DNA of 64,000 nucleotides, taken from positions 43,582-107,581 of the IMG/VR virus record IMGVR_UViG_3300045988_115450; one strand, given 5' to 3'. The translations under genes and the position numbers were made by a program. This document shows, in pieces, positions 1-64,000 of the stretch (positions within the stretch are counted from its first letter, which is position 1; each line of letters begins with the position of its first letter). This DNA comes from a virus. The notes below the pieces were generated by a model that did not search any database, was not told the DNA's origin, and saw nothing but the letters and a program-made list of their open reading frames with translations.

Positions 1-125
1 TTCTCAAGCCCAGCTCTTGCCAACAATTCGGCTACAGTGGAACCGGACGCACCACAACCGATGATATGTACTCTTTCTTTAACCTTCGTGGGATTAAAGA
101 ACTCAATACTCTTCGATAAATTCAT
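1..125 (-). CDS. ThiF/MoeB-type E1-like adenylyltransferase, N-terminal fragment (gene runs off window start)
   Basis: Reverse-strand ATG at 125-123 preceded by GGAGG. Translation MNLSKSIEFFNPTKVKERVHIIGCGASGSTVAELLARAGLE contains the Rossmann GxGxxG loop (GCGASG) typical of ThiF/E1 enzymes. Confidence 0.6.
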   Translation of the reverse strand, partial: MNLSKSIEFFNPTKVKERVHIIGCGASGSTVAELLARAGLE

Positions 126-137
126 CTTTATACCTCC

Positions 138-416
138 TTATAGCATTAAACAATTCAAAAATACATCACTATCGACTTTACTTTCAATCGGCTCAAACAT
201 CCAAGAAGCCCAAGCAACAAATCTTAATTTGCCTCTTTCTTCAATGCAAATACGTTCAACTTGAATGCCGTTAATCAAGGATGTCAATGAGCGCACTGTT
301 ATGATCTTACCGCAATAGCGCGTTTTATCCCCTTCAAATATCCCGTGATCATTTTTAGAAAGAATCGCCGTTCCACTACCTGTATCTACGGAAAACAGAT
401 CAGGGTCAGACATCAT
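138..416 (-). CDS. NCL(L/M)L-tail small protein paralogue 1. An in-frame TAG at 423-425 separates it from a 16-codon N-terminal piece at 426-473.
   Basis: ORF track 92 aa ending DVFLNCLML. Upstream in the same frame MKLEDMYVGQKVRVRS-TAG resembles the N-termini of paralogues 2-4. Confidence 0.5.
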   Translation of the reverse strand: MMSDPDLFSVDTGSGTAILSKNDHGIFEGDKTRYCGKIITVRSLTSLINGIQVERICIEERGKLRFVAWASWMFEPIESKVDSDVFLNCLML

Positions 417-480
417 GTCTTCCTAACTCCTCACCCTGACCTTCTGCCCAACATACATATCTTCAAGTTTCATACGTCAC

Positions 481-813
481 CTACAACAACAAACAGTTCA
501 TAAAAACCTGCTCATCAATAGATTGCTTTAACCGCAACACACTTTTATAGAAAGACATCTCTTTTTTGCTAACCCTTACCCTGTACCAACCGCCAAGTTC
601 ATACTCAACGATCTCGCCGCCGTCTCTTATAAACTCTCTGAGGCAAGGATCGCCCTCCGCGTACATCACATCGTCGGCGTATATAAATCTTTCGTTTGTG
701 ATGATGTCTACGCTCTGCGACACAGCCCCATTCGGAAATACCGCCCGTAAGTTATCATTAAATTCATCCCACGTTTTTGGAATAAACTCAACCCGCTGCC
801 CAGGTCTAAACAT
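481..813 (-). CDS. NCLLL-tail small protein paralogue 2
   Basis: 110 aa ORF with RBS GAGGTGA before the ATG. N-terminus MFRPGQRVEFIPKTWDEF, C-terminus EQVFMNCLLL, both shared with neighbours. Confidence 0.75.
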   Translation of the reverse strand: MFRPGQRVEFIPKTWDEFNDNLRAVFPNGAVSQSVDIITNERFIYADDVMYAEGDPCLREFIRDGGEIVEYELGGWYRVRVSKKEMSFYKSVLRLKQSIDEQVFMNCLLL

Positions 814-822
814 TATATCACC

Positions 823-1164
823 TCACAATAATAAGCAATTTATGAACAATTTTTCATCAATTGACCTCATGTCTTCTTTCAGACACAACACGCTTTCGTG
901 AAATTTCAGTTTTACTCCATTTATATTCACCATATACCAACCAGTAGCATAGTACTTGATAATCTCACCTCCATTTATTAGAAGCTCGTTAAACCAAGAA
1001 TCGCCTTCCCCATAAAGCACCCCTGCAACCAATATCATTTCTCTATGAGTAGTTGAGAATTCATCTAATATCATATCTCTCGCAAACAACTCCATTAAAG
1101 CATCCCGAAATTCATCCCATGACTTTGGGGCAAGCGTAACTTTCTGTCCAAGTTCAAACATCAT
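823..1164 (-). CDS. NCLLL-tail small protein paralogue 3
   Basis: 113 aa ORF. MMFELGQKVTLAPKSWDEF ... GWYMV ... EKLFINCLLL. RBS AGAGGTAA. Confidence 0.75.
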   Translation of the reverse strand: MMFELGQKVTLAPKSWDEFRDALMELFARDMILDEFSTTHREMILVAGVLYGEGDSWFNELLINGGEIIKYYATGWYMVNINGVKLKFHESVLCLKEDMRSIDEKLFINCLLL

Positions 1165-1171
1165 ATTACCT

Positions 1172-1501
1172 CTATAGCAGCAAACAATTCATAAGTACCT
1201 CTTCGTCAACATATGCTTCTTCCATCGACCGTAGCATCGTCTCATAGAACCACGCTCTTTCTCCGCCAAAGTCTACAATGTACCAACCACACTCGAAGTC
1301 TAATTCAATCACGCCACTCATCCTGCGTAACTTATAAAAATCGGGAGCGCTATATCCTGCTGCACTAGCTGCAAGATACCCAGTGGTATCACAGCTCGTA
1401 AACCTTTTTGCGCTGCGAGGAAGATGCTTTAGGTAAGCGCTGCAAAACTCATCCCAGCTCCTCAATGCTATCCTGACTCGTTGTCCGATCTCGAACATCA
1501 T
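1172..1501 (-). CDS. NCLLL-tail small protein paralogue 4
   Basis: Start moved to MMFEIGQRV (RBS AGAGGAG 6 nt upstream). Ends EEVLMNCLLL. Confidence 0.7.
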   Translation of the reverse strand: MMFEIGQRVRIALRSWDEFCSAYLKHLPRSAKRFTSCDTTGYLAASAAGYSAPDFYKLRRMSGVIELDFECGWYIVDFGGERAWFYETMLRSMEEAYVDEEVLMNCLLL

Positions 1502-1511
1502 ATCAACTCCT

Positions 1512-1856
1512 CTATAACAGCAGGCAATCCATAAGTGTCTTTTCGTCAACACTTTTTTCTTTTAATTGACACGGCGCTGTTTCGCCCGGCCCACCCACCA
1601 AACACTCATCTCTTACTTCGCCAAAGTCAACGCGCCAAATCCAATAGTCATCCGGTTCCAGATAAATTGTCGCTCCGTATTTATCTGGAGCATTAAAATT
1701 GTCACCTTCAATCATTTCGCATCCATCATCGACGCATTCTTGAAACACTGAATGAAACCTACGTTTCACGTGTTCCACCGCACTCTCCAAATTCCAATAA
1801 ACACCGGATAAATCAATACCCTGGTCTGTTTCTGTTATCACACAATATACCTTCAT
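1512..1856 (-). CDS. NCLLL-tail small protein paralogue 5 (divergent N-terminus)
   Basis: Start at MKVYCV with RBS AAAGGAGAAG (an alternative upstream ATG lies at 1961). Ends EKTLMDCLLL. YWIWRVDFGE aligns with GWYIVDFGGE of paralogue 4. Confidence 0.6.
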   Translation of the reverse strand: MKVYCVITETDQGIDLSGVYWNLESAVEHVKRRFHSVFQECVDDGCEMIEGDNFNAPDKYGATIYLEPDDYWIWRVDFGEVRDECLVGGPGETAPCQLKEKSVDEKTLMDCLLL

Positions 1857-2030
1857 ACCGGTCTTCTCCTTTCTTATGTACCTCTGAACAGCTAACCAGC
1901 TGTTTAAGTTCAAAAGTTTTCTGCTCTGGGAGTAGGAAAACTTTTGAAGCGACACAGCCATTTGTTACTCCCTCGTTCCGACAAGAGTGATATGTAATTT
2001 AACATATCTGTACAGGCACATATGTTTTTT

Positions 2031-2717
2031 TTACTTAATTAACATCTTACCGTCACGCCAATCGGGCCGCTCATCAATAATTTTATCTGCGTCCTCCATG
2101 AATTCTTCAAGCTCAACCGCGGCGTTCATAATCCACTCGATGCCATCCTGTACATCACGCACGTCCACCTTCTCAAACCGGTCAATGTTATCGAAAAACC
2201 ATCTGCACAAATCATATACAGCGGGGTTCCATCGTTCCACTGCGAGTTCCACATTGTCGCTTTCGTATAGGATGCCTTCTCTAACATCATAAACCTGTGA
2301 AGATATGTAGCCTTTCTTATTGAAAATCTGAAAGACGTAGAAATCATCAACGTCTGTCAGCAAATCTGCTCTATACTTTATATCCGTAGAAGATGGACTG
2401 ACACCCATGTTCACATGAGAATGCCCGTACAACCGAACCTTATTGAATATCTCCGTGTTAAGAGAATCCTGCCAGTTCACATAGTCCGCATCTTCAGGTT
2501 CGGTGCTTGCCGACGTGACCTTCTGAGGGAATACCAAGACGTCCTCCACGATAAACTCAGCTGGATTTTCCAACCTTCTTACAACTCCGTGCCATCCAAC
2601 CTCCAGATTCCTATTCATAACAAGCAAACACGTCTTCATCCATGCCTTCTTACTGTATACGATTTTGCACGGATTTGTCGCGGCCAACAAATCCGTTGCA
2701 TTAGTTGCCTTATTCAT
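2031..2717 (-). CDS. JAB/MPN (JAMM) metallopeptidase-domain protein
   Basis: 228 aa. Contains EVGWHG ... HSHVNMGVSPSSTD, which fits E-x(n)-HxH-x7-S-xx-D. RBS AAGGAGAA. The start overlaps the upstream stop. Confidence 0.8.
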   Translation of the reverse strand: MNKATNATDLLAATNPCKIVYSKKAWMKTCLLVMNRNLEVGWHGVVRRLENPAEFIVEDVLVFPQKVTSASTEPEDADYVNWQDSLNTEIFNKVRLYGHSHVNMGVSPSSTDIKYRADLLTDVDDFYVFQIFNKKGYISSQVYDVREGILYESDNVELAVERWNPAVYDLCRWFFDNIDRFEKVDVRDVQDGIEWIMNAAVELEEFMEDADKIIDERPDWRDGKMLIK

Positions 2718-4125
2718 TGCTCTTATTCTCCTTTATCCATTTAATTGCGTCGATGTAATTAACTACTCGCCCATCCGGCAACTCCAATACTACAGCGCCT
2801 TTTCTCAACAACTCTTCAAGGAATGATCTCAATACGACAGTATCACTAAGATTCAGATTCCCGCTTTCGGCGCACGTCGTGTCTACCGTATAAACGTAGT
2901 CACATTTGTCGCAAGATTTCTCTAGCGCCTGTTGCCAGCTCCCCATGCAACCATATTTATCAAGGTGTGTGTTGGGGAGATAGCTGTTGTATTCACAGCC
3001 ATACCCATATGCCTTGATGGGTAGTACCATTCCTCCGAAAGAAAGTCTCCATGCGGAACACATTCTTACTTTGATATTAGAGTCAATGAAAATCCCTGTC
3101 ATTAACTTTTTAGTATCACTTTCTGTCAGGCCCACATACGAAGACCGCGTATAAAAAATCGACGACCGATTGTTGATGTACTCTCTCGCAATCTCTGGAT
3201 CAAACAGTGTCATATAACCAGTTACAACATATACGATATTCCCATCTTTGTCACCGCTCTCAACGGACACATTTTTGTTCGACAAAAAATAATCCATTAA
3301 CTCGTTCTTGCTTTCAACATTACTGTTGTCAATTGCTTCCACCAACAAAGACCAACCTTCGTATTCTCTATACCAATCTCTCAAATCGGACATCAATTTA
3401 TTGATCTGACTTCTTGCACTCTCCATCTTCTTTGCGTATCTTTCCCTCTGTACGTTCCTTAGCTTTCCCTCATAGCCATAAAGGTAATATCTCTTTTTAG
3501 CTGAGGCCACGTCCACAGCAGCGGCAACCATATCGTTCATCGCTTTACAGATTACACTCATGCCGGAGTCTTCTTTAGACAGAATCTTAATAAACTTTGA
3601 CTCCGCTTCAGTCCTGTCTTTAATGTACCATGGGCAGAATACATTGAAAAGACACACTAGGTAATGCCACGAGCCATAGTTATCCACGTTGGTAAGGACA
3701 ACCGTACTCTTCCTCTCTTCATTACTGAAAATTCTCAGTATGATACCGAGTCGTTCTTTCATTAGATTCAGCTCTCTTGCCGTCTTCTCTTTCCAACTGC
3801 TCGCACATTTCATATTACTGACTAAAGTTTCTACGGCCTTAACCTTATCACACACGCAAAATGTAATCGTGTTGTCTTGAGAAGTTACCTCCGAAAAACG
3901 CTCTTTGTCTTTTATCCACGTAATCCAATCAGCACAATTAGGATCTACCACTCTAACCATGATACGCACGTCCGCCGGAACTCTTGGCTTCAAAAACAAC
4001 CGAGCCATTGCCAACGCAAAGTCATCGCCTTTGAACGTCCCGTCACCAGCAATATTAGAAAACTCAGACTCCAGCTCTGGGGCCAGCACTAAAACTTCAC
4101 TGCGTTTCAAACAATTTGAAAACAT
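2710..4125 (-). CDS. Large cassette protein, function unknown (C-terminal Cys-rich region with an LPNTHLDKYGC motif)
   Basis: Long ORF. Start set at MFSNCLKR with RBS AAAGGAGAAG. Translationally coupled to the JAB gene. Confidence 0.7.
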   Translation of the reverse strand: MFSNCLKRSEVLVLAPELESEFSNIAGDGTFKGDDFALAMARLFLKPRVPADVRIMVRVVDPNCADWITWIKDKERFSEVTSQDNTITFCVCDKVKAVETLVSNMKCASSWKEKTARELNLMKERLGIILRIFSNEERKSTVVLTNVDNYGSWHYLVCLFNVFCPWYIKDRTEAESKFIKILSKEDSGMSVICKAMNDMVAAAVDVASAKKRYYLYGYEGKLRNVQRERYAKKMESARSQINKLMSDLRDWYREYEGWSLLVEAIDNSNVESKNELMDYFLSNKNVSVESGDKDGNIVYVVTGYMTLFDPEIAREYINNRSSIFYTRSSYVGLTESDTKKLMTGIFIDSNIKVRMCSAWRLSFGGMVLPIKAYGYGCEYNSYLPNTHLDKYGCMGSWQQALEKSCDKCDYVYTVDTTCAESGNLNLSDTVVLRSFLEELLRKGAVVLELPDGRVVNYIDAIKWIKENKSNE

Positions 4126-4207
4126 ATATCTTCTCCTTTCTTTATGAACTCTTGGCAGGCCATCCGACGTAACCGAATGCCCTCCCAGCAACTCACTGTG
4201 TTATGTA

Positions 4208-4232
4208 CGAGGCCGGACAATGTCCGGCCTCG
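4208..4232 (-). promoter_or_regulatory. Strong intercistronic hairpin (11 bp stem, no U tract)
   Basis: CGAGGCCGGAC-aat-GTCCGGCCTCG, lying between the stop of the 79 aa gene and the start of the 471 aa gene. Confidence 0.5.
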
Positions 4233-4251
4233 TAGATTGTGCTAACTCAAA

Positions 4252-4491
4252 TCAGATCGCGTTACCTTGCGCCTTAACAATAGCACTCAGAGTACAAATA
4301 CCAGCGGCACCAAGTTCGGCAAAAGTGCAATCCATATCATCAGGCGTCAGAATCGTGCCGGAAAGAGAATTGACGCTACGGCTGCACTCAATTCCGATCT
4401 TCTCGAACAGAGAACGAGGGGTCTCTACATGTTCATCTACGGCCTGGCTATCAAAACGGCGGGTGGTACTTCTAACATTCACAATAATCAT
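4252..4491 (-). CDS. Small ubiquitin-like (beta-grasp-like) protein candidate
   Basis: 79 aa. The alternating hydrophobic pattern MIIVNVRS...SLFEKIGIE...LSGTIL...FAELGAAGICTLSAIVKAQG-NAI is compatible with a ThiS/MoaD/Ub fold. There is a Gly at residue 76 followed by 3 residues. The gene sits in the cassette with JAB and ThiF. Confidence 0.45.
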   Translation of the reverse strand: MIIVNVRSTTRRFDSQAVDEHVETPRSLFEKIGIECSRSVNSLSGTILTPDDMDCTFAELGAAGICTLSAIVKAQGNAI

Positions 4492-4532
4492 AATATACTT
4501 CCTTTCTGTTATTACATCTATGCTTATTTGTT

Positions 4533-4922
4533 TTAGCCAGCTACTACGATCTTGGAACTGACCCGTGCCATCATAACGTCGATCTCTTCCAGCGCTTCGC
4601 GCACCTGGGCTTCAATCTTTTCTACCTTCTCGATAACAGAAGCATATCTCTCGGCAACAACCTCACGTACGGAACGGTCAGCTTCGGTAATAAGACTCAC
4701 AGTTACGACCGCACGACCAGAGCCATCACAAGACTCAGCCTCATAGATAATACCGGTCGGTGCTACTACGCCTCTCTCGCCAGCGAGAGTGTAAAACAGT
4801 GCGTTGCCATCTTCGTCCAGCAGTTGCACAGACTTAGGCCGGTACAGAGCTGCGCGATTGATTTCTTCAAGAGTGAAAGCACTCTTGAGTGTTACTGCGT
4901 TACCACACACAATAATTTCCAT
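4533..4922 (-). CDS. Cassette protein, unknown function (ends ...VVAG)
   Basis: 129 aa ORF with RBS AAAGGAGAAG. Confidence 0.7.
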   Translation of the reverse strand: MEIIVCGNAVTLKSAFTLEEINRAALYRPKSVQLLDEDGNALFYTLAGERGVVAPTGIIYEAESCDGSGRAVVTVSLITEADRSVREVVAERYASVIEKVEKIEAQVREALEEIDVMMARVSSKIVVAG

Positions 4923-5363
4923 ATTCTTCTCCTTTTCATATGTCTAATTATGTATTATAAAGTGATTCTATATATGGAATGATAGACCTAACCCGTGCGT
5001 TAGTACGCTGACGGGCTTGGTTATCTGAGGTACTGTGTGATCGACGTCGCTCCAACTCCGCATCGCTTTGGCGTTTGATGCCTTACGCTGTAACGGTGGT
5101 AGGCAAGTTGTGCGGCTTTCTTTATATGCTTCGCTTAGTAATCTTAGCCTTCTTGTCGCATCCATGACGCCGAGAGGTTTCTGGTCGAGAGCCATCGAGG
5201 TTGGTGCAACCTTTGCGATGCTTCCCACACCTTCGGACGATATGTTACTCTCCCATTCTGGCAAGAGCCTCTGTGAATTTCAGAGTTTGCAATCACTTTA
5301 TAAATACATTTCTAATACGGTTAAAAAAATCAGATAAAAGAATTATTTGGACTAAATGCTCAC

Positions 5364-6218
5364 TTAGTTTTCCTGCTGTCCACTCCAAACAACCAGACAA
5401 TCAGGATTGGGGACACCTCTGGTTTCCTTACCATCTAGCCATCTAGCCAGTACATAAGAGGTCGTCAAGAACACACGGTGGCGGTAATGCTTGCACCGGC
5501 CATCAATAGCAGAATCCTTAATCCAATCTCTCAAGCGGACAATCTGCCTATCCAAACTAGACTCAGCATAACCAGTCTGAAGAACATTCCAGAAATATTC
5601 GAGCCTAACATCGCTCGCCCCGGCTTCTTTCGCCAGATACATGGCAGCTGTGATCGGAGCCGTGCCAAGCTTTCTCTGTCTCACCTTCAAGAAACTATTA
5701 ACCCAGGAGAATTCAGCGATGTGCTTCGAAATCATGTCCGCTCTCTTAGCTTCATTCTCCAAGTGCCTCGCACTAAATTCATTCAGCACCATGCAGATTG
5801 CAACCGAGCGCTTGTAAGAAGAAATCTTTCCTCTGTTTCCGCCCTCGGCCATACACAAAGCGTCGGCTTCACTTCTCGCCCTACCCCGGTCAATGTACGG
5901 ACTGCGTTCCATATTGAACAGGAAGAACATCTTTACTGTCTTACCGCAGCGCTTCACCGCTTCGAGCCGGTGATGCCCGTCAATAAGAACACCAGCCTTA
6001 TCAAACATAATAAAGCCGGTCGGAGTATTTTCATCCCATGTGCCATTCATCATATGGGACTTGTACTTATTCACAGTGCTCTTACTGATCGGACGATTGC
6101 CGCCGGACATAGCCAACAAACCCGTCGCCATTTCCGGAGACACGTAAGCATACGCCAACTGTCCACCGTTCCGTTCTTCTAGCAACAAGTTGCTCAACAA
6201 TTCTTCATAAGCTGTCAT
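5364..6218 (-). CDS. ParB/Srx N-terminal domain-like protein
   Basis: Start moved to MTAYEELL (RBS AGGAGG) because the ORF-track start overlaps a tRNA. Motifs NRPISKSTVNKYKSHMMNGTW and IDGHHRLEA match the ParB-like nuclease/CTPase fold. Confidence 0.7.
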   Translation of the reverse strand: MTAYEELLSNLLLEERNGGQLAYAYVSPEMATGLLAMSGGNRPISKSTVNKYKSHMMNGTWDENTPTGFIMFDKAGVLIDGHHRLEAVKRCGKTVKMFFLFNMERSPYIDRGRARSEADALCMAEGGNRGKISSYKRSVAICMVLNEFSARHLENEAKRADMISKHIAEFSWVNSFLKVRQRKLGTAPITAAMYLAKEAGASDVRLEYFWNVLQTGYAESSLDRQIVRLRDWIKDSAIDGRCKHYRHRVFLTTSYVLARWLDGKETRGVPNPDCLVVWSGQQEN

Positions 6219-6244
6219 TTGTATGTACCTCCTAAAAATTTTGC

Positions 6245-6321
6245 TGGTGGTTCCTGCCCGGCTCGAACGGGCGACCATCCAGTTATGAGCTGGACGCGCT
6301 AACCAACTGCGCTAAGGAACC
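6245..6321 (-). tRNA. tRNA-Met or Ile2 (anticodon CAU), CCA encoded
   Basis: Manual cloverleaf GGTTCCT/AGGAACC acceptor, loop CTCATAA, T arm GCCCG-TTCGAGC-CGGGC. Confidence 0.85.
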
Positions 6322-6397
6322 AGGTACGTTTAAAGCCGCTGAATTTATCAGCGGCTTTAAACTGTTAATGAAAGCAAGTGTCCGTATAAAACGAACG

Positions 6398-6472
6398 TGG
6401 CAGCGCCGGACTGAGATCGAACAGTCTTCCACGGAGTCAAAGTCCGTTGCATTACCGTTATGCTACGGCGCT
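6398..6472 (-). tRNA. tRNA-Gln (UUG), CCA encoded
   Basis: Acceptor AGCGCCG/CGGCGCT, anticodon arm ACGGA-CTTTGAC-TCCGT. The T loop is slightly irregular. Confidence 0.7.
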
Positions 6473-6583
6473 ATATAAATCAAGCAGAGCAGAGCAGAGT
6501 TTAAAGCCATTCCAGGCTATGTAAAGAAAGGAGGTGGTTTATCAACAATAACAGGTAGGAGAATCATTTTCTGTTGCTTGATA

Positions 6584-6658
6584 TGGGGTAGGCGACGAGT
6601 GCCGATCTCGCGTTTCCGGTTTGGAAGACCGGTGTTCTAGCCGTTGAACTACGCCTAC
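6584..6658 (-). tRNA. tRNA-Gly (UCC), CCA encoded
   Basis: Acceptor GTAGGCG/CGCCTAC, anticodon arm CCGGT-CTTCCAA-ACCGG. Confidence 0.75.
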
Positions 6659-6688
6659 ATTTTTGCGGTTCCGCAAACCGCATTTTTT

Positions 6689-7318
6689 TTAATTCATATA
6701 TAAATCATAATAACTTTGTTTTCTTCTTGGTTTCAAATCTGGATTTTTTAAACGCCTTTTGATGAACTCAACTGTATTATCCAGCCCATAGTTCCTGACG
6801 TATGTATTGATCCTGTTTGCTCCCAAACCTAAAGTTTTAGCCCAGTCCTTCCCAGTATGTATCGTTCCGTCAACATCAATAAGCGAAGTTGTAGACTTGT
6901 ATTTCGAATTATCTGCCAATGTTACCCATCTGCAATTATCAGGAGAATAATCCCCGTCCCAATCAATTCTATCAATAGTCAAACCATCATCGTACCCGTT
7001 AGTTAATGACCAACTCTCAAATAATTCTGGATTGCGCATCCAATCATCACAAACCTTAACACCCTTAGCGCCATACCATCTGTAGCTCTTATTACTCTTA
7101 TCATAGCACCTAGCTTTCATATCGCTAAAAATTCTCCGGAGCTTGTCGTCACTCCATGAAGCATCATAATTTATATAACCCCCGCTTCTTCCGATATGTC
7201 TACAAGCTTTCGCCTGCTCAATATGCCTTTTCTGTTTGTTCGTTTCAAACCCACACTCAGCACATCTCACATGGTATAATCTATGCCCGTCCCTATGCCT
7301 GAAATCACACTCATACAA
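6689..7318 (-). CDS. HNH/homing-endonuclease-like protein inserted in the tRNA array
   Basis: 209 aa. N-terminal CxxC..CRH zinc-like motif. YRWYGAKGVKVCDDW ... LTIDRIDWDGDYSPDNCRWVTLADN resembles the IDRIDNxGxYxxxNCRW signature of phage HNH-type proteins (from memory). Confidence 0.55.
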   Translation of the reverse strand: MYECDFRHRDGHRLYHVRCAECGFETNKQKRHIEQAKACRHIGRSGGYINYDASWSDDKLRRIFSDMKARCYDKSNKSYRWYGAKGVKVCDDWMRNPELFESWSLTNGYDDGLTIDRIDWDGDYSPDNCRWVTLADNSKYKSTTSLIDVDGTIHTGKDWAKTLGLGANRINTYVRNYGLDNTVEFIKRRLKNPDLKPRRKQSYYDLYMN

Positions 7319-7466
7319 GACATCGAAAATACCTATCCTAGTACCAACAATATTCTCTTTTTCCAGAATATCACCATCTTTCTGCGTGTTGCTAAATAAT
7401 AATCCGATGAGAGTGCTGCCCTCTCGCCTGCGTTGTTCACTGTACTACTGTTATACTAATCGGATG

Positions 7467-7547
7467 TACGGGCGACAAGATTTGAACTTGCAAGCCTTAC
7501 GGCACCGGGGCCTAAACCCGGCGTGTATACCGTTCCACCACGCCCGC
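7467..7547 (-). tRNA. tRNA-Leu (UAG), class II, no CCA
   Basis: Anticodon arm CCGGG-TTTAGGC-CCCGG, long variable arm, T arm GCAAG-TTCAAAT-CTTGT. Confidence 0.75.
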
Positions 7548-7629
7548 ATGGCACCACTAAGTCATGGTCGGCTGCGCATTTATCCTTTTTTGAATCGTGG
7601 TAGATGATTTTGCTTCGTACAACCACGCA

Positions 7630-7704
7630 TGGACTGAGTGGAGAATTTTGAAATCTCGACCTCTGGTTCCCAAAACCAGCGTTCTGCCTCTGAACTACAC
7701 CCAG
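7630..7704 (-). tRNA. tRNA-Pro (UGG), CCA encoded
   Basis: C1-G72 acceptor CTGGGTG/CACTCAG, anticodon arm CTGGT-TTTGGGA-ACCAG. Confidence 0.7.
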
Positions 7705-7707
7705 ATA

Positions 7708-7782
7708 TGGAGGCCGATGCGAGTTCGAACTCAGCGTCTGTGGGTTACAAAGCCACTGTTTTACCACTTAAACTAATCGGCC
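7708..7782 (-). tRNA. tRNA-Thr (UGU), CCA encoded
   Basis: Acceptor GGCCGAT/ATCGGCC, loop TTTGTAA, with a 31-39 mismatch. Confidence 0.7.
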
Positions 7783-7932
7783 ACGCACCCCGTTTTGCGG
7801 GGTGGCTATGTAAGGGAATCAAAAAGGGGAACTCCTGTCTCTTCCAGGATGCCAACACACTACTACGGACTGCCAGAGGCAAACCGCCACTTTTCAGGTG
7901 TCATAGTCCGCAAACTATGGGCTTTTCTTTAG

Positions 7933-8014
7933 TGCGGGATAAGAGACTTGAACTCTTACGTCTATCGACATCGAGACTTAAACACGAGGTGTCTACCGAT
8001 TCCACCAATCCCGC
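7933..8014 (-). tRNA. tRNA-Leu (UAA), class II, no CCA
   Basis: Acceptor GCGGGAT/ATCCCGC, loop TTTAAGT, long variable arm, T arm AAGAG-TTCAAGT-CTCTT. Confidence 0.8.
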
Positions 8015-8367
8015 ATATTGAACTTGCTACAACCCAGCCTGGTGGTTGACCCGTGGGCGTTGATAACTGACCCAAACCATTAACCCAGGATTTTGTAAAA
8101 CTTTAACCGTTAACCTTTGATTCTTGAACTTTAATCTTCTGAAGATCTTTGAGCCTTGAATTTTGAAATTTTAACTTTGAAGTTTGAGCTTTACAGCAAC
8201 ATTTCTTCTATAAGAAATTAGATTAACAGTCCAATCTTTTTGTAAGCGCAAAATTTCAAGTTTTGCTTTGTAGTTGGCACATATTTGTTCATTTTTACAT
8301 CGAACCAAGTGCCGTCAGCACGATGGGTTACCGTTTTAGGTTTTCGGGTTGCAGCAAGTTGCTTATT

Positions 8368-9021
8368 TTAGTATTCTACGGTGATTGTAGTGGTCGCATT
8401 GGACACAGATAGCTGAGAATCTACATCCGCAGTAAACGTGTCAATCCAATCGCTCAAAACCTTGATTTCATTACCAATGTCAAGCGGATCAACGAGTTCA
8501 TACGTATTGTTGGCAATATACTCTTCTCTCAACCGCTTAACGACCTCAGAATCCTTGGTTGTCTTGGCCTCTTTAGGCTGGCACTGGAGGAAATTCATGA
8601 TATACTGTTCAGCTTTCGCTTCAATCCACTCGCCTTCATGTTTGGAAACCTCAGCACGGGCTCTTTCGTACTGCCGGACCATTACATCAAGCAAATCTTT
8701 CTTAGCCATGATTCCATGGCTTTTCATTTCGATGGCTTCGGCTACGGTGTAAGGTTCGCCGCCAATTACCACCGGGGTTTTGGCATTGGAGAGCACAACT
8801 GCTCTCTTAATAGCCGTCCGACGAGCAATCAAGTCCGTAACAGACTGATAATCAGACTTCATATCCTTCTTGAGGGTTTCGACCAGCACACCGCCGATCT
8901 TTTTGTCGCTCACTTTCTTACTGGCAACGAAGGTTTTACCAGAAGTAGCATTGAAAATTCTAGCGTCCAAAATTTTCAGCTCTGCAAGAGCTTTATGGAC
9001 GGTCATAGTTTCTTTGTTCAT
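8368..9021 (-). CDS. Hypothetical protein embedded in the tRNA array
   Basis: 217 aa ORF with an ATG start. No motif recognised. Confidence 0.7.
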   Translation of the reverse strand: MNKETMTVHKALAELKILDARIFNATSGKTFVASKKVSDKKIGGVLVETLKKDMKSDYQSVTDLIARRTAIKRAVVLSNAKTPVVIGGEPYTVAEAIEMKSHGIMAKKDLLDVMVRQYERARAEVSKHEGEWIEAKAEQYIMNFLQCQPKEAKTTKDSEVVKRLREEYIANNTYELVDPLDIGNEIKVLSDWIDTFTADVDSQLSVSNATTTITVEY

Positions 9022-9072
9022 ATTAGTTCCTCACTTTCTTATTTATGGAATTAGATTTTTATCGTGGTATCG

Positions 9073-9163
9073 TGGTCTCCCTGGGTGAATTCGAATCACC
9101 ATATACCTTATGAGGGCCTTCCAATTATAAGTTGGAAGCTATAACCAATTTAGCTACAGGGAG
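9073..9163 (-). tRNA. Atypical 91 nt tRNA, anticodon UAU (Ile-AUA reading) with a class II-like 19 nt variable arm, CCA encoded
   Basis: Acceptor CTCCCTG/CAGGGAG, D arm GCTA..TAGC, anticodon arm (CT)TCCAA-CTTATAA-TTGGA(AG), T arm GGTGA-TTCGAAT-TCACC. Confidence 0.6.
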
Positions 9164-9443
9164 ATATTTGTTCAGCAACCACAACCGCCCTATCAATCAG
9201 TCGGCCTAACCAAAAGATAGGGCTGGATTGTGTTGCCCAACCGTGCCTGAGAGCTTTCTTGCCTAGCCTGTACTTAACCAGGTGTCTGCAATCAATGTTT
9301 AGGTTGCTGGTTTTGACCCTCGCTCTAGAACCAGTTAACTAGAGCGATTGAGAGCTACTAGACGGAATTGCACCGCCTTGAAGTCATAAGTGAGGCGCGA
9401 GAGGAGTTACGCCCACCTCTTCACCTGCTTGGAGTAGCATATG

Positions 9444-9519
9444 TGGCACCAGCACTAAGATTCGAACTTAGAACTACGGTTTTGGAGACCGCCGTTTTTC
9501 CACTTAAAACTATGCTGGT
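9444..9519 (-). tRNA. tRNA-Trp (CCA), CCA end encoded
   Basis: Acceptor ACCAGCA/TGCTGGT, loop CTCCAAA, T arm CTAAG-TTCGAAT-CTTAG. Confidence 0.85.
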
Positions 9520-9663
9520 AAGTAAAAGCACCGTCAGCACCCGGTGCTTTTGGAGATAGCACAGACAGTACATTTTTTTAACAAAGGAGGACATTTTTTT
9601 GAGAAAGGAAGTGAACAAAACCATGCCTGGTTTGACCTATCAAAGTGCTGTTTGATGGTCTTG

Positions 9664-9755
9664 TGGCGAGGAGCTGAGGTGTCGATCCCCATACGGTTAC
9701 TAGCCGTACCAGCTGTTTTCAAGACAGCGCTGCGAGCCGTCGCAGGTAACTCCCC
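9664..9755 (-). tRNA. tRNA-Ser (UGA)-like, class II, non-canonical D and T arms
   Basis: Anticodon arm GCTGT-CTTGAAA-ACAGC, variable arm TACGG..CCGTA, acceptor GGGGAGT/GCTCCTC with two wobble pairs, CCA encoded. Confidence 0.55.
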
Positions 9756-9807
9756 ATGCACCCCATGCAATTTAATCTTGTGTTTTTTAACCGCTCACCG
9801 TGGTTAT

Positions 9808-9836
9808 ATTATATAAGATTATTTTTCAAACGTCAA
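9808..9836 (-). promoter_or_regulatory. Sigma70-type promoter driving the tRNA array
   Basis: Minus sense TTGACG-17 nt-TATAAT (-35 at 9836-9831, -10 at 9813-9808), about 50 nt upstream of tRNA-Ser. Confidence 0.65.
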
Positions 9837-9910
9837 CCCTTTTCCGCGAAACTCGTCTGACGAGTTTCGCGGTTTAAATTTTTACCCTGGGCAGCTTGCG
9901 ACTACCCAGG

Positions 9911-9950
9911 GCAAAGAAACAACCGCAGCGGAAAAAGGCAAGGCTGCGGT
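9911..9950 (-). terminator. Rho-independent terminator
   Basis: ACCGCAGC..GCTGCGGT stem followed, in minus sense, by TGTTTCTTTG. Confidence 0.55.
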
Positions 9951-9951
9951 G

Positions 9952-10113
9952 TCATTCTTCGTCTTCGATATGTAATCTGTAACCACTCTTCCATAGGGCG
10001 ATCAAAGAAATTGCAAGCGCCGTGTCAGCCAGGGATGCCAAACCCATAAGTTGCAACGGGATAGCCGCTACCATAAAGGGTAGGGATAGCAAAGCGCACA
10101 TTTCACGTTTCAT
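9952..10113 (-). CDS. Small membrane protein (53 aa)
   Basis: ATGA start/stop overlap with the upstream gene. MKREMCALLSLPFMVAAIPLQLMGLASLADTALAISLIALW is hydrophobic. The ORF is below the track size cutoff. Confidence 0.45.
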   Translation of the reverse strand: MKREMCALLSLPFMVAAIPLQLMGLASLADTALAISLIALWKSGYRLHIEDEE

Positions 10114-10376
10114 TTGATCAGCATCTCCCTCAGATAGTTGCGGATACGAACCCTAACCTCCTTCAGTTTCCCAAGGATATGAACCTGGTCTTCCAGCATA
10201 TTTTTTACCTTCTTCCGATCATCAAGAGCGGCCTGGGTGTCACACAGCGTGTTGCGGGACTCGAGTTCTTCGGCGCGTTTCTTTCTAAACTGAATATCGT
10301 ATTCTAGTTCGTTAAGCTGTTTGACTAAGGTCTTCTCGTCATTCAGCAAATCCAACAAAGCAAATTCCATTTTCAT
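10110..10376 (-). CDS. Hypothetical coiled-coil protein
   Basis: 88 aa ORF. Confidence 0.65.
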   Translation of the reverse strand: MKMEFALLDLLNDEKTLVKQLNELEYDIQFRKKRAEELESRNTLCDTQAALDDRKKVKNMLEDQVHILGKLKEVRVRIRNYLREMLIK

Positions 10377-10388
10377 TTTTATTCCTCC

Positions 10389-10721
10389 TTAATCTACGGC
10401 ATTGACTTCCCCTGTTTTCATCATTGAGACAATACCGTTCAGCTCGTTACATACGAACCGGTAGCAGGTTCTTAATACAGCATCTAGTTTCTTCTTGCTT
10501 GCCTTGATATTAACCAGCTTCATGTAATCAGCCCATGGAGAGAAGTCTGGTTCAAAAAGGCAGCATCCAGTTTTCTCTTCGCAAAATTCAAACACCCGCT
10601 TTACCTCGAAGCATTTAGATGTGTGTTCGATTCCTTTATTGACAGACCACTTCGTGGATTTTACTAAGTCTGCGCATTCGGCTAATGCGCTGTAACTATA
10701 GGTTGCTACTTCAAATTCCAT
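10389..10721 (-). CDS. Hypothetical protein
   Basis: Start set at MEFEVATY with RBS GAGGT. Confidence 0.6.
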   Translation of the reverse strand: MEFEVATYSYSALAECADLVKSTKWSVNKGIEHTSKCFEVKRVFEFCEEKTGCCLFEPDFSPWADYMKLVNIKASKKKLDAVLRTCYRFVCNELNGIVSMMKTGEVNAVD

Positions 10722-10728
10722 CTTATTA

Positions 10729-10821
10729 TTACCTCGCTTGTGCAACCACTGCAAACACACATACCCAGAAAGGCACCGCTATAGCGGTTACAATATACAT
10801 GAGGTTTCCTCTCACTTTCAT
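10729..10821 (-). CDS. Possible 30 aa single-TM peptide
   Basis: GAGGAGGA RBS, ATGA overlap with the ardA stop. MKVRGNLMYIVTAIAVPFWVCVFAVVAQAR. Confidence 0.3.
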   Translation of the reverse strand: MKVRGNLMYIVTAIAVPFWVCVFAVVAQAR

Positions 10822-11477
10822 TCCTCCTCAAAATTCAACACTCGATATTCATCGGGGATATCCTCGACACCCTCGTAGTACTCCGTAAAGCTCGACCCAT
10901 CATGCAAGACATATCCGGCGGAAGTGAAGCACCCTTCTTCTTCAGACCGGACGTCTCGACCAAAACTTTCATAGTCGATATACCTGGCCAGCGTGCCGAG
11001 CTTGTCCGTGTCGTAACAACCACTCTCCTCGATGTAGTAATAACCAAGGTCATAGTCGTTAGTTACATTAGAGAAGACCATGTAGTTATCCAAGTTATCT
11101 ATGAGGTTAATAAGGTCTTTCACAGAGTCGCCGTGATTCCCTACCTCAATAGCCGCTTCGAACAATTTAAAGTCATAATCACTCATCTCGTCCAATCTTG
11201 CCGCTAGGTAATTCAGCTCGTCCAGATTTTCGTACTCGCCGAATCCCCGACAAAGCCCAGTTACATAACAGTCATAGTCCGTAATGAACCATTCCTCATA
11301 TAGGCAACCAAAATCATCCTTCTGGCCGATCCCAATACGCTTGAACACATCCTTCATTTCTTTGGTCGTTGTGGGAAGGTGAACCCACTCACCAACCAAC
11401 ATACCCTCGTTGTACTTACCAAGATTCGTGACGTAGACAGCAAAAGGATAATCTTTGTTGTATTCAAATTTAGCCAT
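10818..11477 (-). CDS. ardA: Antirestriction protein ArdA
   Basis: YVTNLGKYNEGMLVGEWVHLP, DYDLGYYYIEESG and YIDYESFGRDV closely parallel Tn916 Orf18/ArdA as recalled. The protein is acidic. Confidence 0.85.
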   Translation of the reverse strand: MAKFEYNKDYPFAVYVTNLGKYNEGMLVGEWVHLPTTTKEMKDVFKRIGIGQKDDFGCLYEEWFITDYDCYVTGLCRGFGEYENLDELNYLAARLDEMSDYDFKLFEAAIEVGNHGDSVKDLINLIDNLDNYMVFSNVTNDYDLGYYYIEESGCYDTDKLGTLARYIDYESFGRDVRSEEEGCFTSAGYVLHDGSSFTEYYEGVEDIPDEYRVLNFEEE

Positions 11478-11489
11478 GGCGAGACCTCC

Positions 11490-11900
11490 TTACCGCACTT
11501 CAACCAACCGACCACCAATGTAATCAAACCGGGCTAGGACTTCATATTCGTGCTTGTTGTCAAGCACGAAGTAGGACGTGACAACCATTCCAGCAGGAAT
11601 GTTCCCACGATATGCAATGTAATCATGACCGCAGTCACAATCTTCCACATACCCTTCGCCATTTCCACCGGCAATCCAATCCTCTTTTACGATATAGATT
11701 GCGTTGGGGTCCAGAGCGTCATTGACGTACTGCTGGTGGGTAATCAGCTTAACCTTGTCGTCGTTAAATCTGGGCTGTTCCTGCTCAATTACCGTAGTAG
11801 CATCATCACCAGCACACTTCACCGTTACGACGATCCCCCACACTGCCATAGCTGCGATGACGATTGCCAGGATAGCGACACACTTTTTCTTGACGTTCAT
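11490..11900 (-). CDS. Membrane-anchored/secreted hypothetical protein
   Basis: 136 aa with an N-terminal hydrophobic helix KKKCVAILAIVIAAMAVWGIVV. Confidence 0.65.
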   Translation of the reverse strand: MNVKKKCVAILAIVIAAMAVWGIVVTVKCAGDDATTVIEQEQPRFNDDKVKLITHQQYVNDALDPNAIYIVKEDWIAGGNGEGYVEDCDCGHDYIAYRGNIPAGMVVTSYFVLDNKHEYEVLARFDYIGGRLVEVR

Positions 11901-11953
11901 TTTAAATTCCTCCTACCTGTTTCTTTCATTGTTACTTCCATAGGTATACCTCC

Positions 11954-12331
11954 TTACAAAACCCTGCATTCAATAACGGGGATGCCATTCTCTTCGAGCT
12001 TCTTATATGCTTCGGCTTGTTCTACCCATACCTTCTTGTCGTCTTCAAAACCATCGTGTTCCATAATGGCCTCCCTGTATTTATCCGAGTTCGTGCTACG
12101 GATGGCATACAGGAAACCATCCTTAACGAAGAAGCATTTTGCTCCGAGTGTGTTATACACGCCAATCTTTTTCAGCGTGTGCCAGAACTCAAGACTCTGG
12201 CTAAGTTGAACATCCCCTAGCTTAGTGACTCCTCTCACAATTCCGCGAGTCTTACTGTCGTCGTCTTTAATCGTGATGGTAGACTTGCCGATTTTGACGT
12301 TTCGACCGACCAAATCCATCATGCTTGCCAT
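11954..12331 (-). CDS. Hypothetical protein
   Basis: Start set at MASMMDLVG with RBS AAAGGAGAA. Confidence 0.6.
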   Translation of the reverse strand: MASMMDLVGRNVKIGKSTITIKDDDSKTRGIVRGVTKLGDVQLSQSLEFWHTLKKIGVYNTLGAKCFFVKDGFLYAIRSTNSDKYREAIMEHDGFEDDKKVWVEQAEAYKKLEENGIPVIECRVL

Positions 12332-12352
12332 GGCTATTCTCCTTTCTACCCA

Positions 12353-12384
12353 TAAGAAAAGACCGTGCTGATTAGCACGGTCTT
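12353..12384 (-). terminator. Rho-independent terminator
   Basis: AAGACCGTGC..GCACGGTCTT followed by TTTCTT in minus sense. Confidence 0.65.
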
Positions 12385-12417
12385 GCAATGGATTTATTAA
12401 CTTAAGAGTCATGGGTG

Positions 12418-12834
12418 TCAAACCCGCGCCTCTGTTCCATACAAGTGCTTTACCTTCCTGCACCCGTCTGGGACCATATCGCTTACAACGATGTTCCACC
12501 TGATACTATAGGTCTTTGTTCTGCAATATGCCTGTGTGTCTTCCGCCCATGCTTCCAAAACTGATGTGCTACTTTCTTCCGCAGCACATCTATAGCTATT
12601 CAGCATATGCGAGTGACACCCATCAAGGCCGTCATATACTTCCACGATTCCGCACTCCACTTCGTCGCCTATCTTAGTGTAAGCAAGGACATAGACGTAT
12701 GGGATTTCCTTTTCTATTATATCCCAACTCTCGCCCTGTAGCTCAGCGACTTCCATAGCGTACTCACGAGAGACATAACCTTTATCGTAGGTTGTGCCTT
12801 TGTTGGTCTTCGTGCGGATCGTGTATAGTTTCAT
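12418..12834 (-). CDS. Hypothetical protein
   Basis: 138 aa ORF. Confidence 0.65.
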   Translation of the reverse strand: MKLYTIRTKTNKGTTYDKGYVSREYAMEVAELQGESWDIIEKEIPYVYVLAYTKIGDEVECGIVEVYDGLDGCHSHMLNSYRCAAEESSTSVLEAWAEDTQAYCRTKTYSIRWNIVVSDMVPDGCRKVKHLYGTEARV

Positions 12835-12865
12835 GTCTGGCCTCCTGTCGTGTAAGTGCTACCAT

Positions 12866-12894
12866 ATTATAACACCTACACCACCAGAGGTCAA
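12866..12894 (-). promoter_or_regulatory. Sigma70-type promoter
   Basis: Minus sense TTGACC-17 nt-TATAAT. Confidence 0.6.
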
Positions 12895-12897
12895 ACG

Positions 12898-13350
12898 TTA
12901 GAAGCACTCTCTATCCCGCTCTCTTTGCTCTTTGTATTCCATGAGATACTGGGCAGCCTCTCGACACACATCACCGCCTAATTCCTGGAGGAGCTTTGAT
13001 ACCTCCGTAATCCGCGCGTCCTTTCTCTCTTCTTCTGCGAGGCACTTGTTATACACCTCATCATCACTCATCATGCCCATAGCATGATAGAGGTCACTTC
13101 TGGATTTTATACCGGACAGCCATTCCTGACCATCCTTGGACTGCAATGCTTCCGCCATCTGAACGAGAGCCTGGTTGCGACATTCACTCGTAAAAGAGCA
13201 AGCAACCCATCTCAGTAGGCAGTCCTCGCAATCAGTATGGCAACAGTACCTAGTTACCCTCTCAATAGCTTTATACCAGCTCTCGCAGGTACAGCCACAG
13301 CAACCATCCACGCGATAGCTCTCGCAATTTTTGCATACGTTCACTTCCAT
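12898..13350 (-). CDS. Cys-rich hypothetical protein
   Basis: Start at MEVNVCKNCESY with RBS GGAGGAA. Several CxxC pairs. Confidence 0.6.
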   Translation of the reverse strand: MEVNVCKNCESYRVDGCCGCTCESWYKAIERVTRYCCHTDCEDCLLRWVACSFTSECRNQALVQMAEALQSKDGQEWLSGIKSRSDLYHAMGMMSDDEVYNKCLAEEERKDARITEVSKLLQELGGDVCREAAQYLMEYKEQRERDRECF

Positions 13351-13394
13351 ATTTGTTCCTCCATTTCTAATCAAAACCACTAGTAAACTAGTGG

Positions 13395-14105
13395 TTTGCA
13401 CAGACCCTAGAAGGGTCATTACAGGCAGAGCCCCTAAAGGGGCATTGAAAAGTTTGACACCGCATTACCATTACAGGCCGCCGCTAAAGCGGCCTGTTTT
13501 TATGCCTTCCTATTCTTGCTACCCGTAAACGGGTCAATGTATTCTTTCATCGTAATCTGATCCATCATTTCATCTTCAATCAACTGATTGCGGATATACT
13601 CTTCGATCACCCGCTTGTTCTTCCCTACCGTATCTACATAATAACCACGGCACCAGAAATGTCGGCTGCCATACTTGTATTTCAGATTTGCGTGGCGATC
13701 AAAAATCATCAGTGTGCTTTTTCCCTTGAGAAACCCCATAAACTGTGATACACTCAAATGCGGAGGCATACTCACCAACATATGCACATGGTCAATGCAC
13801 GTTTCTGCTTCAATAATCTCCACTTTCTTTTCGTCGCACAACTTCCTCAAAATCTTCCCAATATCCGCCCGCAATTCTCCATAGATTGCCTTACGACGAA
13901 ATTTCGGTGCAAATACCAGATGATACTGACATCTCCATGTCGTGTGTGCTCCATGGTGCAAGTCATTCTTTCCCATATCTATAACCTCCTTTTTGTTTCT
14001 TGGTAATGCGGTCGCCAAACCTTTACCATCTTACACTAGGAGGTTATTCTTTTCTACTTTTACTGAAGTTTTTCCCACCCCCAGTAGAACTGGGGGTTTT
14101 TTCAT
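13395..14105 (-). mobile_element. IS200/IS605-family insertion sequence (IS200 type, tnpA only); ends approximate
   Basis: Y1/HUH transposase gene flanked by subterminal hairpins: GACCCT..AGGGTC, GCCCCT..AGGGGC and AGGCCGC..GCGGCCT on one side, CCCCCAGT..ACTGGGGG on the other. Confidence 0.6.
13500..13976 (-). CDS. tnpA: IS200-family Y1 (HUH) transposase TnpA
   Basis: WRCQYHLVFAPKFRRK, DHVHMLVS (HUH) and WCRGYYVDTVG (catalytic Tyr). Start at MGKNDL with RBS AGGAGG. Confidence 0.85.
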   Translation of the reverse strand: MGKNDLHHGAHTTWRCQYHLVFAPKFRRKAIYGELRADIGKILRKLCDEKKVEIIEAETCIDHVHMLVSMPPHLSVSQFMGFLKGKSTLMIFDRHANLKYKYGSRHFWCRGYYVDTVGKNKRVIEEYIRNQLIEDEMMDQITMKEYIDPFTGSKNRKA

Positions 14106-14121
14106 GCTAAAGCGCCAACGA

Positions 14122-14154
14122 CAATAAAAACGCCCGCTAAGTAATAGCGGGCGT
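14122..14154 (-). terminator. Rho-independent terminator
   Basis: ACGCCCGCT..AGCGGGCGT followed by TTTTTATT in minus sense. Confidence 0.65.
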
Positions 14155-14225
14155 TGAAGACTTATTAAACCACCGTCATGGTAAAAAGAAAGCCGTACTT
14201 AGTACGGTGGTAAGACAGGTATGTA

Positions 14226-14537
14226 TTAGTTGAACCATTCCAGTTCGTGCGGTTCCAGGGTTACGTCAAAGCAGACACAATCCCAAAACCAATTTGCGCT
14301 ATCTCCATTTTCAGCGCGGTCAATGACAAGTGCGAACTCGTTTTCCCAACTGACGTCCTTCACCAAGGTCAATCGCTCGATGTCAAAACACGGCGGAAGC
14401 TCATAATAGATATTCTCTTCTCCATAGGTAACATTCACCTCCACCTCATCTACCGAAATTTTGACCGGGACAACACCGACCCGCGCAAAACCATGAGCGC
14501 TATTTACTACTTCTGTTTTTATGTACAATTTTATCAC
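14226..14537 (-). CDS. Hypothetical protein
   Basis: 103 aa ORF. Confidence 0.65.
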   Translation of the reverse strand: MIKLYIKTEVVNSAHGFARVGVVPVKISVDEVEVNVTYGEENIYYELPPCFDIERLTLVKDVSWENEFALVIDRAENGDSANWFWDCVCFDVTLEPHELEWFN

Positions 14538-14683
14538 CCTATCCCTTTCTCTTATTGTATAATATACCGTTAGAGGAAAAAATTCCAGAGGTAAAATATT
14601 CCTCTGTTGATAGAGTGGATTGCCTAGCGCTCACCGTGCCCCTCTATTTTTATAGAGGGGTGCCGTCAACGTTAGGTATACCA

Positions 14684-15103
14684 TCAAATTCCCAGGGCAT
14701 GAACCTTCGCCTTGATGCTCTTGATAGAGCTGGCGTGGCAAGTAAAGACCACTTTCACTACCCCTTTACCACGCATGGCGGTATAAGGAATCATGATTGT
14801 CCGGAGGTAGCGCATGAACTCCATAGCAGGCTCGCCTTTCAAAACCACGTAGCACTTCTTCATATCGGGGACTCGCTGGGTCGCTGCTTCCAGCTTATTG
14901 ATGTGGTTGATACCTTCCATAGCGTCCAGAGCGCCATTCCGCGCCATGAGTTCTACGTGGGCGCGAACCAAGTTTCTGAACCGCTCCGGGTAACTATACC
15001 AGGAGAGGCCGGTCATCTTACATTCTACCACTGCGGCGATGGCTTTCTTGCCTTCTTCTTTCCAGATAAGGTTAAAGGTCTTTTCTCTTTTTTCTCCGTA
15101 TTT
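14684..15103 (-). CDS. Hypothetical protein
   Basis: Start at MKYGEKREK with RBS AGGAGGG. Confidence 0.6.
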   Translation of the reverse strand, partial: KYGEKREKTFNLIWKEEGKKAIAAVVECKMTGLSWYSYPERFRNLVRAHVELMARNGALDAMEGINHINKLEAATQRVPDMKKCYVVLKGEPAMEFMRYLRTIMIPYTAMRGKGVVKVVFTCHASSIKSIKAKVHALGI

Positions 15104-15157
15104 CATAGTTACCCTCCTAAAGTAAAACCATCCTAGCAAAACTAGGATGGTTGGTAA

Positions 15158-16144
15158 TTACAGATTAAACGCTTCTTTGTAAACCTTATACATCTTTATA
15201 GCGTTGTAATACCCTTTTTTCTGACGGAATACATCTTCCACCAGCGACTGATTCGTGTGATCAAAAACATCTACACCAGACTGTTCAATTCTGTACAGCT
15301 CGTGATACCGCCCAGACCGCCAAACATTTTGATACGTATGGCGGCGTGGGTAGCCTAGCGCTTGGTATTTTTTAGCCATTCTGCTGCATTGGTTGTTGAC
15401 TGCTGCTAGAGAATATTCTTTCCCAAACTCCTCTATTCCAACCAAAACCATTCGCTTTAAGAACGAGCCTACAGATGTGTCTTTTACCGCTTGGACCGTT
15501 CCAGAACCTTTCGTTCTAACAGAGTACTTACACGCACAATATCTTTTCAAAGTATCACAGACAGTATCAGAAAACCCGCTTGTGAGGATAGAACCATCTT
15601 GACCGTAGATAATCCTATCGTCTAAATCCACATCGTTATCTCTTAGGGCGATAATTTCTACATTATTCAATCCAATCCAGTTCAAGCAAAAAACAGGATA
15701 CTCTATATACCCTGCATCAATAGGAAGCACTTTTTTAATAGACTCCACTAAGTCAATATCGTCTTTGAATAGAGACTGCTCTAGCGGTTCTATTAACCGG
15801 ATGTCTTCTGGAGACACTTCGAAGATCCCGTCTGACACATTTACAAAAACCTTGTTTTTCTTGCACCATTTTGAATACTGTCTTAACATGCTAATAGCAC
15901 TTTTTACGGTCGCAGATTCTGCTATTCCCATAGCATGAACAGCTGCGACGCAATGGCCTTGATCCATCTGCGCAATATCTAACCTGCATTCTTCTTCATA
16001 ACTAGCTATTTTGTTAAAAACCCACGTGATAGAAGATTTCTTAGTATACCCCATCTCCTTGCAAAATCCCATTTTAACATCCTCGTTATACAAGATACCA
16101 CCACCTTTTAGGCAATGATACCATGTATAATCAAAATCCGTCAA
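15158..16144 (-). CDS. Hypothetical protein (possibly a degenerate recombinase-like fold)
   Basis: 328 aa ORF. No intact catalytic motif seen. Confidence 0.6.
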   Translation of the reverse strand: MTDFDYTWYHCLKGGGILYNEDVKMGFCKEMGYTKKSSITWVFNKIASYEEECRLDIAQMDQGHCVAAVHAMGIAESATVKSAISMLRQYSKWCKKNKVFVNVSDGIFEVSPEDIRLIEPLEQSLFKDDIDLVESIKKVLPIDAGYIEYPVFCLNWIGLNNVEIIALRDNDVDLDDRIIYGQDGSILTSGFSDTVCDTLKRYCACKYSVRTKGSGTVQAVKDTSVGSFLKRMVLVGIEEFGKEYSLAAVNNQCSRMAKKYQALGYPRRHTYQNVWRSGRYHELYRIEQSGVDVFDHTNQSLVEDVFRQKKGYYNAIKMYKVYKEAFNL

Positions 16145-16246
16145 GCGGAAGTTATTACAACAATAGCGCCGTTGCGCACCACCTCCATTTGTGATATGAT
16201 TAGTGTACCCTTCCAGGGAGGGTCGAAGCCCTCCCCTTTAGGGCGG

Positions 16247-16357
16247 TCAGGCCGCTCCTGCTTCCATGGCTTCGTCGATGGTAGCATATTCTACCCCATC
16301 GGAACCCATGTAGCCGTAATCGGTATAGTCACCGGTTACATATGTATGGTTGCTCAT
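16247..16357 (-). CDS. Possible 36 aa acidic peptide
   Basis: ATG with a weak GGAAAGG RBS. Below the track cutoff. Confidence 0.25.
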   Translation of the reverse strand: MSNHTYVTGDYTDYGYMGSDGVEYATIDEAMEAGAA

Positions 16358-16526
16358 ACAGCGTCCTACCTTTCCGCTACCCTAGCAAGCTGCTGCTAGG
16401 GTAGCTTTTTTTTGCAGGCATAGACAGAATCCACCTATGTTATCCCTGCGACCTCGCAGGCCAGGGCGATCCCAGCCTACGAACGCTCCCGGCCTAACGC
16501 CTGTTTATAGTCGCCGGGACGACTCT

Positions 16527-16847
16527 TTAAACCGGAATGAACGGCTCGATTCCAAACTTCACGAGATGGCTACATCTATCCCCCTTGCCCATAACGTCAA
16601 AACTTTTCGCCTCGTCTAACACCTGGATAAGCATTCCTGCACGGGTGGCGAAATCAGGGCTATCCCACCCCGCCATAGTCTCAATACTACCTAACAGATC
16701 TACGAGATGATTCCACTCGTTCCACATCATAGTATCAATGAGGTCATAGGTGTGCATGGCCTTATACATGTCACGAATACCTTCTTTCTGCCCGTAGTTA
16801 ATGTAGGTCAGCAGCATGTCAGACATAGTGACCTTGTTCATTTCCAT
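16527..16847 (-). CDS. Hypothetical protein
   Basis: Start at MEMNKVTM with RBS AAAGGGGAA. Confidence 0.6.
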   Translation of the reverse strand: MEMNKVTMSDMLLTYINYGQKEGIRDMYKAMHTYDLIDTMMWNEWNHLVDLLGSIETMAGWDSPDFATRAGMLIQVLDEAKSFDVMGKGDRCSHLVKFGIEPFIPV

Positions 16848-16972
16848 AGTAATTCCCCTTTCTGGGTGCTGTTTAGCACTCACCGCGTTTTTCTACAGGG
16901 TAGAAAAATCCCGTCAATGCTAATCCTGCTCCGGTTATAACCCCGCCAATGGCGGGGTTATAACCTTTGCTA

Positions 16973-17743
16973 TTACTTCTCCTTTTTGGCGCGGATTTCA
17001 TAGTTTGCACCGTTCTTTCTGGTGCGATAGCACCGGAAAACGAGATTGATTAACCCCTTGTCATTCTTCTGGGCATAGTGTCCGTTTTCCCCCGCCTTGT
17101 CCACAGCAGGCAGGGAGGCAGTACGGAAGAACACAACGTCCTTCCAAACCATCTTGACGCCGCCATCAGGATCTACCCAACGCTGAACCAGTTCGGTGAA
17201 CTGATCCTGAAGCGCGTCACGACCCGTCTTAGTCCATCCCAGTTCGTCCCTTTTTAGGGAATCCTCCGGGGACAGAGTGAACGCTTTATCCCCATTATCC
17301 CGCGCCCATTTGAGCGCGGTATTGTACAGGAACACACGACAGGCCGCCTTTAACCCGTCCGCGCTCTGCCCTTGGCACTGGGACACCATATCCCAGAAGT
17401 AGATACGGGTATCAGTGCCCGTCTTAACCTCATAGGTGCCGTTAGTATCCGTCACAGAGACGGACGGCGCACATTCGTTTTCTGCAAAGTGTGCAAGGGC
17501 TTCCGGGTATGTCATCTGGGTATATCCCCAGATAGCACGATACCGACTACAGTCATTGTAACGCTGGACAGCGGCTGCCACGTTTGCTTCTGCCTGGATA
17601 ATTTCGCCAGGCATGACTTCCACGCCCTTGTTCAGGGCATTGCGTGCCGCAACGGCGTCACGGACGGACTGAAGCAGTTCAGTTTCAGTAACACCCTTGT
17701 TTTCCCGCAGCACCTTTTCCATCTTGCTTTCATTCTTTGCCAT
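16973..17743 (-). CDS. Hypothetical protein
   Basis: Start at MAKNESKM with RBS AGGAGGAA. 256 aa. Confidence 0.65.
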   Translation of the reverse strand: MAKNESKMEKVLRENKGVTETELLQSVRDAVAARNALNKGVEVMPGEIIQAEANVAAAVQRYNDCSRYRAIWGYTQMTYPEALAHFAENECAPSVSVTDTNGTYEVKTGTDTRIYFWDMVSQCQGQSADGLKAACRVFLYNTALKWARDNGDKAFTLSPEDSLKRDELGWTKTGRDALQDQFTELVQRWVDPDGGVKMVWKDVVFFRTASLPAVDKAGENGHYAQKNDKGLINLVFRCYRTRKNGANYEIRAKKEK

Positions 17744-17833
17744 GATATTTTCCTCCTGTGTAGTTATGTAAATGTGTTTCAAAAACAAATCAGAGCGGCG
17801 GGTAAGGTATCGGCTCTTCATCAAGCTGGCTTC

Positions 17834-18097
17834 TCACATATCGGCGGCACAGGAGCACACATTTTCATCATGGACATACAGCCAGAGTTCGTAGCCATTC
17901 AACTCCCAGCCTTCTACCACATACGTATACGGGTCAATACTGATATATGGCGCGATATACTCCGGACTACCACTTTCAACGTCTTTCAACTTCCCGGCCA
18001 TGTAAATTTCGCCTGTTAACGATTCCATAACAAGAATGTTCATTTCGCCGTCACGACGATTAGCTGCACAAAATTGTCCCACGTTCATCTCTTTCAT
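17834..18097 (-). CDS. Hypothetical protein
   Basis: Start at MKEMNVGQF with RBS AAAGGA. Confidence 0.55.
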   Translation of the reverse strand: MKEMNVGQFCAANRRDGEMNILVMESLTGEIYMAGKLKDVESGSPEYIAPYISIDPYTYVVEGWELNGYELWLYVHDENVCSCAADM

Positions 18098-19558
18098 GTT
18101 TCCACGTCCTTTTCTTGATATTGGCGTTCCCGCCGGTCTGATTTGTTTTTGATTTTTTAGCTTTATCGCTACCATAGAAAAATAAACGTATCCCGTTGCC
18201 TGGAATGTCGTTTACAATGCAAACGCACCATAACAACGGGATACGTGAAATTTCCATTGATACATTTTTCCGTTTCAACCTTCAAGTCAACCTAGCAATG
18301 GTTTTTCACGTGGCGAGCCACGCAACCTTGAAGAATTTTTGGGGACATCTTTCCGCTCCGGATAACAACAGAATCGCTACTTCTGTTATATCCATCATAA
18401 CATAGCGTGACACGGCACTTCCTGGAACGCCCCATCCACCGGTTCCCGGCGCTATCACACAAAAATAGCGCTCCCTTCGGACGTTTGACAAGTCACGATT
18501 GAAAGATAGTTACTACCCTATCCTTTGCTATCAAATCGAGCTTGCCAGGCCAGTCAACTATCACAGAATGTAAAAAACTGTGTAGTACCACGTGTTCCCA
18601 CGTGGGGTTTGCACCCTAGACACGACTACCCCTATTCGCTATCATACATACGCTTTTTTGACTTTTGGGCGACACTCACTCTAGCGATAGAGCGTCGTCA
18701 TAGCTTTTGTACAAATCACCTATCGGCATTTTGTACCAGCAGTCAATCAACGCAGTGTGTAGACTGTCATTGTAACGCTGTTTTCTCGGTAACACCTGGC
18801 TTGTGTCCCAGGGAGGTTTCCGATTGTCCAGCTACTTCCATGGAGTTTCGGTTTTTTAGCTTTATCGCTACTACCCAAAACTTTCCGCCCTTTCGAGCTG
18901 TCCCTATCCTATCACATCGACCCGCCCTTGTCAAGGGGTTTTTGCGATTTTCTAGGGATTTTTTTTGCCTGGCTTTCGCTACTGGAGCAAGGCCGCCGGG
19001 CTGGCCTGGTTTACGTCATACAATCAGGTTAGGACATAACCGGCGACTGTCACTTTTCGCCGTCCGTCCGGTTTGTGCCCGTCCCTTGACTGTGCCTTGA
19101 GTATACCATACATGGACATGGTTTGTCAACCCCTTTTTTGCATTTTTTTATTTTTTGGGTAGAAGGTGTTATTGAGACTCATTCCTATTATTGATTCGGG
19201 CCAGGCAAGCTAATGACCATTAGCTGTTTTAGACTGCGTTCTAGACTGTAGTCTATTATAATACCTAACACTGTTAATTACTAACGTCCCATTTCCCGCC
19301 TATGAGGTGTACAGGGGGGCAATTTCCATATTTTCAGATTGATTTTTATATATAATATGGAATTAGTTACTCCACCATTTCACAACTTTTTCTCGCCAAA
19401 ACTCACCGCCTCCATCCATAACACATTGATTATCAGAACTTTTTATTTCACTTTATTTGGTTAAAGTTTCCTCTTCGTTTCTCCAGTCTCTGATTTTGGG
19501 ACGTAATCAGTAGCTCATAAATTTTGGAAAATTTCTTGGAATCTGCCGTCCAAAAATC

Positions 19559-19587
19559 TTGACATTTGAAAACATTTTCGCTATAAT
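19559..19587 (+). promoter_or_regulatory. Consensus sigma70 promoter for the rightward arm
   Basis: TTGACA (19559-19564), 17 nt spacer, TATAAT (19582-19587). Confidence 0.75.
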
Positions 19588-19637
19588 AGTAACATAATCA
19601 ATAGAAAACATTTCAAATTTAAAAGGAGGTTTTGCCA

Positions 19638-20528
19638 ATGAGCAACCTAATTTCTTTCCCCAACGGTACTGTCAATCCCGCCAGCAAAACTGTCAACCCC
19701 GCGTCCATCGACGTCAACTCTGTCCGCCGCTCACGGACTGCCGACAGTAGCCGTTCACGGGTACTCAAGCAGTCCGCTGCCAGCCGGATCACCGCTCAGA
19801 GCGACCAGCCGGTAGAGGTCATCACCGCACCTGACCGAGCGGCTGACCCTATTAAGAGTGTTGACGACATTCGTAAAGCGTGTTCCTACCTACTGGACAG
19901 CCATCGCTACAGAGACCACATGCTGCTGGTTATGGGTATCAATTTCGGCCTGCGAGTCAGTGACCTGCAGCGTCTCCGGTTCACCCACATCCTGAACGAG
20001 GACTTCTCCTTTAAAGAATCCTTTGAGATCCTGGAAAAGAAAACTGCCTCCACCCGTAAAAGAAAAAAGAACCGCTACGTTGTCATCAACGACGCGGTCA
20101 TGGACGCTGTGGAACTCTACCTGGAACACGCTCCCTACCCCGTCAGCCTGTCTGACCTCGTGTTCCGTTCTGAGAGCAATAACCGTGGTGCTTACGAGCC
20201 TGGTCCTCTCAACAGAAGATCCGTCAATCGTATCCTAGAAGATATCGCCGACCACTGCAATTTCGATTTCCGGTTCTCCTCTCATTCCCTCCGCAAGACA
20301 TTCGGCTACCACCAAATGATGATGTCCGGCAACGATCCTCGCAAGCTGGTACTCCTCCAGAAGATGTTCGGCCACTCCTCCATGAACGAGACCCTCTGCT
20401 ATATCGGCCTCACCAAGGAAGAGATGACCGAAGCCTACGCCAATCTGAACCTGGGTGGCAACGGATACGACTACCAGCTCGCTGCTCTGTACGAAGCACC
20501 TGCTGATTCAACCCCCGCCGCCATTTGA
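19638..20528 (+). CDS. Tyrosine recombinase/integrase 1
   Basis: GLRVSDL (Arg), HSLRKTF (HxxR), GHSSMNETLCY (His..Tyr). ATG at 19638 lies 8 nt after AGGAGG. The N-terminus is low-complexity. Confidence 0.8.
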   Translation: MSNLISFPNGTVNPASKTVNPASIDVNSVRRSRTADSSRSRVLKQSAASRITAQSDQPVEVITAPDRAADPIKSVDDIRKACSYLLDSHRYRDHMLLVMGINFGLRVSDLQRLRFTHILNEDFSFKESFEILEKKTASTRKRKKNRYVVINDAVMDAVELYLEHAPYPVSLSDLVFRSESNNRGAYEPGPLNRRSVNRILEDIADHCNFDFRFSSHSLRKTFGYHQMMMSGNDPRKLVLLQKMFGHSSMNETLCYIGLTKEEMTEAYANLNLGGNGYDYQLAALYEAPADSTPAAI

Positions 20529-20690
20529 CTTCTAAGGTCTATTTTCTCCCTGTAGTCCCACGAAAAATCAGAGAGATAATCTGTTGGGTATGTAGGTATA
20601 TACCCCTGACCGTTCCGTTCTATTTTCTCTGCGTAGTGTGGGAGAAAACATGATAGGTAAGTTCAACCGTCTAGTTTCCCTCTTACGGAA

Positions 20691-20729
20691 GGCCGCTGCA
20701 GCGGCATCTTGTAGGTCGCTGCGCTCCCG
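20691..20729. repeat. Inverted repeat A, left arm
   Basis: TAGGTCGCTGCGCTCCCG (20712-20729) is the perfect reverse complement of 21222-21239. The adjacent GGCCGCTGCAGCGGC palindrome is also shared. Confidence 0.8.
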
Positions 20730-20858
20730 GAATCGCTCCCGCTCTTTCCGTAGAGAGAAAAGGTGGTGTTCCATCCACCAGCACTACTTGACCCTAAACG
20801 TTCTATTCCCTGCCCGATAGTTCTTCTACGCTATTTCTTTTTTTTTAATTTAAATATC

Positions 20859-20875
20859 GTAAGGTAGTCCGTGGC
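20859..20875. repeat. Inverted repeat B, left arm
   Basis: GTAAGGTAGTCCGTGGC is the perfect reverse complement of 21622-21638. Confidence 0.8.
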
Positions 20876-21221
20876 TACACGGCTTCCCACCCTAGCTACT
20901 CCCGTAACCAACACCCCTTCTCATTCCATTTCTTTCTACGGGCTAAAAAAAATGAATCCTCACGCGAAGCGTTACAAGTCCCGCCTCCTGTCGCAGAACA
21001 GCTCTTCCCCTCAACCATCCACATCGGCTCCGTCCTGCCAACCCTCTTCGCTGATCTCCCACTCCTGCCGCCCTCACGCTTTCTTTTGTAGAAAGCTCCA
21101 ATCTTTCCTGCGAGAAGGTCATGGCCGGGAAGCCTGACCATCATTCCGTTACGCCGTCCCCACCAACAGGAAAAGTTCTTCTACTCCATTTTTCTTGTAC
21201 GGGCTAAAGATAAAAAATCTT

Positions 21222-21261
21222 CGGGAGCGCAGCGACCTAACAAGCCGCCGCTGCAGCGGCC
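21222..21261. repeat. Inverted repeat A, right arm
   Basis: CGGGAGCGCAGCGACCTA plus the GCCGCTGCAGCGGC palindrome. Confidence 0.8.
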
Positions 21262-21621
21262 ATACACAGGATGGAGATATGACGGTCTGCTACCTTCCGA
21301 AACCTAGCTCACCTCTGGCGAACAACATAGCGCTCCCCACATCCACCATGCACCACGCCCTTACCCACTCTTCCCTCTACGGATCACTTTTCCTTCTACC
21401 TGCTAACCTACATTCTTTCGCCCCCTACCATCTCGCGTTCATCCCGGCGCAGCCCTACCCACCACCAGCGTTACAGAACTACTACCCACACAAGCAAGAC
21501 AGCTCATCTCACTTTTCTCTCTACGGACTACGCCGCAGGCGTACCTTTCCTTTTCCCTTCTACGGACTTACCTACTTCTCCAGGCCGGGGCGAAGAGATA
21601 GGACGGCTGATCTACTGACAC

Positions 21622-21638
21622 GCCACGGACTACCTTAC
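21622..21638. repeat. Inverted repeat B, right arm
   Basis: GCCACGGACTACCTTAC. Confidence 0.8.
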
Positions 21639-22070
21639 AAGAGATAGAGGTGTGACGGAGAGAATTACTATATATATGTATATATAGATATAAGATATAA
21701 TACAAGTGTCTCAACAGCTAAAAAGTGTTGATATACCAACACAAAATCACAATCCGCTCTTTCTGTCTAAGTACGCCTATTTTTCTGCCAAAGTACGCCT
21801 ACCTGGTAAAGTGAACGTATTTTGTTAATAGTTTGTTCACAATTAAATATTGAGCTTCAGGCCACAGGCATCTAAAGAAGCGCAGAATTTCAAGGATATG
21901 GAAGTGGCATAGCGTATCGCGGACAAGATAGCAGAGTGTGTCCGAAAATCTATTTGTTAACAATTCGTTCATGTATGTTCATAATTTATTCACAATTGTT
22001 CATAGTCGCCCAGTATATTTTTTATCAGAATATTTCGAGTTGGATTTCGCACGAGTTCCACTCTATCCCC

Positions 22071-22099
22071 TTGACGTTTGAAAGAAAAACTTGTATATT
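22071..22099 (+). promoter_or_regulatory. Sigma70-type promoter
   Basis: TTGACG-17 nt-TATATT. It shares the extended TTGACRTTTGAAA motif with the promoters at 19559 and 9836. Confidence 0.65.
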
Positions 22100-22345
22100 A
22101 TAATCAGGCGGCAAGGCCGCGGCAACAAAATTTTTATAAGGAGGTAGCACACTATAGATAAACGCTACGAATCAATTGAACGAGGTCCAGACAACACCTT
22201 CGGTATTTTTAGACGCGGGCATGGCTTTCGCCCTCTACGCCCAGACGAAGAAATCAAAGTAGTCCAGAGGCGGGGAGAGCGAGGCGTTGATGTCTTTAGA
22301 GCGAATGCTCGTGTCCGATCTGACGAACAGTTCATATTTTTAAGG

Positions 22346-23056
22346 TTGCCGAAACAAGCTGGGGAATGTTTCTGCCCGGACATCACCTTGGTAAACTTAG
22401 CTAGGGTCGCTATGCTGGCGACGCACATGCAGTATTCAGAGAACCCGATGCAAGATGGAAGTGTGGTGATGGCTGGCCGCACGAGAGCGCAGCACCCAAT
22501 GTCAAAGAGTGAGGCCCAAGATATCTTACAGATTGGGAAAGACGCCTTTTACAAATTTTTAGACGATATGGAACGGGCGCGTCTGGTGGACGAAAGCGCC
22601 CAGGGAGGCTTAATCTTGAGTAACTGGTTGTTCGCTAAGGGCAGGCTACCGAGGCAGAAAAGGTACGCTGCCCCAACCGCACGACTGTCTGTGCCAAAAT
22701 ATCAAAGACTATATACGGACAACGTGAAGAGCGCAAAAGAGATCGGCACCGTACTTCGACTGATCCCATTTATACATAAGAGCGAGCACGTGTTGTGCTG
22801 GAATCCGTACGAAGAAAATCTAGACTTGATCGCGCCGCTCACATTTACGGATGTCTGCCGAGTGCTGGGCAGAAGCACCAATAATGTTGATAAGTACAGG
22901 AAGCGATTTGAAAAAAATATGTCTAGCATGGCGGTTCGGGACGGACAATCGACACAATCTCTGTGTACGGTAGACAACTATCATGAAGGGCGGTATGCCA
23001 TTTTTATAAACGCGGGACTTGTCTACTTCAAAGAGTTGATGCCCCTATGTCAGTAA
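22346..23056 (+). CDS. Winged-helix DNA-binding protein, candidate replication initiator/regulator (paralogue A). The frame is open back to 22148.
   Basis: C-terminal region VLRLIPFIHKSEHVLCWNPYEENLDLIAPLTFTDVCRVLGRS aligns with the next gene. The first canonical start is TTG at 22346. Confidence 0.6.
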   Translation: MPKQAGECFCPDITLVNLARVAMLATHMQYSENPMQDGSVVMAGRTRAQHPMSKSEAQDILQIGKDAFYKFLDDMERARLVDESAQGGLILSNWLFAKGRLPRQKRYAAPTARLSVPKYQRLYTDNVKSAKEIGTVLRLIPFIHKSEHVLCWNPYEENLDLIAPLTFTDVCRVLGRSTNNVDKYRKRFEKNMSSMAVRDGQSTQSLCTVDNYHEGRYAIFINAGLVYFKELMPLCQ

Positions 23057-24081
23057 CTAAAATAGTAGCAATGCTGTCCGGCTGTGATACGTCTGATATT
23101 CAGTATGGCGAGGACGTACTGTCCAGCAACTTGGTGTTTCCTCCTAGCGCCGCTTATGACCTCCAGGGCTTCTGCGCTGGCGTTAGGCTGGATACCCTGC
23201 CCAGGCTTGTGGCTTTGTCACTCCACACTATCCCGGTGATAGAAATAGATTTCAGTAAGGGTGACAGCGGCGATAGTAGTCCTGATGGCGATAGCGACAT
23301 AGACGGCAGCGACAGCGACGACAGCTTTGATCTAGACGCTTTTGACACGACCGAGACCGAAGATAATCATTGGCATGTGATTCTTTCTAGTAGCACGCAC
23401 TCTCCTCAGATGGCTACTAGAACCGAGATCGGAGAGATTGCTATGCTTGATAAGAGTAGTTTAGATAATTTATTTTTAAAATGTGTTCCCTTAAATATAC
23501 TTCGACCAGACTGGTTTGGTCATTGGTATATAAACGATAATTTCTTTCTACGTGGAACTAAGCCAACAAGCGGGTCGTGGCAATATGTTAAGGTTCGAAA
23601 AGTTAAAAAAGACACCTTCCTCCAGCTTTATAAAAAAGGAACCGGCAATTTAAAATACATAGGAGCTGTGCTGAGGCTAACACCAAACCTTAATTGTGAA
23701 CACAACTACCTCTGTTACAACCCAGATGAAACACGTAGCGATGAGATTGTCCCCTTAGCCGCCCAAGATATCTGCAGGGTGTTAGGTTACGAGCCGCGCC
23801 GGGCTTCCTACTACATAGACAAACTCAAGGAAAAATTTTTAGGGATCACTTTTAAGCACGATGGCATAGAGCAACAGCTCTGCCGAATTGACAAAGATGG
23901 GAGCGACTACATAATGATGGTAAACCCCAACGTCATCTACGCCGACGGCCCGCCAGAGTACAAACGGATCTGCCTGGAGCTGTACTGGGGTTACCCGGAC
24001 CCGTTCGGCTCTCCGTTCCGACGGTATCCCTATCATCATATAAAAGGCCCGACACTAGACTACGTAAATAGAGTAAACTGA
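23047..24081 (+). CDS. Winged-helix protein paralogue B with an Asp/Ser-rich acidic linker
   Basis: AVLRLTPNLNCEHNYLCYNPDETRSDEIVPLAAQDICRVLGYE parallels paralogue A. Contains GDSGDSSPDGDSDIDGSDSDDS. Confidence 0.7.
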   Translation: MSVTKIVAMLSGCDTSDIQYGEDVLSSNLVFPPSAAYDLQGFCAGVRLDTLPRLVALSLHTIPVIEIDFSKGDSGDSSPDGDSDIDGSDSDDSFDLDAFDTTETEDNHWHVILSSSTHSPQMATRTEIGEIAMLDKSSLDNLFLKCVPLNILRPDWFGHWYINDNFFLRGTKPTSGSWQYVKVRKVKKDTFLQLYKKGTGNLKYIGAVLRLTPNLNCEHNYLCYNPDETRSDEIVPLAAQDICRVLGYEPRRASYYIDKLKEKFLGITFKHDGIEQQLCRIDKDGSDYIMMVNPNVIYADGPPEYKRICLELYWGYPDPFGSPFRRYPYHHIKGPTLDYVNRVN

Positions 24082-24174
24082 ACGGGTATATGTCTATATA
24101 CCCTACGGATTGTCTCCCTCGTTTTCCTACAGCCACACAGGGGCTTTTACACTAAACTGACCACTTGATAGGAG

Positions 24175-24438
24175 GTGATAGACATCAGCGCACACAACAC
24201 CTGCGTCAATCTATGCAAGTGCTGCGTGTGGTACGACGACTGTAACTCGTTTCAGGAAAATAAGAGAACCGACACTACCCCAGAAAAAAATAGTGTATAC
24301 TTGTATTATGAGCTGGACAGCCAGTGCGAATTTTTTGACCCAACCGTCGATTCGGAAGACCTTGGGTTAGTCGAGCTGGACGGGCGGTGGGTCGAAGCAT
24401 CTGAGGCTCTGATAATAAATGTCATGACAGAGATTTGA
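24175..24438 (+). CDS. Small Cys-rich hypothetical protein
   Basis: 87 aa ORF after AGGAGG. The exact start is uncertain. Confidence 0.5.
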   Translation: MIDISAHNTCVNLCKCCVWYDDCNSFQENKRTDTTPEKNSVYLYYELDSQCEFFDPTVDSEDLGLVELDGRWVEASEALIINVMTEI

Positions 24439-24454
24439 AATGGAGGAATGTAAA

Positions 24455-24775
24455 ATGGGTTTATTTGACAAGATGAAGAAGCGCAACGAAAAACAGTATG
24501 TACCGCACGTACACTACCCGGACGAATGGCCGTCCGACATGAAGATCGAACCGGGCGTCACCCCGACCGTAGTGATCTGTGAACCCGGCGCTAACCGCTA
24601 CAGAATCATCGCTACGGAGTATTGGAGTCAGCGGATGATCGGTGAGTTGGCCACCACCTCTCCCCGTGTCCACGTCATGCGAGAAGACGACAAGGTGATT
24701 GAAGCAACCTTCCCCGGCGAGTGGTTCAAGATCGAGTCCCCGCAAATGGCGGAGCTACGGAATAAGAAGAAATAA
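24455..24775 (+). CDS. Hypothetical protein
   Basis: Start at MGLFDKMKK with RBS GGAGGAA. Confidence 0.6.
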   Translation: MGLFDKMKKRNEKQYVPHVHYPDEWPSDMKIEPGVTPTVVICEPGANRYRIIATEYWSQRMIGELATTSPRVHVMREDDKVIEATFPGEWFKIESPQMAELRNKKK

Positions 24776-25025
24776 AAGAAAGAGTAAACTTTAAGCTGGG
24801 CGGCGACGCCGCCCAGCGCCAACAAACGATTCAAGGAGATGATCGCTTTTATGATAAGAGAGGTGCTTTTGACTGTTCGCACCTAAGTTATATACGACAT
24901 ATAAGATAGCTTTCAAGCTATTAAAAGAGAACAAATTTTCTTTACGGGTAGACCTGCGCCCCTACGAGATAAGGCAGGCGGACAATTTATTATTCTACCA
25001 GATACGGCGTATCACAGGCGAAGAT

Positions 25026-26432
25026 GTGACCTGTGCGCGGCGTATTTGTTTTGTCGATTGTAAGGGTAGCTCTTCTGATACGGACGCTATGACGGAGCTA
25101 ATTATGAATGGGTTCTGGTTAAACGGCACTCACTTTGTACTGTGCGAACGATCGGCGAGCATGACCCGCAACTCTATCTTGAGCTTTATCGACGCGACTA
25201 TATCAGATCCGGTGTACGAGACAATCACTATGGGGGCTGACCCCGGCCCGACAGTTATAAGTAAGCTAATGGCTTATAGAGGCTTGTGCCTTTCCTCTTG
25301 TCATTGCTTGAATGGCTTTCGCCCTAAAGTGATTGTTGTGCCGGACTACGAGTGCGTGTTGCCGCAACAGCATATCAAATACATATACGATGAAAAGACA
25401 TCCTTCATCAACGCTGACGGCAAAGAGATCCCCTGGACACAAAAGAATGTGGCGGACGGATATAGAGACATCAACGTCACGCCCTTTGACGGCTGCGGCA
25501 TACACCATCCAGCTATTACGGACGAGGTTCAGTTCCGGCTGTCGTCTGCTGATAGCCCGACGACGATACTTTGGCGAGCGCCGTATATCAAAGGTCTCAC
25601 CTGCGAGGTTGATTACCCAACCTTCTACGCCGAGCGGGGTGTAACATCCATCAAGGATATATGGGGCGTGTCGCATGATGTTACCCCGGACGCCGAGCCG
25701 ATGATTATCTTGAGCAAGAGTATGTATAAGGGCTTCAAATATTTTCAGACGAACAAAGATGCAACAGACTGGGAATATTATTGGGAGCAATTCGAAAAGT
25801 ATGGTTATTGCTTAGGTGTTGCTAAATGGAACTTCAATAAAGATATCGAGCCAGTTTATACGAGATGCAACTACCAGGTTCTTCAGACGCTCAACCTTCC
25901 TTATCAAGAATTTGTTGAGCTTGCTACGGACTCTATTGAGTGGGCAGAAAAGATTATTGACGGCGATCCTTTTTACTCTATGTGCTTCCTAGGGTTGACA
26001 GCAGATAAGTGTAACCCCTTGAACGATTATGCAAAATCAGTAATGAAGAACCCAACCATGCTTAAACAATATGAAGTGCGGAGTTACTTAATCAGTCTAC
26101 TGGCTAAATACATAGACGAGATGTGCTGCGGCAAGATATGGATCAAGAGCTGCTTCAAATTTCTGATACCCGACCTAATCGCATTTATGGAAGCGGCGGC
26201 GGGTCTAGTCCCGTCCGGCTGTCTCGGCGACAATGAATTTTACTGTATAACAAAAGAAGGTCCGATGTGTGGCGACAAGCTGATTACGCGTAACCCCCAC
26301 ATTTGTGATAGTGAGAATGTCGTGTTGTACGCTATCAATAATGAATTAACAAGCAAGTACCTCAGTCATTTGGTTAATACGTGTATCATCAATTCTAAAT
26401 CAATAATCCCACAAAGATTGAATGGAGCAGAT
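25026..26432 (+). CDS. RdRP/YonO-like two-barrel RNA polymerase, exon 1 (5' end of the gene unresolved)
   Basis: Ends KLITRNPHICDSENVVLYAI...RLNGAD. RNPxxxx[GD/SE] and the interrupted GAD|FDGD match the eukaryotic-type RdRP / SPbeta YonO signature. Confidence 0.7.
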
Positions 26433-26710
26433 TACTCCTAAACAAAGTCCTTCCCTGCGGTAACGTAGGTGTAAGCCCGGTGTGAACCGTTTATCAGCGG
26501 GTGTTGAACAAACGTCAGGAGCAGCAGGAAATGGCTGCTAGTTGTTCAGCTAACAGGGAAGCCGGAAGGTAATCCTGTGCAAGCCTTTAAGGAATGTGCA
26601 ACGACTATGGGTGATGAGTGTAGCCCAGTAGGAGTCCTATTGATACGGACTTCCAAGCGCACCGCTGCCGCTACGCGGTAGATGATATAGTCTTTCTACG
26701 AGAGTAGAAG
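26433..26710 (+). ncRNA. Group I intron 1 (ORF-less, phage IA2-like core)
   Basis: R element AACGACTAT (~26600) and S element GATATAGTCT (26684-26693). Terminal hairpin TTTCTAC-GAGA-GTAGAAG ends in G26710. There is an in-frame stop 2 codons into the intron. Confidence 0.7.
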
Positions 26711-27010
26711 TTTGACGGAGATTTAGTTTTAGTATTTAATGATGACAGGCTATTAAATGGCGTAGATAAAAACGCTATACCTGTTATAGACGTAGATGAT
26801 AAGATCACGACAGAGCCGGAGGAATTTACGCCAGAGAACAGGTTGAAAGTAATTCTACGAACAATGAAGAACCTGATTGGCGAGTATAGTAACTACGCAA
26901 CAGCATACAGAAACAGATGTGGTAAAACAGAGGAACAACGAGATAAGTACGAGAAGTATATTGACATTATAAGTGTCTTGACAGGTAAATCCATCAACGA
27001 TCGGTGGCCT
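26711..27010 (+). CDS. RdRP/YonO-like RNA polymerase, exon 2 (3' boundary uncertain, 27001-27019)
   Basis: Begins FDGDLVLVFNDDRLL. The frame is open 26708-27025. Confidence 0.6.
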
Positions 27011-27296
27011 ATGTTGGTAACAGCGTAGCGCAAAGTCAGTGAACCTACATATGTAGGGTGTCGGTTAATGACCGGCTAACGGAGAAAATCTAAGCGACTT
27101 ATCGTATGACAATTCCGTGCCAAGCCTTTGAAAAGGAAGGTGTAACGACTATCCCCTGGCGGTGAGATTCCGCAATAGGAGTACGGCTGAGTGAAATTCT
27201 CAGTGGGTGAGATTCCCTTAAATGGAAGCGCTGACTACCCGTAACTTACGGGTAATGATATAGTCTATTCCCTAACAAATATCCGGAAACGGAGGG
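27011..27296 (+). ncRNA. Group I intron 2 (ORF-less); boundaries approximate
   Basis: TAACGACTATCCC (27143-27155) and GATATAGTCT (27257-27266). Terminal hairpin CCCT..TCCG-GAAA-CGGA-GGG ends at G27296. The core is paralogous to intron 1. Confidence 0.65.
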
Positions 27297-27947
27297 TGTA
27301 AAAGAGATTACGCAAAGACCGGAGTCCTATACCCCATGCCACGTACTATTTCAAAATACGGACGCCCACTCCCCTACTTTATGAAGTACGCGTCACCATA
27401 TTATAAACGGCTGAAGCTTTCCCGCTCACTGTCTAATATGAATAAGCTGTGTTGGGAAATTGAGCATTGGAAGAGAAGCATCAGGTATAAAAGAGCCGAC
27501 CAAGAGTTCGACTATAACATCATGATTAACGATGAAATCCCTGTTTCGGACGAACTCTACAAGGAAATGGAGCAAGTCTATCGCTCGTTCTGCACAGAGG
27601 TAAAAGAGCTGTCGCACAAGTTGAAACAGCTCGATGGAGAGGACGCGGAAGCGGAACGCAAGAAAGCATACGCCCTACTGTACGAGCGGTATAGGAATCG
27701 ATGCTACTCTATTTGTAACGGCAACGCCTCGCTGGTTGCTAACGCCGCCGTTATGTTGTGCCATGACCACAGGACGTGGAATCAGCGGTTTAAGTGGGTT
27801 GTTGGCGGCGCTGGCATTGTTAGCAATATCGAGCAGGCAGACATCAAACTGCCAAAGCAGGATGATACAGGAGAACTCGAATACCTAGGAAAGAGATACA
27901 CGATGATTAAGATAAAGAAGGAGGATGTTCCCTCATTTGATAGATGA
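27297..27947 (+). CDS. RdRP/YonO-like RNA polymerase, exon 3
   Basis: The frame is open from 27276, upstream of the ORF-track ATG at 27336, with no RBS at that ATG. It continues to the stop at 27945-27947. Confidence 0.55.
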   Translation, partial: CKRDYAKTGVLYPMPRTISKYGRPLPYFMKYASPYYKRLKLSRSLSNMNKLCWEIEHWKRSIRYKRADQEFDYNIMINDEIPVSDELYKEMEQVYRSFCTEVKELSHKLKQLDGEDAEAERKKAYALLYERYRNRCYSICNGNASLVANAAVMLCHDHRTWNQRFKWVVGGAGIVSNIEQADIKLPKQDDTGELEYLGKRYTMIKIKKEDVPSFDR

Positions 27948-28611
27948 AGTATATGAAGTAAAAGAGTATTTGGGTGGAAAGAAGATAACAGAGCGCGGTC
28001 GTTATCGCGCCGCCTATATGATCGCTCGGTGGTACACCCAGGAAGGGTGTACCTTCCGGGAGACGCGGGACAAGATTTTTGAATGGGCAAAGAGAACGGA
28101 TAACTTTTTAAAGTACAATGTGAATGACATTATTGAATCGGCGCGTAATTGTGATGATAGATTAAAAGATAATGTGACTTTATACATAAGCGAAACAGAC
28201 ATCAACAGAATCGTCAATTTGTTTGACGGAAAGAATACACGCAAACTTGCTCTAGCTCTGCTATGCTATGCGAAGGTGTACGCAAATAAGAATAGAGAAT
28301 TTAACATTTCCCTATCCGCTTTATCTGAGTGGTGCGGTATCACCAGACAGCATATTAGCCACAGCTACTTACCGGAGCTTATTAAGCTTGGGTACATCAC
28401 GAAGCTGGACTCTAGCGCCACTACAGTGTGGCATCGAGCTAAGAAAACAACCACTAGTAAATATGCTCAGACTAGATTGCGTATAGAGGTTCCGCTTTAT
28501 AACGCTGGAAAGTTTCAGCTTGTACGCAATGACTTTAAAAAGTTACATAATGAAATATTTGAAAAGACACAGCGAAATCGGTTTTATATAGAGGGAGAGA
28601 ACTATGGTTAA
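27925..28611 (+). CDS. HTH/winged-helix protein
   Basis: 228 aa. LSALSEWCGITRQHISHSYLPELIKLGYI is HTH-like. The start overlaps the end of the RNAP gene. Confidence 0.6.
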   Translation: MFPHLIDEVYEVKEYLGGKKITERGRYRAAYMIARWYTQEGCTFRETRDKIFEWAKRTDNFLKYNVNDIIESARNCDDRLKDNVTLYISETDINRIVNLFDGKNTRKLALALLCYAKVYANKNREFNISLSALSEWCGITRQHISHSYLPELIKLGYITKLDSSATTVWHRAKKTTTSKYAQTRLRIEVPLYNAGKFQLVRNDFKKLHNEIFEKTQRNRFYIEGENYG

Positions 28612-28882
28612 CTTATCAAAAGAAGAAAGAGAAACAATCATCCTTTATACGGAAGTAGATGACCGCGCCGAAGTATATACACACAACAAGCGGTTAATCA
28701 ATCGCCTATCTAAGTTCTGCAAAGACAGGCCAGACGAAATACAGAAGATCAGAGAATCAGAAACGGGAGCCGTGACATACACGGTTCCCCGTGACTGGGT
28801 AAGAGTATCCCCAAAGCGCAAAATGTCTGATGCGCAAAAGGCTGCGGCAGCTGAACGCCTGGCGGCGATTAGATCGATGTAG
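28604..28882 (+). CDS. Hypothetical protein
   Basis: 92 aa ORF with an overlapping start. Confidence 0.6.
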   Translation: MVNLSKEERETIILYTEVDDRAEVYTHNKRLINRLSKFCKDRPDEIQKIRESETGAVTYTVPRDWVRVSPKRKMSDAQKAAAAERLAAIRSM

Positions 28883-28959
28883 TGGTGGTGCATATATTGA
28901 CGAACGATGTAATATGTGGTAAAATAATTCTAACGCTAAATTAGTGGAGGGAAAAGTAT

Positions 28960-29718
28960 ATGAGAAAAATACTAGGTGTTTTGTTTGCAATATGCGTGGC
29001 CACATCACTGGCTGGTTGCGGCGGCGGAAGTTCTTTCACAGTTGGAGAATTCTGTGACACATATAATAAAAGTCTCGAAGCCTGGAGCGAGACTTTCTCT
29101 ATCGATTATGGGTCGATGACGCGTCTAAACAAGACTAATAGTAGCGGTTCATTTTCGCTGATTGATGGGTCTAAAATTAAAATCTCCACAGGGAGAGATT
29201 CTGTTGGCGAAAATGATTCTGTACAAGAAGTCGCGTTTATTTGCAATTTTAAAACGACCGATCAAAGTACGGATAACGCATTCAATTCGGAGCTTTTTTC
29301 CTTTCTCGAAGCCGCCCTACCAAACGCCACCCCTGATGATAGGAATCAGGTGATGAAGTGTTATGCAAATGGTGCTGGATTTTTGCCAGAGTTGAGTGAT
29401 GGAAAAGTAGTCGATCACGGCTACAGTTCTTTTGTGATCAACTATAGTGGCAAGGAAACACCAGATTATACTGGTAAATATCGTAGCGTTGAAGATAATA
29501 GTAATATTGAAATTGAGCTAGATGTAAAGAGCTTTGGCGTTGGCAATATTAATGTTACTGTTAATGGTAATTCCACTGGCCCGACCAGTATAAGGTGGGG
29601 AGTTTCTGATAACAATTTTAATATTATTTCTCAATCTGAAAGCAACGTCTTGAGCGGGAAAATTGATGGTAACACAATTACGCTTAACACTGGCTCCGTA
29701 TTGGAGAAGCAGGAGTAA
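28960..29718 (+). CDS. Lipoprotein
   Basis: Signal peptide plus lipobox MRKILGVLFAICVATSLAGC. RBS GGAGGG. Confidence 0.75.
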   Translation: MRKILGVLFAICVATSLAGCGGGSSFTVGEFCDTYNKSLEAWSETFSIDYGSMTRLNKTNSSGSFSLIDGSKIKISTGRDSVGENDSVQEVAFICNFKTTDQSTDNAFNSELFSFLEAALPNATPDDRNQVMKCYANGAGFLPELSDGKVVDHGYSSFVINYSGKETPDYTGKYRSVEDNSNIEIELDVKSFGVGNINVTVNGNSTGPTSIRWGVSDNNFNIISQSESNVLSGKIDGNTITLNTGSVLEKQE

Positions 29719-29725
29719 AAATTTT

Positions 29726-29752
29726 AGCGGCCTTCTGGCCGCTATTTTTTTT
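29726..29752 (+). terminator. Rho-independent terminator
   Basis: AGCGGCC-ttct-GGCCGCT followed by ATTTTTTTT. Confidence 0.8.
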
Positions 29753-29827
29753 GCAAAAATTTATCTTCCAAAAAATTCTACTATTATATGAGATTAAAAT
29801 AATGAACAGGTTCATGGAACATTTTAA

Positions 29828-30064
29828 ATGAACAATATGGTTCTTTATTTAATCTCAAATAGAATAAAAGGAGCAAAGAAATTGATTCAAATTTCAAGAG
29901 CAGAAGCTACAGCAATCCGTAAGAAAGTACGGAACGCAAACATCAGAAAGACGCGACATAAGTTTTATCTAGAAGAAAGTCGTACAGTTATGAGATTCCT
30001 AAATCGGCTGCGAACAGAAGGCGTGGTTGCTACCTATGGTGAAACGGGGTGTCGTCGTCAGTGA
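29828..30064 (+). CDS. Small basic hypothetical protein
   Basis: 78 aa ORF. The start is uncertain. Confidence 0.45.
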   Translation: MNNMVLYLISNRIKGAKKLIQISRAEATAIRKKVRNANIRKTRHKFYLEESRTVMRFLNRLRTEGVVATYGETGCRRQ

Positions 30065-31248
30065 TCTCTTACGACCGCTTGCGATATCTTGTCGATAGCA
30101 AACTTGTTACCCGCACCCTCCCAGATAGCTTTGAAGATATCAGCGAAGAGATTTTTGGTGAGGGTAACGCCTACAGTTCGTCCGAGGTTCGCCGACGAAT
30201 GTACGGCATGAAACGGTTATTTGAAGTAATCGACAATGAGGGGTTGCTCATCCATAAGGTCAATGCAAAAGATCCGTTATACAACCAGACAAAAATGATC
30301 GAACACGAGCGCAAAGCGCTACTCGATCAGCAGAGAGTCCTGGATGCGAAGCTGTCTCATGCAGGCAGGCTGGAGGCGTTAGGTGACAGGTTGTTCGAGG
30401 CTGCGCTCACTTTAACCCCTAAGCTGCATAATCTTTATCAAGAAGAACTACATACGATTCGTGGGAATAATGAGGCTGTATTGGTGTTGGCGGACTGGCA
30501 TTACGGGATGAAGACCTATAATGTTTGGAACGAGTACAGCACCGATATCTGTATTAACCGCGTCAGAAAATTGATTGACGGTACGGTCGAGCGGATGAAG
30601 TTACACAAGCCTAGCAAACTGCACATACTTGTGCTAGGTGACATGATTAGCGGTGCCATTCATACAACCTCTAGGATTGAGTCGGAACAACTGGTGTGCG
30701 ATCAGATTATGCAGGTGTCAGAGCTTATTGCTGAAACGGTTGCTGAACTATCACAGTATGTGCCGGAACTGAATTTGTATTGCACCTACGGTAATCACTC
30801 ACGTACAGTGCAGAATAAGAAAGATAGTATCCACACAGATAATATAGAGCGGCTAATCCCCTGGTGGCTTGAGCTAAGGCTGGCTGGATTTAATCACGTT
30901 CATATTATTAACTCTGAGTATCCGGAGTTCGCTACAATGAACGTCTGTGGCTATCACATTTGTGCGACACACGGCGACCTAGAGAAGAAAGTCAACACAG
31001 CGGGGAAGAGTCTTTACGCACTTTTCTCGCAACGATTTGACCAAAAGATTGACTATATTATCTTAGCGCACCGTCATCACTTAGAAGAGTTTGAAGAGCT
31101 TGCAATTGAAACAATTTCTGTTCGAGCGCTGTGCGGCACAGATAACTTTGCTAATACAAAAAGGCTGTATAGCATTCCTGGTCAGACGCTACTGTTCTTC
31201 AATCCTGAGTGCGGACGAGACGCGTCATACAACATAAGACTAGACTAA
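30049..31248 (+). CDS. Calcineurin-like metallophosphoesterase
   Basis: Motifs ADWHYG, GDMISG, GNH, THGD and AHRHH. Confidence 0.75.
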   Translation: MSSSVISYDRLRYLVDSKLVTRTLPDSFEDISEEIFGEGNAYSSSEVRRRMYGMKRLFEVIDNEGLLIHKVNAKDPLYNQTKMIEHERKALLDQQRVLDAKLSHAGRLEALGDRLFEAALTLTPKLHNLYQEELHTIRGNNEAVLVLADWHYGMKTYNVWNEYSTDICINRVRKLIDGTVERMKLHKPSKLHILVLGDMISGAIHTTSRIESEQLVCDQIMQVSELIAETVAELSQYVPELNLYCTYGNHSRTVQNKKDSIHTDNIERLIPWWLELRLAGFNHVHIINSEYPEFATMNVCGYHICATHGDLEKKVNTAGKSLYALFSQRFDQKIDYIILAHRHHLEEFEELAIETISVRALCGTDNFANTKRLYSIPGQTLLFFNPECGRDASYNIRLD

Positions 31249-31282
31249 AATTGAATGCTGCTAGAAAGCGAGGTGGGCGTAT

Positions 31283-32308
31283 ATGCCACGTAAGACAAAG
31301 TATAACAATATCACTAGCCCTGCGCTTTTAGAGCAGGTTAACCCAGAAAATAAAAGATTGAAGAACGATTTCCTTACTTATCTAAAATCAGTACAAAGAA
31401 GTAATGGAACAATTGATGGGTACTCCCACGACCTCGACATCTTCTTTGTATGGAATCTGCAGAACAACAATAATAAATTCTTTGTTGACTTATCAAAGCG
31501 TGACCTGATCTCATATCAGAACTGGCTTATCTACGAGAACGAAAACTCCCCCGCAAGAGTCAGACGTCTAAAGGCCGCCCTTTCTTCCCTATCCAATTAC
31601 GTAGAGAATATTTTGGACGACGAGTATGAAGGATATCGTCCAATCGTGAGGAAGATCGAGTCCCCAATCAATCAGCCGGTTAGAGAGAAAACAGTGTTCT
31701 CTGATGAGCAGTTGCAGTCGCTGCTAGATATTCTGGTTAAAGAAGAGAGGTTTACTCAAGCGTGCGCACTGTCACTTGCTATGTGCAGCGGAAGAAGAAA
31801 GTCGGAGCTGTTACGTTTTAAGGTAGACTGGTTCACAAGCGACAACATTATTTACGGGTCGCTATATAAGACTCCGGAGAAGGTAAAAACAAAAGGTGCT
31901 GGCAACGGTAAATATCTTTATTGTTACACCCTCTCAAAAGAGTTCGACCCTTACTTAGACCTCTATATGAATTGGAGAAAAGAAAATAACGTGGAGAGCG
32001 AATGGTTGTTTTATGACAAAGCAGATCCCACGAAACAAATGAATATTTCTACGCTGAACAGCTGGGCTGTTCGGTTTAGCAAAATATTGGGCGTGCCGTT
32101 CTATTGGCACGCCTTACGTCATTTCTTCACCACAAAGTTAGCACGGCTTGGTCTGCCGGATAGTGTTGTGCAGACTGTTATCGGCTGGAGTTCCGCCGAT
32201 ATGGTTCGGCTGTATGACGACACTCCTGATGACGAACAGTTGGAAAAGTATTTTGGTGAAGATGGAATTAAAACAGATGTTAAGGCAACTGGACTAGCTG
32301 ACCTGTAA
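31283..32308 (+). CDS. Tyrosine recombinase 2 (XerC/D-like)
   Basis: SGRRKSEL (Arg), WHALRHFF (HxxR), GWSSADMVRLY (Tyr), with a SAM-like N-terminal domain. Confidence 0.8.
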   Translation: MPRKTKYNNITSPALLEQVNPENKRLKNDFLTYLKSVQRSNGTIDGYSHDLDIFFVWNLQNNNNKFFVDLSKRDLISYQNWLIYENENSPARVRRLKAALSSLSNYVENILDDEYEGYRPIVRKIESPINQPVREKTVFSDEQLQSLLDILVKEERFTQACALSLAMCSGRRKSELLRFKVDWFTSDNIIYGSLYKTPEKVKTKGAGNGKYLYCYTLSKEFDPYLDLYMNWRKENNVESEWLFYDKADPTKQMNISTLNSWAVRFSKILGVPFYWHALRHFFTTKLARLGLPDSVVQTVIGWSSADMVRLYDDTPDDEQLEKYFGEDGIKTDVKATGLADL

Positions 32309-32334
32309 CATGAACGAATGAAAGGTTGAATGAA

Positions 32335-32649
32335 ATGATTAACAATAAGCAATTTGTAAGACGAGTATTGGAAATGGCGGAGCATCTGTCTGGCGTTAAG
32401 TATAGAGTAAAGGATGGCGAACTGATGGTAGATGCTGTGAAGTTCGCTATTGAAAAGGCACTGGCCGAAGGCGAAGACATCTCTCTGCACGGTTTTGGTG
32501 CCTTTAAGGTACATGAATATCCTGAACGCCAGGCAACGATCAACGGGCAAACTTACAATGTTCCTCCCCGTAAGGGTGTAAAATTCAGCCCCGGCAAGCG
32601 GCTCCGTGATGAAGTTGCGCACGGTCGTTTCCAGACTATTGACCTGTAA
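32335..32649 (+). CDS. HU/IHF-family DNA-binding protein
   Basis: ISLHGFGAFKVHEYPERQATINGQTYNVPPRKGVKFSPGKRLRD matches the HU arm signature. Confidence 0.75.
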   Translation: MINNKQFVRRVLEMAEHLSGVKYRVKDGELMVDAVKFAIEKALAEGEDISLHGFGAFKVHEYPERQATINGQTYNVPPRKGVKFSPGKRLRDEVAHGRFQTIDL

Positions 32650-33623
32650 TGGCTAGGCAGAAATTAGGGGCGACGGAACCCACAAGAGTCAAAGGTCAGT
32701 TCAAATGTGTTGGTTGCGGCACTGTCTATCCTACACAAGCCCGTAATTTCAAGACTGTTCAGAGCACGCTGTATAAAGGAAATAATAACTACCTGTGCTG
32801 GTGTAACAGGTGTGTTGACGCCCTATATATCAAGTATAGGGATAGCGGTCTATCTGAGGCGGACGCAGCTAAAAAGGTATGCTCGAAGTTTGATATCTAT
32901 TGGGAAAAAGACGTTTGGGATAAGGTCTCTACGGCGAACAAAAGCGAGAGTTCAACATTGATCAGAACTTACCTTGACCGAATGAACCTCAACCAGCATA
33001 TTAAAAAGACATATGACAACACTGTCGTCGAAGAAGCCCGGCGACAAATGCTACTGGGGAAGCAGGCTTCTATTGGTATGAACGCTGAAGAAGATCCTGA
33101 AGTCCCCCCTGAGCTAGAAGAGTTCTGGGGTAAGGGCAGAGAGCCGTGGTGCTACAACGAGCTTCAACATACATACGACATGCTGACTAATGGATATACC
33201 GTTGATACTCCCGCCAAGGCTCTCCTGGTTAAACAGGCTTGTCTGTCTGTGTTTGAGATTGATGAACTTCAGAAGAATGGTAAACCTTTCGAAAAACAAC
33301 AAGCCTCTCTGGTCAATACGCTAGGTTCATTGAATCTGAAGCCCAGCCAGATCAAAGAGGACGAGCGGAACTCTGGGTTGGACGATATGCCATTTGGTGT
33401 AGCGATTCAAAAGTGGGAGCAGACACGCCCTATTCCGGAGCCGCAATCGGACTGGGTTGACGTTGATAATATTAGAAAGTACAACATGACTTGGTTCCTA
33501 GGCCCGCTGTGCAATATGGTCGGAGTAGATAACAAGTACAATGAAATGTATGAAGAGGCAATGAGTGAGTACAGGGTTAATCGTCCGGATTACTCAGAAG
33601 ATGAGGATGTGGTCGATGAATGA
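32649..33623 (+). CDS. Putative terminase small subunit / DNA-recognition protein (Zn-ribbon N-terminus)
   Basis: Position immediately upstream of, and overlapping, the terminase large subunit. CVGC...CWCNRC. Confidence 0.4.
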   Translation: MARQKLGATEPTRVKGQFKCVGCGTVYPTQARNFKTVQSTLYKGNNNYLCWCNRCVDALYIKYRDSGLSEADAAKKVCSKFDIYWEKDVWDKVSTANKSESSTLIRTYLDRMNLNQHIKKTYDNTVVEEARRQMLLGKQASIGMNAEEDPEVPPELEEFWGKGREPWCYNELQHTYDMLTNGYTVDTPAKALLVKQACLSVFEIDELQKNGKPFEKQQASLVNTLGSLNLKPSQIKEDERNSGLDDMPFGVAIQKWEQTRPIPEPQSDWVDVDNIRKYNMTWFLGPLCNMVGVDNKYNEMYEEAMSEYRVNRPDYSEDEDVVDE

Positions 33624-35395
33624 CAGAGTACACAAAGACACGACAAATAAGACTTGACTCTACTAAGTCAAGAGAGGAACGCGTCTTCGAAGGTGTTGCT
33701 GCCTGGGCGGCTTTCTACCGAGCTAACCCACACAGATTCGCAAAAGACTACCTGGGTATTAGCCTGAAGCCATTTCAACAAATACTTATGGTCGAGATGG
33801 ATCAATGTAACTATACTGCCTATATTGCAGCGAGAGGGCAAGGCAAGAGTTTTCTTATTTCTCTTTACTGCTGTGTGCGGTGTATCTTGTACCCCGGCAC
33901 AAAAGTCTGCGTTGCTGCTGGGCGTAGATCTCAGAGTATCAATATTCTGGAGTACATTCAGAATCAGTTTATGGTAAACTCGCCAGGGCTGAAACGCGAG
34001 ATTAAGACTATCACGACAGCTCCTAACAACCCTATTTGTATCTTTGAAAACGGGTCAACGATTAAGGTTGTAACTGCTAGTGATACAGCTCGTGGCAACA
34101 GAGCGAACATTATTATCTGTGATGAGTTTAGAATGATCCCTGAATCAGCCATCAATGAGGTGCTAAGGAGATTTCTTTCTGACGAACGTCATCCACCGTA
34201 TATTGATAATCCAAAGTATGCTCATATTAAAGAAAGAAATAAAGAAATCTATTTGACTTCTGCCTGGTTTAAAGATCATTGGTCATACAAGAAGGTCGAA
34301 GATTTTTACGCTAAGATGGTACAAGCTGGGCCGTACTTTGTATGTGGTCTTCCCTATCAGCTTTCAATTAAAGAGGGGTTGTATAGCGCAGAACAGGCGA
34401 TAGAAGAAATGTCCGAAGCGACATTTAATGAATCCCAATGGGCGAGGGAAATGGAATGTTGCTGGACGGGCGACGTTGAAGGTTCGTTCTTCAACTATGA
34501 GGCAATCAATCGCACGCGACGTCTGAAGTTCCCGATGCTGCCATCCTATGCCTTGCCTGGAAAACTGGCTGCCAAGGATATGGGGATCGTGAACAAACAG
34601 GTAGATGAGATAAGAATAATATCTGTTGACGTCGCTTTGATGAGTTCTACGAAAAAGTCAGAGAACGACGCGACGGCGATCTTTGTGAATCGAATGACGC
34701 CCAATACGCATGGTCGTTACTATAGCAATATCGTTTATACGGAGTCGCATGAAGGCGAGACGACGCAAAGACAGGCGTTACGTATTCGGAGATTGTACGA
34801 AGAATACTCAGCAGACTATATTGTGATTGACGGCAAAGGCGTCGGCGCTGGTGTGGTTGACTTGTTGCTGGACGATATATATGATCCTGACACAGGCGAA
34901 ACATATGGTGCTCTGTCCTGCTATAACAATCCTGACCTTGCTGCTAGGTGTACCGACATGGATGCACCAAAAGCTCTGTGGGTAATAAATAATCAGACTG
35001 CACGCTTCAATTCGGAGTGTGCTTTTTCTTTGAGAGAAGGGTTCCGGTCTGGTAAAATTCGCTTGCTTGCAAACGAATATGATGCGGAAGATTATCTCTC
35101 TGAAGTACGTGGTTGGGGGTCCATCAACCCGGTCGAGAAGACTGCGGTTCGACTTCCGTATGTGGACACTACGTACCTGGTTGACGAAATTATTAACTTG
35201 AAATACGAAGACACTCAATCAGGTGTAAAGGTATACGAAAAATCCGGTTATCGAAAAGACCGGTACTCATCCCTTTCATATAACTACTGGGTTGCGTGTC
35301 AATTAGAAGATAAGTCGCGTATAAAGAGAAAGTCCAATATAGACATCTCTGAATTGTTGCGATGCCAAAGAGCACCTAGACTCAGAAGGAGGTGA
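33620..35395 (+). CDS. terL: Terminase large subunit
   Basis: Walker A-like ARGQGKS, Walker B IIICDEF, C-terminal nuclease-size domain. Located next to the portal gene. Confidence 0.85.
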   Translation: MTEYTKTRQIRLDSTKSREERVFEGVAAWAAFYRANPHRFAKDYLGISLKPFQQILMVEMDQCNYTAYIAARGQGKSFLISLYCCVRCILYPGTKVCVAAGRRSQSINILEYIQNQFMVNSPGLKREIKTITTAPNNPICIFENGSTIKVVTASDTARGNRANIIICDEFRMIPESAINEVLRRFLSDERHPPYIDNPKYAHIKERNKEIYLTSAWFKDHWSYKKVEDFYAKMVQAGPYFVCGLPYQLSIKEGLYSAEQAIEEMSEATFNESQWAREMECCWTGDVEGSFFNYEAINRTRRLKFPMLPSYALPGKLAAKDMGIVNKQVDEIRIISVDVALMSSTKKSENDATAIFVNRMTPNTHGRYYSNIVYTESHEGETTQRQALRIRRLYEEYSADYIVIDGKGVGAGVVDLLLDDIYDPDTGETYGALSCYNNPDLAARCTDMDAPKALWVINNQTARFNSECAFSLREGFRSGKIRLLANEYDAEDYLSEVRGWGSINPVEKTAVRLPYVDTTYLVDEIINLKYEDTQSGVKVYEKSGYRKDRYSSLSYNYWVACQLEDKSRIKRKSNIDISELLRCQRAPRLRRR

Positions 35396-35401
35396 GTTGT
35401 T

Positions 35402-36901
35402 ATGGGCGAAAAGTTTGTACTAGATAGTACACCAGACGAGAAATCTAAACAGGAGTTTGCTCTCAAAGATACATTCAGAATGCCAGAACGGTTTAAAGTC
35501 TTGAATCGGTTGGTTATGCGAGATTTGAATCGGCGAGATTATAGACCCACATTTAAGAAATACACCAAGGAACAGATTCTAGACTTCTTAGAAGATCCTT
35601 ATACTCATGAGAAGCAGCTGCGGGATGCCTGCATCAATATGTATGGCGTTAGTTCTTACTTCCGTCGTCTCATTCAATACTTTACTATGTTGAACGACTT
35701 GGCTTATGTTGTGTCGCCGTTTGGTATGGATATATCAAAAGAAAATAAGACAAGTGTGAAGCGTAACTTCAATAAGGTTCTTAAAGTAATGGAAGCGTTC
35801 AATGTAAAGTCGCAGTTTAGAAAGATCCTTACAGTGTGCTTTAGAGAAGATGTTTATTATGGTACGCTATGGGTTACGCAAGACAACATCACAATTCAAA
35901 GGCTACCGTCTGATTACTGTCGAATTTCTTCAATAGAAGGCAACGTCTATAATGTAAGTTTCGACTTTACGTATTTTGCGACATACCCGGACAGGCTTCA
36001 ATTCTTCCCAGAAGAGTTTCGTGTAAAATACGACGAGTACAAGAAGCGTTCTCTCGATAGATGGATTGATCTGGATTGCCCAACGTCTTTTGCTATCAAA
36101 TGCACAAATGATATTGACTCTTATGCCCTCCCCCCATTCATTGGTATTATGCCTGAGATATATGACCTGGAGAGTTATAAAGAACTTAAGCTCACTAAGA
36201 CGGAGCTAGAGAATTATGCAATCTTGGTTATGAAGCTTGGCCTTACCTCTGATGGTCAATGGCAGATGGATTTTGATAAGGCGAGAGAGTTCTGGATGAA
36301 CCTTGACGACGTTCTGCCTGATGCAGTTGGTTCGGTCTTAACTCCGATGACAGTTGACAAGATTTCCTTTGAAAAATCTTCTAGTACAGATTCAAATGCT
36401 GTAGCTGATGCAATCAGCTCGCTGTTTGATTCCGCAGGCGTCTCTTCCCTGCTGTTTAATAACAGTAGCAAGTCATCTAGTAATGCCCTGCTGCTCTCTA
36501 TCAAAGCCGACCAAGGTATTACTTATGGCGTTGTGAAGAGTATTGAGGATATGGTCAACCGGTACATCCAGTCATTGAATTTTGGTAAGAAGTTTAGAAT
36601 TACGTTCCTAGATTCTTCTCCGTTTAACAGAGACGAACTGGGTAATCAGTATCTCAAGATGTGCCAGGTTGGTATGCCTATGGTGTCTTATCTAGCCGCA
36701 ACGTATGGTATGCCACAAGCAGACATGAACTGTCTCAACTATCTTGAGGATGATATCTTGGATATTAAGAATCGCTTTATGCCTCTTCGCTCTACAAACA
36801 CTATGAGTTCTGATTCGTTGGCGGAAGCCGGTCGTCCGGAAGCGTCCGCACAAGAACTTAGCGACAGCGGAGAAATCTCGCAAGAGAGAGACGAAGATTA
36901 A
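35402..36901 (+). CDS. Portal protein
   Basis: 499 aa directly after terL, with an acidic C-terminus. Confidence 0.7.
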   Translation: MGEKFVLDSTPDEKSKQEFALKDTFRMPERFKVLNRLVMRDLNRRDYRPTFKKYTKEQILDFLEDPYTHEKQLRDACINMYGVSSYFRRLIQYFTMLNDLAYVVSPFGMDISKENKTSVKRNFNKVLKVMEAFNVKSQFRKILTVCFREDVYYGTLWVTQDNITIQRLPSDYCRISSIEGNVYNVSFDFTYFATYPDRLQFFPEEFRVKYDEYKKRSLDRWIDLDCPTSFAIKCTNDIDSYALPPFIGIMPEIYDLESYKELKLTKTELENYAILVMKLGLTSDGQWQMDFDKAREFWMNLDDVLPDAVGSVLTPMTVDKISFEKSSSTDSNAVADAISSLFDSAGVSSLLFNNSSKSSSNALLLSIKADQGITYGVVKSIEDMVNRYIQSLNFGKKFRITFLDSSPFNRDELGNQYLKMCQVGMPMVSYLAATYGMPQADMNCLNYLEDDILDIKNRFMPLRSTNTMSSDSLAEAGRPEASAQELSDSGEISQERDED

Positions 36902-37119
36902 AAAATGAAATATATTTATGTGTTCGCCGAGGCCGACAGGGACAAGCTGTTGGATCTCGGTTTTTTGCTATTAGGGCAAAAAGACAATGCGTCATCATGG
37001 GCGTTTGTAGATAAGACGGGAATAAGCATTGATTTAGATAGTGTACTTTCTTCTTATGTGACGTCCAATGTTTTGATGTTTTAATATACAACACCTAGCA
37101 GCAAGGAGGTGAGAAAAGA

Positions 37120-38535
37120 ATGAATGACAAGAATGTAAGACTTGTTTTCAACTCTGCACTAAAGAACATCATGTCATGCAATGAATCGTTTGACCAGGGT
37201 GTCCTGCGCATTGCTTACCACGGGGAAAACCGCAATGGTTCCTATATCAGCAAAGAAGTGTTTGAGAAGTGCTTGCCGTCTATGTACAATGTTCCGGTTG
37301 TCGCTAACTACATGCGAGACGACGACATGATTGGCGGGCATGATATTGAAATTGTTCGTAAAGATAATTTCCCAAAGATGGTAAACATCACTCACCCCGT
37401 TGGTGTTGTCCCTGAGTCGGCAAGTAATTGGTGGGAGTTGGTCACAGAAGAAGATGGAGCTATCCACGAATATTTGTGTACCGATGTTCTGCTTTGGAAG
37501 CGGCAAGAGGCGTATGAAAAGATTGTTAGTGACGGCATTGTGTATGAGTCTATGGAGATCAAAGTAAAAGAAGATCACCTAGATAATGGCATGTACGTAA
37601 TTGACGACTTTGAGTTTTTAGCGTTTTGCCTGCTTGGAAATTGCGAGCCTTGTTTTGAATCTGCGTCCCTTGCTACTTTCAGCTCTGACGCGTTCACATC
37701 CGAGCTATATGCAATGCTCGAAGAAGTGCCTATGGCAACTAGAAATTATTTAGAAGGGGTGACAAACAAGTTGGTTAATAAAAAGCTAAAGCTGGTCGAG
37801 AAGTACGGACTAACCCTGGATGATTTGGATTTTGAGCTGGCCGCTTACACCATTGATGAAGTAGAAGATAAGCTGGCTGCAATCAGAGAACGCCTTGGTG
37901 TATCTCAAATTGATGAAGAAGATCCTGTCGTGACTCCTCCGGAAGAAGAGAATCCTGACACTCCTGCTCCTCCCTCCTCAAATACTCCAGCTGAAGAAAA
38001 CCCGACTGAACCTGGCACTGGCCCTGACGCAGACGAATCTCAAGACTCTGGGCAGGACGACAATCAGGAAGACGTCGAGGAACATTCTTTGGAAGAAGAT
38101 CGGACGGGTCACGCAAAGGATGATCCAGAGGATAAGGAAGATAAGAAGCCTCAAGACAATGACGATGAGTTTGCTTGCGGCGAAGACGAAAAGAAAACGT
38201 CTTGCGCTATTTCTGAAGAAGACTTTGCTCTGTTAAAGAAAGAGCTTAAAGAACTTAGAGAATTCAAAAATCAGATTCTATCAGAAAAGAAAGCAGAATT
38301 GTTCAGTATGTTCTCTGACCTTGAATCAAATGAAGATTTCAAGGATCTAAAAAATAATGCGGACAAGTATGACCTTACCGCAATTGAAGAGAAGTGTTTC
38401 GCCATTCGTGGCCGAACTGCGACTTTCTCTATGAATCAAACCTACAAAAAGGCACCTGTGCTACCGGTGCTCGATCATGAACCCACCTATGAACCTTACG
38501 GTGGTGTTGTAAAGAAATACCTACATAACAAATAA
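37120..38535 (+). CDS. Scaffolding / prohead-protease-like protein
   Basis: Sits between the portal and capsid genes. Has an acidic low-complexity centre and a coiled-coil C-terminus. Confidence 0.5.
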   Translation: MNDKNVRLVFNSALKNIMSCNESFDQGVLRIAYHGENRNGSYISKEVFEKCLPSMYNVPVVANYMRDDDMIGGHDIEIVRKDNFPKMVNITHPVGVVPESASNWWELVTEEDGAIHEYLCTDVLLWKRQEAYEKIVSDGIVYESMEIKVKEDHLDNGMYVIDDFEFLAFCLLGNCEPCFESASLATFSSDAFTSELYAMLEEVPMATRNYLEGVTNKLVNKKLKLVEKYGLTLDDLDFELAAYTIDEVEDKLAAIRERLGVSQIDEEDPVVTPPEEENPDTPAPPSSNTPAEENPTEPGTGPDADESQDSGQDDNQEDVEEHSLEEDRTGHAKDDPEDKEDKKPQDNDDEFACGEDEKKTSCAISEEDFALLKKELKELREFKNQILSEKKAELFSMFSDLESNEDFKDLKNNADKYDLTAIEEKCFAIRGRTATFSMNQTYKKAPVLPVLDHEPTYEPYGGVVKKYLHNK

Positions 38536-38549
38536 GGAGGTAGACGAAA

Positions 38550-39050
38550 TTGGCCTACACTGTATTCCGCTGTGATAATATGCCCGGCACCGATCAGCGC
38601 ACAATGGTTACTTCTGTTCTGGTGCGGGATGGCGATGGCAAGAACATCGCTGTTGAAAATGGTACTATCGTTGAGATTGGTGCTCTTGTTCCTGGTGAAC
38701 ATGACCTGTATTATGCAACTCTGGCAACCGCGACTTCTGATTTGAAGAAGTGTGCTGTGCTTGGCACTCCGGAAGTAATTTACGATGAGTGTACCTATAA
38801 GAACCTGGATGAATTTATTAACGAAGCTGGTAAGCCCGCCACCGCCTATAGACTAGGCTGTCCGGGCGTTTTTTCTGTCACCGCTGAAGGTTTTGTCGGC
38901 GGCACTGCTCCTACTGCTACAGCAGTCGCTGTGTCTCTGGGTGCTAATGGCAAGATTACCGCTCCCGCAGCTACCAGTGCAACTGCGCTTGGCAAGGTGA
39001 TTGCTATTGACAAGACTGCTCGTTATACATTCTACGCGATTGAAATGTAA
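38550..39050 (+). CDS. Head decoration-like / capsid accessory protein
   Basis: 166 aa. TTG start 8 nt after AGGAGG. Immediately precedes the major capsid gene. Confidence 0.45.
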   Translation: MAYTVFRCDNMPGTDQRTMVTSVLVRDGDGKNIAVENGTIVEIGALVPGEHDLYYATLATATSDLKKCAVLGTPEVIYDECTYKNLDEFINEAGKPATAYRLGCPGVFSVTAEGFVGGTAPTATAVAVSLGANGKITAPAATSATALGKVIAIDKTARYTFYAIEM

Positions 39051-39067
39051 GAAAGGAGGGTTCGAAA

Positions 39068-40072
39068 ATGAATGTTGATATGAACCTGGTTCAGTTGGCT
39101 GTTGAAACCTACAAGGGCCAGCCTCAAAAGTATTCCAAGGAACAGGGCTTGGAAGCTATGCGTAATGCCCTGATTGAAATTAACGGCGGTACTACTCTGG
39201 GCTATAAGCAGATGAGAGACGGTGCTCACAATGGTCTGTTTGCTCTGATTGAAGAAATTATTCCCCGTACTGTTGTTGAAGGTCTGCAGGGCGACGAGAT
39301 GTTTACCTCTCTGGTTGACTTCCGTAACGTCGCCGAGGGCGACGAGCCTACTTTTGTAGTAGAAGATGTAAACTGGTACGATGTTTCCACTGTGGCTCCT
39401 GGTGTCCGTGGCCTGCGTCGTCAGAGACTGGGCGGCGCTACTACTAAGACTATCCACACCGAAATGCACGGCGTCCGCATTTACGAGCCTCTGCGTAGAC
39501 TACTGGCTGGTCGCGTTGACTTTAACGAATTTATCAATAGAGTCGGCGAGTCTTATCGTCAGAAGGTCCTGAACGATATCTACACTTGCTGGGCTGGTCT
39601 GACTTCTGACGACCTGGACGGTACTGCCTTCTTCCCCGCTGCTGGCTCCTATGATGAGGGCACTGTGCTAGACGTTATTCAGCATGTTGAAGCTGCCTCC
39701 GGTAAGCAGGCGATCATCATGGGTACTATGAAGGCTCTGCGTAATCTTGCTCCCTCTATTCAGGGTCTGGAGTACAAGTCTGATATGTACAACATGGGCT
39801 ACGCTGGTAAGTTCTTTGGTACTCCTGTTATCAAGACTCCTCAGCGTCATAAGATCGGCACCCATGACTTCATCTTCCCCGACGACACTCTGCATATCAT
39901 TGCTACTGACTCTAAACCTATCAAGATGGTCTATGAAGGCAACAGCATTATCAAGCTGACTGACGCTCTGGATAATGCAGATATGACTCAGGAGTATGAG
40001 TTCTACGATATGTACGGCATGGGCGTTGTGACTTCTTGCAACGACGGCATTGGCCGTATTCAGTTCTCCTAA
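39068..40072 (+). CDS. Major capsid protein
   Basis: 334 aa with highly expressed-type codon usage, a strong RBS and a strong downstream terminator. Position within the head module. Confidence 0.7.
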   Translation: MNVDMNLVQLAVETYKGQPQKYSKEQGLEAMRNALIEINGGTTLGYKQMRDGAHNGLFALIEEIIPRTVVEGLQGDEMFTSLVDFRNVAEGDEPTFVVEDVNWYDVSTVAPGVRGLRRQRLGGATTKTIHTEMHGVRIYEPLRRLLAGRVDFNEFINRVGESYRQKVLNDIYTCWAGLTSDDLDGTAFFPAAGSYDEGTVLDVIQHVEAASGKQAIIMGTMKALRNLAPSIQGLEYKSDMYNMGYAGKFFGTPVIKTPQRHKIGTHDFIFPDDTLHIIATDSKPIKMVYEGNSIIKLTDALDNADMTQEYEFYDMYGMGVVTSCNDGIGRIQFS

Positions 40073-40087
40073 TTGGTAACTATTTTT

Positions 40088-40114
40088 AGCCGCCCCTTTT
40101 CAGGGGCGGCTTTT
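40088..40114 (+). terminator. Rho-independent terminator
   Basis: AGCCGCCCC-ttttc-AGGGGCGGCT followed by TTT. Confidence 0.8.
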
Positions 40115-40134
40115 AGGAAAGAAAGGATTTTAAA

Positions 40135-40716
40135 ATGGCAGCAAGCAAAACAAGTGTAAAGAAGGGTGCGCTAACCGGAACTCCCGTGGCCAGCGCAAAA
40201 GCGCCGGAAGAAACTACGGCAGCTACCGAAATAGCGACCGGAAAAAAGAAGCCTTCAAAGCCGAAGGTTCGAAAGGCGATCGACCCGAATCTTTACGTGA
40301 GCGTTAAAAATGGTTTTCACGGATCTTTGTTTTACAAAGACACAACGACCGGCGAGGAACATAGATGGTCTGAGTTCGGTGACGAAATCGAAATGACCTT
40401 CGGTTCACTGCAAAGAGCGAGAAGTGCTCAGCGTAAGTTCTTTACGGAAAACTGGTGGTTGATTGACGACCAAGAAGTGCTGGAGGCTCTGAACGCTACA
40501 CAGTATTACAAGAACGCTTTGACCTATGAAGACTTTGAGGATCTGTTTTCTCTGAAAGCAAATGAGGTCAAAGACAAAGTGTCTGGTCTGTCTCGCGGTC
40601 AGAAGCGCGGGGTCGTCTATGTCGCAAAGCAAAAGATTGAAGATGGTGAACTAGCAGACCTTAATGTTATTAGAGCTTTGGAAGAAGCACTAGGCACCGA
40701 ACTGATTTATAAGTGA
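40135..40716 (+). CDS. Hypothetical head-associated protein
   Basis: 193 aa ORF with a basic N-terminus. Confidence 0.6.
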   Translation: MAASKTSVKKGALTGTPVASAKAPEETTAATEIATGKKKPSKPKVRKAIDPNLYVSVKNGFHGSLFYKDTTTGEEHRWSEFGDEIEMTFGSLQRARSAQRKFFTENWWLIDDQEVLEALNATQYYKNALTYEDFEDLFSLKANEVKDKVSGLSRGQKRGVVYVAKQKIEDGELADLNVIRALEEALGTELIYK

Positions 40717-40725
40717 GGTTAACTT

Positions 40726-41229
40726 ATGGCTACTTCATTCGATGTGTTTACCGGGGCGTTCTTGAACAAAATCACATCGTATGATTATGTTAACATGGAA
40801 GAAGAAGTGTTCAACGAACAAGCTGACCAATTTCTTTTTTCAGCCTGCTCCGAGTTTGAAAATATTTTTCGGCGACGCACCGGTCTGTCATTCTCTGACA
40901 AGGATTTGGAGGCCCGGCAATTCAACTGGGATCTCCCGGTGTGTATCACTGAATATCATGATAAACGTCTTGATGATTATATCACCTCTGATGAGGTGGT
41001 TGATATTATTTCCGAAGGAATGCTGCTCAAATGGTTGAGTGGCTTTTTGTTTAGCGGGGATCACTTTGTCTTAGGCAACTTCCTAAAGACAAAAGACTTC
41101 TCTCCGTATTCTCCTTCTAACTTCATCAGTAATATGCAAGGTCTTTACTCCACAACAAAGTCAAATTATAAGAACATGATTAACGAGTTTTCTTATAATC
41201 ATGGTGCGCTGCACAAACTGCATATGTGA
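40726..41229 (+). CDS. Head-tail connector candidate
   Basis: Assigned by position only. Confidence 0.45.
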   Translation: MATSFDVFTGAFLNKITSYDYVNMEEEVFNEQADQFLFSACSEFENIFRRRTGLSFSDKDLEARQFNWDLPVCITEYHDKRLDDYITSDEVVDIISEGMLLKWLSGFLFSGDHFVLGNFLKTKDFSPYSPSNFISNMQGLYSTTKSNYKNMINEFSYNHGALHKLHM

Positions 41230-41242
41230 GCGGGGGTGTTTT

Positions 41243-41560
41243 ATGATACCGGATGCTATGATGCAGAAATATTTTGAACGAACTGTAGGGAAGCTGTATA
41301 AGATCTTGCCGCTAAAAGAATGTGAGGAGGAAACTCTAAAAGAATACTTAGATACCTTGTTGACAGAACTTGTCGGTGTTGAATTGCTAGACAATCTGTC
41401 TTCACAGCCATACTACATGAGTATTATTGGAATCGTGTCTTACCTGTCTGACAATATATCAGACTGCTCAGTAAAGAAAGTAAAGAAGAATGTTTTTCGA
41501 GCGATTGACCTGTGCAAGAAGCTAGAGGCGTCGTATAAGGGTGGTGGTGTTATTGAGTAG
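41243..41560 (+). CDS. Head-tail adaptor candidate
   Basis: Start at MIPDAMMQKYF. Assigned by position. Confidence 0.45.
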   Translation: MIPDAMMQKYFERTVGKLYKILPLKECEEETLKEYLDTLLTELVGVELLDNLSSQPYYMSIIGIVSYLSDNISDCSVKKVKKNVFRAIDLCKKLEASYKGGGVIE

Positions 41561-42545
41561 TTTAAGCAATTACAAGCGCCGTCTATCCTATTTAAAAGAC
41601 CCTCCAAGAGAGCGTTGGTTAAAGAATACGCAGAGCTGGATTAACAGTAAACTGCCAAACTCGTTGTCATTTCAGACTGCGGTTATTGATGGAGAAGAAC
41701 GTAAGTGCGCTATTACCAGCACACAAAAGCTCAGGGAAAAAAACATTCATACTATGCCTGGCGAGACAATCTTTGCTGGTACATATGTAGAGTGGGCTAA
41801 CAGTGTCTGGCTTATTACGTCCGTTGATGAATACAGCGAAGTGTATCAGACAGGGTTAATGGTACAGTGTAACTATAACCTGAAATGGGTTAACCCAAGC
41901 GGCGAAGTAGTATCTCGTATGGTCATCGCTATCGACGGCACGAAGTATCTGACCGGCGAATACTCCCAGCAGTTTGTCACTGTTGGTGACGCCAGAATGC
42001 AGGTCACGATGCCGAGAGATGACGAGACTGCTTTGATAGATCGCGATGACAGGTTCTTGATTGATGACCCGAAAGCGGAAGATATTCAGGCGTTTGAAGT
42101 TACTAAGCTAAATAGAGCTAGTAGCGTTTATAACGGACATGGTATCTATGTTCATATGCTGGTTGAGAGTCCGCGTAATGACGAAGTTGATAATTACGAT
42201 CTAATGATTGCTAATTATTACGACCGAATTAAAAAGCCTGACGCACCTAAGCCGGATCCGACAAAAGACCATATTGAGATTATTGGTCTTAATAATGAGT
42301 TTGTTTATACTGGTTCCAAGAACTCTTTTGTTGCTTACGTTTATATTGACGGAGAGATTGTAAATGAACAGGTTACGTATTCTGTTAATTGCGAGTCAAA
42401 TGTTGCGTCGGTAGCGCTAACAGGTGATCAATCTATCCTGTCTGTTGGTAAGAATAGAAGTAATATAGGTAAGAAGTTTGTTCTGACTATCACATATGGT
42501 GAGTTAGAAACAAAGAAAGAATTTACAGTAAAGGGGTGGTCATAA
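41541..42545 (+). CDS. Structural protein, unknown role
   Basis: 334 aa ORF. The start is uncertain. Confidence 0.55.
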   Translation: MVVLLSSLSNYKRRLSYLKDPPRERWLKNTQSWINSKLPNSLSFQTAVIDGEERKCAITSTQKLREKNIHTMPGETIFAGTYVEWANSVWLITSVDEYSEVYQTGLMVQCNYNLKWVNPSGEVVSRMVIAIDGTKYLTGEYSQQFVTVGDARMQVTMPRDDETALIDRDDRFLIDDPKAEDIQAFEVTKLNRASSVYNGHGIYVHMLVESPRNDEVDNYDLMIANYYDRIKKPDAPKPDPTKDHIEIIGLNNEFVYTGSKNSFVAYVYIDGEIVNEQVTYSVNCESNVASVALTGDQSILSVGKNRSNIGKKFVLTITYGELETKKEFTVKGWS

Positions 42546-43033
42546 TGGGTTTATTGTATCCAGCACGTGTGTGCAAAGACAAAGCGATTGAGTGTATCCT
42601 GTCTTCTCAAAAGATTGTTGACCTGCTTGGCGACGATGAATTTAAGACTGCCCCAGCTCCTGGCCTTCTGTACAAGAAGGTCTTTCCTTTTGCTCGTATT
42701 CCTGAGACGATCGATATCGCGGCTCCATACATTTGCTGCGAGACGAACATCACAAATATCAGCAGCGACACTGTGTGTGACGTCGAACTTATGATTTTTG
42801 TTACCTGCCATACAAGCATGATACAAGGTGAATTTGGAACTCTTGTCGATATGATTGCTGATGAGATTGACAACGAGATCAATCATAAACACGGGTTTGG
42901 TATCGGGAAGGTAACACCTTCAGAGCGATACCCAGTCGGATATGTTCTGCCGAACTACAACTATATCACGAGAAAGGTAGTGTACCTGTTTAAAGATTTC
43001 AACTTTAGACACGGGGCAAAAAATTATGGTTGA
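42545..43033 (+). CDS. Tail-completion/neck candidate
   Basis: ATG after AAGGGGTGG. Confidence 0.5.
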   Translation: MGLLYPARVCKDKAIECILSSQKIVDLLGDDEFKTAPAPGLLYKKVFPFARIPETIDIAAPYICCETNITNISSDTVCDVELMIFVTCHTSMIQGEFGTLVDMIADEIDNEINHKHGFGIGKVTPSERYPVGYVLPNYNYITRKVVYLFKDFNFRHGAKNYG

Positions 43034-43775
43034 TTCCTTTACAAAACTGGAGCTGAACTATACAGGATCTTTGCCGGTAAAAGGGGTTGGTCACATACGC
43101 TGCCCTACTACCAATGAGATCGTGGAGGCTGGCGGTGAGGACGTATACAACTGGCGAATCGGTATGCTTTTATATACGAAGTCTCAACTAGCAGATAACT
43201 TAAACATAGAGTTAACACCGGATGTCGTAGAAGAGTTAAACTCCACTCCCCTCTTTTTGTTCTTAGTTGCGCAACAAGATTTTCGTAATGCAATTACAGA
43301 AGCGTTGTCATTCTTTCTAGATGAACGTCTTGTGTTTGATGAGCCGTCGGCGTCTTTTCTGACGTTACGTCCAGGCGTAGATGATATTGTCGGGAATATC
43401 AATTGCAGCAACTATGAGCAGGTGCGAGATTTAATTTTGCAACGTAATTATATGTCTCCTCCAAAAGAAGGGGTTGTTAAAAAGAAGAGTAAGAAAGAGC
43501 TAGAACGTGAAGCAAAGATAGCGGCAGGTAGAAAGAGATCCAAGAAATATAAGGACAGGCAGGATGCTATGCGGCTAGACAACGTTACATCTAAGTTAGC
43601 AGCAAGATCACACTCGATGAACATTCAAGACGTTTACAACTTAACAGTGTATCAACTGTACGATCAATTTAATGAAATCAACATGTCCCTACAGATTGAC
43701 ACCATCCTTACGCGCTGGAGCGTATGGGGCAAAGATGACTTTGACTTCTCTGTTTGGTGTCGCCCGAATGAGTGA
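43026..43775 (+). CDS. Structural protein, unknown role
   Basis: 249 aa ORF. Confidence 0.55.
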   Translation: MVDSFTKLELNYTGSLPVKGVGHIRCPTTNEIVEAGGEDVYNWRIGMLLYTKSQLADNLNIELTPDVVEELNSTPLFLFLVAQQDFRNAITEALSFFLDERLVFDEPSASFLTLRPGVDDIVGNINCSNYEQVRDLILQRNYMSPPKEGVVKKKSKKELEREAKIAAGRKRSKKYKDRQDAMRLDNVTSKLAARSHSMNIQDVYNLTVYQLYDQFNEINMSLQIDTILTRWSVWGKDDFDFSVWCRPNE

Positions 43776-43833
43776 CATTTGCTAACCGCCATAATGGCGG
43801 TTTTATTTTTATATTTAATAGGAGGAATAAAAC

Positions 43834-44574
43834 ATGGGCGTTCCTAAGATGGCGAACCGTGAGGTTTGCAACGTGCTTTTTTGTGAATATAAGACTAAGA
43901 AGCCTTTTCTGAATATGGACTATGCGAACGTGTCCACCGCCGAAATGACTGGTGAATCCGTTTATGCTTATGGTGGCTGGGGCCATCCCAAGCGTGTCAC
44001 TTTCTTCGGTGAACGTGGCGGCACTATCAGCTTTGAAACTCAGATCACTCCGTTCGATCTGTATTCTCTGATGACTGGTGGGGACATTGAGTCCGGCGCA
44101 AACTGGCTGAAGCGCGAAGTGGTTGCTGCAACTGAAGCTGGTAAGCTGACTGTTACCAGCAAGACTGCAACTACCGCAACTGTGTTTAAGGCTGATGATG
44201 ATTGTGGCACTGCAATCAGCGGCGCTCTGTCAAATGGCACCTTTACTGCTAGCGAGACTAGCGGCATTGCTATTGGCGATAAGTGCGTTGTTTATTACAT
44301 GGAAGAGCTGACTTCTGCACAAAAGATCTCTATCAAGTCTACCACCTTCCCCAAGTATTTCACTGCTTACATGGAAACTAAGGATAAGACTGAGGCCGGT
44401 GAAGATGTCTGGCTCCGTATGATTGCTTGGAAGTGCGCACCTCAGACTGACTTTACTCTGGAGATGTCTAACAACGGCGATCCCGCAAGCGTTACCATTA
44501 CCTGTGACCTGATGGTCGATACCGAAAACGATAACAACATCCTGGATATGATCATGCTGGACGAGAACGAATAA
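43834..44574 (+). CDS. Major tail (tube) protein candidate
   Basis: Strong RBS, terminator downstream, and position upstream of the chaperone/tape-measure genes. Confidence 0.55.
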   Translation: MGVPKMANREVCNVLFCEYKTKKPFLNMDYANVSTAEMTGESVYAYGGWGHPKRVTFFGERGGTISFETQITPFDLYSLMTGGDIESGANWLKREVVAATEAGKLTVTSKTATTATVFKADDDCGTAISGALSNGTFTASETSGIAIGDKCVVYYMEELTSAQKISIKSTTFPKYFTAYMETKDKTEAGEDVWLRMIAWKCAPQTDFTLEMSNNGDPASVTITCDLMVDTENDNNILDMIMLDENE

Positions 44575-44599
44575 TCGGATTCTATCCATACCTATTCTA

Positions 44600-44630
44600 G
44601 GGGTACGGAATACTCCGTACCCCTATTTTT
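44600..44630 (+). terminator. Rho-independent terminator
   Basis: GGGGTACGGA-atac-TCCGTACCCC followed by TATTTTT. Confidence 0.8.
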
Positions 44631-44645
44631 AACCTAGGAGGAAAT

Positions 44646-45119
44646 ATGCGTATACTCGCGTTAGATCAGGCGACTGCTATTAGCGGGTACGCCGTATTGG
44701 AAGATGGCGTCTATATTGAGTCGGGCGTTATTGATTTGAGCAAAGACAAGGATTCTGAAAGACGGATTGGATATATGATGACTAGTCTTTGCTACATTAT
44801 AACGACTTCAAATACAGACCTAGTGGTGTTTGAGGACATACAAAAACAAGTAAACGTAATCACATACAAATCTTTAGCTCGGATACAAGGAGCAATTATG
44901 GCGTGGTGCTATTACCACGACGTCGAGTTCTATTGCACCTTGCCGACGGCCTGGAGAAAGAAATTAGGTTTTCATCAAGGAAAGGGCGTCAAGAGCAAAG
45001 AGTTAAAACAGCAGGCGATTGCCTACGTAAAGGACAAATTAGATAAAGATGTTGGGCCGGACGAAGCAGACGCGATTTGTATCGGGTTGTCACATTTTGC
45101 TACGCCGTCTAACGAATGA
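44646..45119 (+). CDS. ruvC: RuvC-like Holliday junction resolvase
   Basis: MRILALDQATAISGYAV (Asp), VVFEDIQ (Glu), PDEADAICIG (Asp). Confidence 0.75.
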   Translation: MRILALDQATAISGYAVLEDGVYIESGVIDLSKDKDSERRIGYMMTSLCYIITTSNTDLVVFEDIQKQVNVITYKSLARIQGAIMAWCYYHDVEFYCTLPTAWRKKLGFHQGKGVKSKELKQQAIAYVKDKLDKDVGPDEADAICIGLSHFATPSNE

Positions 45120-45129
45120 AAGGGTAATT

Positions 45130-45768
45130 ATGAGTAAAAAAGAAAACAAGCGCATCAGTGTTGATGCTTTAAATAAATACTTTAAAGGGCAAGATAATTC
45201 AGCTAACGAGACGGCTATTGAGATTGGCGATGAGGTTGTGTTCCATGTTAAAAAGAATATTACTGCGAATCAGTTTGTTGCAGCCGTAGCGGCTGGCGTT
45301 GATTCTTGTTTTGATGACGATGAATATCTCCCATGGCTTAAAGATATTGCGTACATGCACGCTGTACTAGTCGCGTTTACCGATATTGACCTTGATGATG
45401 CGGACGCAGAATCAGAATTTTTTCTTGTCACCGTAACAGATGTTTATGACAAAGTGCTTGATAATGTAAGTGAGAATCAGCTATTCATTTTTGAGAATGC
45501 GTTTGAGGAGCAGCTGCAAGCGCGGATTAACAAGATCAATAGCACAAGAGAAAGAGAGCTAAATGAAGCTCTATCAATGCTAAAGTTCGTTACTCAGAAA
45601 TACAACGAGGTGTCCCTTGTGTTTAAGGAGGTTATGGGCAGCGATCTGTCTGAAATCATTTCTGTCTTTTCAAAGAACGCTGAGTCTTTAAAGGCAAGTG
45701 TTGGTGCGCTAGCAGAAAATTTTAGCAAGTATGTAGCTGAACAAGGTGATAATGGTGATAGTGTTTGA
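45130..45768 (+). CDS. Tail assembly chaperone candidate
   Basis: Start at MSKKENKR. Acidic protein, upstream of the tape measure gene. Confidence 0.45.
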   Translation: MSKKENKRISVDALNKYFKGQDNSANETAIEIGDEVVFHVKKNITANQFVAAVAAGVDSCFDDDEYLPWLKDIAYMHAVLVAFTDIDLDDADAESEFFLVTVTDVYDKVLDNVSENQLFIFENAFEEQLQARINKINSTRERELNEALSMLKFVTQKYNEVSLVFKEVMGSDLSEIISVFSKNAESLKASVGALAENFSKYVAEQGDNGDSV

Positions 45769-46174
45769 TAGCATTGCAGCCCTTGAAGCACACATAATGG
45801 AAGAGCTTAGAGACGTCGTACATAACGAAATCCCAACTATGGTGGATGATATTATAAAGGAACATATCAACTCGGACGTCTATTCGTACAATCCTGAATG
45901 GTATACACGCAGAGGTATGATGCAGTCCGGAGCGAACCTAAAACATTACGAAGGGGATCTGTCTCTCTTAGTAACAGATGAGACTCCAGGTAACACGCCA
46001 GTGTTCCCCGGCTATCAACCGTCTGGCACAGACCTAAGCTTCATTATAAATACAGGCGCACAAGGAAATGGGAATGGTATGTGGAGAAGAGCGTTTGCCA
46101 GACCTTACATAGATAATGCACAAAAGGACGTCGATGCTAAAGTCATCGACGTCCTTCATTCTAAATTTGGATAA
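45746..46174 (+). CDS. Hypothetical structural/assembly protein
   Basis: 142 aa ORF overlapping the previous gene. Confidence 0.5.
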   Translation: MIMVIVFDSIAALEAHIMEELRDVVHNEIPTMVDDIIKEHINSDVYSYNPEWYTRRGMMQSGANLKHYEGDLSLLVTDETPGNTPVFPGYQPSGTDLSFIINTGAQGNGNGMWRRAFARPYIDNAQKDVDAKVIDVLHSKFG

Positions 46175-46192
46175 TATCAAGGTGGTGAGATC

Positions 46193-49100
46193 GTGGCGGA
46201 AGAATTTGGCGTAAAGGTAAAACTTATACCTGAGTTTGATAGTAATGCTTTAAAGACTGCTGCCAGTGCGGCTGCTGGAAAGAATAGTATGCAGGTAAAT
46301 CTCCTGCCCGTAATTGATACTAAGGGACTACAGAATGCCGTCAACGCCGCAGCAAAAAATCTAGTTCTGAACATAGATGATGTAAAGATCAACGGCAAGA
46401 ATAGTCGAGGCGGCGGAGGAGGTTCTGGCAGCAGTGGTAATTCCGGAAGAAAGAAGTCATCCGCTACTAGTATCGAGCCTCTTGTCAAGTATTATAAAAA
46501 TCTTGTAGATTACATTCGGAAGAACCCCTCCATACAGAGCGACAGTGACCTTTCTCAGAGGCTTTCTACTCAGAAAGAGGAATTAGCTAAATTAGTCCGC
46601 TCTGTGATTCAGGATGGAGTTTATAACGGAAAGGAATTCTCTAAAAGAAAAAATAGCGTTGCCGCCATTCAAAACGAGGCTCGTGAATCTGGTCTAGAAG
46701 ATACATCTGTGGCGAATAGAGAAGCGGACAGGCTGCAGAAACAAATTGACTCAATGCGGAACTCCTTGTCTAAGCTTGGGGCTTCGCCGTCAGATACGGC
46801 GAATATTAGTTCACAATTGGCAGCGGCAGAGGATAAGGTTAGCCAGCTAAGAGACCTTGGCACCGAGTCGGCTGAGTCTTTTGGAAAAATTAAGGCTGAA
46901 GCAGAAAGTTCTATTGCCGCCGCTAAAGGGGCAATGGATGGACTCTCCGCCTCAGTTAAAGATACGTCTAGCGATTTAGTTCCCGTATATAACCTTTTAA
47001 AAAAAATATCCAGCATGGATCAACCGAAGAAGCTGTCGTTGCTGGATGATGCTGATGTTAATGACCTAAAATCTTATAAGGCGCAGCTTGAGTCAATCAT
47101 TGAAGCTGGGTCGTACAATAAGTCGGATTTGAAGAAAATCATCTCTGGCATTGCGGGGATAGACTATAGGCAGAGCAACGCCGGGACCGGCTTCAAATCA
47201 GAAGTCCTTTCTATAGCGCAAGGCGTGACGGCTTCTGAAGCAATTCAGGGTGCTTTTAATAAGGCGAAACAAGTTGCCACGGAGATGGTTGGCGCTGTCA
47301 AAGACATCAACGACGCGCTAACTCAGCTTACCATTGTCACCGGAAAGAGTGGCTCAGAACTCGACTCGTTCTTCCAGAGGGCGGCAGACTCAGCATATAA
47401 TATGGGGCACAGTGTCACAGAAGTTCTTGGGTCTGTCGAAACATTCACCCGTCTTGGCTATGGATTAGAAGACGCCTCTACTCTTGCTGATGCTGCAACT
47501 ATCATGTCAAATGTTGCCGACACGACAGTGAGTGCGTCAACGACTGGTTTAACTTCTATTATTAAGGGCTACGGTCTTGAAGCTTCTGATGCCACTCGTG
47601 TTTCTGACGTTTTGGCTAAAGTCGGTAAAGATTATGCTATTAGCGCAGAAGAACTAATGACTGCTCTGGAGCGTGGTGGTGCGGCTCTTAACGTAGCTAA
47701 CACATCCTTCGAAGAATCTGTTGCCCTCGCGGCAGCCGGAAACGCCGCAATTCAGGACCCAATTAAAACGGGCACAGCTTTAAAAACAATGTCCGCAAGA
47801 ATCCGCACATCTAAGCCTGAACTCGAAGAACTCGGTGAAGACTACGACGACGTTGCGACATCCGCTGCAAAATATCGCGCAGAAATTAAAGCGTTGTCTG
47901 GCGTTGATATTATGGAAAACGCCACTACCTATAAGTCGATTTACGATATCATGGTAGAGATTGCAAGCGTTTGGGATAAGATGTCTGATACAGACCAGGC
48001 AGCATTGCTTGAGCGCATCGCTGGTAAGAATCAGTCCAACGTTGTTGCTGGCATTATCACTAACCTAAAGGACTTGACTGGCGCTTATGACGAAGCGCTG
48101 AGTGCTTCCGGAGAAACTGAAGCAGCTAATGAGGTCGTTATGGACTCAATCTCCGGTAAGGTTGGTCAGTTTAAAGAGCAGTTTGAAGAGCTATCTTACA
48201 ACACTATAAATTCTGATCTCGTAAAAGGCGTAGTGTCTGGTGGCACTGGTGTTTTAGGATTTCTGAATAAAGCGATTGAATTATTCCATCAATTAGGCCC
48301 GGCTGCAACGGGCGTTGAAACTATACTGGCCGGAATTGCTGGCGTGAAGCTATTTAAAGGCGGCGCAGATATTCTAAAGCAATTAGCTACCGGAGCTGCA
48401 AAAGACTCCTTCTCAGGTATCGTCGCAGGAAAAACATTAGATAGTGTTAACAAAGCTAAGAGTGCGATCAGTGGTTTGTGGGGCGTCATATCTGCTCATC
48501 CAGTGGCCGCCGCTGCTACTGCTGTTGGTGCGTTGGCCGCAGCTTTCGGTGTTGCCGCTATGAAGGCAGAATCCCTTGGTGGTAAGATCGAGCAATTCAA
48601 AGCGGACTCTGAAGCGTATAAATCCGCTCAAAATAATGTTGATAATGTACGAACTCAGATAGAAGCGAATCAAAAAATCATTGATAATATTAGAAGTCAA
48701 GGGTATGTAAATCTCACAGACGAAGGTACAGTTGCTAAACTCCAGAGAGAAAACGAAGAGCTAGAAAGAACGCTCATTCTGAAGCAGGAGATCGCTAATC
48801 GGCAAAAAGCTACTCTGTACAGCGATAGTGTGAACGCACTCACGACTGAGAGCAATTTCTTTGATTTCGTTAAAGGCGACGGATTATATCAAGGTACTCT
48901 GACAGAGCAACTCCAGCAGGCAACAAAAGCATACGAGGATACCTTAAAAGTAAAAGAAAAATACGAGTCTGAACTGGCTGACCCCGACTTAGGTAGTTAT
49001 GAGAAAAAACAAATTGAGGGAAAACTCGAAGGAGTTAATGAGGCACTTGGTACTACCAGCGAAACTATTTCTGAAAAATACGCTTCCCTCTTCGATATAA

Positions 49101-52100
49101 TTTCTAATTTTGAACCTAAGACGGCGTATGACAAACAGCTTGTGGCGGATGCAGAAAAGGCTCTCAATGAAACGACACAGATGTTTGACCGCACCGCTGG
49201 GAAAACGATTCCGGAAATTATAGGCGAAGGTTTTTCTTCTGGCGGCGCTTTGGAATCACTTGTTGACGAATTCTACAACCTTGGTGATGCTGGAGATGTA
49301 ACATCGCAATCTATACAAGCTCTAGCAAATGAATTTCCTGAGTTAAACACGTTCATGCAAGCGCATGGTATTACAATTCAAGATCTCTGCAAGTATTACA
49401 ACAATCTAACAGAAGCGACAGACCGTGCCTTGTCCTCTGAAGAACAGTACGGGTATGTACTACAGGACGTAATCTCATTCGGAAAGAGTATGCAGAATTA
49501 TCAGAATATGCCGAAGTCATATTCTCCATATGACGAAACTGTAAAAGCATACGACAATGTAATGCAATACCAAAAGACTGGTATGACGGGGCTTGGTAAC
49601 GATATGTACTGGGGCTTCATGAAGGAAAATTTTGCAGGGTTCGATGATGTTAATATAAACAATATTGCGGAGAAAAGAAAAGAAGCCCAAAAGTTACTCA
49701 AAGAATTCGACTCAGTATACAGAAATAGAGATGCGGATGGTAATTTAACTGCGTCCGGCGTACAAGCATTCTTCGACAAAATGAGTTCTGACAAAGATGT
49801 ACAAAGCGTCTTGCAGAAGTACGGCGACTCTTTCACAAAAGATGAAAACGGAAATTATGACTGGAATATCCCGGTCAGCCATTTTAAAGAAGTAGCTGAA
49901 GCTATTGGCCTATCGACGGATGGTTTCGAGTCTTTACTTGCCGCCGCAGGAAACTATATTGATATAGACTGGTCTGATGACGCTGGGATGACCTACCTGG
50001 AGCGAATCGCAAAATATTCCCAACAACTCGGAACCTCTATGCAGGATGGTTCAAAATACACGGTTGCTTCTTATGAGGCTGTAGCTAAAGCAGCAGAAGT
50101 TGCTGGGATGTCCGTCGAGGATTTTGCCAAGAAATATCAAGAATCCTATAACAAAATTCTTTATACAGATATAGGTGGAGGATATTTACAGGTAGATGAA
50201 TCCGCTGTCAAAAGTGCCGCAAAATCAGAGAATAAAAGCGTAAATGATTATATCGCTCAGGTTGAAAAAGATAGCGGCAAGAAAATAGTCCTATCAGTAG
50301 GTGTTGACACTATAGATGCCGAAACGGGTATTGGAACTTTTGTTTCTGACGAGACTGGAAAGGTAATTTTTGTTTCTCCGGAAGTGGAACCTGGTGCAGT
50401 CGAGCGGATAAGAAAAGAATTCGAAGGACAAAATGTTACTGTGCAAGTTCGGACTGAAACAGGTAGCGGGAAGATATATGCACCATCTTCTGATACGTCG
50501 AAACAAGGTGATGGATCGAAAGAAAACACTGTTAATACTAAAGTAACCGTCACCGGCGCAGAAGAAGCTACCCAAAAGGTTCATAATTACAATTCAGCGA
50601 TAGACACAGCTAGTCGAAAGCCGAATGTAACTAAGACTATCACCACAAATTATGTCGAGAATCACACTGTTAACACCATCAGGAAGACAGCAGGGCCTAG
50701 CACGGGTAATTCGAATAGATATAATGGGGCCTCTACTAGTATAAATAGAGCTAAATACTATATGGGTGCATCTCAGAGATTGAGAAGCAATGGCTCTAAA
50801 GCTAATGGCACTGCTTTTGCTCAAGGCACATCTGGTTTTTGGGGCGCTGGAGGCTCCGGTACTGCTTTAGGTGGTGAGGTCGGCCCAGAGTTGCTGGTAA
50901 GAGATGGTTCATTTTATGTGATCGGGCAGGACGGAGCAGAGTTCTTTGACTATCGTTCTCACGATATAATCTTTAACGCTGCGCAAACAGAGGAACTTTT
51001 TAAGAAAGGTCAGCTACGCGGCTCTGACACACGCGGCAAGACAGCTATGGCGGACGGTACTGCTTTTGCTGGCAGTACCACTGGCGGAAAGAAGAACTTT
51101 GGTAACCCGAACCCTGGTGTCCGTGGTAATAGCAGTTTGAAGTCAGGAGGCTCCTCTGGTTCCAGCAAGAAGTCAGGCGGGGGTAAAAAAAAGACTGGCG
51201 GCGGGAAGAAAAAAGGCGGAGGTAAAAAGAGAGGATCTGGCTCAAAGTCAGATGCCGAATTTTTCGATTGGGTCGAGGTTAAGCTTCAGCGGATTGAAGA
51301 AGCTATTGAGAAGATTGGTATTGCAGCTGATAGCGTCTATGGTACAACAAAGACTCGAAATGACGCTTTAAGAGAGAGTATCAAAAAGCTCAATAGTGAA
51401 ATCTCTTTGCAGGGTAAGGCGTATAATTACTACATTAAGAAGGCAAATTCTGTTGGCTTGAAAAAAGAGTATAAGAACAAAGTCCAGAATGGCGCGATTG
51501 ATATTGATAAGATCTCCAATAAGAAATTAAAAGAGAAAATCAGTCAGTATCAAGAGTGGTACAACAAAGCTCAGGATTGTAAGAAGCAAGTAGAGGAGCT
51601 TAAAGTTAGTGTCGGGGATGCTTATAAAGAAATCTTTGACAATTACTCTAAGCGAGCACAGGAGACTCTTGACAGGCTTGAGGATCATCGTGACTCTATA
51701 CAGGCGTTTATTGATCTTGCAGAAGAAGCTGGTTACAAAGCAAGTTCGAAGTATTATGAGGTTATGGTTGAGAGTGAAAGGAAGACTAGTGCGCGCCTCA
51801 TCGAAAAGAGAAAAGGACTTGTAGAAAAACTGAATAAGGCAGTCGATTCAGGGTTCGTGCAGACTGGTTCTGAAGCATGGTACGAAATGCGTCACGAGAT
51901 TGACCAGCTCACCACCTCTATCATCGAGGCGGATGAAGCCATAAAGAAGTACCAGAACGAATTGAGACAACTGAGCTGGGATAAGTTTGACGACATGCAA
52001 GATGGTTTTTCAAAGCTAACCGATGAAGCAGAATTCCTAATTGATTTAATGGGTGAGAAGGACTTGTTTGATGATAACGGCGCTATCACTAACGAGGGTA

Positions 52101-53686
52101 TTGCTACACGGGCACTGCACGCTCAAAATTATAATGTGTACATGGCTCAAGCTGATCAGTACGCCGAGGCTATTACTGAAATCAATAAGTCCATTGCAAA
52201 CGACCCGTACAACACAAAGTTGTTAGAGCGTCGTGAAGATTTGATTAAGTCACATAGAGACGCTATTCTTGCAGCCAATGACGAAAAGGATGCGTTAAAA
52301 GACTTAGCCAAAGATGGTTTTGATGCTCTGCTGGACTCTTTAAAGGATACTATTGATGAGTATGAAAAAGCGTTAGATAGTGCAAAGGATTTGTATGACT
52401 ACCAGAAAAATATTGACGAGCAGGTAAAGAACATATCGAAGCTAGAGAAGCAGCTAACTGCTTATTCCGGAGATACCTCAGAAGAATCTAAGAAAACTGT
52501 CCAACAGCTGAAAAATGATTTGAAGGAAGCCAAGGATGATTTAGCTGATAGTCAGTATGACAAATACGTGTCTGACACAAATGAGCTTCTTGACGACCTT
52601 GTTGATAATTTCGAAGAGTTTATAAACGAGCGCCTTGACGATGTGGACAAATTGTTGTCTGACGCAATCGAGTCAGCAAATAAAAACGCGGACACAATTG
52701 CAAGCACAATTAACAACGCGACTAAAGAGGTAGGGTCTTCCCTGTCCGACTCAATGCAGTCTATATGGGACGCAAATAGTTCTAAAGATATTCTGTCTAA
52801 CTATACCGAGGATTTTAGCGAAGAGTGTACGACTTTGAACGGTATACTAAGTGAGATCAAAGGGTATGTCGCGCGGCTGTATTCTACTGGGGACTCAGAG
52901 GCGTCTAGCAACATTAAGGATATAAAGGGCCAGACCAATGAAGGTAAGGGAACTCCGAAGCCGAGCGATGATGTATTTAACAGTGTGAAGGACGCGGCTA
53001 TAAAAGCTGCGAAAAATGCCGCTGGAAATAAGCCGACCAAAAAGAAGGATGGTATCTTCTATAAGAAGACGTATACTGGTGATAAGAAAAAACTACAGCC
53101 TAATAAATACTTCATTCATAGACTGAAGTATAAAGACTACGACTGGTCAATGAAAGCGAGAGATGAGTATTTTAAGAAGATGGGGTTCCAAGCCAAGTAT
53201 GGCGTGTACCATAAAGTTGGTGGAAAGTATAACAAGCAGCTGATTGCTTGGATGAAGAAACGCGGTTATGCTTCCGGCGTACAAAGTGTCCCTCGTGACG
53301 AGCTTGCGTGGACTCAGGAGAACGGCCCGGAGACTATCATCCGTAAATCTGACGGTGCTTTGCTCACCCAGCTCAAAAAGGGCGATAGTGTTTTGAATCG
53401 AGATGCTACATCCAACATCTGGGATATGGCGAACAACCCCCGTAACTTCATCGCCCGTGCTATGAACTTCGGTGTTAATTGGCCGGTTGCTAAAGTTCCT
53501 GGTAACACTGGTGGCGATATCAAGAATTCTATCGACATGGAGATCGTTCTTCCGAATGTGTCAAATTATAATGACTTCATGAACTCGGCACGGTCTGATC
53601 CTAAGTTTGAAAAGCTGGTTCAGGCGATGACTGTAGACAGGCTAGTGGGCAAAAACGCAAAAGGAAAAAATAATATTAAATGGTAA
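46193..53686 (+). CDS. Tape measure protein (2497 aa)
   Basis: Giant ORF rich in coiled coil, with hydrophobic segments and a position before Dit/Tal. Contains a Gly/Lys-rich tract around 51090-51250. Confidence 0.8.
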   Translation: MAEEFGVKVKLIPEFDSNALKTAASAAAGKNSMQVNLLPVIDTKGLQNAVNAAAKNLVLNIDDVKINGKNSRGGGGGSGSSGNSGRKKSSATSIEPLVKYYKNLVDYIRKNPSIQSDSDLSQRLSTQKEELAKLVRSVIQDGVYNGKEFSKRKNSVAAIQNEARESGLEDTSVANREADRLQKQIDSMRNSLSKLGASPSDTANISSQLAAAEDKVSQLRDLGTESAESFGKIKAEAESSIAAAKGAMDGLSASVKDTSSDLVPVYNLLKKISSMDQPKKLSLLDDADVNDLKSYKAQLESIIEAGSYNKSDLKKIISGIAGIDYRQSNAGTGFKSEVLSIAQGVTASEAIQGAFNKAKQVATEMVGAVKDINDALTQLTIVTGKSGSELDSFFQRAADSAYNMGHSVTEVLGSVETFTRLGYGLEDASTLADAATIMSNVADTTVSASTTGLTSIIKGYGLEASDATRVSDVLAKVGKDYAISAEELMTALERGGAALNVANTSFEESVALAAAGNAAIQDPIKTGTALKTMSARIRTSKPELEELGEDYDDVATSAAKYRAEIKALSGVDIMENATTYKSIYDIMVEIASVWDKMSDTDQAALLERIAGKNQSNVVAGIITNLKDLTGAYDEALSASGETEAANEVVMDSISGKVGQFKEQFEELSYNTINSDLVKGVVSGGTGVLGFLNKAIELFHQLGPAATGVETILAGIAGVKLFKGGADILKQLATGAAKDSFSGIVAGKTLDSVNKAKSAISGLWGVISAHPVAAAATAVGALAAAFGVAAMKAESLGGKIEQFKADSEAYKSAQNNVDNVRTQIEANQKIIDNIRSQGYVNLTDEGTVAKLQRENEELERTLILKQEIANRQKATLYSDSVNALTTESNFFDFVKGDGLYQGTLTEQLQQATKAYEDTLKVKEKYESELADPDLGSYEKKQIEGKLEGVNEALGTTSETISEKYASLFDIISNFEPKTAYDKQLVADAEKALNETTQMFDRTAGKTIPEIIGEGFSSGGALESLVDEFYNLGDAGDVTSQSIQALANEFPELNTFMQAHGITIQDLCKYYNNLTEATDRALSSEEQYGYVLQDVISFGKSMQNYQNMPKSYSPYDETVKAYDNVMQYQKTGMTGLGNDMYWGFMKENFAGFDDVNINNIAEKRKEAQKLLKEFDSVYRNRDADGNLTASGVQAFFDKMSSDKDVQSVLQKYGDSFTKDENGNYDWNIPVSHFKEVAEAIGLSTDGFESLLAAAGNYIDIDWSDDAGMTYLERIAKYSQQLGTSMQDGSKYTVASYEAVAKAAEVAGMSVEDFAKKYQESYNKILYTDIGGGYLQVDESAVKSAAKSENKSVNDYIAQVEKDSGKKIVLSVGVDTIDAETGIGTFVSDETGKVIFVSPEVEPGAVERIRKEFEGQNVTVQVRTETGSGKIYAPSSDTSKQGDGSKENTVNTKVTVTGAEEATQKVHNYNSAIDTASRKPNVTKTITTNYVENHTVNTIRKTAGPSTGNSNRYNGASTSINRAKYYMGASQRLRSNGSKANGTAFAQGTSGFWGAGGSGTALGGEVGPELLVRDGSFYVIGQDGAEFFDYRSHDIIFNAAQTEELFKKGQLRGSDTRGKTAMADGTAFAGSTTGGKKNFGNPNPGVRGNSSLKSGGSSGSSKKSGGGKKKTGGGKKKGGGKKRGSGSKSDAEFFDWVEVKLQRIEEAIEKIGIAADSVYGTTKTRNDALRESIKKLNSEISLQGKAYNYYIKKANSVGLKKEYKNKVQNGAIDIDKISNKKLKEKISQYQEWYNKAQDCKKQVEELKVSVGDAYKEIFDNYSKRAQETLDRLEDHRDSIQAFIDLAEEAGYKASSKYYEVMVESERKTSARLIEKRKGLVEKLNKAVDSGFVQTGSEAWYEMRHEIDQLTTSIIEADEAIKKYQNELRQLSWDKFDDMQDGFSKLTDEAEFLIDLMGEKDLFDDNGAITNEGIATRALHAQNYNVYMAQADQYAEAITEINKSIANDPYNTKLLERREDLIKSHRDAILAANDEKDALKDLAKDGFDALLDSLKDTIDEYEKALDSAKDLYDYQKNIDEQVKNISKLEKQLTAYSGDTSEESKKTVQQLKNDLKEAKDDLADSQYDKYVSDTNELLDDLVDNFEEFINERLDDVDKLLSDAIESANKNADTIASTINNATKEVGSSLSDSMQSIWDANSSKDILSNYTEDFSEECTTLNGILSEIKGYVARLYSTGDSEASSNIKDIKGQTNEGKGTPKPSDDVFNSVKDAAIKAAKNAAGNKPTKKKDGIFYKKTYTGDKKKLQPNKYFIHRLKYKDYDWSMKARDEYFKKMGFQAKYGVYHKVGGKYNKQLIAWMKKRGYASGVQSVPRDELAWTQENGPETIIRKSDGALLTQLKKGDSVLNRDATSNIWDMANNPRNFIARAMNFGVNWPVAKVPGNTGGDIKNSIDMEIVLPNVSNYNDFMNSARSDPKFEKLVQAMTVDRLVGKNAKGKNNIKW

Positions 53687-53705
53687 TAGAAAACGGGAGC
53701 GGCAT

Positions 53706-54035
53706 ATGTCGCTCCCGTCTATTATTATTGGAGGAAATGGTTTGGATTACAAGAGAAGATATCAATCTCAGAAGAACAAGTACGAGCGGTTAAGAGAAAA
53801 ATATGACAACATGCTGGCCGAAAAAGAATTGTTCGAGGCACGATATTCTGACTCGCTGAATGAGATTGATTCGTTGAACGAAGAGGTTTCTAATTTAAAG
53901 GCAGAACTAGCCAAGGCAATCCTTGATGCAACAGCACAGAGCGACAAATGCGCCGCTCTGAATAAGAAAATGGCTAGGCTGCTTAAAGAGATTGAACGAG
54001 AGTTTCATAGACGCTACCAGACAGTAGCAGAATAA
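53706..54035 (+). CDS. Coiled-coil hypothetical protein
   Basis: 109 aa ORF. Confidence 0.55.
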   Translation: MSLPSIIIGGNGLDYKRRYQSQKNKYERLREKYDNMLAEKELFEARYSDSLNEIDSLNEEVSNLKAELAKAILDATAQSDKCAALNKKMARLLKEIEREFHRRYQTVAE

Positions 54036-54054
54036 AAGAACAGGAGGTTACTAT

Positions 54055-54870
54055 ATGAGAGCAACAGATTTCATATATGATGGCGTGCAACTTAGTAGCC
54101 TCGGCTACATCGTATGCACGTTTGATAGCGGTGGCACGGACAGTAGCTCCGCAGGGTCTGAGATTACTTTTAACTCTGTCAAGCAACATGGCGGGGTTTA
54201 TTATGCTCAAACAGGCACGGAGTACGAGCAGTGTTTTTCTACCACATTTAGCATCTGTAAGAATACCACAGATGGGCCTGGCCAGGAGATTTCCTTGGAT
54301 GAGTACCGCAAGTTGATGCGTTGGCTAAACCGCAGACGGTTTTATGACTTTGCTTTGCTTGACCCAAAAGAAAACGGGTGGAAGGATATAACCTTCCAGG
54401 GAAGTTTCAACGTGGAGAAGATTGAGTTTGCCGGAAATATTATTGGGTTGAACCTTACCTTTAATACTAACCGTCCGTTTGGTGTTGGCAAAGTTACGAC
54501 TGTTGCGTTCTCTATAGAAGCCGCCAATGGAACTTATAATATAACAAACGATTCGGACGAGATTGGGGTGCTTTATCCTGACCTCTTAGAAGTCACTTGT
54601 AAGCAGGACGGGGATCTCTCTATTACTAATAATCTGGAAGGGCGGGTTACATTTATAACCGGCTGCACTGCTGGAGAAAAGATAACAATGGACTGCGTAG
54701 ACAAGATTGTCACCTCTTCCCTAGCCTCCCACAAAAAGATTTATAACGATTTCAATTTCACATTCTTCCGGCTCTATAACTCTTATTCGGATCGCGTAAA
54801 CACTATTACCTTCTCCATACCGTGTGACGTAAAAATTATTTACAGGCCGATACGGAAGGTGGTGTTCTAA
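54055..54870 (+). CDS. Distal tail protein (Dit) candidate
   Basis: 271 aa directly after the tape measure gene. Confidence 0.55.
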   Translation: MRATDFIYDGVQLSSLGYIVCTFDSGGTDSSSAGSEITFNSVKQHGGVYYAQTGTEYEQCFSTTFSICKNTTDGPGQEISLDEYRKLMRWLNRRRFYDFALLDPKENGWKDITFQGSFNVEKIEFAGNIIGLNLTFNTNRPFGVGKVTTVAFSIEAANGTYNITNDSDEIGVLYPDLLEVTCKQDGDLSITNNLEGRVTFITGCTAGEKITMDCVDKIVTSSLASHKKIYNDFNFTFFRLYNSYSDRVNTITFSIPCDVKIIYRPIRKVVF

Positions 54871-57800
54871 TGGCTATTCGCATTCAGTTTGATGGAACTG
54901 GGTCGCCAGAGTGCCCAACTCTAGTGTTAGCAAAGCGCGGTGGAGAAAAGCTTGGCGTTTTAAATACGGCTGATAATATCAGCTTGTCAGATAGATTGAG
55001 TGATTCATGCGAACTATCTTTTGATATATATAAAGAATTCGACGGTAGGGTCTGTCCTATATGGGATAAGGTAGTTGACTTTAAGTTAGTCTGGTGTAAA
55101 GAGTGGGATAAGTGGTTTTCTATCTCTGTTAACACACAGGAGTCTTCTAGTATTATGAAGAGTATAACCGCAACAAGCTTGGGTGAAGCCGAGCTGTCTC
55201 AAATTTTACTACACGACATTGAGATTAACACGGAAGATGACATCGACAGGGATGACTACGATGAAAACTTCCCTACTATTCTCTATCGCCCGGACAAACC
55301 TGACGCGTCCCTCCTCCATCGTCTAATGGAGAAAGCGCCTCACTATTCTATTGGCCATGTAGATTCGACGATAGCAAAACTGCAGCGGACATTTTCTTTT
55401 GATGGCGATTCTATCAAAGATGCTTTCGACGCCGTTGCAGAAGAAATCGGCTGTCTGTTTGTTTATCCTTCCGGGTCTACTGATAAAGGAACTCCGTCCC
55501 GAACGGTAGAAGTGTATGACTTGGAGCGGACCTGCCTAGACTGCGGTTATAGAGGTGAATTTGACGGCAACTGCCCGGAATGTAACAGTTCTAATATTAA
55601 CGAGGGGTATGGTCAGGACACAACAATCTTTGTTTCTACTGAGAATCTCACCGACGAGGTGTCCTACGAAACAGACACTGGTTCCGTGAAAAATTGTTTT
55701 CGACTAACTGCTGGCGATGACCTGATGACGGCGACGGTTCGCCTATGCAATCCAAGTGGCGGCGGATACATTTGGTGTATCACGGATGATACCAAAGAGG
55801 ATATGTCGGATGAGCTGGTAGCAAAATTAAACAGCTACGATGAGTTGTGTCAGCACTACAATGAAGAAGCTGGCAGCTCAATCGACGCCACCATTCTAGT
55901 TTCCTACAACGAGCTTGTAGATAAGTACAAGTCGATGAACGAAAACTTAGAGAAGATCACCTCTCCTATCGCTGGCTACTCTAATCTGGTCAAGGCTTAC
56001 TTTAGCGCGATAGAGTTCGGCAGCTACTTACAGACATCCATGATGCCAACCTACGAGCACCAGGAAACGAATGCTGCGGCACAAGCTGCCTTACTGACAG
56101 CGGATAACCTCTCCCCTATCGCTGTGTCTAAGCTGACCTCTGGGACATCAAAAGCTACGGTTGAGAGTGCGCTAAAGGCAATGGCGAAAGTGTTTATTGA
56201 TACAAGCAGATTCAAGTTCTCCATTAACACAACTTCATGGGTGAATACAGAAGGAAGCACTCCAACGTGGACAGGCAATTTTACTGTTACTAGCTACACC
56301 GAAGAAGAAGACGTGGCAACGTCGAGTACAATTTCTGTTGTCGTAACAGACAATTATGCCGACTACGTAAAGCAACTTGTAGAAAAGAAGATTGCCATTT
56401 CAGACACTGAGGATGTTAGTATTACTGGTTTATTCAAGCTGGAGCTGGAGCAGTTCACAAATAATCTAAAGAAGTACAGCATGGATTGTTTGGATGAATT
56501 TGAGGATTGCTGCCAAGACGTTCTAAATATCTTGACGGAATCCGGTGGCGGCGAAGCAACCTCCATTATGTATAGCCAATACTATTTGCCATACTACAAC
56601 AAGCTTTTAGCAATACAGGCAGAGAAGGATGTTCGCAGTTCAGAGCTTATGATTATCCTGGGAGACGAGGAGTCGGAGACGGCTTCGGATGAACCGGTAC
56701 TTGGGGTAAAGCAGTATATCGAAAGGGCGCAGGAAGAGATTCGGGGCGCTCTCGATTTGGAGACATACCTAGGTCACGATTTGTGGGTTGAGTTTTCTTC
56801 TTACCGGAGAGAGGATGAATATTCTAACGACAACTTCATCTCTGATGGACTGACTGACTCAGAGCTTGTTGACCAGGCTTTTCAGTTTATCGACAAGGCT
56901 AAGAAAGAAATCTACAAGTCTGCGAACCTGCAGCATACTATTACAGCTACATTAAAGAATCTTTTGGTCATCCCAGCGTTCGCGCCGATAGTTGACTACT
57001 TCTCTGTAGGGAATTGGATTCGGGTTAAGGTTGATGGCGCAGTATACAGACTAAGGCTTGTTAGTTATGATCTTGACTATTCAGATATGGATAGCCTGTC
57101 TGTCGAGTTCTCCGACGTAACTAAGACGCTTAGTGGTACAGCTGATGTGGCGGATATTCTATCCCGCGCATCGTCTATGGCGTCTACCTTTGACTACGTA
57201 ACAAAGCAGGCAGTCAAGGGTTCCGACGCGTCTGGGATCCTTTCTAACTGGACGGAAAATGGTCTATCCACAACACACACAAAGATTATAGACAGTGCCG
57301 ACAATCAGAACATGGTTGTTGACCAGCACGGGACGCTTTACAGAAAGTTCGATCCGATGACTGAGAAGTACGAAGACATCCAGATGAAGATCATCAACTC
57401 GACTATCGCTATTACAGATGACAACTGGAAGTCTACCCGCGCAGCTCTTGGTCGGTTCTTCTATGTCAATCCAAAAACCAAAAAGTACACTGAGGGGTAC
57501 GGCATCAATGGTGAAGTCCTTTGCGGCAAACTGTTGCTAGGTGAGTCGCTGGGAATCTACAACTCTGATAACAGTATGCGGTTTGACGCCGACGGTCTGA
57601 CCGTAACAAATGGTACGAACACAGTTACTATTGACCCCAAGGAGGGAGACTCGGTATTGTCGATAGTCAGTGAGAATGGAACTGTGATTTCGTTTAACAA
57701 GGATGGCACAGCAAACTTCACAGGCAACGTTAACGCTACTTCCCTATCCACTGGTGGCAAAGGGTCTATTGAATCTACAAACGACGGAATCTATATTGCA

Positions 57801-58670
57801 GCGGATGGCTCTATTTATATTGGCAAATACAACGAGAGTGTACAAAGATGTGTTAGCGAGATAAAATCGGACGGAACATTTAATTTAGGTGATGGCTCAG
57901 TTATCTGGAACAATGAGAATAGTCTGATAAAATCTAAGAACTACAAAGAAGCAGTTAATAGCAACCCAGGTAGCGGTTCAGCACTAAACTTGGAGAATGG
58001 TAAGTTTAGTTTCGGTGGCGGGGCGTTAGTGTACGATGGCTCTGATTTAATTATTAAGGGAAAGATGAGGGGTAGTGCTATTGATATCCAGGCAGAGACC
58101 GGGAATGAGCGGCTGCGGCTGGGTACTTCGGTGAATGCGGAGACCAATGCGTCTGCCATCAGCATGTCCGTGAAAGATACTCAGTCCAACGCCAGCGCAG
58201 AGGTGACCGTCAACGCCGTGGGCGTCACCATGGATGGGGTCCAGCTGGATCTGCTGGGAGAGTGGATCGCCATCGGGGACGCAAATGTCGCGTCAGAGAC
58301 CGAATTTTATGGGCATGTGGTCCTGCCGGGTGGAAATTTGGAGGACAAAGACTACAGCAGCACCACATATACCAGCTTTTCCGGCGGATTTCTGTCGTCC
58401 GGGTCGGTGACGGTGACCAAAAAGCTGGGGGTATGCTACATCAGCGGCACAGTGACCTTGTCCAAGAGCATCAGCGCCTGGACTACCATCCTGTCCAGCT
58501 CCAAGATCCCGGCACCGCAGCACGGAGAGTTGGTTCCGTTTGAGGCATCCCAGTGGGGAACGAGCTATGCTCGGCCCCTGCGCGGGAAGATTACGCCCAG
58601 CGGCGGGCTGCAGCTGGTCTATGGCGCTGCGGGAAATTATGTATTTACAATTGCTTACCCAATCGACTGA
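54870..58670 (+). CDS. Tail-associated (Tal-like) baseplate/fibre protein, 1266 aa
   Basis: Assigned by position and size. The C-terminal ~190 aa have a different base composition. Confidence 0.65.
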   Translation: MAIRIQFDGTGSPECPTLVLAKRGGEKLGVLNTADNISLSDRLSDSCELSFDIYKEFDGRVCPIWDKVVDFKLVWCKEWDKWFSISVNTQESSSIMKSITATSLGEAELSQILLHDIEINTEDDIDRDDYDENFPTILYRPDKPDASLLHRLMEKAPHYSIGHVDSTIAKLQRTFSFDGDSIKDAFDAVAEEIGCLFVYPSGSTDKGTPSRTVEVYDLERTCLDCGYRGEFDGNCPECNSSNINEGYGQDTTIFVSTENLTDEVSYETDTGSVKNCFRLTAGDDLMTATVRLCNPSGGGYIWCITDDTKEDMSDELVAKLNSYDELCQHYNEEAGSSIDATILVSYNELVDKYKSMNENLEKITSPIAGYSNLVKAYFSAIEFGSYLQTSMMPTYEHQETNAAAQAALLTADNLSPIAVSKLTSGTSKATVESALKAMAKVFIDTSRFKFSINTTSWVNTEGSTPTWTGNFTVTSYTEEEDVATSSTISVVVTDNYADYVKQLVEKKIAISDTEDVSITGLFKLELEQFTNNLKKYSMDCLDEFEDCCQDVLNILTESGGGEATSIMYSQYYLPYYNKLLAIQAEKDVRSSELMIILGDEESETASDEPVLGVKQYIERAQEEIRGALDLETYLGHDLWVEFSSYRREDEYSNDNFISDGLTDSELVDQAFQFIDKAKKEIYKSANLQHTITATLKNLLVIPAFAPIVDYFSVGNWIRVKVDGAVYRLRLVSYDLDYSDMDSLSVEFSDVTKTLSGTADVADILSRASSMASTFDYVTKQAVKGSDASGILSNWTENGLSTTHTKIIDSADNQNMVVDQHGTLYRKFDPMTEKYEDIQMKIINSTIAITDDNWKSTRAALGRFFYVNPKTKKYTEGYGINGEVLCGKLLLGESLGIYNSDNSMRFDADGLTVTNGTNTVTIDPKEGDSVLSIVSENGTVISFNKDGTANFTGNVNATSLSTGGKGSIESTNDGIYIAADGSIYIGKYNESVQRCVSEIKSDGTFNLGDGSVIWNNENSLIKSKNYKEAVNSNPGSGSALNLENGKFSFGGGALVYDGSDLIIKGKMRGSAIDIQAETGNERLRLGTSVNAETNASAISMSVKDTQSNASAEVTVNAVGVTMDGVQLDLLGEWIAIGDANVASETEFYGHVVLPGGNLEDKDYSSTTYTSFSGGFLSSGSVTVTKKLGVCYISGTVTLSKSISAWTTILSSSKIPAPQHGELVPFEASQWGTSYARPLRGKITPSGGLQLVYGAAGNYVFTIAYPID

Positions 58671-58712
58671 TCTAGCATAGTTATAAAGCAGCTAACAGTT
58701 CGTTTAAAAGAG

Positions 58713-59033
58713 GTGGACAAATTGATTGAGTATATACCTCAAGTAATTATCCCTGTGCTTGTTTCTTTTTTTACAGGTGCGTGGGCAATTCTATATAAGA
58801 AACAGCAAACACTTTTTCAGCGTTATCATGCGGTTAACGACGGAATGAAGTGTTTGCTGCGGGCAGAAATCATCAGAGATCATTCGCATTATGTAAATAT
58901 GGGTTACATCCCTATGTATGCAATGCAGAATGTATTGGAAAGTTATTGTGCGTACCACTCACTAGGTGGGAATGGTACGATTACAAAAATGGTAGAGGAG
59001 CTTAAACAGCTCCCCACCAAGAATGAAGAATAA
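58713..59033 (+). CDS. Membrane protein (N-terminal TM), lysis-module associated
   Basis: IPQVIIPVLVSFFTGAWAILY. Confidence 0.5.
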   Translation: MDKLIEYIPQVIIPVLVSFFTGAWAILYKKQQTLFQRYHAVNDGMKCLLRAEIIRDHSHYVNMGYIPMYAMQNVLESYCAYHSLGGNGTITKMVEELKQLPTKNEE

Positions 59034-59059
59034 CTGTACTAACGGAAGGAGTAATAGTT

Positions 59060-59269
59060 ATGAAACAAAGAGAATGGCTCCATAGAGCACTACGTACCGC
59101 ACTGCAGGCTGCCGCCGGTGCTATCGCCGCGAACCTGGTAGCATGGGTTAATGGCGTCACCGATGTGGCAAGCGCAAAGACTGTAGCGATCAGTGCTGGG
59201 GCGGTTGTCGTCAGCGCTGTGCTGGCAGCTTTGATGAATATGGATAAGAAAGAAGACCTGGAGGAATAA
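59060..59269 (+). CDS. Holin candidate
   Basis: 69 aa with two hydrophobic helices and a charged C-terminus KKEDLEE. Confidence 0.5.
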   Translation: MKQREWLHRALRTALQAAAGAIAANLVAWVNGVTDVASAKTVAISAGAVVVSAVLAALMNMDKKEDLEE

Positions 59270-59313
59270 CCTCCAGGTCTTCTAACATTGATGATGAAAG
59301 GATGTGACCTAAC

Positions 59314-59634
59314 ATGGTGTCCTTGATTAAATATGGCGGCCATCAGAATAAAAATGATATGAACTTTGTTGGCAAATCTACCGATACAAAGCCAATCAAA
59401 ACTTTTGATGGAATGCCGATTTCAAATGGCAGTACGTTCTATGAAATGGATACGGAAACAGAGTATATGTATGATGAAGAACTCCATGAATGGACGTATA
59501 AAAATTCGGGAGGAGCTTCCGCGTTAGTAGCGGATGATACAGTAGCTAGTCTAATGGATGCGAATATGTTGGCAGCTGTTAGCAATAATGGGGAGCTGCT
59601 GACTGATGAAGACGGGAAAATTATTTTGATGTGA
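59314..59634 (+). CDS. Hypothetical protein sharing an N-terminal domain with 61399..62451
   Basis: FVGKSTDTKPIKTFDGMPISNGSTFYEMDTETEYMYDE versus FVCKSTDIKPTRQYNGLIIPNGSTLKEIDTDTNFVYDE. Confidence 0.6.
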   Translation: MVSLIKYGGHQNKNDMNFVGKSTDTKPIKTFDGMPISNGSTFYEMDTETEYMYDEELHEWTYKNSGGASALVADDTVASLMDANMLAAVSNNGELLTDEDGKIILM

Positions 59635-59637
59635 GGA

Positions 59638-59832
59638 GTGAATTACATGAGCGAACCTTTGACTTTGCGAAGCGTAACGGATCTCGAAGAGTTGCAAGTT
59701 CTTCCCGACAACGCAAAGATTCTGATTATTGATGCGGGAACAGCAAAGCAGATCTCCAAGCCTAACGCTAAGTTCGGCGGCGGTAGTGTAACAATTTTCG
59801 ATATAGTTCAGAATGGGAGTGAGCTTAATTGA
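59638..59832 (+). CDS. Hypothetical protein
   Basis: 64 aa ORF. Confidence 0.45.
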   Translation: MNYMSEPLTLRSVTDLEELQVLPDNAKILIIDAGTAKQISKPNAKFGGGSVTIFDIVQNGSELN

Positions 59833-60074
59833 CATTTACTTTATATAATCAAGATGGCGTGGTTGCGACCGCACAGGAAGTATATGACGCATACACGTCA
59901 GGCGTCGTACTGTTGCGTTCTAACAGAACGTATTATTCAGCAACAAGATTAGAGTGGGCTGATTCTAGTGGCGGGGCATCTGATGAAACAGATGTGGTTG
60001 GTGTGGTGATATACACTTATGGTAGCGATATTGGTATTGCAGTGGGGACAGTGCCAGAGGAAGCGTCTCAATAA
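59829..60074 (+). CDS. Hypothetical protein
   Basis: 81 aa ORF with an overlapping start. Confidence 0.45.
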   Translation: MTFTLYNQDGVVATAQEVYDAYTSGVVLLRSNRTYYSATRLEWADSSGGASDETDVVGVVIYTYGSDIGIAVGTVPEEASQ

Positions 60075-60086
60075 GGTGGTGCTGCC

Positions 60087-61376
60087 ATGAATAAACTGAA
60101 TATCAAGAATTTGCTTACCGCAATTCAGAATATGATAATGCGGAATAGAGTTGCGTACAAGGATTACCTTGGGAAGGAAACGGTAGTTAAGTCCGTATTG
60201 CTTGCGAGTGGATTGGCCAACGGAGATAATGTTGGGTTTAACCTAACTGAAGGCCAGTCATACGATATCGACTTCGGCGACGAAAGGATTACTCTTACTG
60301 CAAAATGCCGGGAGTGTGATGATAGTTTCCCGAAATGGGCTAGCACGACTCCTTTTCTTGATAATTTCCAAGATAACTATGTGTTGTCGGGCGACATATC
60401 TACATGGCCAACCAACTCGTTTTGTGTCTGTGTGCATAGCGGTACGATATATGTGATATGTACTGGCGAATACGTAAACAAGACTCTCTCTATATATCGC
60501 AATGATCAGACGACTAAAAATAAGTATGATATTAAGCTGTTGCCGGAAGATTTGCTACCTAAGGGTGTTGCTAATAAGAAGGATATTGATCGGGTTAGTA
60601 CAGCATTTAACGCTCAGATGAATAGCGTCAATAATCGCATTAACAGTCTTGGTGATAGATATGTCTACGCTTGGTCTAGTCAAAATTTTTCTGACGTTGA
60701 AAAAGCTCAGGCGCGGGAAAATATCGGCGCGTCAGATTTCTCTGGAAATTTTGGTGACTTAGTGGACGCGCCTTGCTTGTACAAGCTAACAAGAACTAAG
60801 GCGACGACGCCGATCGGGCATCATGGGAATGTAAGGAACGGCAACAGTGCCCCATGGAATTTTATCATGGCAGATAAGGAACACCTCCCGTTTCTTACTG
60901 AGGGAACTAAGATCCAAATTCAAAATGGCTACAGTGCTAATCAAATGAATTTCATATCTCCTCCAGCTGCCGTAAAGACAATAGAAGAAGATGGTGTGCC
61001 TTTCCAGTATGTTGGGAATTTGTACATGCTGGGGCTTATGAGCTTTGTATATGGTAGCGCGGGCGGCTGGTCGTCGTTAAATTTTCCGACTGGATATCCA
61101 AAAGATCGAACCAACACCGGTGAAAAATATATTTTAATCACCTCCGAAGATAAGGCGTCGTATTTCTACACTTACGAATCGGATGGGCAAGTGTTGCCAG
61201 ACATATATACGGTTGTGGAAGAGATAGAACCGCTAGACGACAGGCTCCTCGCTAACAACATCCAGAGAGTTGGTTCCGATCTTATCATTAACTCTTCCAC
61301 AGAGGGAAGCACTAAAAAGTTTAAGCTAGTCGTTAATGATAGCGGCGAAGTATCTGCGACAGAAATTACTGGCTGA
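60087..61376 (+). CDS. Fibre/receptor-binding-like structural protein
   Basis: 429 aa. Assigned by position. Confidence 0.5.
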   Translation: MNKLNIKNLLTAIQNMIMRNRVAYKDYLGKETVVKSVLLASGLANGDNVGFNLTEGQSYDIDFGDERITLTAKCRECDDSFPKWASTTPFLDNFQDNYVLSGDISTWPTNSFCVCVHSGTIYVICTGEYVNKTLSIYRNDQTTKNKYDIKLLPEDLLPKGVANKKDIDRVSTAFNAQMNSVNNRINSLGDRYVYAWSSQNFSDVEKAQARENIGASDFSGNFGDLVDAPCLYKLTRTKATTPIGHHGNVRNGNSAPWNFIMADKEHLPFLTEGTKIQIQNGYSANQMNFISPPAAVKTIEEDGVPFQYVGNLYMLGLMSFVYGSAGGWSSLNFPTGYPKDRTNTGEKYILITSEDKASYFYTYESDGQVLPDIYTVVEEIEPLDDRLLANNIQRVGSDLIINSSTEGSTKKFKLVVNDSGEVSATEITG

Positions 61377-61398
61377 TGGGAAGGGGTGAAGTTAAATC

Positions 61399-62451
61399 AT
61401 GATAACACTAGTTAAGGAAGGCGAAAGACAGGTTGCAAATTGTATGGAGTTTGTGTGTAAATCTACAGATATAAAGCCTACTCGCCAGTATAACGGACTT
61501 ATAATCCCTAATGGTAGCACCCTAAAAGAGATTGACACGGATACAAATTTTGTTTATGACGAGAGTACTAAGTCTTGGATTGGGGAAAGAGTACAACCCG
61601 ATTGGTCGCAAAATGATCCTAGCGCAGCGGACTACATCAGAAACAGGCCGATGTACAAGGAAACGAAAATAAAGACCTTCGATTTGTCAGAGAACGAATT
61701 TTATAATTCAAAATTGCCGGGTTTTGACCTCCCGGCAGTTGGCGAAAAAGTAATAGTAAATGTTGATGGGTCTGACGTAGAGTACGCTGTGAAAAGTTGG
61801 GCTGGCATGGGCGAGGAAGTTCTTTATATCGGGGACAATCCGGAAGGTGTATTGTCCGGTGAGGCTGAAAACACTTGGTGCATTTTTGAATACGAGGGTT
61901 TGTGCGCATGTAAATCTAACAGCATTCTGAGGCTGCCTATTGTAGAAACAACTAAAATCCCAAATGATTATCTTGATACTACTATTGTAGCACTAGACTC
62001 TTTTCAGGATGATAACGTTGAGCAAGACGTATTGGATAATATAAAGATAACTATACCGGTATCAAGACATTTTTCGTCAACAGACATGTCTGTATCAAGT
62101 ACGTATGAAGGTAGGCTTGTCGTAAAACAAAACAAACCTATTGAACAGAGAATAGAGATAAACTCAACCACCCTCGACTCTAAAACATTTGAAATCACTT
62201 ATGACTATAAGTATACCGAAATACTGTTGTTGATACTTGATTTTGATACAAAAACGATGAGTTACGTATCTCTCCCGATTCCAGGCAAGTTTGATACAAT
62301 TGTTTCTGGGAAACTCTTCGAGAATACGTATTCACAAACTGTCGCGTATATAAACGATATACTATTTGCGTTTAAAACCTCTGTAGCTGTGAACAACTCT
62401 AACACGCTAACATTGACTATTAAAAGGATTTGGCCGGAAGTTTCAAGTTGA
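61399..62451 (+). CDS. Fibre-like protein (paralogous N-terminal domain)
   Basis: 350 aa. The N-terminal motif is shared with 59314..59634. Confidence 0.55.
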   Translation: MITLVKEGERQVANCMEFVCKSTDIKPTRQYNGLIIPNGSTLKEIDTDTNFVYDESTKSWIGERVQPDWSQNDPSAADYIRNRPMYKETKIKTFDLSENEFYNSKLPGFDLPAVGEKVIVNVDGSDVEYAVKSWAGMGEEVLYIGDNPEGVLSGEAENTWCIFEYEGLCACKSNSILRLPIVETTKIPNDYLDTTIVALDSFQDDNVEQDVLDNIKITIPVSRHFSSTDMSVSSTYEGRLVVKQNKPIEQRIEINSTTLDSKTFEITYDYKYTEILLLILDFDTKTMSYVSLPIPGKFDTIVSGKLFENTYSQTVAYINDILFAFKTSVAVNNSNTLTLTIKRIWPEVSS

Positions 62452-62533
62452 TAGATTAACCACAAAGGTCAATTTTCACCATCGCGTTATAGTGAAAAAT
62501 AACAAGATATCTTCACATATTAGGAGTGATAAT

Positions 62534-63847
62534 ATGGCATTAAAGGGTATTGATGTGTCTGTACATCAGGGAGTAATCGACTGGAAGAAGGTCGCGAAGG
62601 ATGGCGTAAAATTCGCCATCCTTCGCGCTGGTTATGGTCGAGAGATCTCCCAGAAAGATAAATATTTTGAAGTAAATTATGCCGGGGCTAGAGCCGCCGG
62701 TATCAAGGTTGGGGCCTATTGGTATAGCTATGCTAACAGTGTGGCTCGCGGTGAACAGGAAGCGAAGACCTTCCTAAAAGCAATTGAGGGTAAGACGTTT
62801 GACCTTCCCCTCTTCTTCGATCAGGAATATGAAACGGCCATTTTGAAACTGTCCGACGCTACTAGAACAGACATTGTTCTAAGGTTCGTAAAGACGGTAA
62901 AGGACGCAGGTTATGAGTGCGGATTGTATAGTTCGACCGATTTTCTGAAGAATAAGCTGGTCACCTCCAGAGTTGCTGACCTAAAAATTTGGCTGGCTGA
63001 GTATGGCCCCAAACTCCATTACACCGGCAAGGTTTGGGCTTGGCAGTATAGTAGCAAGGGTCGCGTGTCCGGTATCAAAGGTAATGTTGATATGAACCAT
63101 GGATACTTTGAAATTGCCGCTCCTGCAAAAACCCAGACTCAAAATAGCACTGGCTTGCTGATGAAGAATGACACCGGCGATAAGGTTAAGTTGCTACAGC
63201 ATCGACTAAATATTCTAGGCAATCAGCTCGCCGAGGACGGCATCTGGGGCGTCAAGACCGACCAAGCTGTTCGTAATTTTCAGTACAATTATGGTCTGAC
63301 CGTGGACGGTATTGTGGGACCGAAGACACAGGAGAAGCTTATCTCAGAAGCAGTTGTCGCGTCTGCAAAGACAATCAGTGGCTACATGCTAAAGAACAAG
63401 TGGCATTACAAAGGCGACGGTTATACGGCGAAGACTACGTTCGCCGCAACTAAGAAACTGTCTAAACCTGGTTCAAGCTGTGCGCACTTTGTCTCTTGGG
63501 TACTGCAGGATGTTGGTCTGCTGCAGGCTGGAAAGATCCTGAGTCACAGCAAGGCTGGCTATGGCGTCGGCGAAAAGTCTATTGTTAATGCGGACAAGCT
63601 GATCGACTGTAAGGTCGTGTACCCGAATAAAAGTATTGACTTTTATAAGAATGAGCTGAAGCCTGGTGACGTGGTTGTCCATGACTCCAGTATTGCTATC
63701 TACCTGCTGAAAGACAAGAAACCTGCTGTACTAACGGGCCGAAACGGATCATGTATCAATAGCAAGGGTCAGTATGTAAAAATGCTTGTTACGTCTGGAT
63801 ATGAGTGGCGGCATAATGTCCTAGCAGTTGTAAGAGCGAAGGTGTAA
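62534..63847 (+). CDS. Endolysin: GH25 muramidase + PG_binding_1 repeat + C-terminal Cys-peptidase-like domain
   Basis: GIDVSVHQGVIDWKKVAKDGVKFAILRAGYG (GH25), GIWGVKTDQAVRNFQ..GLTVDGIVGPKT (peptidoglycan-binding), SSCAHFVSW. Start at MALKG after AGGAGTGA. Confidence 0.85.
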   Translation: MALKGIDVSVHQGVIDWKKVAKDGVKFAILRAGYGREISQKDKYFEVNYAGARAAGIKVGAYWYSYANSVARGEQEAKTFLKAIEGKTFDLPLFFDQEYETAILKLSDATRTDIVLRFVKTVKDAGYECGLYSSTDFLKNKLVTSRVADLKIWLAEYGPKLHYTGKVWAWQYSSKGRVSGIKGNVDMNHGYFEIAAPAKTQTQNSTGLLMKNDTGDKVKLLQHRLNILGNQLAEDGIWGVKTDQAVRNFQYNYGLTVDGIVGPKTQEKLISEAVVASAKTISGYMLKNKWHYKGDGYTAKTTFAATKKLSKPGSSCAHFVSWVLQDVGLLQAGKILSHSKAGYGVGEKSIVNADKLIDCKVVYPNKSIDFYKNELKPGDVVVHDSSIAIYLLKDKKPAVLTGRNGSCINSKGQYVKMLVTSGYEWRHNVLAVVRAKV

Positions 63848-63851
63848 AATG

Positions 63852-63886
63852 AAAGAGGACGCTTTTTAGGCGTCCTCTTTTTTTTT
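63852..63886 (+). terminator. Rho-independent terminator
   Basis: AAAGAGGACGC..GCGTCCTCTTT followed by a T run. Confidence 0.85.
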
Positions 63887-63955
63887 AACTGTTTGTGCCT
63901 TCAAATCAATGATTTTAGATAGGTGTTATAAAACTAACAGTCCGCTTATCCTTTA

Positions 63956-63996
63956 AAAATAAGAGGGTCGCCCTGCAGGGCGACCCTCTTATTTTT
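63956..63996 (+). terminator. Second strong hairpin terminator
   Basis: AAGAGGGTCGCCC-tgca-GGGCGACCCTCTT followed by ATTTTT. Confidence 0.7.
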
Positions 63997-64000
63997 AAAG

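What the first reader, a model, noticed from the sequence alone, without database searches (positions are those of the whole stretch)
1..6218. Phage-borne ThiF(E1) - JAB - ubiquitin-like - ParB-like cassette (PRTRC-type), a possible ubiquitin-like conjugation system
One leftward operon carries the following, in order:
- A ParB/Srx-fold protein (IDGHHRLEA).
- A 129 aa protein.
- A 79 aa protein whose pattern fits a beta-grasp fold. It has Gly76 followed by a 3-residue tail (AQG-NAI), which would need trimming.
- A 471 aa protein whose C-terminus has an LPNTHLDKYGC motif, faintly reminiscent of the E2 HPN..C loop.
- A JAMM-motif JAB peptidase (HSHVNMGVSPSSTD).
- Five small paralogues.
- A ThiF-like E1 with GCGASG, truncated by the window edge.

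Gene content, and as far as I recall gene sizes and order, resemble the TIGRFAM PRTRC (ParB-related, ThiF-related cassette). No function is established for that cassette. Bacterial Ubl-conjugation systems have been described as anti-phage defences. Here the machinery sits in the early region of the phage itself, next to ArdA, which suggests a counter-defence or host-takeover role.
Basis: partly seen in the sequence, partly recalled or inferred. Interest (0 to 1): 0.85.

Follow-up and report, generated by a model that had tools for sequence, protein, structure and literature searches.

The report
Phage ubiquitin-like conjugation operon with retron
A gut phage carries its own ubiquitin-like protein, an activating enzyme (E1) and a trimming/removal protease (JAB), next to a retron-type reverse transcriptase. 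Such machinery was so far described in bacteria as an anti-phage defence, and this set is common in uncultured phages but unannotated.

Summary
Three calls hold.
- The 79-aa protein models as a ubiquitin fold (pLDDT 87; the 50 best PDB matches listed are all ubiquitin, NEDD8, SUMO or ISG15).
- The 228-aa protein has an invariant JAMM motif.
- The truncated ORF is a 222-aa ThiF-type E1, shown by a near-identical contig.

The PRTRC label fails. No PRTRC model matches five of the proteins, and the E1 scores 34 bits against a cut-off of 145. The ParB-like gene and the five small paralogues occur only in the window's close relatives.

The module conserved across 26 loci is: 129-aa protein, Ubl, 471-aa protein, JAB, E1, then a retron-type reverse transcriptase.

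The 471-aa protein sits where Bil systems have their E2. It has an invariant Cys in a Y-x-P-N-x7-C motif with E2 spacing, but no fold or profile search supports E2 homology.

The Ubl family ends in K-A-D-N-A, not Gly-Gly. The window's Gly76 is not conserved.

I also found a ~350-nt retron-like ncRNA unit at 4955-5303(-), just upstream of the operon.

Best reading: a phage-borne, Bil-like Ubl conjugation system whose target is unknown. It is a new variant of a known kind.

The parts
3..125 (-). N-terminal 41 codons of the ThiF-type E1 (GCGASG nucleotide-binding loop). The rest lies beyond the window's left edge.
   Evidence: Translation. It is 100% identical to residues 1-41 of the 222-aa E1 at L001:11558-12226. 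That protein matches Pfam ThiF at 87.5 bits and PDB E1s: Uba1 at E 1e-18, then UBA5, MoeB, MccB, ThiF and Cap2. Invariant in 17 homologues: G23/G25/G28, D47, D109, R114 and C176.
138..416 (-). Small paralogue sp92, ending ...VDSDVFLNCLML.
   Evidence: Found only in the window's clade (L001, L005, L007). L001 has a longer N-terminus.
481..813 (-). Small paralogue sp110, ending ...IDEQVFMNCLLL.
   Evidence: It is 41.6% identical to sp113 and 32% to sp126.
823..1164 (-). Small paralogue sp113, ending ...IDEKLFINCLLL.
1172..1552 (-). Small paralogue sp126, ending ...VDEEVLMNCLLL. It is called as 109 aa from the ATG in the identical contig L002.
1512..1961 (-). Small paralogue sp149, ending ...VDEKTLMDCLLL. 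It is called as 114 aa in L002.
   Evidence: No Pfam, NCBIfam or PHROG hit.
2031..2717 (-). JAB/JAMM metalloprotease, 228 aa. Its start overlaps the stop of the 471-aa gene by 8 nt.
   Evidence: E39, H99-S-H101, S109 and D112 are invariant in 20 homologues at ~30% identity. A profile search of the PDB hits only RPN11, aligned on the JAMM motif (E 0.0026). 7 of 20 members match Pfam Prok-JAB weakly.
2710..4125 (-). 471-aa orphan protein in the 'E2 position', with invariant Cys393 in a Y382-x-P384-N385-x-H387-x5-C393-x-G395 motif. Candidate thioester carrier or ligase.
   Evidence: 2239 representatives at 50% identity. D34, H154, W166, H387 and C393 are invariant. AF2 gives pLDDT 84 and pTM 0.49. 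No PDB fold match, no PDB sequence match and no Pfam match in 75 members. hhalign aligns only the 13-residue YxPN..C stretch to E2s, at Prob 0.1-0.2%.
4252..4491 (-). Ubiquitin-like protein, 79 aa, with a flexible tail K73-A-Q-G-N-A-I79.
   Evidence: AF2 on 124 sequences gives pLDDT 86.8 and pTM 0.74, with order b1 b2 a1 b3 b4 b5 and residues 76-79 disordered. The top 50 Foldseek PDB hits are ubiquitin, NEDD8, SUMO or ISG15, TM 0.60-0.72 with three lower (0.54-0.57), probability 1.0. The family has at least 1783 clusters with consensus end VVKADNA.
4533..4922 (-). 129-aa conserved first gene of the operon, function unknown. It has no invariant catalytic-type residues. Candidate adaptor or substrate.
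   Evidence: Present in nearly all divergent loci, directly upstream of the Ubl gene. No family or PDB match.
4955..5303 (-). Structured ~350-nt retron-ncRNA-like unit upstream of the operon. It comprises a 13-nt perfect terminal inverted repeat (5291-5303 with 4955-4967), a G at 5290 directly after the 5' arm, and a conserved two-hairpin module at 5222-5286.
   Evidence: Covariance model R1, built from the units upstream of the RT in other loci, hits 5222-5286(-) at 32 bits, E 2e-5. Inverted repeat. The fold has a closing stem, MFE -106.4, z -4.26. The same architecture with different arm sequences recurs in 29 units.
5364..6218 (-). ParB-like neighbour (IDGHHRLEA). It is adjacent to the conserved module but not part of it.
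   Evidence: phrog_5931 at E 9e-33, and only a weak match to the ParB-like phrog_1033 (E 0.0014). No Pfam, NCBIfam or PDB hit. Present only in close relatives L001, L002 and L005-L007.

Best explanation
The window carries a phage-encoded ubiquitin-like (Ubl) protein-conjugation operon. It works like the bacterial Bil, CBASS-Cap2/Cap3 and Bub systems but is not a sequence member of any of them.

Proposed steps:
1. (Inferred) The JAB metalloprotease trims the one or two residues that follow the conserved Ubl tail. In the window this is KAQGN|AI or KAQGNA|I; most relatives already end ...KADNA.
2. (Inferred from family chemistry) The 222-aa ThiF-type E1 adenylates the exposed C-terminal carboxylate. 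That residue is small, Ala or Asn, not Gly.
3. (Inferred) The Ubl is passed to a cysteine. The candidates are the invariant E1 Cys176 and the invariant Cys393 of the 471-aa protein. That protein occupies the position of the E2 in Bil operons (order Ubl, E2, DUB, E1) and carries a Y-x-P-N-x7-C loop with E2 spacing.
4. (Inferred) The Ubl is transferred to a target, and JAB can reverse the modification.

The 129-aa protein is a conserved partner, either adaptor or substrate. The operon is transcribed leftward as one unit from a structured leader at 4955-5303.

Across its phage lineage the operon is followed by a retron-type reverse transcriptase with its own copy of that RNA unit.

Shown: the folds and motifs of the Ubl, JAB and E1; the conserved synteny; the phage context. 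Inferred: every chemical step, the E2 role of the 471-aa protein, and the biological target. The target could be host takeover, counter-defence or competition between phages.
For: - Ubl fold.
- Conserved flexible C-terminal tail with variable 1-2 residue overhangs. BilA homologues show similar overhangs after their conserved end (10.1101/2023.09.04.556158).
- A C-terminal Ala is accepted by a bacterial E1 in CBASS (PMC10097602).
- JAMM residues are invariant and the only PDB profile hits are RPN11.
- E1: ThiF domain, ATP-binding and Mg residues and Cys176 invariant, best PDB matches Uba1 and UBA5.
- 471-aa protein: Cys393, His387 and Asn385 essentially invariant in 170 sequences at ~25% identity. 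The order of secondary-structure elements around them is helix, 2 strands, helical insert, 2 strands, loop with YxPN..C, then 3-4 helices.
- Gene order matches BilABCD.
- Synteny holds in 26 loci.
- The 471-aa and JAB genes overlap by 8 nt.
- Phage identity.
Against: - No significant fold or profile similarity of the 471-aa protein to any E2.
- The Ubl lacks the C-terminal Gly that Bil, ubiquitin, ThiS and MoaD require.
- The E1 is a minimal 222-aa ThiF-like enzyme, of the size used by sulfur-carrier pathways. Its invariant Cys has not been mapped onto a known catalytic Cys.
- No target is known.
- No defence-system model (PADLOC) matches anything except the E1 Rossmann part, plus a marginal JAB hit.
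- There is no experimental evidence at all.
Confidence: 0.6

Rival explanations
1. Sulfur-carrier pathway. The Ubl acts like ThiS, MoaD or TtuB. The E1 adenylates it, it is converted to a thiocarboxylate, and the sulfur is used to modify a nucleic acid or cofactor, for example the phage's many tRNAs. JAB exposes the C-terminus, as in CysO/Mec+ type clusters.
For: - The E1 is a minimal 222-aa ThiF-type enzyme, and its best NCBIfam hit is ThiS adenylyltransferase ThiF (73.8 bits).
- ThiS/MoaD + JAB + E1 clusters for sulfur transfer are known (PMC1779556).
- The phage carries at least 9 tRNA genes.
- Three divergent loci have a tRNA gene between the Ubl and 471-aa genes.
Against: - There is no C-terminal Gly-Gly.
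- The model matches ubiquitin, NEDD8 and SUMO; no ThiS or MoaD appears among the 50 best hits listed.
- No rhodanese, cysteine desulfurase, PP-loop or radical-SAM partner was seen in the conserved module.
- The 471-aa protein has no recognised sulfurtransferase domain.
Confidence: 0.12
2. Retron accessory module. The Ubl/E1/JAB/471-aa set is the effector or regulated arm of a phage-borne retron. The retron comprises the RT plus 2-3 msr-msd-like ncRNA units, and the two parts work as one system.
For: - A retron-type RT (NCBIfam retron St85 family 163 bits, PADLOC RT_II-A 139 bits) lies 0.4-1.6 kb downstream of the E1 in 18 of 20 loci with enough sequence.
- Each RT is preceded by a ~300-nt unit with terminal inverted repeats that covary between loci, a G directly after the 5' arm, and conserved 5' hairpins.
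- In the window's clade a second unit sits directly upstream of the Ubl operon.
Against: - All loci come from one phage lineage, so the synteny may reflect descent rather than coupling.
- L010 and L020 keep the Ubl genes without an RT nearby.
- The RNA units also precede unrelated genes downstream of the RT, so they may be a general leader or processing element.
- The RT scores below the retron family cut-off (163 against 235).
- No msDNA has been demonstrated.
- No known retron type has ThiF, JAB or Ubl partners (PMC7736814).
Confidence: 0.2
3. PRTRC-type cassette. On this view the region is a phage copy of the ParB-related, ThiF-related cassette found on proteobacterial ICEs and plasmids.
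For: Superficial content match: a ParB-like gene, a ThiF-like gene, a JAB-like gene and a small protein in one operon. TIGR03736 gives a weak hit to the E1 (34.2 bits).
Against: - No PRTRC model hits the other five proteins at E<=1.
- The E1 is far below the PRTRC_ThiF cut-off (144.75) and scores higher to generic ThiF.
- The ParB-like gene is absent from all divergent relatives and is weakly ParB-like at best.
- The hosts are gut Clostridia phages, not proteobacterial mobile elements (PMC3318190).
Confidence: 0.04
4. Non-conjugating chemistry by the E1, as with MccB or PaaA. The E1 would modify the Ubl's C-terminal Asn or Ala itself, for example by forming a peptidyl-nucleotide or by cyclisation. 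Alternatively it would attach the Ubl to a non-protein acceptor such as nucleic acid or lipid.
For: - MccB and PaaA are among the E1 profile's PDB hits (E 5e-13 and 6e-11).
- The C-terminus is Asn or Ala rather than Gly.
- A neighbouring RT and ncRNA offer a possible nucleic-acid acceptor.
Against: - Uba1 and UBA5 score higher than MccB.
- The substrate is a folded 75-79-aa ubiquitin-fold protein, not a short peptide.
- The JAB protease and a Cys-bearing partner fit conjugation and deconjugation better.
Confidence: 0.04

Closest known systems
Bil (bacterial ISG15-like) anti-phage system, BilABCD
   Same: A four-part logic of Ubl, a protein in the E2 position, a JAB deubiquitinase and an E1, in the same gene order. 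Some Ubl homologues carry short overhangs after the conserved C-terminal residue (10.1101/2023.09.04.556158).
   Different: - It is encoded by a phage, not a bacterium.
- The Ubl is a single beta-grasp domain that ends in Ala or Asn rather than an invariant Gly.
- The E1 is a minimal 222-aa ThiF-type protein.
- The protein in the E2 position is a 471-aa orphan with no detectable E2 homology.
- There is an extra conserved 129-aa gene, and a linked retron-type RT.
- No HMM-level similarity beyond the E1 Rossmann region.
Type II CBASS Cap2 (E1-E2) / Cap3 (JAB)
   Same: A bacterial E1 activates a C-terminus that may be Ala rather than Gly, and a JAB enzyme reverses the modification (PMC10097602). 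The E1 region matches PADLOC 'E1-E2' (Cap2) models at up to 60 bits and PDB Cap2.
   Different: The moiety conjugated here is a true ubiquitin-fold protein, not a CD-NTase. There is no E2-E1 fusion, no cyclase and no effector.
Bub (bacterial ubiquitination-like) operons
   Same: Diverged Ubl, E1 and E2 sets with non-canonical catalytic residues and a dedicated peptidase that matures the Ubl (PMC11601596).
   Different: Bub uses oxyester intermediates and a Ser-His protease. Here a Cys is invariant in both the E1 and the 471-aa protein, and the protease is a JAMM metalloenzyme.
PRTRC (ParB-related, ThiF-related cassette) of ICEs and plasmids
   Same: It also combines ThiF-like, JAB-like and small proteins with a ParB-like protein on a mobile element.
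   Different: HMMs do not match. The ParB-like gene here is not a conserved component. The host range and type of element differ.
Retrons (msr-msd ncRNA + RT + effector)
   Same: An RT of retron type. The upstream ~300-nt RNA has terminal inverted repeats, a G right after the 5' arm, and 5' hairpins (description of msr-msd in PMC7736814).
   Different: - There are 2-3 RNA units per phage, some not adjacent to the RT.
- The RT scores below the family cut-off.
- The neighbouring genes are a Ubl/E1/JAB set, which is not a known retron partner.
- msDNA has not been shown.
Lambda/T1 tail-assembly TAPI (Ubl) with TAPK (JAB + NlpC/P60)
   Same: A phage-encoded Ubl domain paired with a JAB peptidase (PMC1779556).
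   Different: Those genes sit in the tail module, have no E1, and the Ubl is a domain of a larger protein. Here the set lies in the early or accessory region and includes an E1.

Membership tests
PRTRC system (TIGR03734-TIGR03742) | The ThiF component reaches the PRTRC_ThiF (TIGR03736) cut-off. | tested here: not met
   34.2 bits against a cut-off of 144.75, lower than the score to generic ThiF models.
PRTRC system (TIGR03734-TIGR03742) | The other cassette proteins (ParB-like and proteins A-F) match their NCBIfam/TIGRFAM models. | tested here: not met
   No PRTRC family at E<=1 for the ParB-like, 129-aa, 79-aa, 471-aa or JAB proteins, nor for the small ORFs.
PRTRC system (TIGR03734-TIGR03742) | The ParB-related gene is a constant member of the cassette. 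| tested here: not met
   The ParB-like gene is present only in L001, L002 and L005-L007. It is absent from every locus outside the window's own clade that carries the module.
Ubiquitin-like modifier (beta-grasp Ubl used for conjugation) | Beta-grasp fold. | tested here: met
   AF2 pLDDT 86.8 with element order b-b-a-b-b-b. Foldseek TM 0.60-0.72 (three hits 0.54-0.57) to ubiquitin, NEDD8, SUMO and ISG15.
Ubiquitin-like modifier (beta-grasp Ubl used for conjugation) | Exposed flexible C-terminal tail that ends in a conserved Gly or Gly-Gly. | tested here: not met
   The tail is flexible and conserved but ends K-A-D-N-A (window: K-A-Q-G-N-A-I). Gly76 is not conserved. Ala is tolerated in CBASS.
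Ubiquitin-like modifier (beta-grasp Ubl used for conjugation) | Covalent attachment to targets through the C-terminus. | not testable with these tools
   Needs biochemistry or mass spectrometry.
E1 / ThiF-MoeB adenylyltransferase superfamily | ThiF Rossmann domain with the GxGxxG loop and the Mg/ATP-binding Asp and Arg. | tested here: met
   Pfam PF00899 at 87.5 bits over residues 17-218. G23/G25/G28, D47, D109 and R114 invariant. PDB E1 hits down to E 1e-18. Only residues 1-41 lie inside the window.
E1 / ThiF-MoeB adenylyltransferase superfamily | Catalytic cysteine that forms a thioester with the Ubl. | tested here: inconclusive
   Cys176 is invariant in a P-x-S-A-C motif. Its equivalence to a known catalytic Cys was not established, because the PDB alignments cover only residues 10-119.
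JAB/JAMM (MPN+) metalloprotease | The E ... HxH-x7-S-xx-D zinc site. | tested here: met
   E39, H99, H101, S109 and D112 are invariant in 20 homologues. The motif aligns with the RPN11 JAMM motif. There are weak Prok-JAB hits in 7 of 20 members.
E2 / UBC-fold conjugating enzyme (471-aa protein, C-terminal domain) | HPN-x(7-8)-Cys active-site loop. | tested here: inconclusive
   Y382-x-P384-N385-x7-C393 has E2 spacing, and N385 and C393 are 99-100% conserved. The His of HPN is absent. hhalign aligns only this 13-residue stretch, at Prob 0.1-0.2%.
E2 / UBC-fold conjugating enzyme (471-aa protein, C-terminal domain) | UBC fold detectable by structure or profile comparison. | tested here: not met
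   Foldseek against the PDB finds no hit at E<=1e-3 and no E2 in the top 50. PDB profile searches are empty apart from coiled-coil noise. No UQ_con or Prok-E2 Pfam hit in 75 members. The domain was not searched on its own.
Bil system | Operon of a Ubl, an E2, a JAB DUB and an E1 that confers defence by conjugating the Ubl to phage tail protein. | tested here: inconclusive
   The gene order is analogous. There is no sequence-family match, the C-terminal Gly is absent, the system is phage-encoded, and function was not testable.
Retron | RT of the retron clade. | tested here: inconclusive
   The best matches are retron models (St85 family 163 bits, RT_II-A 139 bits), but the score is below the NCBIfam cut-off of 235. 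The RT lies outside the window.
Retron | An msr-msd ncRNA with terminal inverted repeats (a1/a2) and a priming G, located upstream of the RT. | tested here: met
   Inverted repeats of 8-16 nt at homologous positions with different sequences in each locus: mean 9.3 nt against 5.9 in shuffles. A G follows the 5' arm in about 19 of 29 units. The structured fold has z -3.6 to -4.3. No Rfam family matches.
Retron | Production of msDNA. | not testable with these tools
   Needs an experiment.

The most novel reading that the evidence does not exclude
The Ubl, E1, JAB and 471-aa proteins and the retron-type RT with its 2-3 msr-msd-like RNA units form one phage-encoded system. Reverse-transcribed DNA would sense or gate Ubl conjugation, or would itself (or the RT) be the thing modified. 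That would be a new retron class with a ubiquitin-like effector arm, carried by thousands of gut phages for counter-defence or for warfare between phages.
Probability: 0.2. Interest if true: 0.92.

Novelty: new variant of a known kind. Interest (0 to 1): 0.78.

Why it matters
Bacterial Ubl-conjugation systems (Bil, CBASS Cap2/3, Bub) are known as host defences against phages. In this case a complete Ubl/E1/JAB set belongs to the phage.

The module is not rare. The Ubl family has at least 1783 clusters at 90% identity, and the 471-aa partner has 2239 representatives at 50% identity. They come almost entirely from uncultured gut phages of Clostridia. None carries any annotation.

Working out what the phage conjugates, and to what, would open the viral side of prokaryotic ubiquitin-like signalling.

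The non-Gly C-terminus and the orphan Cys-bearing partner suggest new enzymology.

The conserved retron-type RT with multiple structured RNA units points to an unexplored link between reverse transcription and protein conjugation.

Tried and rejected
- NCBIfam, Pfam, PHROGs and PADLOC scans of all window proteins found nothing except phrog_5931 and a weak ParB match for the ParB-like protein, plus a marginal PADLOC JAB hit.
- Megablast of the region and of 20 kb of the window against INPHARED found no match.
- tblastn of the JAB and the 471-aa protein against phage records found a single unannotated faecal contig, MT835544.
- tblastn of the E1 against plasmids, done to fetch a PRTRC example, returned only generic ThiF hits, so I abandoned that route.
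- The 471-aa model gave nothing in Foldseek against the PDB. Against BFVD it matched only one uncharacterised homologue.
- PDB profile searches for the 79-aa, 471-aa and 129-aa families and a single-sequence search for the ParB-like protein gave no real hits.
- I first took the skipping-rope RNA found after the E1 in L001 and L005 for the RT's ncRNA. I rejected that because it is absent from divergent loci.
- I considered reading the repeated 65-nt element as a plain terminator plus promoter. I judged this less likely once the covarying long-range inverted repeats were found, but it is not excluded.

Full report
**1. What is in the sequence**

The minus strand of window 1-6300 carries these genes, in transcription order:
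- a ParB-like ORF at 5364-6218, with IDGHHRLEA;
- a 129-aa ORF at 4533-4922;
- a 79-aa ORF at 4252-4491;
- a 471-aa ORF at 2710-4125, with LPNTHLDKYGC;
- a 228-aa ORF at 2031-2717, with HSHVNMGVSPSSTD, overlapping the previous stop by 8 nt;
- five small ORFs between 138 and 1961;
- the first 41 codons of a GCGASG protein at 3-125.

The long form of the ParB-like ORF (to 6278) runs into tRNA-Met 6245-6321, so the start at 6218 is preferred.

The window is a long-tailed phage. It encodes TerL, a portal, a 2497-aa tape measure protein, ArdA at 10818-11477, an HNH endonuclease and nine tRNAs.

**2. The missing E1**

Look-up of the exact JAB protein found contig L001 (Logan ERR12109038). Its proteins are 98-100% identical to the window's, apart from a different set of small paralogues and an 89.8%-identical ArdA, and the contig continues beyond the window edge.

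- The truncated ORF is a 222-aa protein, identical over the 41 residues seen in the window.
- It matches Pfam ThiF at 87.5 bits.
- As a 17-sequence profile it matches PDB E1s led by Uba1 (E 1e-18) and UBA5, then TcdA, MoeB, MccB, ThiF, NAE, Cap2 and SAE2.
- The nucleotide-binding glycines, D47, D109, R114 and a Cys in P-x-S-A-C (C176) are invariant.

It is an E1.

**3. The 79-aa protein**

A direct search found only seven close homologues. A profile built with divergent copies taken from related loci found 1783 clusters, mostly of 75 aa.

AlphaFold2 on 124 sequences gave pLDDT 86.8 and pTM 0.74. The element order is b1(2-8), b2(14-18), a1(25-32), b3(39-43), b4(46-48), b5(65-72), with a disordered tail.

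Foldseek against the PDB returned ubiquitin, NEDD8, SUMO and ISG15 for all 50 listed top hits. TM was 0.60-0.72 for all but three (0.54-0.57), probability 1.0, over the full length. The protein is a ubiquitin-fold protein.

Its C-terminus is unusual. The family consensus is ...VVKADNA. Of 123 listed homologues, 89 end exactly there, and about a quarter (28) carry one or two extra residues: A, AA, TC, K, HI, and AI/AM/AF/MF in the window's clade.

The window's Gly76 is therefore not the conserved end. The mature terminus is most likely N77 or A78. A conserved tail with variable overhangs is what a processed modifier looks like. BilA homologues show similar overhangs, and a bacterial E1 can use a C-terminal Ala.

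**4. The JAB**

No library HMM reaches significance for the window protein. In 20 homologues at about 30% identity, E39, H99, S100, H101, S109 and D112 are invariant. These form the JAMM E...HxH-x7-S-xx-D site.

The family profile hits only RPN11 in the PDB, aligned on that motif (E 0.0026). 7 of 20 members weakly match Pfam Prok-JAB.

**5. The 471-aa protein**

- The family is large: 2239 representatives at 50% identity, all of 460-540 aa. It has no annotated domain.
- The model (pLDDT 84, pTM 0.49) has an N-terminal alpha/beta domain, a ~50-residue helix and a C-terminal domain.
- In 170 sequences at ~25% identity to the window protein, D34, W166, H387 and C393 are invariant, and H154, N385 and G395 are conserved in 99%.
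- The motif Y382-x-P-N-x7-C393 has the same spacing as the E2 YHPN-x7-C loop. hhalign aligns exactly that stretch to UBE2D2, UBE2N and UBE2I, but at probability 0.1-0.2%.
- Foldseek (PDB) found no hit at E<=1e-3 and no E2 among the 50 best listed. PDB profile searches and Pfam scans of 75 members find no E2.

The protein occupies the slot between the Ubl and the JAB that BilB (E2) occupies in BilABCD. I treat it as a candidate thioester carrier or ligase, not as a demonstrated E2.

**6. What is conserved and what is not**

Twenty-six loci were collected from Logan, ENA, IMG/VR and GTDB MAGs. The MAGs are of Ruminococcus, Oscillospiraceae, Lachnospiraceae and other gut Clostridia. The viral contigs are 48-114 kb, five of the eight being 104-114 kb.

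Twenty-five share the order 129 aa, Ubl, ~480 aa, JAB, E1 wherever the contig reaches; the fragment L018 holds the ~480-aa gene alone. Outside the window's own clade their E1 is 44-79% identical to the nearer of the two query E1s.

The ParB-like gene, ArdA and the small paralogues appear only in the window's own clade: L001, L002 and L005-L007. The small paralogues number 2-5 per phage. They have different N-terminal parts but share the C-terminal tail VDExxFMNCL[LM]L, which I cannot explain.

**7. PRTRC**

NCBIfam release 20 contains the PRTRC models, since TIGR03736 is reported. None hits the ParB-like, 129-aa, 79-aa, 471-aa or JAB proteins at E<=1.

The E1 scores 34.2 bits against a cut-off of 144.75, below its scores to generic ThiF and to a Cap2-like model.

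The ParB-like gene is also dispensable, and PRTRC is a feature of proteobacterial ICEs and plasmids. On that evidence the PRTRC filing is rejected.

**8. Beyond the window: the RT and an RNA unit that is also inside the window**

Downstream of the E1 lies a 370-457-aa reverse transcriptase. It is present in 18 of 20 loci with at least 1.1 kb of downstream sequence, and absent in L010 and L020. Its best matches are retron RTs, but below the curated cut-off of 235: NCBIfam St85 family 163 bits and PADLOC RT_II-A 139 bits.

The gap between the E1 and the RT holds a conserved hairpin in which 6 of 9 pairs have compensatory changes.

A covariance model of this ~65-nt module finds it, always on the gene strand, in three places:
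- upstream of the RT in nearly all loci;
- again downstream of the RT in many loci;
- once in the window at 5222-5286(-), between the ParB-like gene and the 129-aa gene.

Most copies are bracketed by a perfect inverted repeat of 8-16 nt, spaced 240-345 nt apart. The repeats sit at homologous positions but differ in sequence between loci. In the window the arms are 5291-5303 and 4955-4967: 13 nt, 323 nt apart.

Over 29 units the longest such repeat averages 9.3 nt against 5.9 in shuffles. The 5' arm is directly followed by G, usually GCA.

The window unit folds with this closing stem and two 5' hairpins (MFE -106.4, z -4.26). The unit upstream of the RT in L001 folds likewise (z -3.57).

This is the architecture described for retron msr-msd RNAs: terminal repeats that pair, 1-3 msr hairpins, and a priming G (PMC7736814). 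No Rfam family matches it.

The units also precede unrelated genes, so a general leader or RNA-processing role is not excluded.

The published retron classification lists no ThiF, JAB or ubiquitin partner. My literature searches found no description of a phage-borne Ubl/E1/JAB operon or of a retron-Ubl link.

**9. Mechanism and verdict**

The best-supported reading is a phage-encoded Ubl conjugation pathway. It works like Bil, Cap2/Cap3 or Bub but is not a sequence member of those families.

The proposed steps are JAB maturation of the Ubl tail, adenylation by the E1, transfer through cysteine(s) including Cys393 of the 471-aa protein, and reversible attachment to an unknown target.

- Shown: the three folds and motifs, the conserved operon, the phage context.
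- Inferred: all of the chemistry, the E2 role and the biological purpose.

The main rivals are a sulfur-carrier pathway and a combined retron-Ubl system.

It is a new variant of a known kind. It is widespread, unannotated and experimentally tractable.

Noticed in passing
window 16447-16524 (-): A Pistol self-cleaving ribozyme match (RF02679, 63.9 bits against a gathering score of 34.5) in the phage's leftward gene block.
   Followed up: no
L001:12233-12313 and L005:11215-11295 (just beyond the window's left edge): A skipping-rope RNA (RF02924, 50.3 bits against a gathering score of 36.7) begins 7 nt after the E1 stop codon, upstream of the retron-like RNA unit and the RT. It is absent from divergent loci. 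Its function is unknown in the literature (PMC5737381).
   Followed up: partly
window 138-1961 (-): The five small ORFs (2-5 per related phage) have dissimilar N-terminal parts but an almost invariant C-terminal tail, VDExxFMNCL[LM]L-COOH. They sit between the JAB and the E1, only in this clade. The CLLL end looks like a CaaX box. Its meaning is unknown.
   Followed up: partly
L008:6284-6367, L014:7822-7903, L017:2022-2103: In three divergent relatives a tRNA gene sits between the Ubl gene and the 471-aa gene, inside the operon. The window has a 126-nt gap there with no tRNA.
   Followed up: no
window 6245-9519 (-): An array of nine tRNA genes (Met, Gln, Gly, Leu x2, Pro, Thr, Ile-tat, Trp) on the same strand as the operon. 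It is interrupted by an HNH endonuclease gene (6689-7318) and a gene matching phrog_1491, annotated 'tail fiber protein' (8368-9021).
   Followed up: no
L003 6164-6472 and 7099-; L008 11067-11349; L012 11632-; L014 13163-13461; L017 7794-; L023 11933-12191: Further copies of the retron-like RNA unit lie downstream of the RT, each with its own covarying terminal inverted repeat. That gives 2-3 units per phage for a single RT.
   Followed up: partly
L014:334-404 and L014:5372-5524: RAGATH-16 (70.7 bits, above its gathering score) and RAGATH-36 (67.6 bits, just below 70) RNA motifs lie upstream of the module in a 359-kb Eubacteriales MAG contig.
   Followed up: no
window 15158-16144 (-): A 328-aa ORF with a weak integrase match (phrog_5830, E 1.5e-8). 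It hints that the phage may be temperate. One relative lies on a 359-kb MAG contig.
   Followed up: no

Follow-up and report, generated by a model that had tools for sequence, protein, structure and literature searches.

Gene organisation of the array

The DNA analysed here, a stretch of 64,000 nucleotides that we refer to as the window, derives from an uncultured gut phage. Five consecutive genes, g1–g5, lie in it at 138–1856 on the minus strand, between a JAMM/JAB peptidase gene upstream and a ThiF-type E1 gene downstream, in a probable ubiquitin-like (Ubl) conjugation cluster. The five genes are co-oriented and encode proteins of 92–114 residues (~110 in the preliminary description of this DNA). 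The members of the array and the surrounding genes are as follows.

1–125, minus strand: ThiF-type E1, the N-terminal 41 codons of a gene that leaves the window (222 aa in relatives)
138–416, minus strand: g1, 92 aa, SH3-like "g1-type" member, N-terminally truncated in the window, tail FLNCLML
481–813, minus strand: g2, 110 aa, SH3-like paralogue, tail FMNCLLL
823–1164, minus strand: g3, 113 aa, SH3-like paralogue, tail FINCLLL, the copy used for modelling
1172–1504, minus strand: g4, 110 aa, SH3-like paralogue, tail LMNCLLL
1512–1856, minus strand: g5, 114 aa, an unrelated body followed by a Gly/Pro linker and the tail LMDCLLL
1857–2030, minus strand: structured spacer of 174 nt between JAB and g5
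2031–2717, minus strand: JAB/JAMM metallopeptidase, 228 aa, containing HSHVNMGVSPSSTD
2710–4128, minus strand: "BIG", 471/472 aa, overlapping the start of JAB
4252–4491, minus strand: Ubl, a probable ubiquitin-like protein, 79 aa, ending in VKAQGNAI
4533–4922, minus strand: "P129", 129 aa, the conserved first gene of the cluster

The genes of the array are separated by gaps of 7–12 nt, with 64 nt ahead of g1 as currently called, and each of the five is preceded by a ribosome-binding site (RBS) of the GGAGG or AGGTG type. The ancestral reading frame of g1 runs from 472 to 138; it contains an in-frame TAG at 424–422 where the orthologues, whose reading frames start at the equivalent of position 472, have a Trp codon. 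Recoding of TAG as an explanation for this codon was rejected because TAG ends g2, g4 and g5 immediately after the conserved tail. In relatives (whose loci are given L numbers here), the copy nearest to E1 has twice lost the exact tail through a frameshift. Programmed frameshifting at the T-run of this gene is unsupported, and we read the frameshifts as ordinary mutations because the run is just T5/T6 and an independent indel in an A-run, in L006, has the same outcome. The number of copies in the array shifts fast, from 2 to 5 in relatives, and truncated copies are seen.

A scan of positions 1–5400 for promoters and terminators gave counts that were not above those of shuffled sequence, and a Megablast search of positions 1–6000 against GenBank phages gave zero matches. 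The surrounding region is of the early/accessory kind, with ArdA, DpnD-PcfM, RtcB and tRNAs, and the likely hosts of the related phages are all Clostridia.

The surrounding cluster

The N terminus of E1 that is present in the window has a GCGASGS loop and matches the PADLOC E1-E2 models at 1e-7. The full-length orthologue (222 aa) matches Pfam PF00899 (ThiF) and, in the PDB, UBA5, MccB and MoeB at ~1e-9; the adenylation domain of the cluster E1 has a PADLOC E1-E2 score of 3e-17. A retron-type reverse transcriptase follows E1 in relatives. In JAB the JAMM motif, E...HxHx7Sx2D, is exact, and 30 homologues retain E39, H99, H101, S109 and D112 without exception. The top five PDB matches to the JAB profile are all RPN11, though with an E-value of 0.15, and the PADLOC JAB score is 0.035. 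JAB is present in >300 viral contigs.

The Ubl profile matches ThiS (E-value 0.0075), SAMP2 and the UBL of ubiquilin, and 10 of its 12 weak matches are to beta-grasp proteins. The Ubl family has a conserved end, VKAD(N/S)A. Relatives contain fusions of the Ubl-Ubl and Ubl-P129 types, P129 being placed behind Ubl in L086, L029 and L008, and such fusions of Ubl to itself or to a partner imply processing by JAB, as in operons of the Bil/Bub type. P129 is present in 84 of 91 loci.

BIG has three invariant residues, N386, H388 and C394, and N386-x-H-x5-C394 has the spacing of HPN..C. Its AlphaFold2 model (pLDDT 85.6) gave no match and no UBC fold in a Foldseek search of the PDB, and hhalign against the E2 UBE2D2 aligned only the PN..C motif, with a probability of 0.24%. 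An assignment of BIG as an E2 is thus unsupported by PDB sequence profiles, Foldseek and hhalign beyond a 16-column motif. The 174-nt spacer folds as RNA into four hairpins (MFE −50.2 kcal/mol, z = −3.5), the stems of which are partly retained in L001; an Rfam search of the spacer gave no family match. In the literature searched, we found no description of the cluster or of the protein family.

Bodies of the array proteins

The five genes were initially described as a single family sharing an N-terminal MMFExGQ(K/R)V block and an internal GWY.V block. When the last 13 residues are removed, g2–g4 are clearly related in BLASTP (E-values 1e-7 to 1e-24; g2 versus g3, 1e-24; g4 versus g3, 1e-13), and it is in these three that the two blocks are found. 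The similarity of tail-less g1 to g4 is marginal (E-value 0.004), that of tail-less g5 to g1–g4 is undetectable (E-values of at least 1.1), and the blocks do not extend to either g1 or g5. The description as one family therefore holds for g2–g4 as paralogues, is marginal for g1 and fails for g5. Relatives of g1, some 50 of which are linked by jackhmmer, make up a wider SH3-like phage family, and the body of g5 has a weak likeness to Pfam DUF7336 (score 0.009). None of g1–g5 had an above-threshold match in Pfam, PHROGs or PADLOC, in agreement with the earlier statement that the family was not a recognised one.

In the AlphaFold2 model of g3 (pLDDT 84, pTM 0.75), a helix is inserted into a beta barrel and another lies at the C terminus. 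The top Foldseek matches are to SH3, Mind bomb and PWWP domains and to small phage SH3-like proteins; they are weak, with E-values of 0.006–0.1. An exhaustive search with the family profile matched SH3-repeat proteins with E-values of 1.3e-8 to 1.6e-5, and the match of Pfam SH3_15 to the family is below threshold. As modelled, g3 looks SH3-like, and the beta-grasp fold of modifiers was not what AlphaFold2 and Foldseek returned. The tail and the C-terminal helix have a pLDDT of 56–59 compared with the confident barrel; a terminal helix of low confidence is typical of peptides that depend on a partner.

The shared C-terminal tail

Exactly five of the 461 stop-to-stop reading frames of at least 50 residues in the window end in C[LM][LM]L, and these are g1–g5; the number expected from composition in the window is 0.016. 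The five translated ends all read x-C-L-(L/M)-L, in agreement with the invariant C-terminal (F/L)x(N/D)-C-L-(L/M)-L noted originally. The tail forms the end of a module of approximately 13 residues, S-(V/I)-D-E-x-x-(F/L)-hydrophobic-(N/S/D/G)-C-L-(L/M)-L. Throughout the window clade it is located at the exact C terminus, as it is in L084, its Cys is invariant (~45 sequences) and the residue before the Cys is always a small one, N, S, D or G.

The codons of the tail turn over freely. Among 22 different tail sequences at the DNA level, taken from the window and its relatives, Cys is encoded by TGT in 12 and TGC in 10, Leu(−3) by four codons and Leu(−1) by three, and all three types of stop codon are used. 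These synonymous differences indicate that selection acts at the level of the protein, as had been proposed from the window alone. A cause at the level of RNA or the RBS was rejected in view of the synonymous variation of the tail codons and the position of the RBS after the stop codon. Comparison of paralogues in the window, L005, L012 and L084 gives identities of 25–36% for the bodies and 69–81% for the last 7 residues.

On sequence grounds, the tail is a portable module on otherwise different small proteins, since without it g5 is unrelated to g1–g4 and g1 is barely related to g2–g4. The orthologue of g5 in L011 (80 aa) has neither the linker nor the tail, and in L084 a sixth, non-homologous small protein has the same tail as the local five-copy array. 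Some tails have a likeness to the SSB tip, the C-terminal peptide of FtsZ or the motif that binds the beta clamp, but too loose a one for any claim.

The tail might have no function of its own and be a relic of recent tandem duplication, or of gene conversion at the junctions. The genes are indeed in tandem, the junctions (tail, stop codon, RBS and start codon) are conserved, and the rapid change in copy number and the truncated copies described above would be in keeping with such an origin. However, the bodies are 25–30% identical or unrelated, whereas the tail is 70% identical with free synonymous change, and L084, L011, L105 and L107 repeat the pattern with tails of their own. We therefore consider a relic to be very unlikely.

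Tails in related phages

In sister phages these proteins are likewise arranged in tandem but bear other tails, which are again shared within the genome. In L011 the tails are FAAMLGI and FCAMLGI, in L084 the tail EC(V/F)CxSLL is found six times, and further clades have DDFLSxM (e.g. DDFLSAMRVN), NFLSLF (e.g. NFLSLFKKESD) and ENELMxFLS (e.g. ENELMDFLS); L105 and L107 also have shared tails of differing sequence. Extensions that differ in length come after the motif in several clades, and a fixed free C terminus is hence no general requirement. The wider family has an acidic-plus-amphipathic C-terminal helix in all clades, and the NCLLL tail represents its local form in the window.

These tails bear directly on the possibility that the end of the array proteins is a CaaX-type box, or that its Cys is lipidated, forms a thioester or thiolactone, or is otherwise modified. 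CLLL and CLML formally fit C-a-a-X in all five proteins, in which, as throughout the clade, the Cys does not vary, and a Cys recurs near the C terminus in two other clades (L084; L031 and L036, as ..LMCG or ..LLCG). The position aligned with the Cys is, however, Met or Ala, or the tail is free of Cys, in L011, L026, L042, L047, L105 and others, and the distance of the Cys from the end, where it is present, varies (−4, −5/−7, −2). The hosts are bacterial, probably Clostridia, and protein prenyltransferases are known as eukaryotic enzymes; nor is there a lipid or prenyl enzyme or a CaaX protease among the annotated neighbours. Judged by the homologues compared, the tail Cys is specific to the window clade. 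The Cys-centred reading of the preliminary description (CaaX, lipidation or thioester) is contradicted by the Met, Ala or Cys-free tails of the sister homologues, and we regard chemistry of this kind as extremely unlikely.

Relationship of the array to the cluster

The 34 copies in L011, L049 and the window clade are all positioned between JAB and E1. Elsewhere the copies lie 1–6 kb downstream on the same strand, and at most loci overall they do not adjoin E1; in more distant relatives JAB directly adjoins E1, with no such genes between, and in most cluster-bearing phages the SH3 genes are outside the JAB–E1 pair. Adjacency to E1 and a deconjugating peptidase is thus a property of the window clade and not of most related phages.

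An SH3-like domain is fused to the N terminus of BIG in L019 (hmmsearch E-value 2e-17), and 11 further loci with a 574-aa BIG probably carry the same fusion (E-values of about 2e-4). The BIG of L009 has two SH3-like domains of the Xrn1 type, different from that of the family (Pfam, 1.4e-12). Among 91 loci, 30 have only stand-alone copies, 12 only fused ones and 1 has both; the remaining 48 have neither within ±8 kb. SH3-like relatives are found as well in Enterococcus phages that lack best matches to JAB and E1 of the cluster. Two observations make a functional tie of the array to the E1/JAB cluster plausible: the synteny between the cluster and the wider SH3-like family, and the fusion of the domain to BIG. 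The synteny could merely reflect a shared early-gene region, since the genes lie outside the cluster in most phages.

One form that this tie could take, suggested at the outset, is that the array proteins are substrates or modifiers of the E1/JAB pair; JAB would trim the tail at a site such as that between N/S/D/G and the Cys, exposing a new end for E1 to adenylate. The location of the array in the window clade, the small residue that always precedes the Cys and the placement of the tail at the exact C terminus in this clade and L084 would all suit such a process, and the closest solved relatives of E1 include MccB, an enzyme acting on a C-terminal Asn. Yet the cluster has its own probable Ubl, the end of which is different and far more widely conserved, and it is this Ubl that has fusions of the kind typically seen in processed precursors. 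The model of g3 is SH3-like rather than beta-grasp, and the family has no conserved C-terminal Gly or small residue: g1–g5 end in Leu, the small residue ahead of the Cys is confined to the window clade, and other clades have different tails. In most clades the motif is extended or wholly different, though E1 stays 45–67% identical, and at most loci the genes are not adjacent to E1. An SH3 domain at the N terminus of BIG, moreover, resembles a domain of the enzyme more than a substrate. The link to E1 and JAB thus remains plausible from synteny and the BIG fusions, but a role as modifiers is at odds with the SH3-like fold and the dedicated Ubl, and we think it quite unlikely that the proteins are substrates or modifiers.

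The proteins may alternatively act independently of the cluster, as early proteins of host takeover or anti-defence, with a tail that serves as a degron or imitates a hub-binding peptide of the host and that a host hub protein or protease recognises. The early/accessory surroundings, with ArdA, DpnD-PcfM, RtcB and tRNAs, are consistent with this, as are the position of the genes outside the cluster in most phages and the SH3-like relatives in phages whose best matches to cluster genes are absent. Non-polar C termini are, in addition, classic protease tags, as established for ssrA/ClpXP and Tsp. Against a host target, the tails differ sharply among related phages with likely hosts that are all Clostridia, which would be unexpected for a conserved host receptor, and the BIG domain fusions argue for a shared pathway. 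This explanation is unlikely in our view, and so is its corollary that the tail gives all copies a common fate or address.

Proposed function of the array

The reading we favour, tentatively and at rather less than even odds, is that the array proteins are interchangeable accessory or adaptor subunits of the cluster that are docked through the tail. The five genes would constitute a clade-specific accessory set in which one C-terminal module is carried on three different kinds of body: three SH3-like paralogues (g2–g4), a single SH3-like member of the wider family (g1) and a domain unrelated to the others (g5). The tail would be a docking peptide for one common partner, and the variable bodies would give differing binding specificities. 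The proteins would accordingly be exchangeable adaptor or specificity subunits and not a modifier activated by E1. Docking by the tail, the identity of its partner and the adaptor role are the parts of this reading that we infer.

Tails that are common within a genome and differ between clades are the pattern expected if one co-evolving partner reads all of the copies, and the near exclusivity of the stand-alone and BIG-fused SH3 forms among the 91 loci was also counted in favour of adaptors. The partner would most likely be found in the cluster (P129, Ubl, BIG, JAB or E1, or in relatives the reverse transcriptase), with BIG as the first candidate. E1 could read the tail just as well, since the window clade combines an invariant tail with a diverged BIG (53–58% identity) and an E1 of 90% identity. 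A more far-reaching version is that gut phages of Clostridia encode a Ubl machine of their own, consisting of Ubl, JAB, a minimal E1 and BIG as a new conjugating or scaffold enzyme and coupled to a retron-type reverse transcriptase, with targets chosen via a genome-encoded, fast-turnover panel of small SH3-like receptors that would all dock by one co-evolving tag common to their C termini. We put this forward as a speculation that is quite unlikely to hold.

A shared, strongly selected end peptide on non-homologous phage proteins would mark a common partner, and its 13 residues could be used as bait, providing an experimental handle. If the partner is in the adjacent Ubl/JAB/E1/BIG cluster, the array proteins would be the first proposed specificity factors of a ubiquitin-like system in a prokaryotic virus and would point to the targets of the cluster. 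Under the rival explanations, too, the tail would be a new class of short linear motif in early phage proteins.

Comparison with known systems

Similar in fold to the SH3-like members of the array are small SH3-like phage proteins of the kind of phrog_7488, DUF4314 and PF18346 (the Mind bomb SH3 repeat), which share the barrel and have (V)G(D/Q)(R/K)V as the motif of the first strand. The phrog_7488 score for the L031 copy is 5e-14, and BFVD matches point the same way. The window copies are nevertheless below every curated threshold, and a genome-specific shared tail and a tie to a Ubl cluster are not described for these families. CaaX-box proteins, for instance Rac1 with its terminal CLLL, have a formally matching set of four final residues (C-aliphatic-aliphatic-Leu), but here the host is bacterial and the Cys is not conserved in sister clades.

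E1 substrates with a trimmed C terminus are known from QbsE/QbsD, CysO/Mec+ and MccA/MccB, in which the substrate is a beta-grasp protein or a heptapeptide. As in the window, genes for a JAMM peptidase and an E1-like enzyme lie beside those for small proteins with a C terminus that might undergo trimming and adenylation; the array proteins differ in being SH3-like, and the cluster has a separate Ubl.

Ubiquitination-like operons of bacteria were grouped in classes 6a–6e by Iyer et al. 2006 (PMC1779556). Bil (BilABCD), Bub and type II CBASS (Cap2/Cap3) resemble the present cluster in combining a ThiF-type E1, a JAMM/JAB protein and a small Ubl (here a probable one) in a co-oriented cluster. In contrast to these operons, the cluster described here is on phage contigs of ~50–135 kb, its E1 is a minimal adenylation domain of 222 aa, and a 471-aa BIG occupies the position of the UBC-fold E2, which Foldseek and hhalign did not find. 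Its Ubl ends in KAD(N/S)A and not in Gly, a retron-type reverse transcriptase comes after E1 in relatives, and arrays of tail-tagged SH3-like proteins accompany it.

Substrate receptors of viral and cellular origin include the poxvirus ankyrin/PRANC F-box-like proteins and the F-box and SOCS-box adaptors. There is no kinship in sequence or fold between these and the array proteins, the machine would be encoded by the phage and not by the host, and docking is here putative. By analogy, however, both may be seen as several paralogues per genome that each combine a variable binding domain with a short C-terminal docking motif for one conjugation machine. Were the receptor-panel reading true, the arrays would be a bacterial-virus counterpart of the F-box/PRANC families.

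Five small genes with a common tail

Five small genes, g1–g5, are arranged in tandem on the minus strand between the JAB and E1 genes, where the preliminary description had placed them. They are spaced 7–9 nt apart, with a Shine–Dalgarno-like site right behind the preceding gene's stop codon at the junctions.

Tail-bearing genes of the window

1512–1856, minus: g5, tail LMDCLLL
1172–1504, minus: g4, tail LMNCLLL
823–1164, minus: g3, tail FINCLLL
481–813, minus: g2, tail FMNCLLL
138–416, minus: g1, tail FLNCLML

Of the window's 461 stop-to-stop ORFs with 50 aa or more, only these five have the end C[LM][LM]L, the expectation from composition being 0.016. Comparison of 22 different tail-coding sequences, taken from the window and related genomes, found the Cys encoded by TGT in 12 and TGC in 10, the Leu at three positions by two to four codons each, and all three types of stop codon behind the tail. 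Conservation therefore acts on the protein, as had been proposed from the window itself. In the window and three related loci (L005, L012 and L084), the last seven residues are 69–81% identical, compared with 25–36% for the bodies of the paralogues. That g1–g5 share the tail is a genuine finding and an unusual one.

The bodies are not one family

BLASTP among g1–g5 after removal of the last 13 residues shows the bodies of g2, g3 and g4 to be clear paralogues (1e-7 to 1e-24). The similarity of g1 to g4 is marginal (E 0.004) and confined to the first strand, and g5 shows none to g1–g4 (E of at least 1.1). The idea of a homogeneous family of five is thus not borne out, and the N-terminal MMFExGQ and internal GWY.V blocks ascribed to all five are restricted to g2–g4, being absent from g1 and g5. 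The orthologue of g5 in a related locus, L011, ends directly behind its domain, whereas window-clade copies of that domain continue into a Gly/Pro linker and the tail; the tail is thus a module that can be transferred. That it is purely a relic of duplication is very improbable, given that unrelated bodies carry the same tail and that there is synonymous turnover within it.

When 1.84 billion representative proteins were searched exhaustively with HMMER, the family profile of the small proteins gave only six strong matches, all within the same phage clade; weaker yet significant matches (E 1e-8 to 1e-5) are to SH3-repeat proteins. AlphaFold2 models g3 (pLDDT 84, pTM 0.75) as a small beta barrel into which a helix is inserted, the tail being borne on a C-terminal helix of low confidence (56–59). 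Foldseek matches of the model, all weak, are exclusively SH3-type barrels in the PDB and uncharacterised small proteins of phages in BFVD. A beta-grasp Ubl identity for the small proteins was ruled out by the match of the g3 model to SH3-type barrels. Public records list them merely as 'hypothetical protein', Caudoviricetes sp., and no prior description was found in the literature searched.

The E1-proximal copy

Orthologues of g1 are 111–123 aa long, with the N-terminus MKLEDMYVGQKVRVR(S/N)WEDMM. In the window, an in-frame TAG (424–422, minus strand) replaces their Trp codon, so that only a 92-aa product from the ATG at 416, without the first strand, is possible; the gene is probably decaying in this genome. 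The start codon of the ancestral ORF, at 472, lies 8 nt past the g2 stop, a spacing like that at the other junctions.

The majority of public g1 orthologues have one additional T within a T5 run, and the related locus L006 has one additional A within an A-run of a gene other than g1; both indels lead into one and the same +1 frame, which overlaps the E1 start and reads ...RRYE(D/N)EF(I/V)EEY. The exact tail has been lost from the E1-adjoining gene of relatives by these two independent 1-nt indels (L001 10240–10320 and L006 9890–9975, equivalent to window 125–165), and the frameshifted form is the commonest public g1 allele, with ~100 member sequences versus 3. Since the new end, DVFFELFNAI..., resembles the general tail motif of the family, the function of the frameshifted copy may persist.

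The surrounding cluster

Downstream of g1 is the start of a ThiF-type E1 gene (41 codons), and upstream of g5 is a 228-aa protein with an exact JAMM motif, which is invariant in 30 homologues. Three more genes are situated upstream of this JAB gene.

Cluster genes beyond JAB

2710–4128: BIG, 471 aa, overlapping the JAB start
4252–4491: 79-aa protein, Ubl candidate
4533–4922: P129, 129 aa

A conserved six-gene cluster of P129, the candidate Ubl, the 471-aa protein, JAB, a minimal E1 and a retron-type reverse transcriptase (RT) spans window 1–4922 and the sequence left of position 1, and 5775–12836 in L005. It recurs in full in most of 91 sequences, MAG contigs binned as Clostridia included. Iterative searches over ORFs found P129 in 84 of these, the 79-aa protein in 88, BIG in 91, JAB in 90, E1 in 88 and RT in 84. 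PADLOC models assign the RT to the retron type (6e-41 to 4e-51), that of locus L009 being UG27-type; in L008, a DHH phosphoesterase is inserted ahead of JAB. We found no description of this cluster with its retron-type RT in the literature searched.

The 174-nt spacer between JAB and g5 (1857–2030, minus) has four hairpins in its RNA fold (MFE −50.2 kcal/mol, z = −3.5), and part of the stems persist in L001 although the sequence has changed. It matches no Rfam family and may be a regulatory leader or processing site dividing the upstream cluster genes from the tail-bearing genes. In two close relatives, the 'skipping-rope' RNA (orphan Rfam RF02924) sits immediately behind the E1 stop codon, ahead of the retron-type RT and just past the window's left edge (L005 11215–11295, 50.3 bits; L013 10234–10314, 38.9 bits; gathering score 36.7); L001, L006, L010 and L012 gave no match at E < 1e-3. 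The window also holds nine minus-strand tRNA genes (6245–9519), interspersed with an HNH-like ORF (6689–7318) and including an unusually long tRNA-Ile (anticodon TAT, 9073–9163, 91 nt).

Tails in other phages

Relatives were gathered through encoding-contig look-ups, a scan of IMG/VR with the JAB profile (a relative encoded on 303 contigs, 80 of them fetched) and a genome scan (30 MAG contigs, mostly binned as Clostridia). Close relatives have two to five tail-bearing genes between JAB and E1, some copies being truncated; in phages with a JAB 40–45% identical, JAB abuts E1 with nothing between. The g1-type SH3 family occurs in 31 of 91 loci, between JAB and E1 in the window clade, L011 and L049 only; elsewhere, 31 copies are found downstream of the RT, at a distance of 1–6 kb and in the same orientation. 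Tandem arrays of small SH3-like genes with their own tail are likewise downstream of the RT, rather than between JAB and E1, in L084 (4943–5209 and 11721–14188), L105 (11687–13087) and L107 (7302–8699).

The tails are clade-specific and common to the paralogues within one genome: FAAMLGI, FCAMLGI and FFKMLGV... in L011; in L084, EC(V/F)CxSLL on the five copies of a tandem array, with ECYCSSLL on a sixth, non-homologous small protein; ENELMDFLS, ENELMGFLS and EDELKELFG in L105 and L107; and the further sets DDFLSAMRVN/DDFLSGIKINS, NFLSLFKKESD/NFLKLFGGR and FNELMCG/WGELLCG. What the clades have in common is an acidic segment that precedes an amphipathic hydrophobic helix located close to, or at, the C-terminus. 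A host-directed degron or hub mimic is an unlikely explanation of the tail, fitting poorly with its differing between phages of similar hosts. The position of the window-clade Cys is Met or Ala in the alignments of other clades. The proposal of a CaaX box, lipidation or other Cys chemistry, which the preliminary description had itself made dependent on retention of the Cys in homologues, is therefore set aside as having hardly any likelihood; the hosts, moreover, are bacteria.

Proposed role

In locus L019, BIG carries a g1-type domain as an N-terminal fusion (residues 5–94, hmmsearch E 2e-17), and 11 loci with a 574-aa BIG have a weaker match to this domain at its start (E about 2e-4); BIG of L009 starts with two Xrn1-type SH3-like domains (Pfam 1.4e-12). 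Stand-alone and fused forms (30 and 12 loci, respectively, with both in one) are almost mutually exclusive. Fusion and synteny suggest BIG as the most likely partner of g1–g5, although the tail, invariant within the window clade, tracks E1 there (90% identical) better than BIG (53–58%). The tail, shared and selected as it is, may be a docking element.

We tentatively suggest that g1–g5 could be exchangeable accessory subunits of the Ubl/BIG/JAB/E1 cluster, with differing small bodies and one docking tag. The bodies would supply different binding, the common tail would dock, and the proteins would work with the cluster as adaptors rather than modifiers. Against adaptors, 48 loci have no copy within ±8 kb, most copies are located outside the cluster, and SH3-like relatives occur in Enterococcus phages without detectable cluster genes. 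Of the tie to the E1/JAB system that had been proposed, the association is retained in the form of adaptors; that the proteins are substrates or modifiers of E1 and JAB is decidedly unlikely, as the cluster has a dedicated candidate Ubl, their fold is SH3-like, variable extensions stand behind the tail motif in several clades and the genes are usually outside the cluster.

Comparison with ubiquitin-like systems

The complete E1 orthologue, of 222 aa, has matches in Pfam (ThiF) and among solved structures (UBA5, MccB and MoeB), and the PDB matches of the JAB profile, though weak, are all to RPN11. BIG has an invariant N-x-H-x5-C whose spacing matches the HPN..C motif of E2s. An E2 identity was not adopted: the confident model (pLDDT 85.6) gave no match to a UBC fold and the hhalign match to an E2 is not significant. 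The profile of the 79-aa protein matches ThiS (E 0.0075), SAMP2 and ubiquilin UBL domains, 10 of 12 matches being beta-grasp proteins, and VKAD(N/S)A is the C-terminus of almost every copy. Tandem Ubl-Ubl (L011, 3862–4332) and Ubl-P129 fusions (L086, 4560–5921; L029, 4965–5567; L008, 2972–3604) are joined at this conserved end, VK(A/G)D(N/S/G)A, an architecture that suggests a functional tie of P129 to Ubl and a candidate cut site, as expected of precursors cleaved by JAB.

Follow-up and report, generated by a model that had tools for sequence, protein, structure and literature searches.

A conserved non-coding element, most likely a folded single strand and probably RNA, behind a phage tyrosine recombinase gene

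We describe a conserved non-coding element of about 1.1 kb in the genome of a human-gut phage, of which the window analysed here (the whole stretch of 64 kb) is a part. Its distant inverted repeats and small hairpins stay complementary through matched mutations, and single-strand folding, probably of RNA, is therefore the most likely reading, ahead of an integration site, an iteron array or a DNA-flipping switch. More tentatively, we read it as a structured RNA of ~1.1 kb that would continue the transcript of a tyrosine recombinase gene and display a repeated pyrimidine-rich motif, a proposal built on sequence comparison. The element corresponds to none of the RNA families, attachment sites, invertons or iteron arrays described so far, and since compensatory evolution has upheld its long-range complementarity, this 1-kb stretch evidently does real work in a group of common human-gut phages.

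A non-coding element inherited with a tyrosine recombinase gene

The element was 88-96% identical across 10 unique relatives, and homology stopped at 21656/21657. Third codon positions nearby were roughly twice as diverse (0.15-0.20) as the element (0.08), the IR-B arms and motif cores described below did not vary in 10 close genomes, and comparison of the relatives shows the element (20529-21656) to be under purifying constraint. A sequence-only reading of the window had noted ~1.1 kb without credible genes after this recombinase, and this was borne out: coding potential was ruled out, because no gene was called between 20528 and 22412 and the indels among relatives were mostly not multiples of three. 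A few small minus-strand ORFs behind SD-like purine tracts, seen by eye only, were tiny and not conserved. The same reading had described the top strand of ~21290-21600 as C/T-rich and G-poor, in agreement with a GC skew that falls to -0.58 at 21300-21499. The element had no match by blastn in phage and plasmid collections, and none among the Rfam 15 covariance models (ROOL, GOLLD, OLE, group I/II introns and others) at E values up to 10 for the window region and up to 1 for the elements of lineages L050, L051, L059 and L146. Literature searches on RNA-guided tyrosine recombinases and on phage invertons brought up no description of such an element.

The element family was present in five lineages of ~106-kb human-gut phages (the window group, with 14 contigs, L050, L051-54, L059-61 and L146), as diverged homologues in L050, L051, L059 and L146. 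In all of them the element follows a tyrosine recombinase without a core-binding domain and ends where an origin-like AT-rich/iteron region begins, the sense strand has a C>G skew of -0.25 to -0.33, and the motif arrays are plus-oriented; in the three lineages that were aligned (window group, L050 and L051) the landmarks keep their distances from one another. None of these skew, motif-array or spacing features was found when 76 loci from the wider recombinase family were taken as controls, and no perfect inverted repeat of at least 14 nt (gap 150-1300 nt) lay downstream of the gene at these loci. Searches of IMG/VR seeded with P0011 and P0004 yielded no additional element-bearing lineages, and a pattern search for the conserved right-end block gave five chance matches only.

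Pfam PF00589 covers residues 77-263 of the recombinase, the match to XerC/XerD/XerA models is confined to its catalytic part, and with a PDB profile the match to Xer-like chains was again limited to the catalytic domain. Neither a core-binding nor an arm-binding domain was detected with Pfam, the Xer models or the PDB profile, and the N-terminal ~65 residues form a variable, basic, disordered tail. The residues R106, K135, H216, R219, H246 and Y255 are invariant in the recombinase family, homologues number 2,067 at E <= 1e-20, and the integron-integrase model scored 18.9 bits against a cut-off of 265. The arginine-rich N-terminal tail was considered as a marker of the element and rejected, because relatives that lack the element also have basic tails.

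The consensus promoter before the recombinase gene (Table 1) has a strong sigma-70 counterpart at the corresponding place in L050, L051 and L059, that is, in every lineage scanned. No convincing sigma-70 promoter was found inside the element (one weak 9-of-12 match occurs in L050), nor any convincing plus-strand terminator between the recombinase gene and the element. Control lineages were considered as a contrast, but a terminator just behind the gene was present in only 8 of 45 and did not discriminate. A minus-strand terminator-like hairpin at 21742-21725 would be predicted to halt leftward transcription from the origin side.

Table 1. Features of the element and its surroundings (window coordinates)
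Feature	Position	Strand	Remarks
Sigma-70 consensus promoter, TTGACA-17-TATAAT	19559-19587	+	followed by AAAGGAGG and ATG at 19638
Tyrosine recombinase, 296 aa	19638-20528	+	catalytic domain ~residues 66-285
Conserved non-coding element, whole	20529-21656	+	top strand C-rich, G-poor; directly 3' of tyrosine recombinase gene
Hairpin GGGTAT-GTAGGTAT-ATACCC	20586-20605	+	read from sequence; stem pairs kept in 10 genomes
Extended IR-A, left arm	20652-20767	+	weak motif copy, palindrome 20692-20705, perfect core 20712-20729, minus motif copy 20746-20762
IR-B left arm, GTAAGGTAGTCCGTGGC	20859-20875	+	unchanged in 10 close genomes
Motif copy 1, CATTTCTTTCTACGGGC	20927-20943	+	followed by an A-run
Hairpin ACGC-GAA-GCGT	20962-20972	+	GGGC-GAA-GCCC in L051, two compensatory pairs
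Extended IR-A, right arm	21183-21298	+	motif copy 21188-21204, perfect core 21222-21239, palindrome 21247-21260
Two adjacent motif copies	21368-21403	+	21368-21384; 21387-21403, a TACCTGCT variant
Best motif copy, CTTTTCTCTCTACGGAC	21512-21528	+	perfect 16-nt complement of 20747-20762
Hairpin TACGCC-GCA-GGCGTA	21529-21543	+	directly 3' of motif copy 21512-21528
Motif copy, TTTTCCCTTCTACGGAC	21551-21567	+	from motif scan
IR-B right arm, GCCACGGACTACCTTAC	21622-21638	+	within ~60-nt block ACGGCTGAT ... ATAGAGGTGTG
Origin-like region, outside element	21657-22130	.	AT-rich 21660-21700; 22-bp tandem repeats 21760-21801
Repeats and promoter of origin-like region	21821-22004; 22071-22099	.	TGTTCA-type repeats; promoter
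Predicted inversion junctions			AAATATCGTAAGGTAGTCCGTGGCGTGTCAGTAGA; CATCTTGTAGGTCGCTGCGCTCCCGAAGATTTTTT
Predicted inversion junction, IR-B left			AAATATC-GTAAGGTAGTCCGTGGC-GTGTCAGTAGA
Predicted inversion junction, IR-B right			AAGCCGTGTA-GCCACGGACTACCTTAC-AAGAGATAG
Predicted inversion junction, IR-A left			CATCTTG-TAGGTCGCTGCGCTCCCG-AAGATTTTTT
Predicted inversion junction, IR-A right			GGAGCGATTC-CGGGAGCGCAGCGACCTA-ACAAGCC

Inverted repeats, hairpins and the motif array

Two perfect inverted repeats with interleaved arms had been reported by the sequence-only reading, and both were confirmed as lying far beyond chance: IR-A (18 nt, 20712-20729 / 21222-21239), with the palindrome GCCGCTGCAGCGGC flanking it at 20692-20705 and 21247-21260, and IR-B (17 nt, 20859-20875 / 21622-21638), each with 100% complementarity. 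Even with 3 mismatches allowed, their arm sequences occur at two places each in the window (chance expectation 0.07 and 0.01), and the two repeats are unrelated sequences with exactly two copies each rather than one repeat family. A third perfect pair, which had escaped that reading, joins the minus motif copy to a plus copy over 16 nt (20747-20762 / 21512-21527), and all three pairs cross one another. IR-A forms part of an imperfect repeat that extends further (47 nt at 74%, with arms of ~115 nt by duplex folding); its perfect 18-nt form is peculiar to the window genome, as nine of ten close relatives and also L051 carry a central mismatch, and its right arm is absent from L050. The ~60-nt block around the right arm of IR-B is conserved in three lineages and forms the end of the element.

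IR-B remained perfect in three lineages while its two central pairs read GT/AC, TC/GA and GG/CC; the left arm is GTAAGGTATCCCGTGGC in L050 and GTAAGGTAGGCCGTGGC in L051, and each is matched perfectly by its own right arm. Two pairs of the IR-A core are changed in L051, covarying with the partner, and the left-arm palindrome GCCGCTGCAGCGGC has there become GGGCGCTGATACGCCC (by eye). An A:T pair in the 18-nt pair of L059 is T:A in L146, whose pair also has one mismatch and one bulge. The hairpin at 21529-21543 changes across lineages from ACGCC-GCA-GGCGT to CCGCC-GTA-GGCGG, the latter in L051, and L050 has a different hairpin in the same place; it has a T/C-rich tail, at which some transcripts might stop before the IR-B right arm. 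The hairpin loops GAA, GCA, GTA and GTAA (GNA or GNRA) occur only on the recombinase-sense strand. A hairpin similar to that at 20586-20605, together with TACGGATT, recurs outside the element at 24083-24112.

In IR-A, IR-B and two small hairpins taken together (45 pairs), 97.5% were paired and 7 pairs were changed on both sides, a number matched by 0 of 500 shuffles, with slid registers giving 0-1. Helices with compensatory substitutions, the general mark of a structured RNA, were thus found, in few independent lineages; because there are only five lineages, the covariation seen in these alignments rests on few independent events. RNAalifold detected almost no covariation in the 10 close genomes, and its use on the five-sequence alignment of diverged lineages was set aside as uninformative or noisy on either strand. 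Outside IR-A, folding was no better than that of shuffles (z from -3 to +1.2). Neither strand was favoured by duplex energies or by the balance of G:U and A:C pairs, and the cores of the long-range repeats were strictly Watson-Crick with sharp edges, a pattern that fits RNA no better than it fits pairing of DNA or matched sites of recombination.

The motif has seven strong copies, on the plus strand at 20927, 21188, 21368, 21387, 21512 and 21551 and on the minus strand at 20746. Each arm of IR-B is a half-copy, and some three further copies are weak (20538, 20619 and 20671), so that the at least ten copies claimed from the sequence are reached only if degenerate ones are counted. The claim of one prevailing orientation stood, with six plus and one minus among the strong copies; of its two inverted sites, that at 20745 is the minus copy at 20746 and that at 20860 is an IR-B half-copy. 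The copies are irregularly spaced (19 to 261 nt), and that at 20927-20943 is conserved in L050 and L051 at equal distances from IR-B and the GAA hairpin. The rest of the 64-kb window contained no copy that scored comparably (control rate, 0.033 hits per kb per strand), and an exact motif search of IMG/VR returned only four close genomes and chance single matches.

RNA or single-stranded DNA as possible folded forms

A pseudoknotted RNA was one of several interpretations offered by the sequence-only reading, and it has gained support from interleaved repeats and local hairpins that are kept by compensatory changes. For the folding strand we take RNA to be likelier than DNA, and we propose the following mechanism. 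The element, which is lineage-specific, strand-specific and non-coding, is inherited with the gene of a recombinase that lacks a core-binding domain. As no convincing terminator follows the gene, transcription from its consensus promoter would pass the stop codon and give a 3' extension of ~1.1 kb. Long-range helices, formed here by IR-A and IR-B and in sister lineages by an 18-nt pair at a similar position, would clamp a largely unstructured, C/U-rich and G-poor interior, and this interior and the GNA- or GNRA-capped hairpins would display three to seven same-sense copies of the ~20-nt motif, a pyrimidine tract followed by UACGG(G/A)CU. The motif is presumably a protein-binding site, and the RNA would then be a multi-site platform for a single-stranded-RNA-binding protein, the candidates being Rho (whose loading regions have this composition), a different host factor, or the recombinase itself through its basic tail. 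A regulatory outcome is predicted, in which the element sets the fate of the recombinase transcript and the transcription that reaches the replication origin, one base past the element. Against the RNA reading, a G-poor RNA can form few pairs, and three mutually crossing pairs are an unusual topology for one RNA.

Long, conserved, non-coding RNAs with covarying helices and repeated short motifs are known in the large phage-associated ROOL and GOLLD, the multi-site sponge RNAs CsrB/RsmZ and CrcZ, and the ColE1 pre-primer RNA II, and the present element is likewise phage-borne, with a replication origin directly downstream. However, it has no covariance-model match, it is G-poor and mostly unstructured rather than ornate, and its motif, known here from sequence, is ~20 nt long and pyrimidine-rich. 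If it is RNA, it would add to the large non-coding RNAs of phages a new one of unusual design, in which repeated motifs sit on a clamped, G-poor platform that separates a recombinase gene from an origin, and it would couple recombinase expression, transcription read-through and origin function.

The covariation applies equally to single-stranded DNA, and we consider it possible but unlikely that the element acts as a DNA structure in connection with the neighbouring origin or with recombination. The exposed top strand, as lagging-strand template or displaced strand, would then form the hairpins and long-range stems, with a role as a priming or primosome-assembly signal, a fork barrier, or a duplex site for the recombinase as in integron attC and CTX-phage attP. 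The strictly Watson-Crick cores are those that DNA pairing predicts, the motif array is polar, the element adjoins an AT-rich/iteron region in every lineage, and the GCGAAGC heptamer and C-GNA-G loops match DNA mini-hairpins for which unusual stability is reported. However, the element is inherited with the recombinase and not with the swapped rep/iteron cassette, and at a leftward fork from the origin the folding (top) strand would serve as the template of the leading strand and stay unexposed; moreover, this double-stranded DNA phage of ~106 kb gives no sign of a single-stranded stage. Integron attC and CTX attP resemble the element in that structure is conserved over sequence, with covarying inverted arms and an Xer- or IntI-like recombinase. 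They are short hairpins with loops of tens of nucleotides and R and L boxes, used by IntI or XerCD, whereas the element has loops of 490-780 nt, far exceeding known single-strand initiation signals or attC sites, shows no GTTRRRY-type box on reading, belongs to a large dsDNA genome, and accompanies a recombinase that falls far below the integron-integrase cut-off. As a DNA substrate, the element would reveal by what means sites are located by a tyrosine recombinase that lacks a core-binding domain, and whichever reading holds, IR-B, the motif and the GNA hairpins are precise sites for a large uncharacterised recombinase family.

Inversion, attachment and other DNA readings

The sequence-only reading had also suggested an invertible or shufflon-like switch, for which no positive evidence emerged. 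In this reading a recombinase of FimB/FimE-like minimal architecture would recombine the arms within each of the three pairs, as nested or interleaved invertons, and would flip a strongly strand-asymmetric segment between recombinase gene and origin with a strong bias (the predicted junctions are given in Table 1). We regard this as rather improbable. Perfect inverted repeats of 16-18 nt do enclose 490-750 bp beside a tyrosine recombinase gene, the lack of a core-binding domain is shared with fimbrial invertases, the cores are sharp-edged and strictly Watson-Crick, and the conserved flanks and matched variable centre of IR-B, perfect everywhere, fit a site whose overlap must agree in both partners. 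In fim, the orientation sets the fate of the fimE transcript reading into the switch, which also counts for inversion. However, 23 contigs from five lineages had one order and one orientation, none inverted or permuted, and no sigma-70-like promoter was found inside the segment, although it is highly asymmetric in strand composition and in the orientation of the motif. The IR-A mismatch lies exactly where strand exchange needs identity, the L146 pair has its mismatch and bulge, and IR-A and IR-B are two-copy repeats of different sequence. Inversion also leaves the compensatory changes of the local hairpins unaccounted for, and the wider recombinase family lacks such repeats.

Both fimS with FimB/FimE and the RecV-type switches of Clostridioides difficile likewise place a small tyrosine recombinase without a core-binding domain by a segment of a few hundred bp bounded by inverted repeats, into which the recombinase transcript would read. 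The element differs from them in its single orientation, the missing internal promoter, three crossing pairs of unlike sequence, the usual central mismatch of IR-A and the covarying hairpins. The R64 shufflon (Rci, sfx repeats) is similar in having several 17-19-nt inverted repeats in a short region beside a tyrosine recombinase, but there a single many-copy repeat family (at least three copies) separates coding segments that are permuted, whereas the element has unrelated pairs with two copies, constant order and no ORFs.

It is doubtful, and we think quite improbable, that the element is a double-stranded recombination site for attachment, dimer resolution or circularisation, with motif copies that bind the recombinase or accessory proteins. 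It adjoins the recombinase gene and is co-inherited with it, its oriented ~20-nt repeats resemble arm-type or accessory sites, and multimer resolution would be useful, because the phage carries origin-rep modules. An attP region with arm-type sites had been proposed from the sequence, together with a search of host genomes for attB; a scan of 185,579 species genomes gave one partial 63% match and no prophage or prophage junction, and the contigs are colinear through the region without an integrated copy. Neither the arm-binding and core-binding domains of a heterobivalent integrase nor an attB or attL/attR junctions were found, there was no dyad-symmetric core site, and 1.1 kb is two to four times the length of known attP or resolution sites. 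Covariation, both in hairpins and over long range, and strand asymmetry would also go unexplained. Lambda-type attP shares the place directly downstream of a phage 'integrase' gene and the oriented short repeats; it differs in the arm-binding domain of its recombinase, its core site, attB and prophage junctions, and its far smaller size.

Only a slim chance is given to the idea that the element, as RNA or another folded single strand, is the nucleic-acid partner of the recombinase and would supply the DNA recognition or synapsis of the missing core-binding domain. The logic would be comparable to that of the bridge and seek RNAs of IS110-type recombinases, and if true, a tyrosine recombinase would depend on a structured nucleic-acid cofactor encoded directly 3' of its own gene.

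It is very improbable that the element is a passive passenger, the remnant of one or more small, possibly nested, non-autonomous mobile elements with terminal inverted repeats: its perfect terminal-like repeats start with TARG in several lineages, it has zero coding capacity and an IS200-type transposase occurs elsewhere in the window, but five lineages have it as a single copy in synteny, it turned up at no unrelated genomic position, the flanks of IR-B (window) and of the L059 pair showed no target-site duplications by eye, and both the purifying constraint and the in-place compensatory upkeep of repeats are unexpected in a dead element.

The origin-like region that begins where the element ends lies near the minimum of cumulative GC skew (near 21800). 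Three ATCCAC matches, considered by eye as DnaA boxes, were not conserved in the alignment. Rep iterons had been another suggestion of the sequence-only reading, and that the element is an iteron or copy-control array for the neighbouring replication initiator can be all but dismissed, since its ~20-nt repeats do adjoin the origin-like region but are irregularly spaced, and the rep genes swap between genomes with repeats of their own, which lie downstream (21657-22130). In L002 and L004 the origin-like region is replaced by TGTCAAC repeats and a different phrog_9501 gene while the motif array is unchanged; the element thus stays linked to the recombinase, and the adjoining rep/origin cassette is exchanged.

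Conservation of the element and its repeats

In the source phage (~106 kb, from human-gut metagenomes, with related contigs of 106-109 kb), gene direction flips from leftward left of 18.2 kb to rightward right of 22.4 kb, and the interval between holds the recombinase gene alone and ~3.3 kb without called genes. ENA human-gut contigs encode the identical recombinase protein, the gene carries Firmicutes-type signals (a perfect TTGACA-17-TATAAT promoter and a AAAGGAGG ribosome-binding site), and the single partial genome match was a Clostridia MAG. The element that directly follows this gene was aligned over its full length in 10 unique close genomes, which were 88-96% identical with indels mostly of 1, 2 or 7 nt, and its pairwise diversity was 0.08, whereas third codon positions in the recombinase and in two genes nearby gave 0.15-0.20. 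The arms of the inverted repeat IR-B, the cores of the oriented motif (~20 nt, a pyrimidine tract plus UACGG(G/A)CU) and several other blocks were invariant, and two stretches evolved near-neutrally. Judged by its sequence, the element is non-coding and constrained.

Repeat searches recovered the perfect inverted repeats IR-A and IR-B and both copies of the flanking 14-nt palindrome described in the sequence-only reading, as well as a further perfect pair. The IR arm sequences have two sites each in 64 kb, even at 3 mismatches, and no perfect long-range inverted repeat of at least 14 nt lay downstream of the gene at any of 76 loci of the wider recombinase family. A perfect IR-A is special to the window genome; 9 of 10 close relatives have C at a central position that would need G to pair. 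Seven strong motif copies were found with a weight matrix, six plus and one minus (control rate 0.033 per kb), and each IR-B arm is a half-copy of the motif. The C-rich, G-poor top strand noticed earlier was confirmed (GC skew down to -0.58). A minus-oriented motif-like sequence within the recombinase ORF holds the same position in all close relatives.

Coordinates of the element and of other features (window positions unless another locus is named)
Feature	Locus	Coordinates	Detail
Recombinase gene	window	19638-20528 (+)	
Element	window	20529-21656 (+)	
IR-A	window	20712-20729 / 21222-21239	18 nt
IR-B	window	20859-20875 / 21622-21638	17 nt; left GTAAGGTAGTCCGTGGC, right GCCACGGACTACCTTAC; 746 nt between arms
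IR-B	L050		left GTAAGGTATCCCGTGGC, right GCCACGGGATACCTTAC; 754 nt between arms
IR-B	L051		left GTAAGGTAGGCCGTGGC, right GCCACGGCCTACCTTAC; 780 nt between arms
Further inverted pair	window	20747-62 / 21512-27	16 nt
Near-neutral stretches	window	20729-20928; 21529-21628	
Motif-like sequence	window	20048 (-)	TTCTTTTTTCTTTTACGGGTGGAG, score 18.7
Swapped cassette	window	21657-24081	
Swapped cassette	L002	2123-3455	
Swapped cassette	L004	8014-9348	
Promoter block	window	22053-22121	
Hairpin-plus-motif block	window	24083-24140	GGGTATATGTCTATATACCC TACGGATT ... TTTTCCTACAG
Element start	window	20586-20650	
Gene-free stretch	window	18176-19637	~1.4 kb
Inverted repeat	window	17779-17802 / 18129-18152	24 nt, 96%
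Small ORF	window	17834-18175	
Direct repeat	window	18147-18181 / 18846-18880	35 nt, 83% identical
Pistol ribozyme	window	16447-16524 (-)	63.9 bits
Pistol ribozyme	L050	3476-3545 (-)	72.3 bits
Second tyrosine recombinase	window	15158-16144 (-)	MrpR-like N-terminal domain
TnpA ORF	window	13500-14018 (-)	NCBIfam E = 2.9e-44
Stretch around TnpA	window	13370-14122	~750 bp
Third tyrosine recombinase	window	31283-32308 (+)	phrog_1 integrase, 341 aa

Covariation in diverged lineages

A protein search returned 2,067 recombinase relatives, and diverged versions of the element lay beside the closest intermediate ones, at the related phage loci L050 (76% identity), L051 (72%), L059 (64%) and L146 (59%); relatives at 48-63% identity that lack the element had no skew, array or long repeats. 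Across three aligned lineages (window group, L050, L051) landmark spacing stayed within ~20%, in the order IR-B left, motif 1, A-run, GAA hairpin, CGTTACGCCGT block, motif 2, TACCTGCT copy, IR-B right, ATAGAGGTGTG. IR-B is perfect within each of these three, and its two central pairs differ between lineages. The L051 IR-A core, TAAGTCGCTACGCTCCT paired with AGGAGCGCAGCGACTTA, carries two double changes and leaves the central mismatch position unchanged. L059 has a single perfect 18-nt pair, TAGGAACTTAGAAGACGC, which encloses 514 nt and extends from 10 nt past the stop codon to the origin-like region; in its L146 homologue an A:T pair has become T:A, and there are one mismatch and one bulge.

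Two small hairpins changed on both sides while their GNA-type loops were kept (ACGC-GAA-GCGT to GGGC-GAA-GCCC; ACGCC-GCA-GGCGT to CCGCC-GTA-GGCGG), and a third local stem, identified by eye and outside the formal count, changed in stem and loop (GCCGC-TGCA-GCGGC to GGGCG-CTGATA-CGCCC). Once IR-A, IR-B and these two small hairpins were stitched into one alignment, 97.5% of its cells paired and 7 of 45 pairs had both-sided changes, a number matched by none of 500 shuffles (slid registers gave 0-1). Neither site-specific recombination nor double-stranded protein sites can produce compensatory change in the local hairpins; this change suggests that one strand of the element folds on itself, and by parsimony the long-range pairs would be part of the same fold.

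A putative sense-strand RNA and its alternatives

Duplex energies and wobble counts favour neither strand. GNA/GNRA hairpin loops occur on the recombinase-sense strand only, and a strong promoter for this strand was present in every lineage scanned; these lineages had no convincing promoter inside the element and no convincing terminator, and a minus-strand terminator-like hairpin lies on its origin side. The single-strand covariation, sense-only loops and strong upstream promoter lead us to favour, tentatively, a putative sense-strand RNA of ~1.1 kb (~0.55 kb in L059), in which long-range helices would hold together an unstructured interior, rich in C and poor in G, on which the repeated motif is displayed. 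Fold z-scores are near zero outside IR-A, as for an unstructured interior; against this reading, the three long-range pairs mutually cross. In base composition the element matches a Rho loading region, and the motif has the look of a candidate protein-binding unit; we infer that a protein binding it might affect expression of the recombinase or transcriptional read-through towards the origin. The element had no match in Rfam, no similar sequence in phage and plasmid collections and no comparable description in the literature searched. Covarying helices, oriented repeats and an adjoining recombinase are each familiar; what is unfamiliar is their combination, and the fixed place between a recombinase without a core-binding domain and the origin.

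Our second choice, which we consider unlikely, is that the element acts as single-stranded DNA at the origin or folds into a DNA substrate for the recombinase. The perfect, sharp-edged long-range cores would fit DNA pairing, or recombination sites matched to each other, but the element is linked to the recombinase and not to the rep cassette, and the loops are very large. Somewhat less probable is an inversion switch driven by the recombinase: although this protein is FimB/E-like and the IR-B pattern fits, 23 of 23 contigs had one configuration (at the contig level, a rare orientation being visible only in reads), and the missing internal promoter, the central mismatch of IR-A and the hairpin covariation also count against it.

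An attP or resolution site is improbable and poorly supported. The recombinase comprises a catalytic domain only, from ~residue 66, after a variable basic tail, and its catalytic residues are invariant (6/6). Because we found no arm-binding domain in the recombinase, no dyad core site in the element and no integrated copy or junction in contigs or a genome scan, the attP with arm-type sites proposed in the sequence-only reading is unlikely. A dead mobile element, likewise poorly supported, is very improbable.

Homology among close genomes ends at 21656/21657, and the sequence past this point holds an AT-rich stretch, tandem repeats of 22 bp, TGTTCA-type repeats and the cumulative GC-skew minimum. 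In the related phages L002 and L004 the AT-rich stretch and both kinds of repeat are replaced by TGTCAAC repeats with a different allele of phrog_9501, a wHTH-like rep (initiator) gene family, so that repeat type follows allele. Such an arrangement is typical of an origin whose iterons are specific to its initiator. Since these repeats are swapped with the initiator alleles in the downstream cassette, the motif array is not the Rep iteron set once suggested, a poorly supported option that is the least credible of all, and its function is independent of initiator type. The origin-like region and phrog_9501 gene(s) are exchanged as a single cassette between otherwise near-identical phages. A promoter block and a TTGATATATCAA-like palindrome are kept despite the exchange, and a second hairpin-plus-motif block at the cassette's right edge, conserved in L002 and L004, resembles the element start.

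Other features around the recombinase gene

Another stretch without called genes lies 5' of the recombinase; the 750 nt at the right end of this stretch (from ~18888) are conserved together with the recombinase-element module, and DNA left of ~18888 varies between relatives. A small ORF nearby is bracketed by an inverted repeat, and its start region is contained in a direct repeat, the second copy of which lies 700 nt rightward in DNA without a called gene. In the wider family, by our count, ~40 of 76 IMG/VR contigs (L066-L141) end 0.4-2.3 kb upstream of the recombinase gene, always on its 5' side, which suggests a genome terminus or systematic assembly break next to this gene in these phages.

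A Pistol self-cleaving ribozyme, syntenic between the window and L050, lies a short way 5' of the second tyrosine recombinase. The stretch around the TnpA ORF of an IS200/IS605-type transposase looks like a recent insertion in the window genome, because the close relative L001 has no counterpart. The third tyrosine recombinase is the most integrase-like of the window's three.
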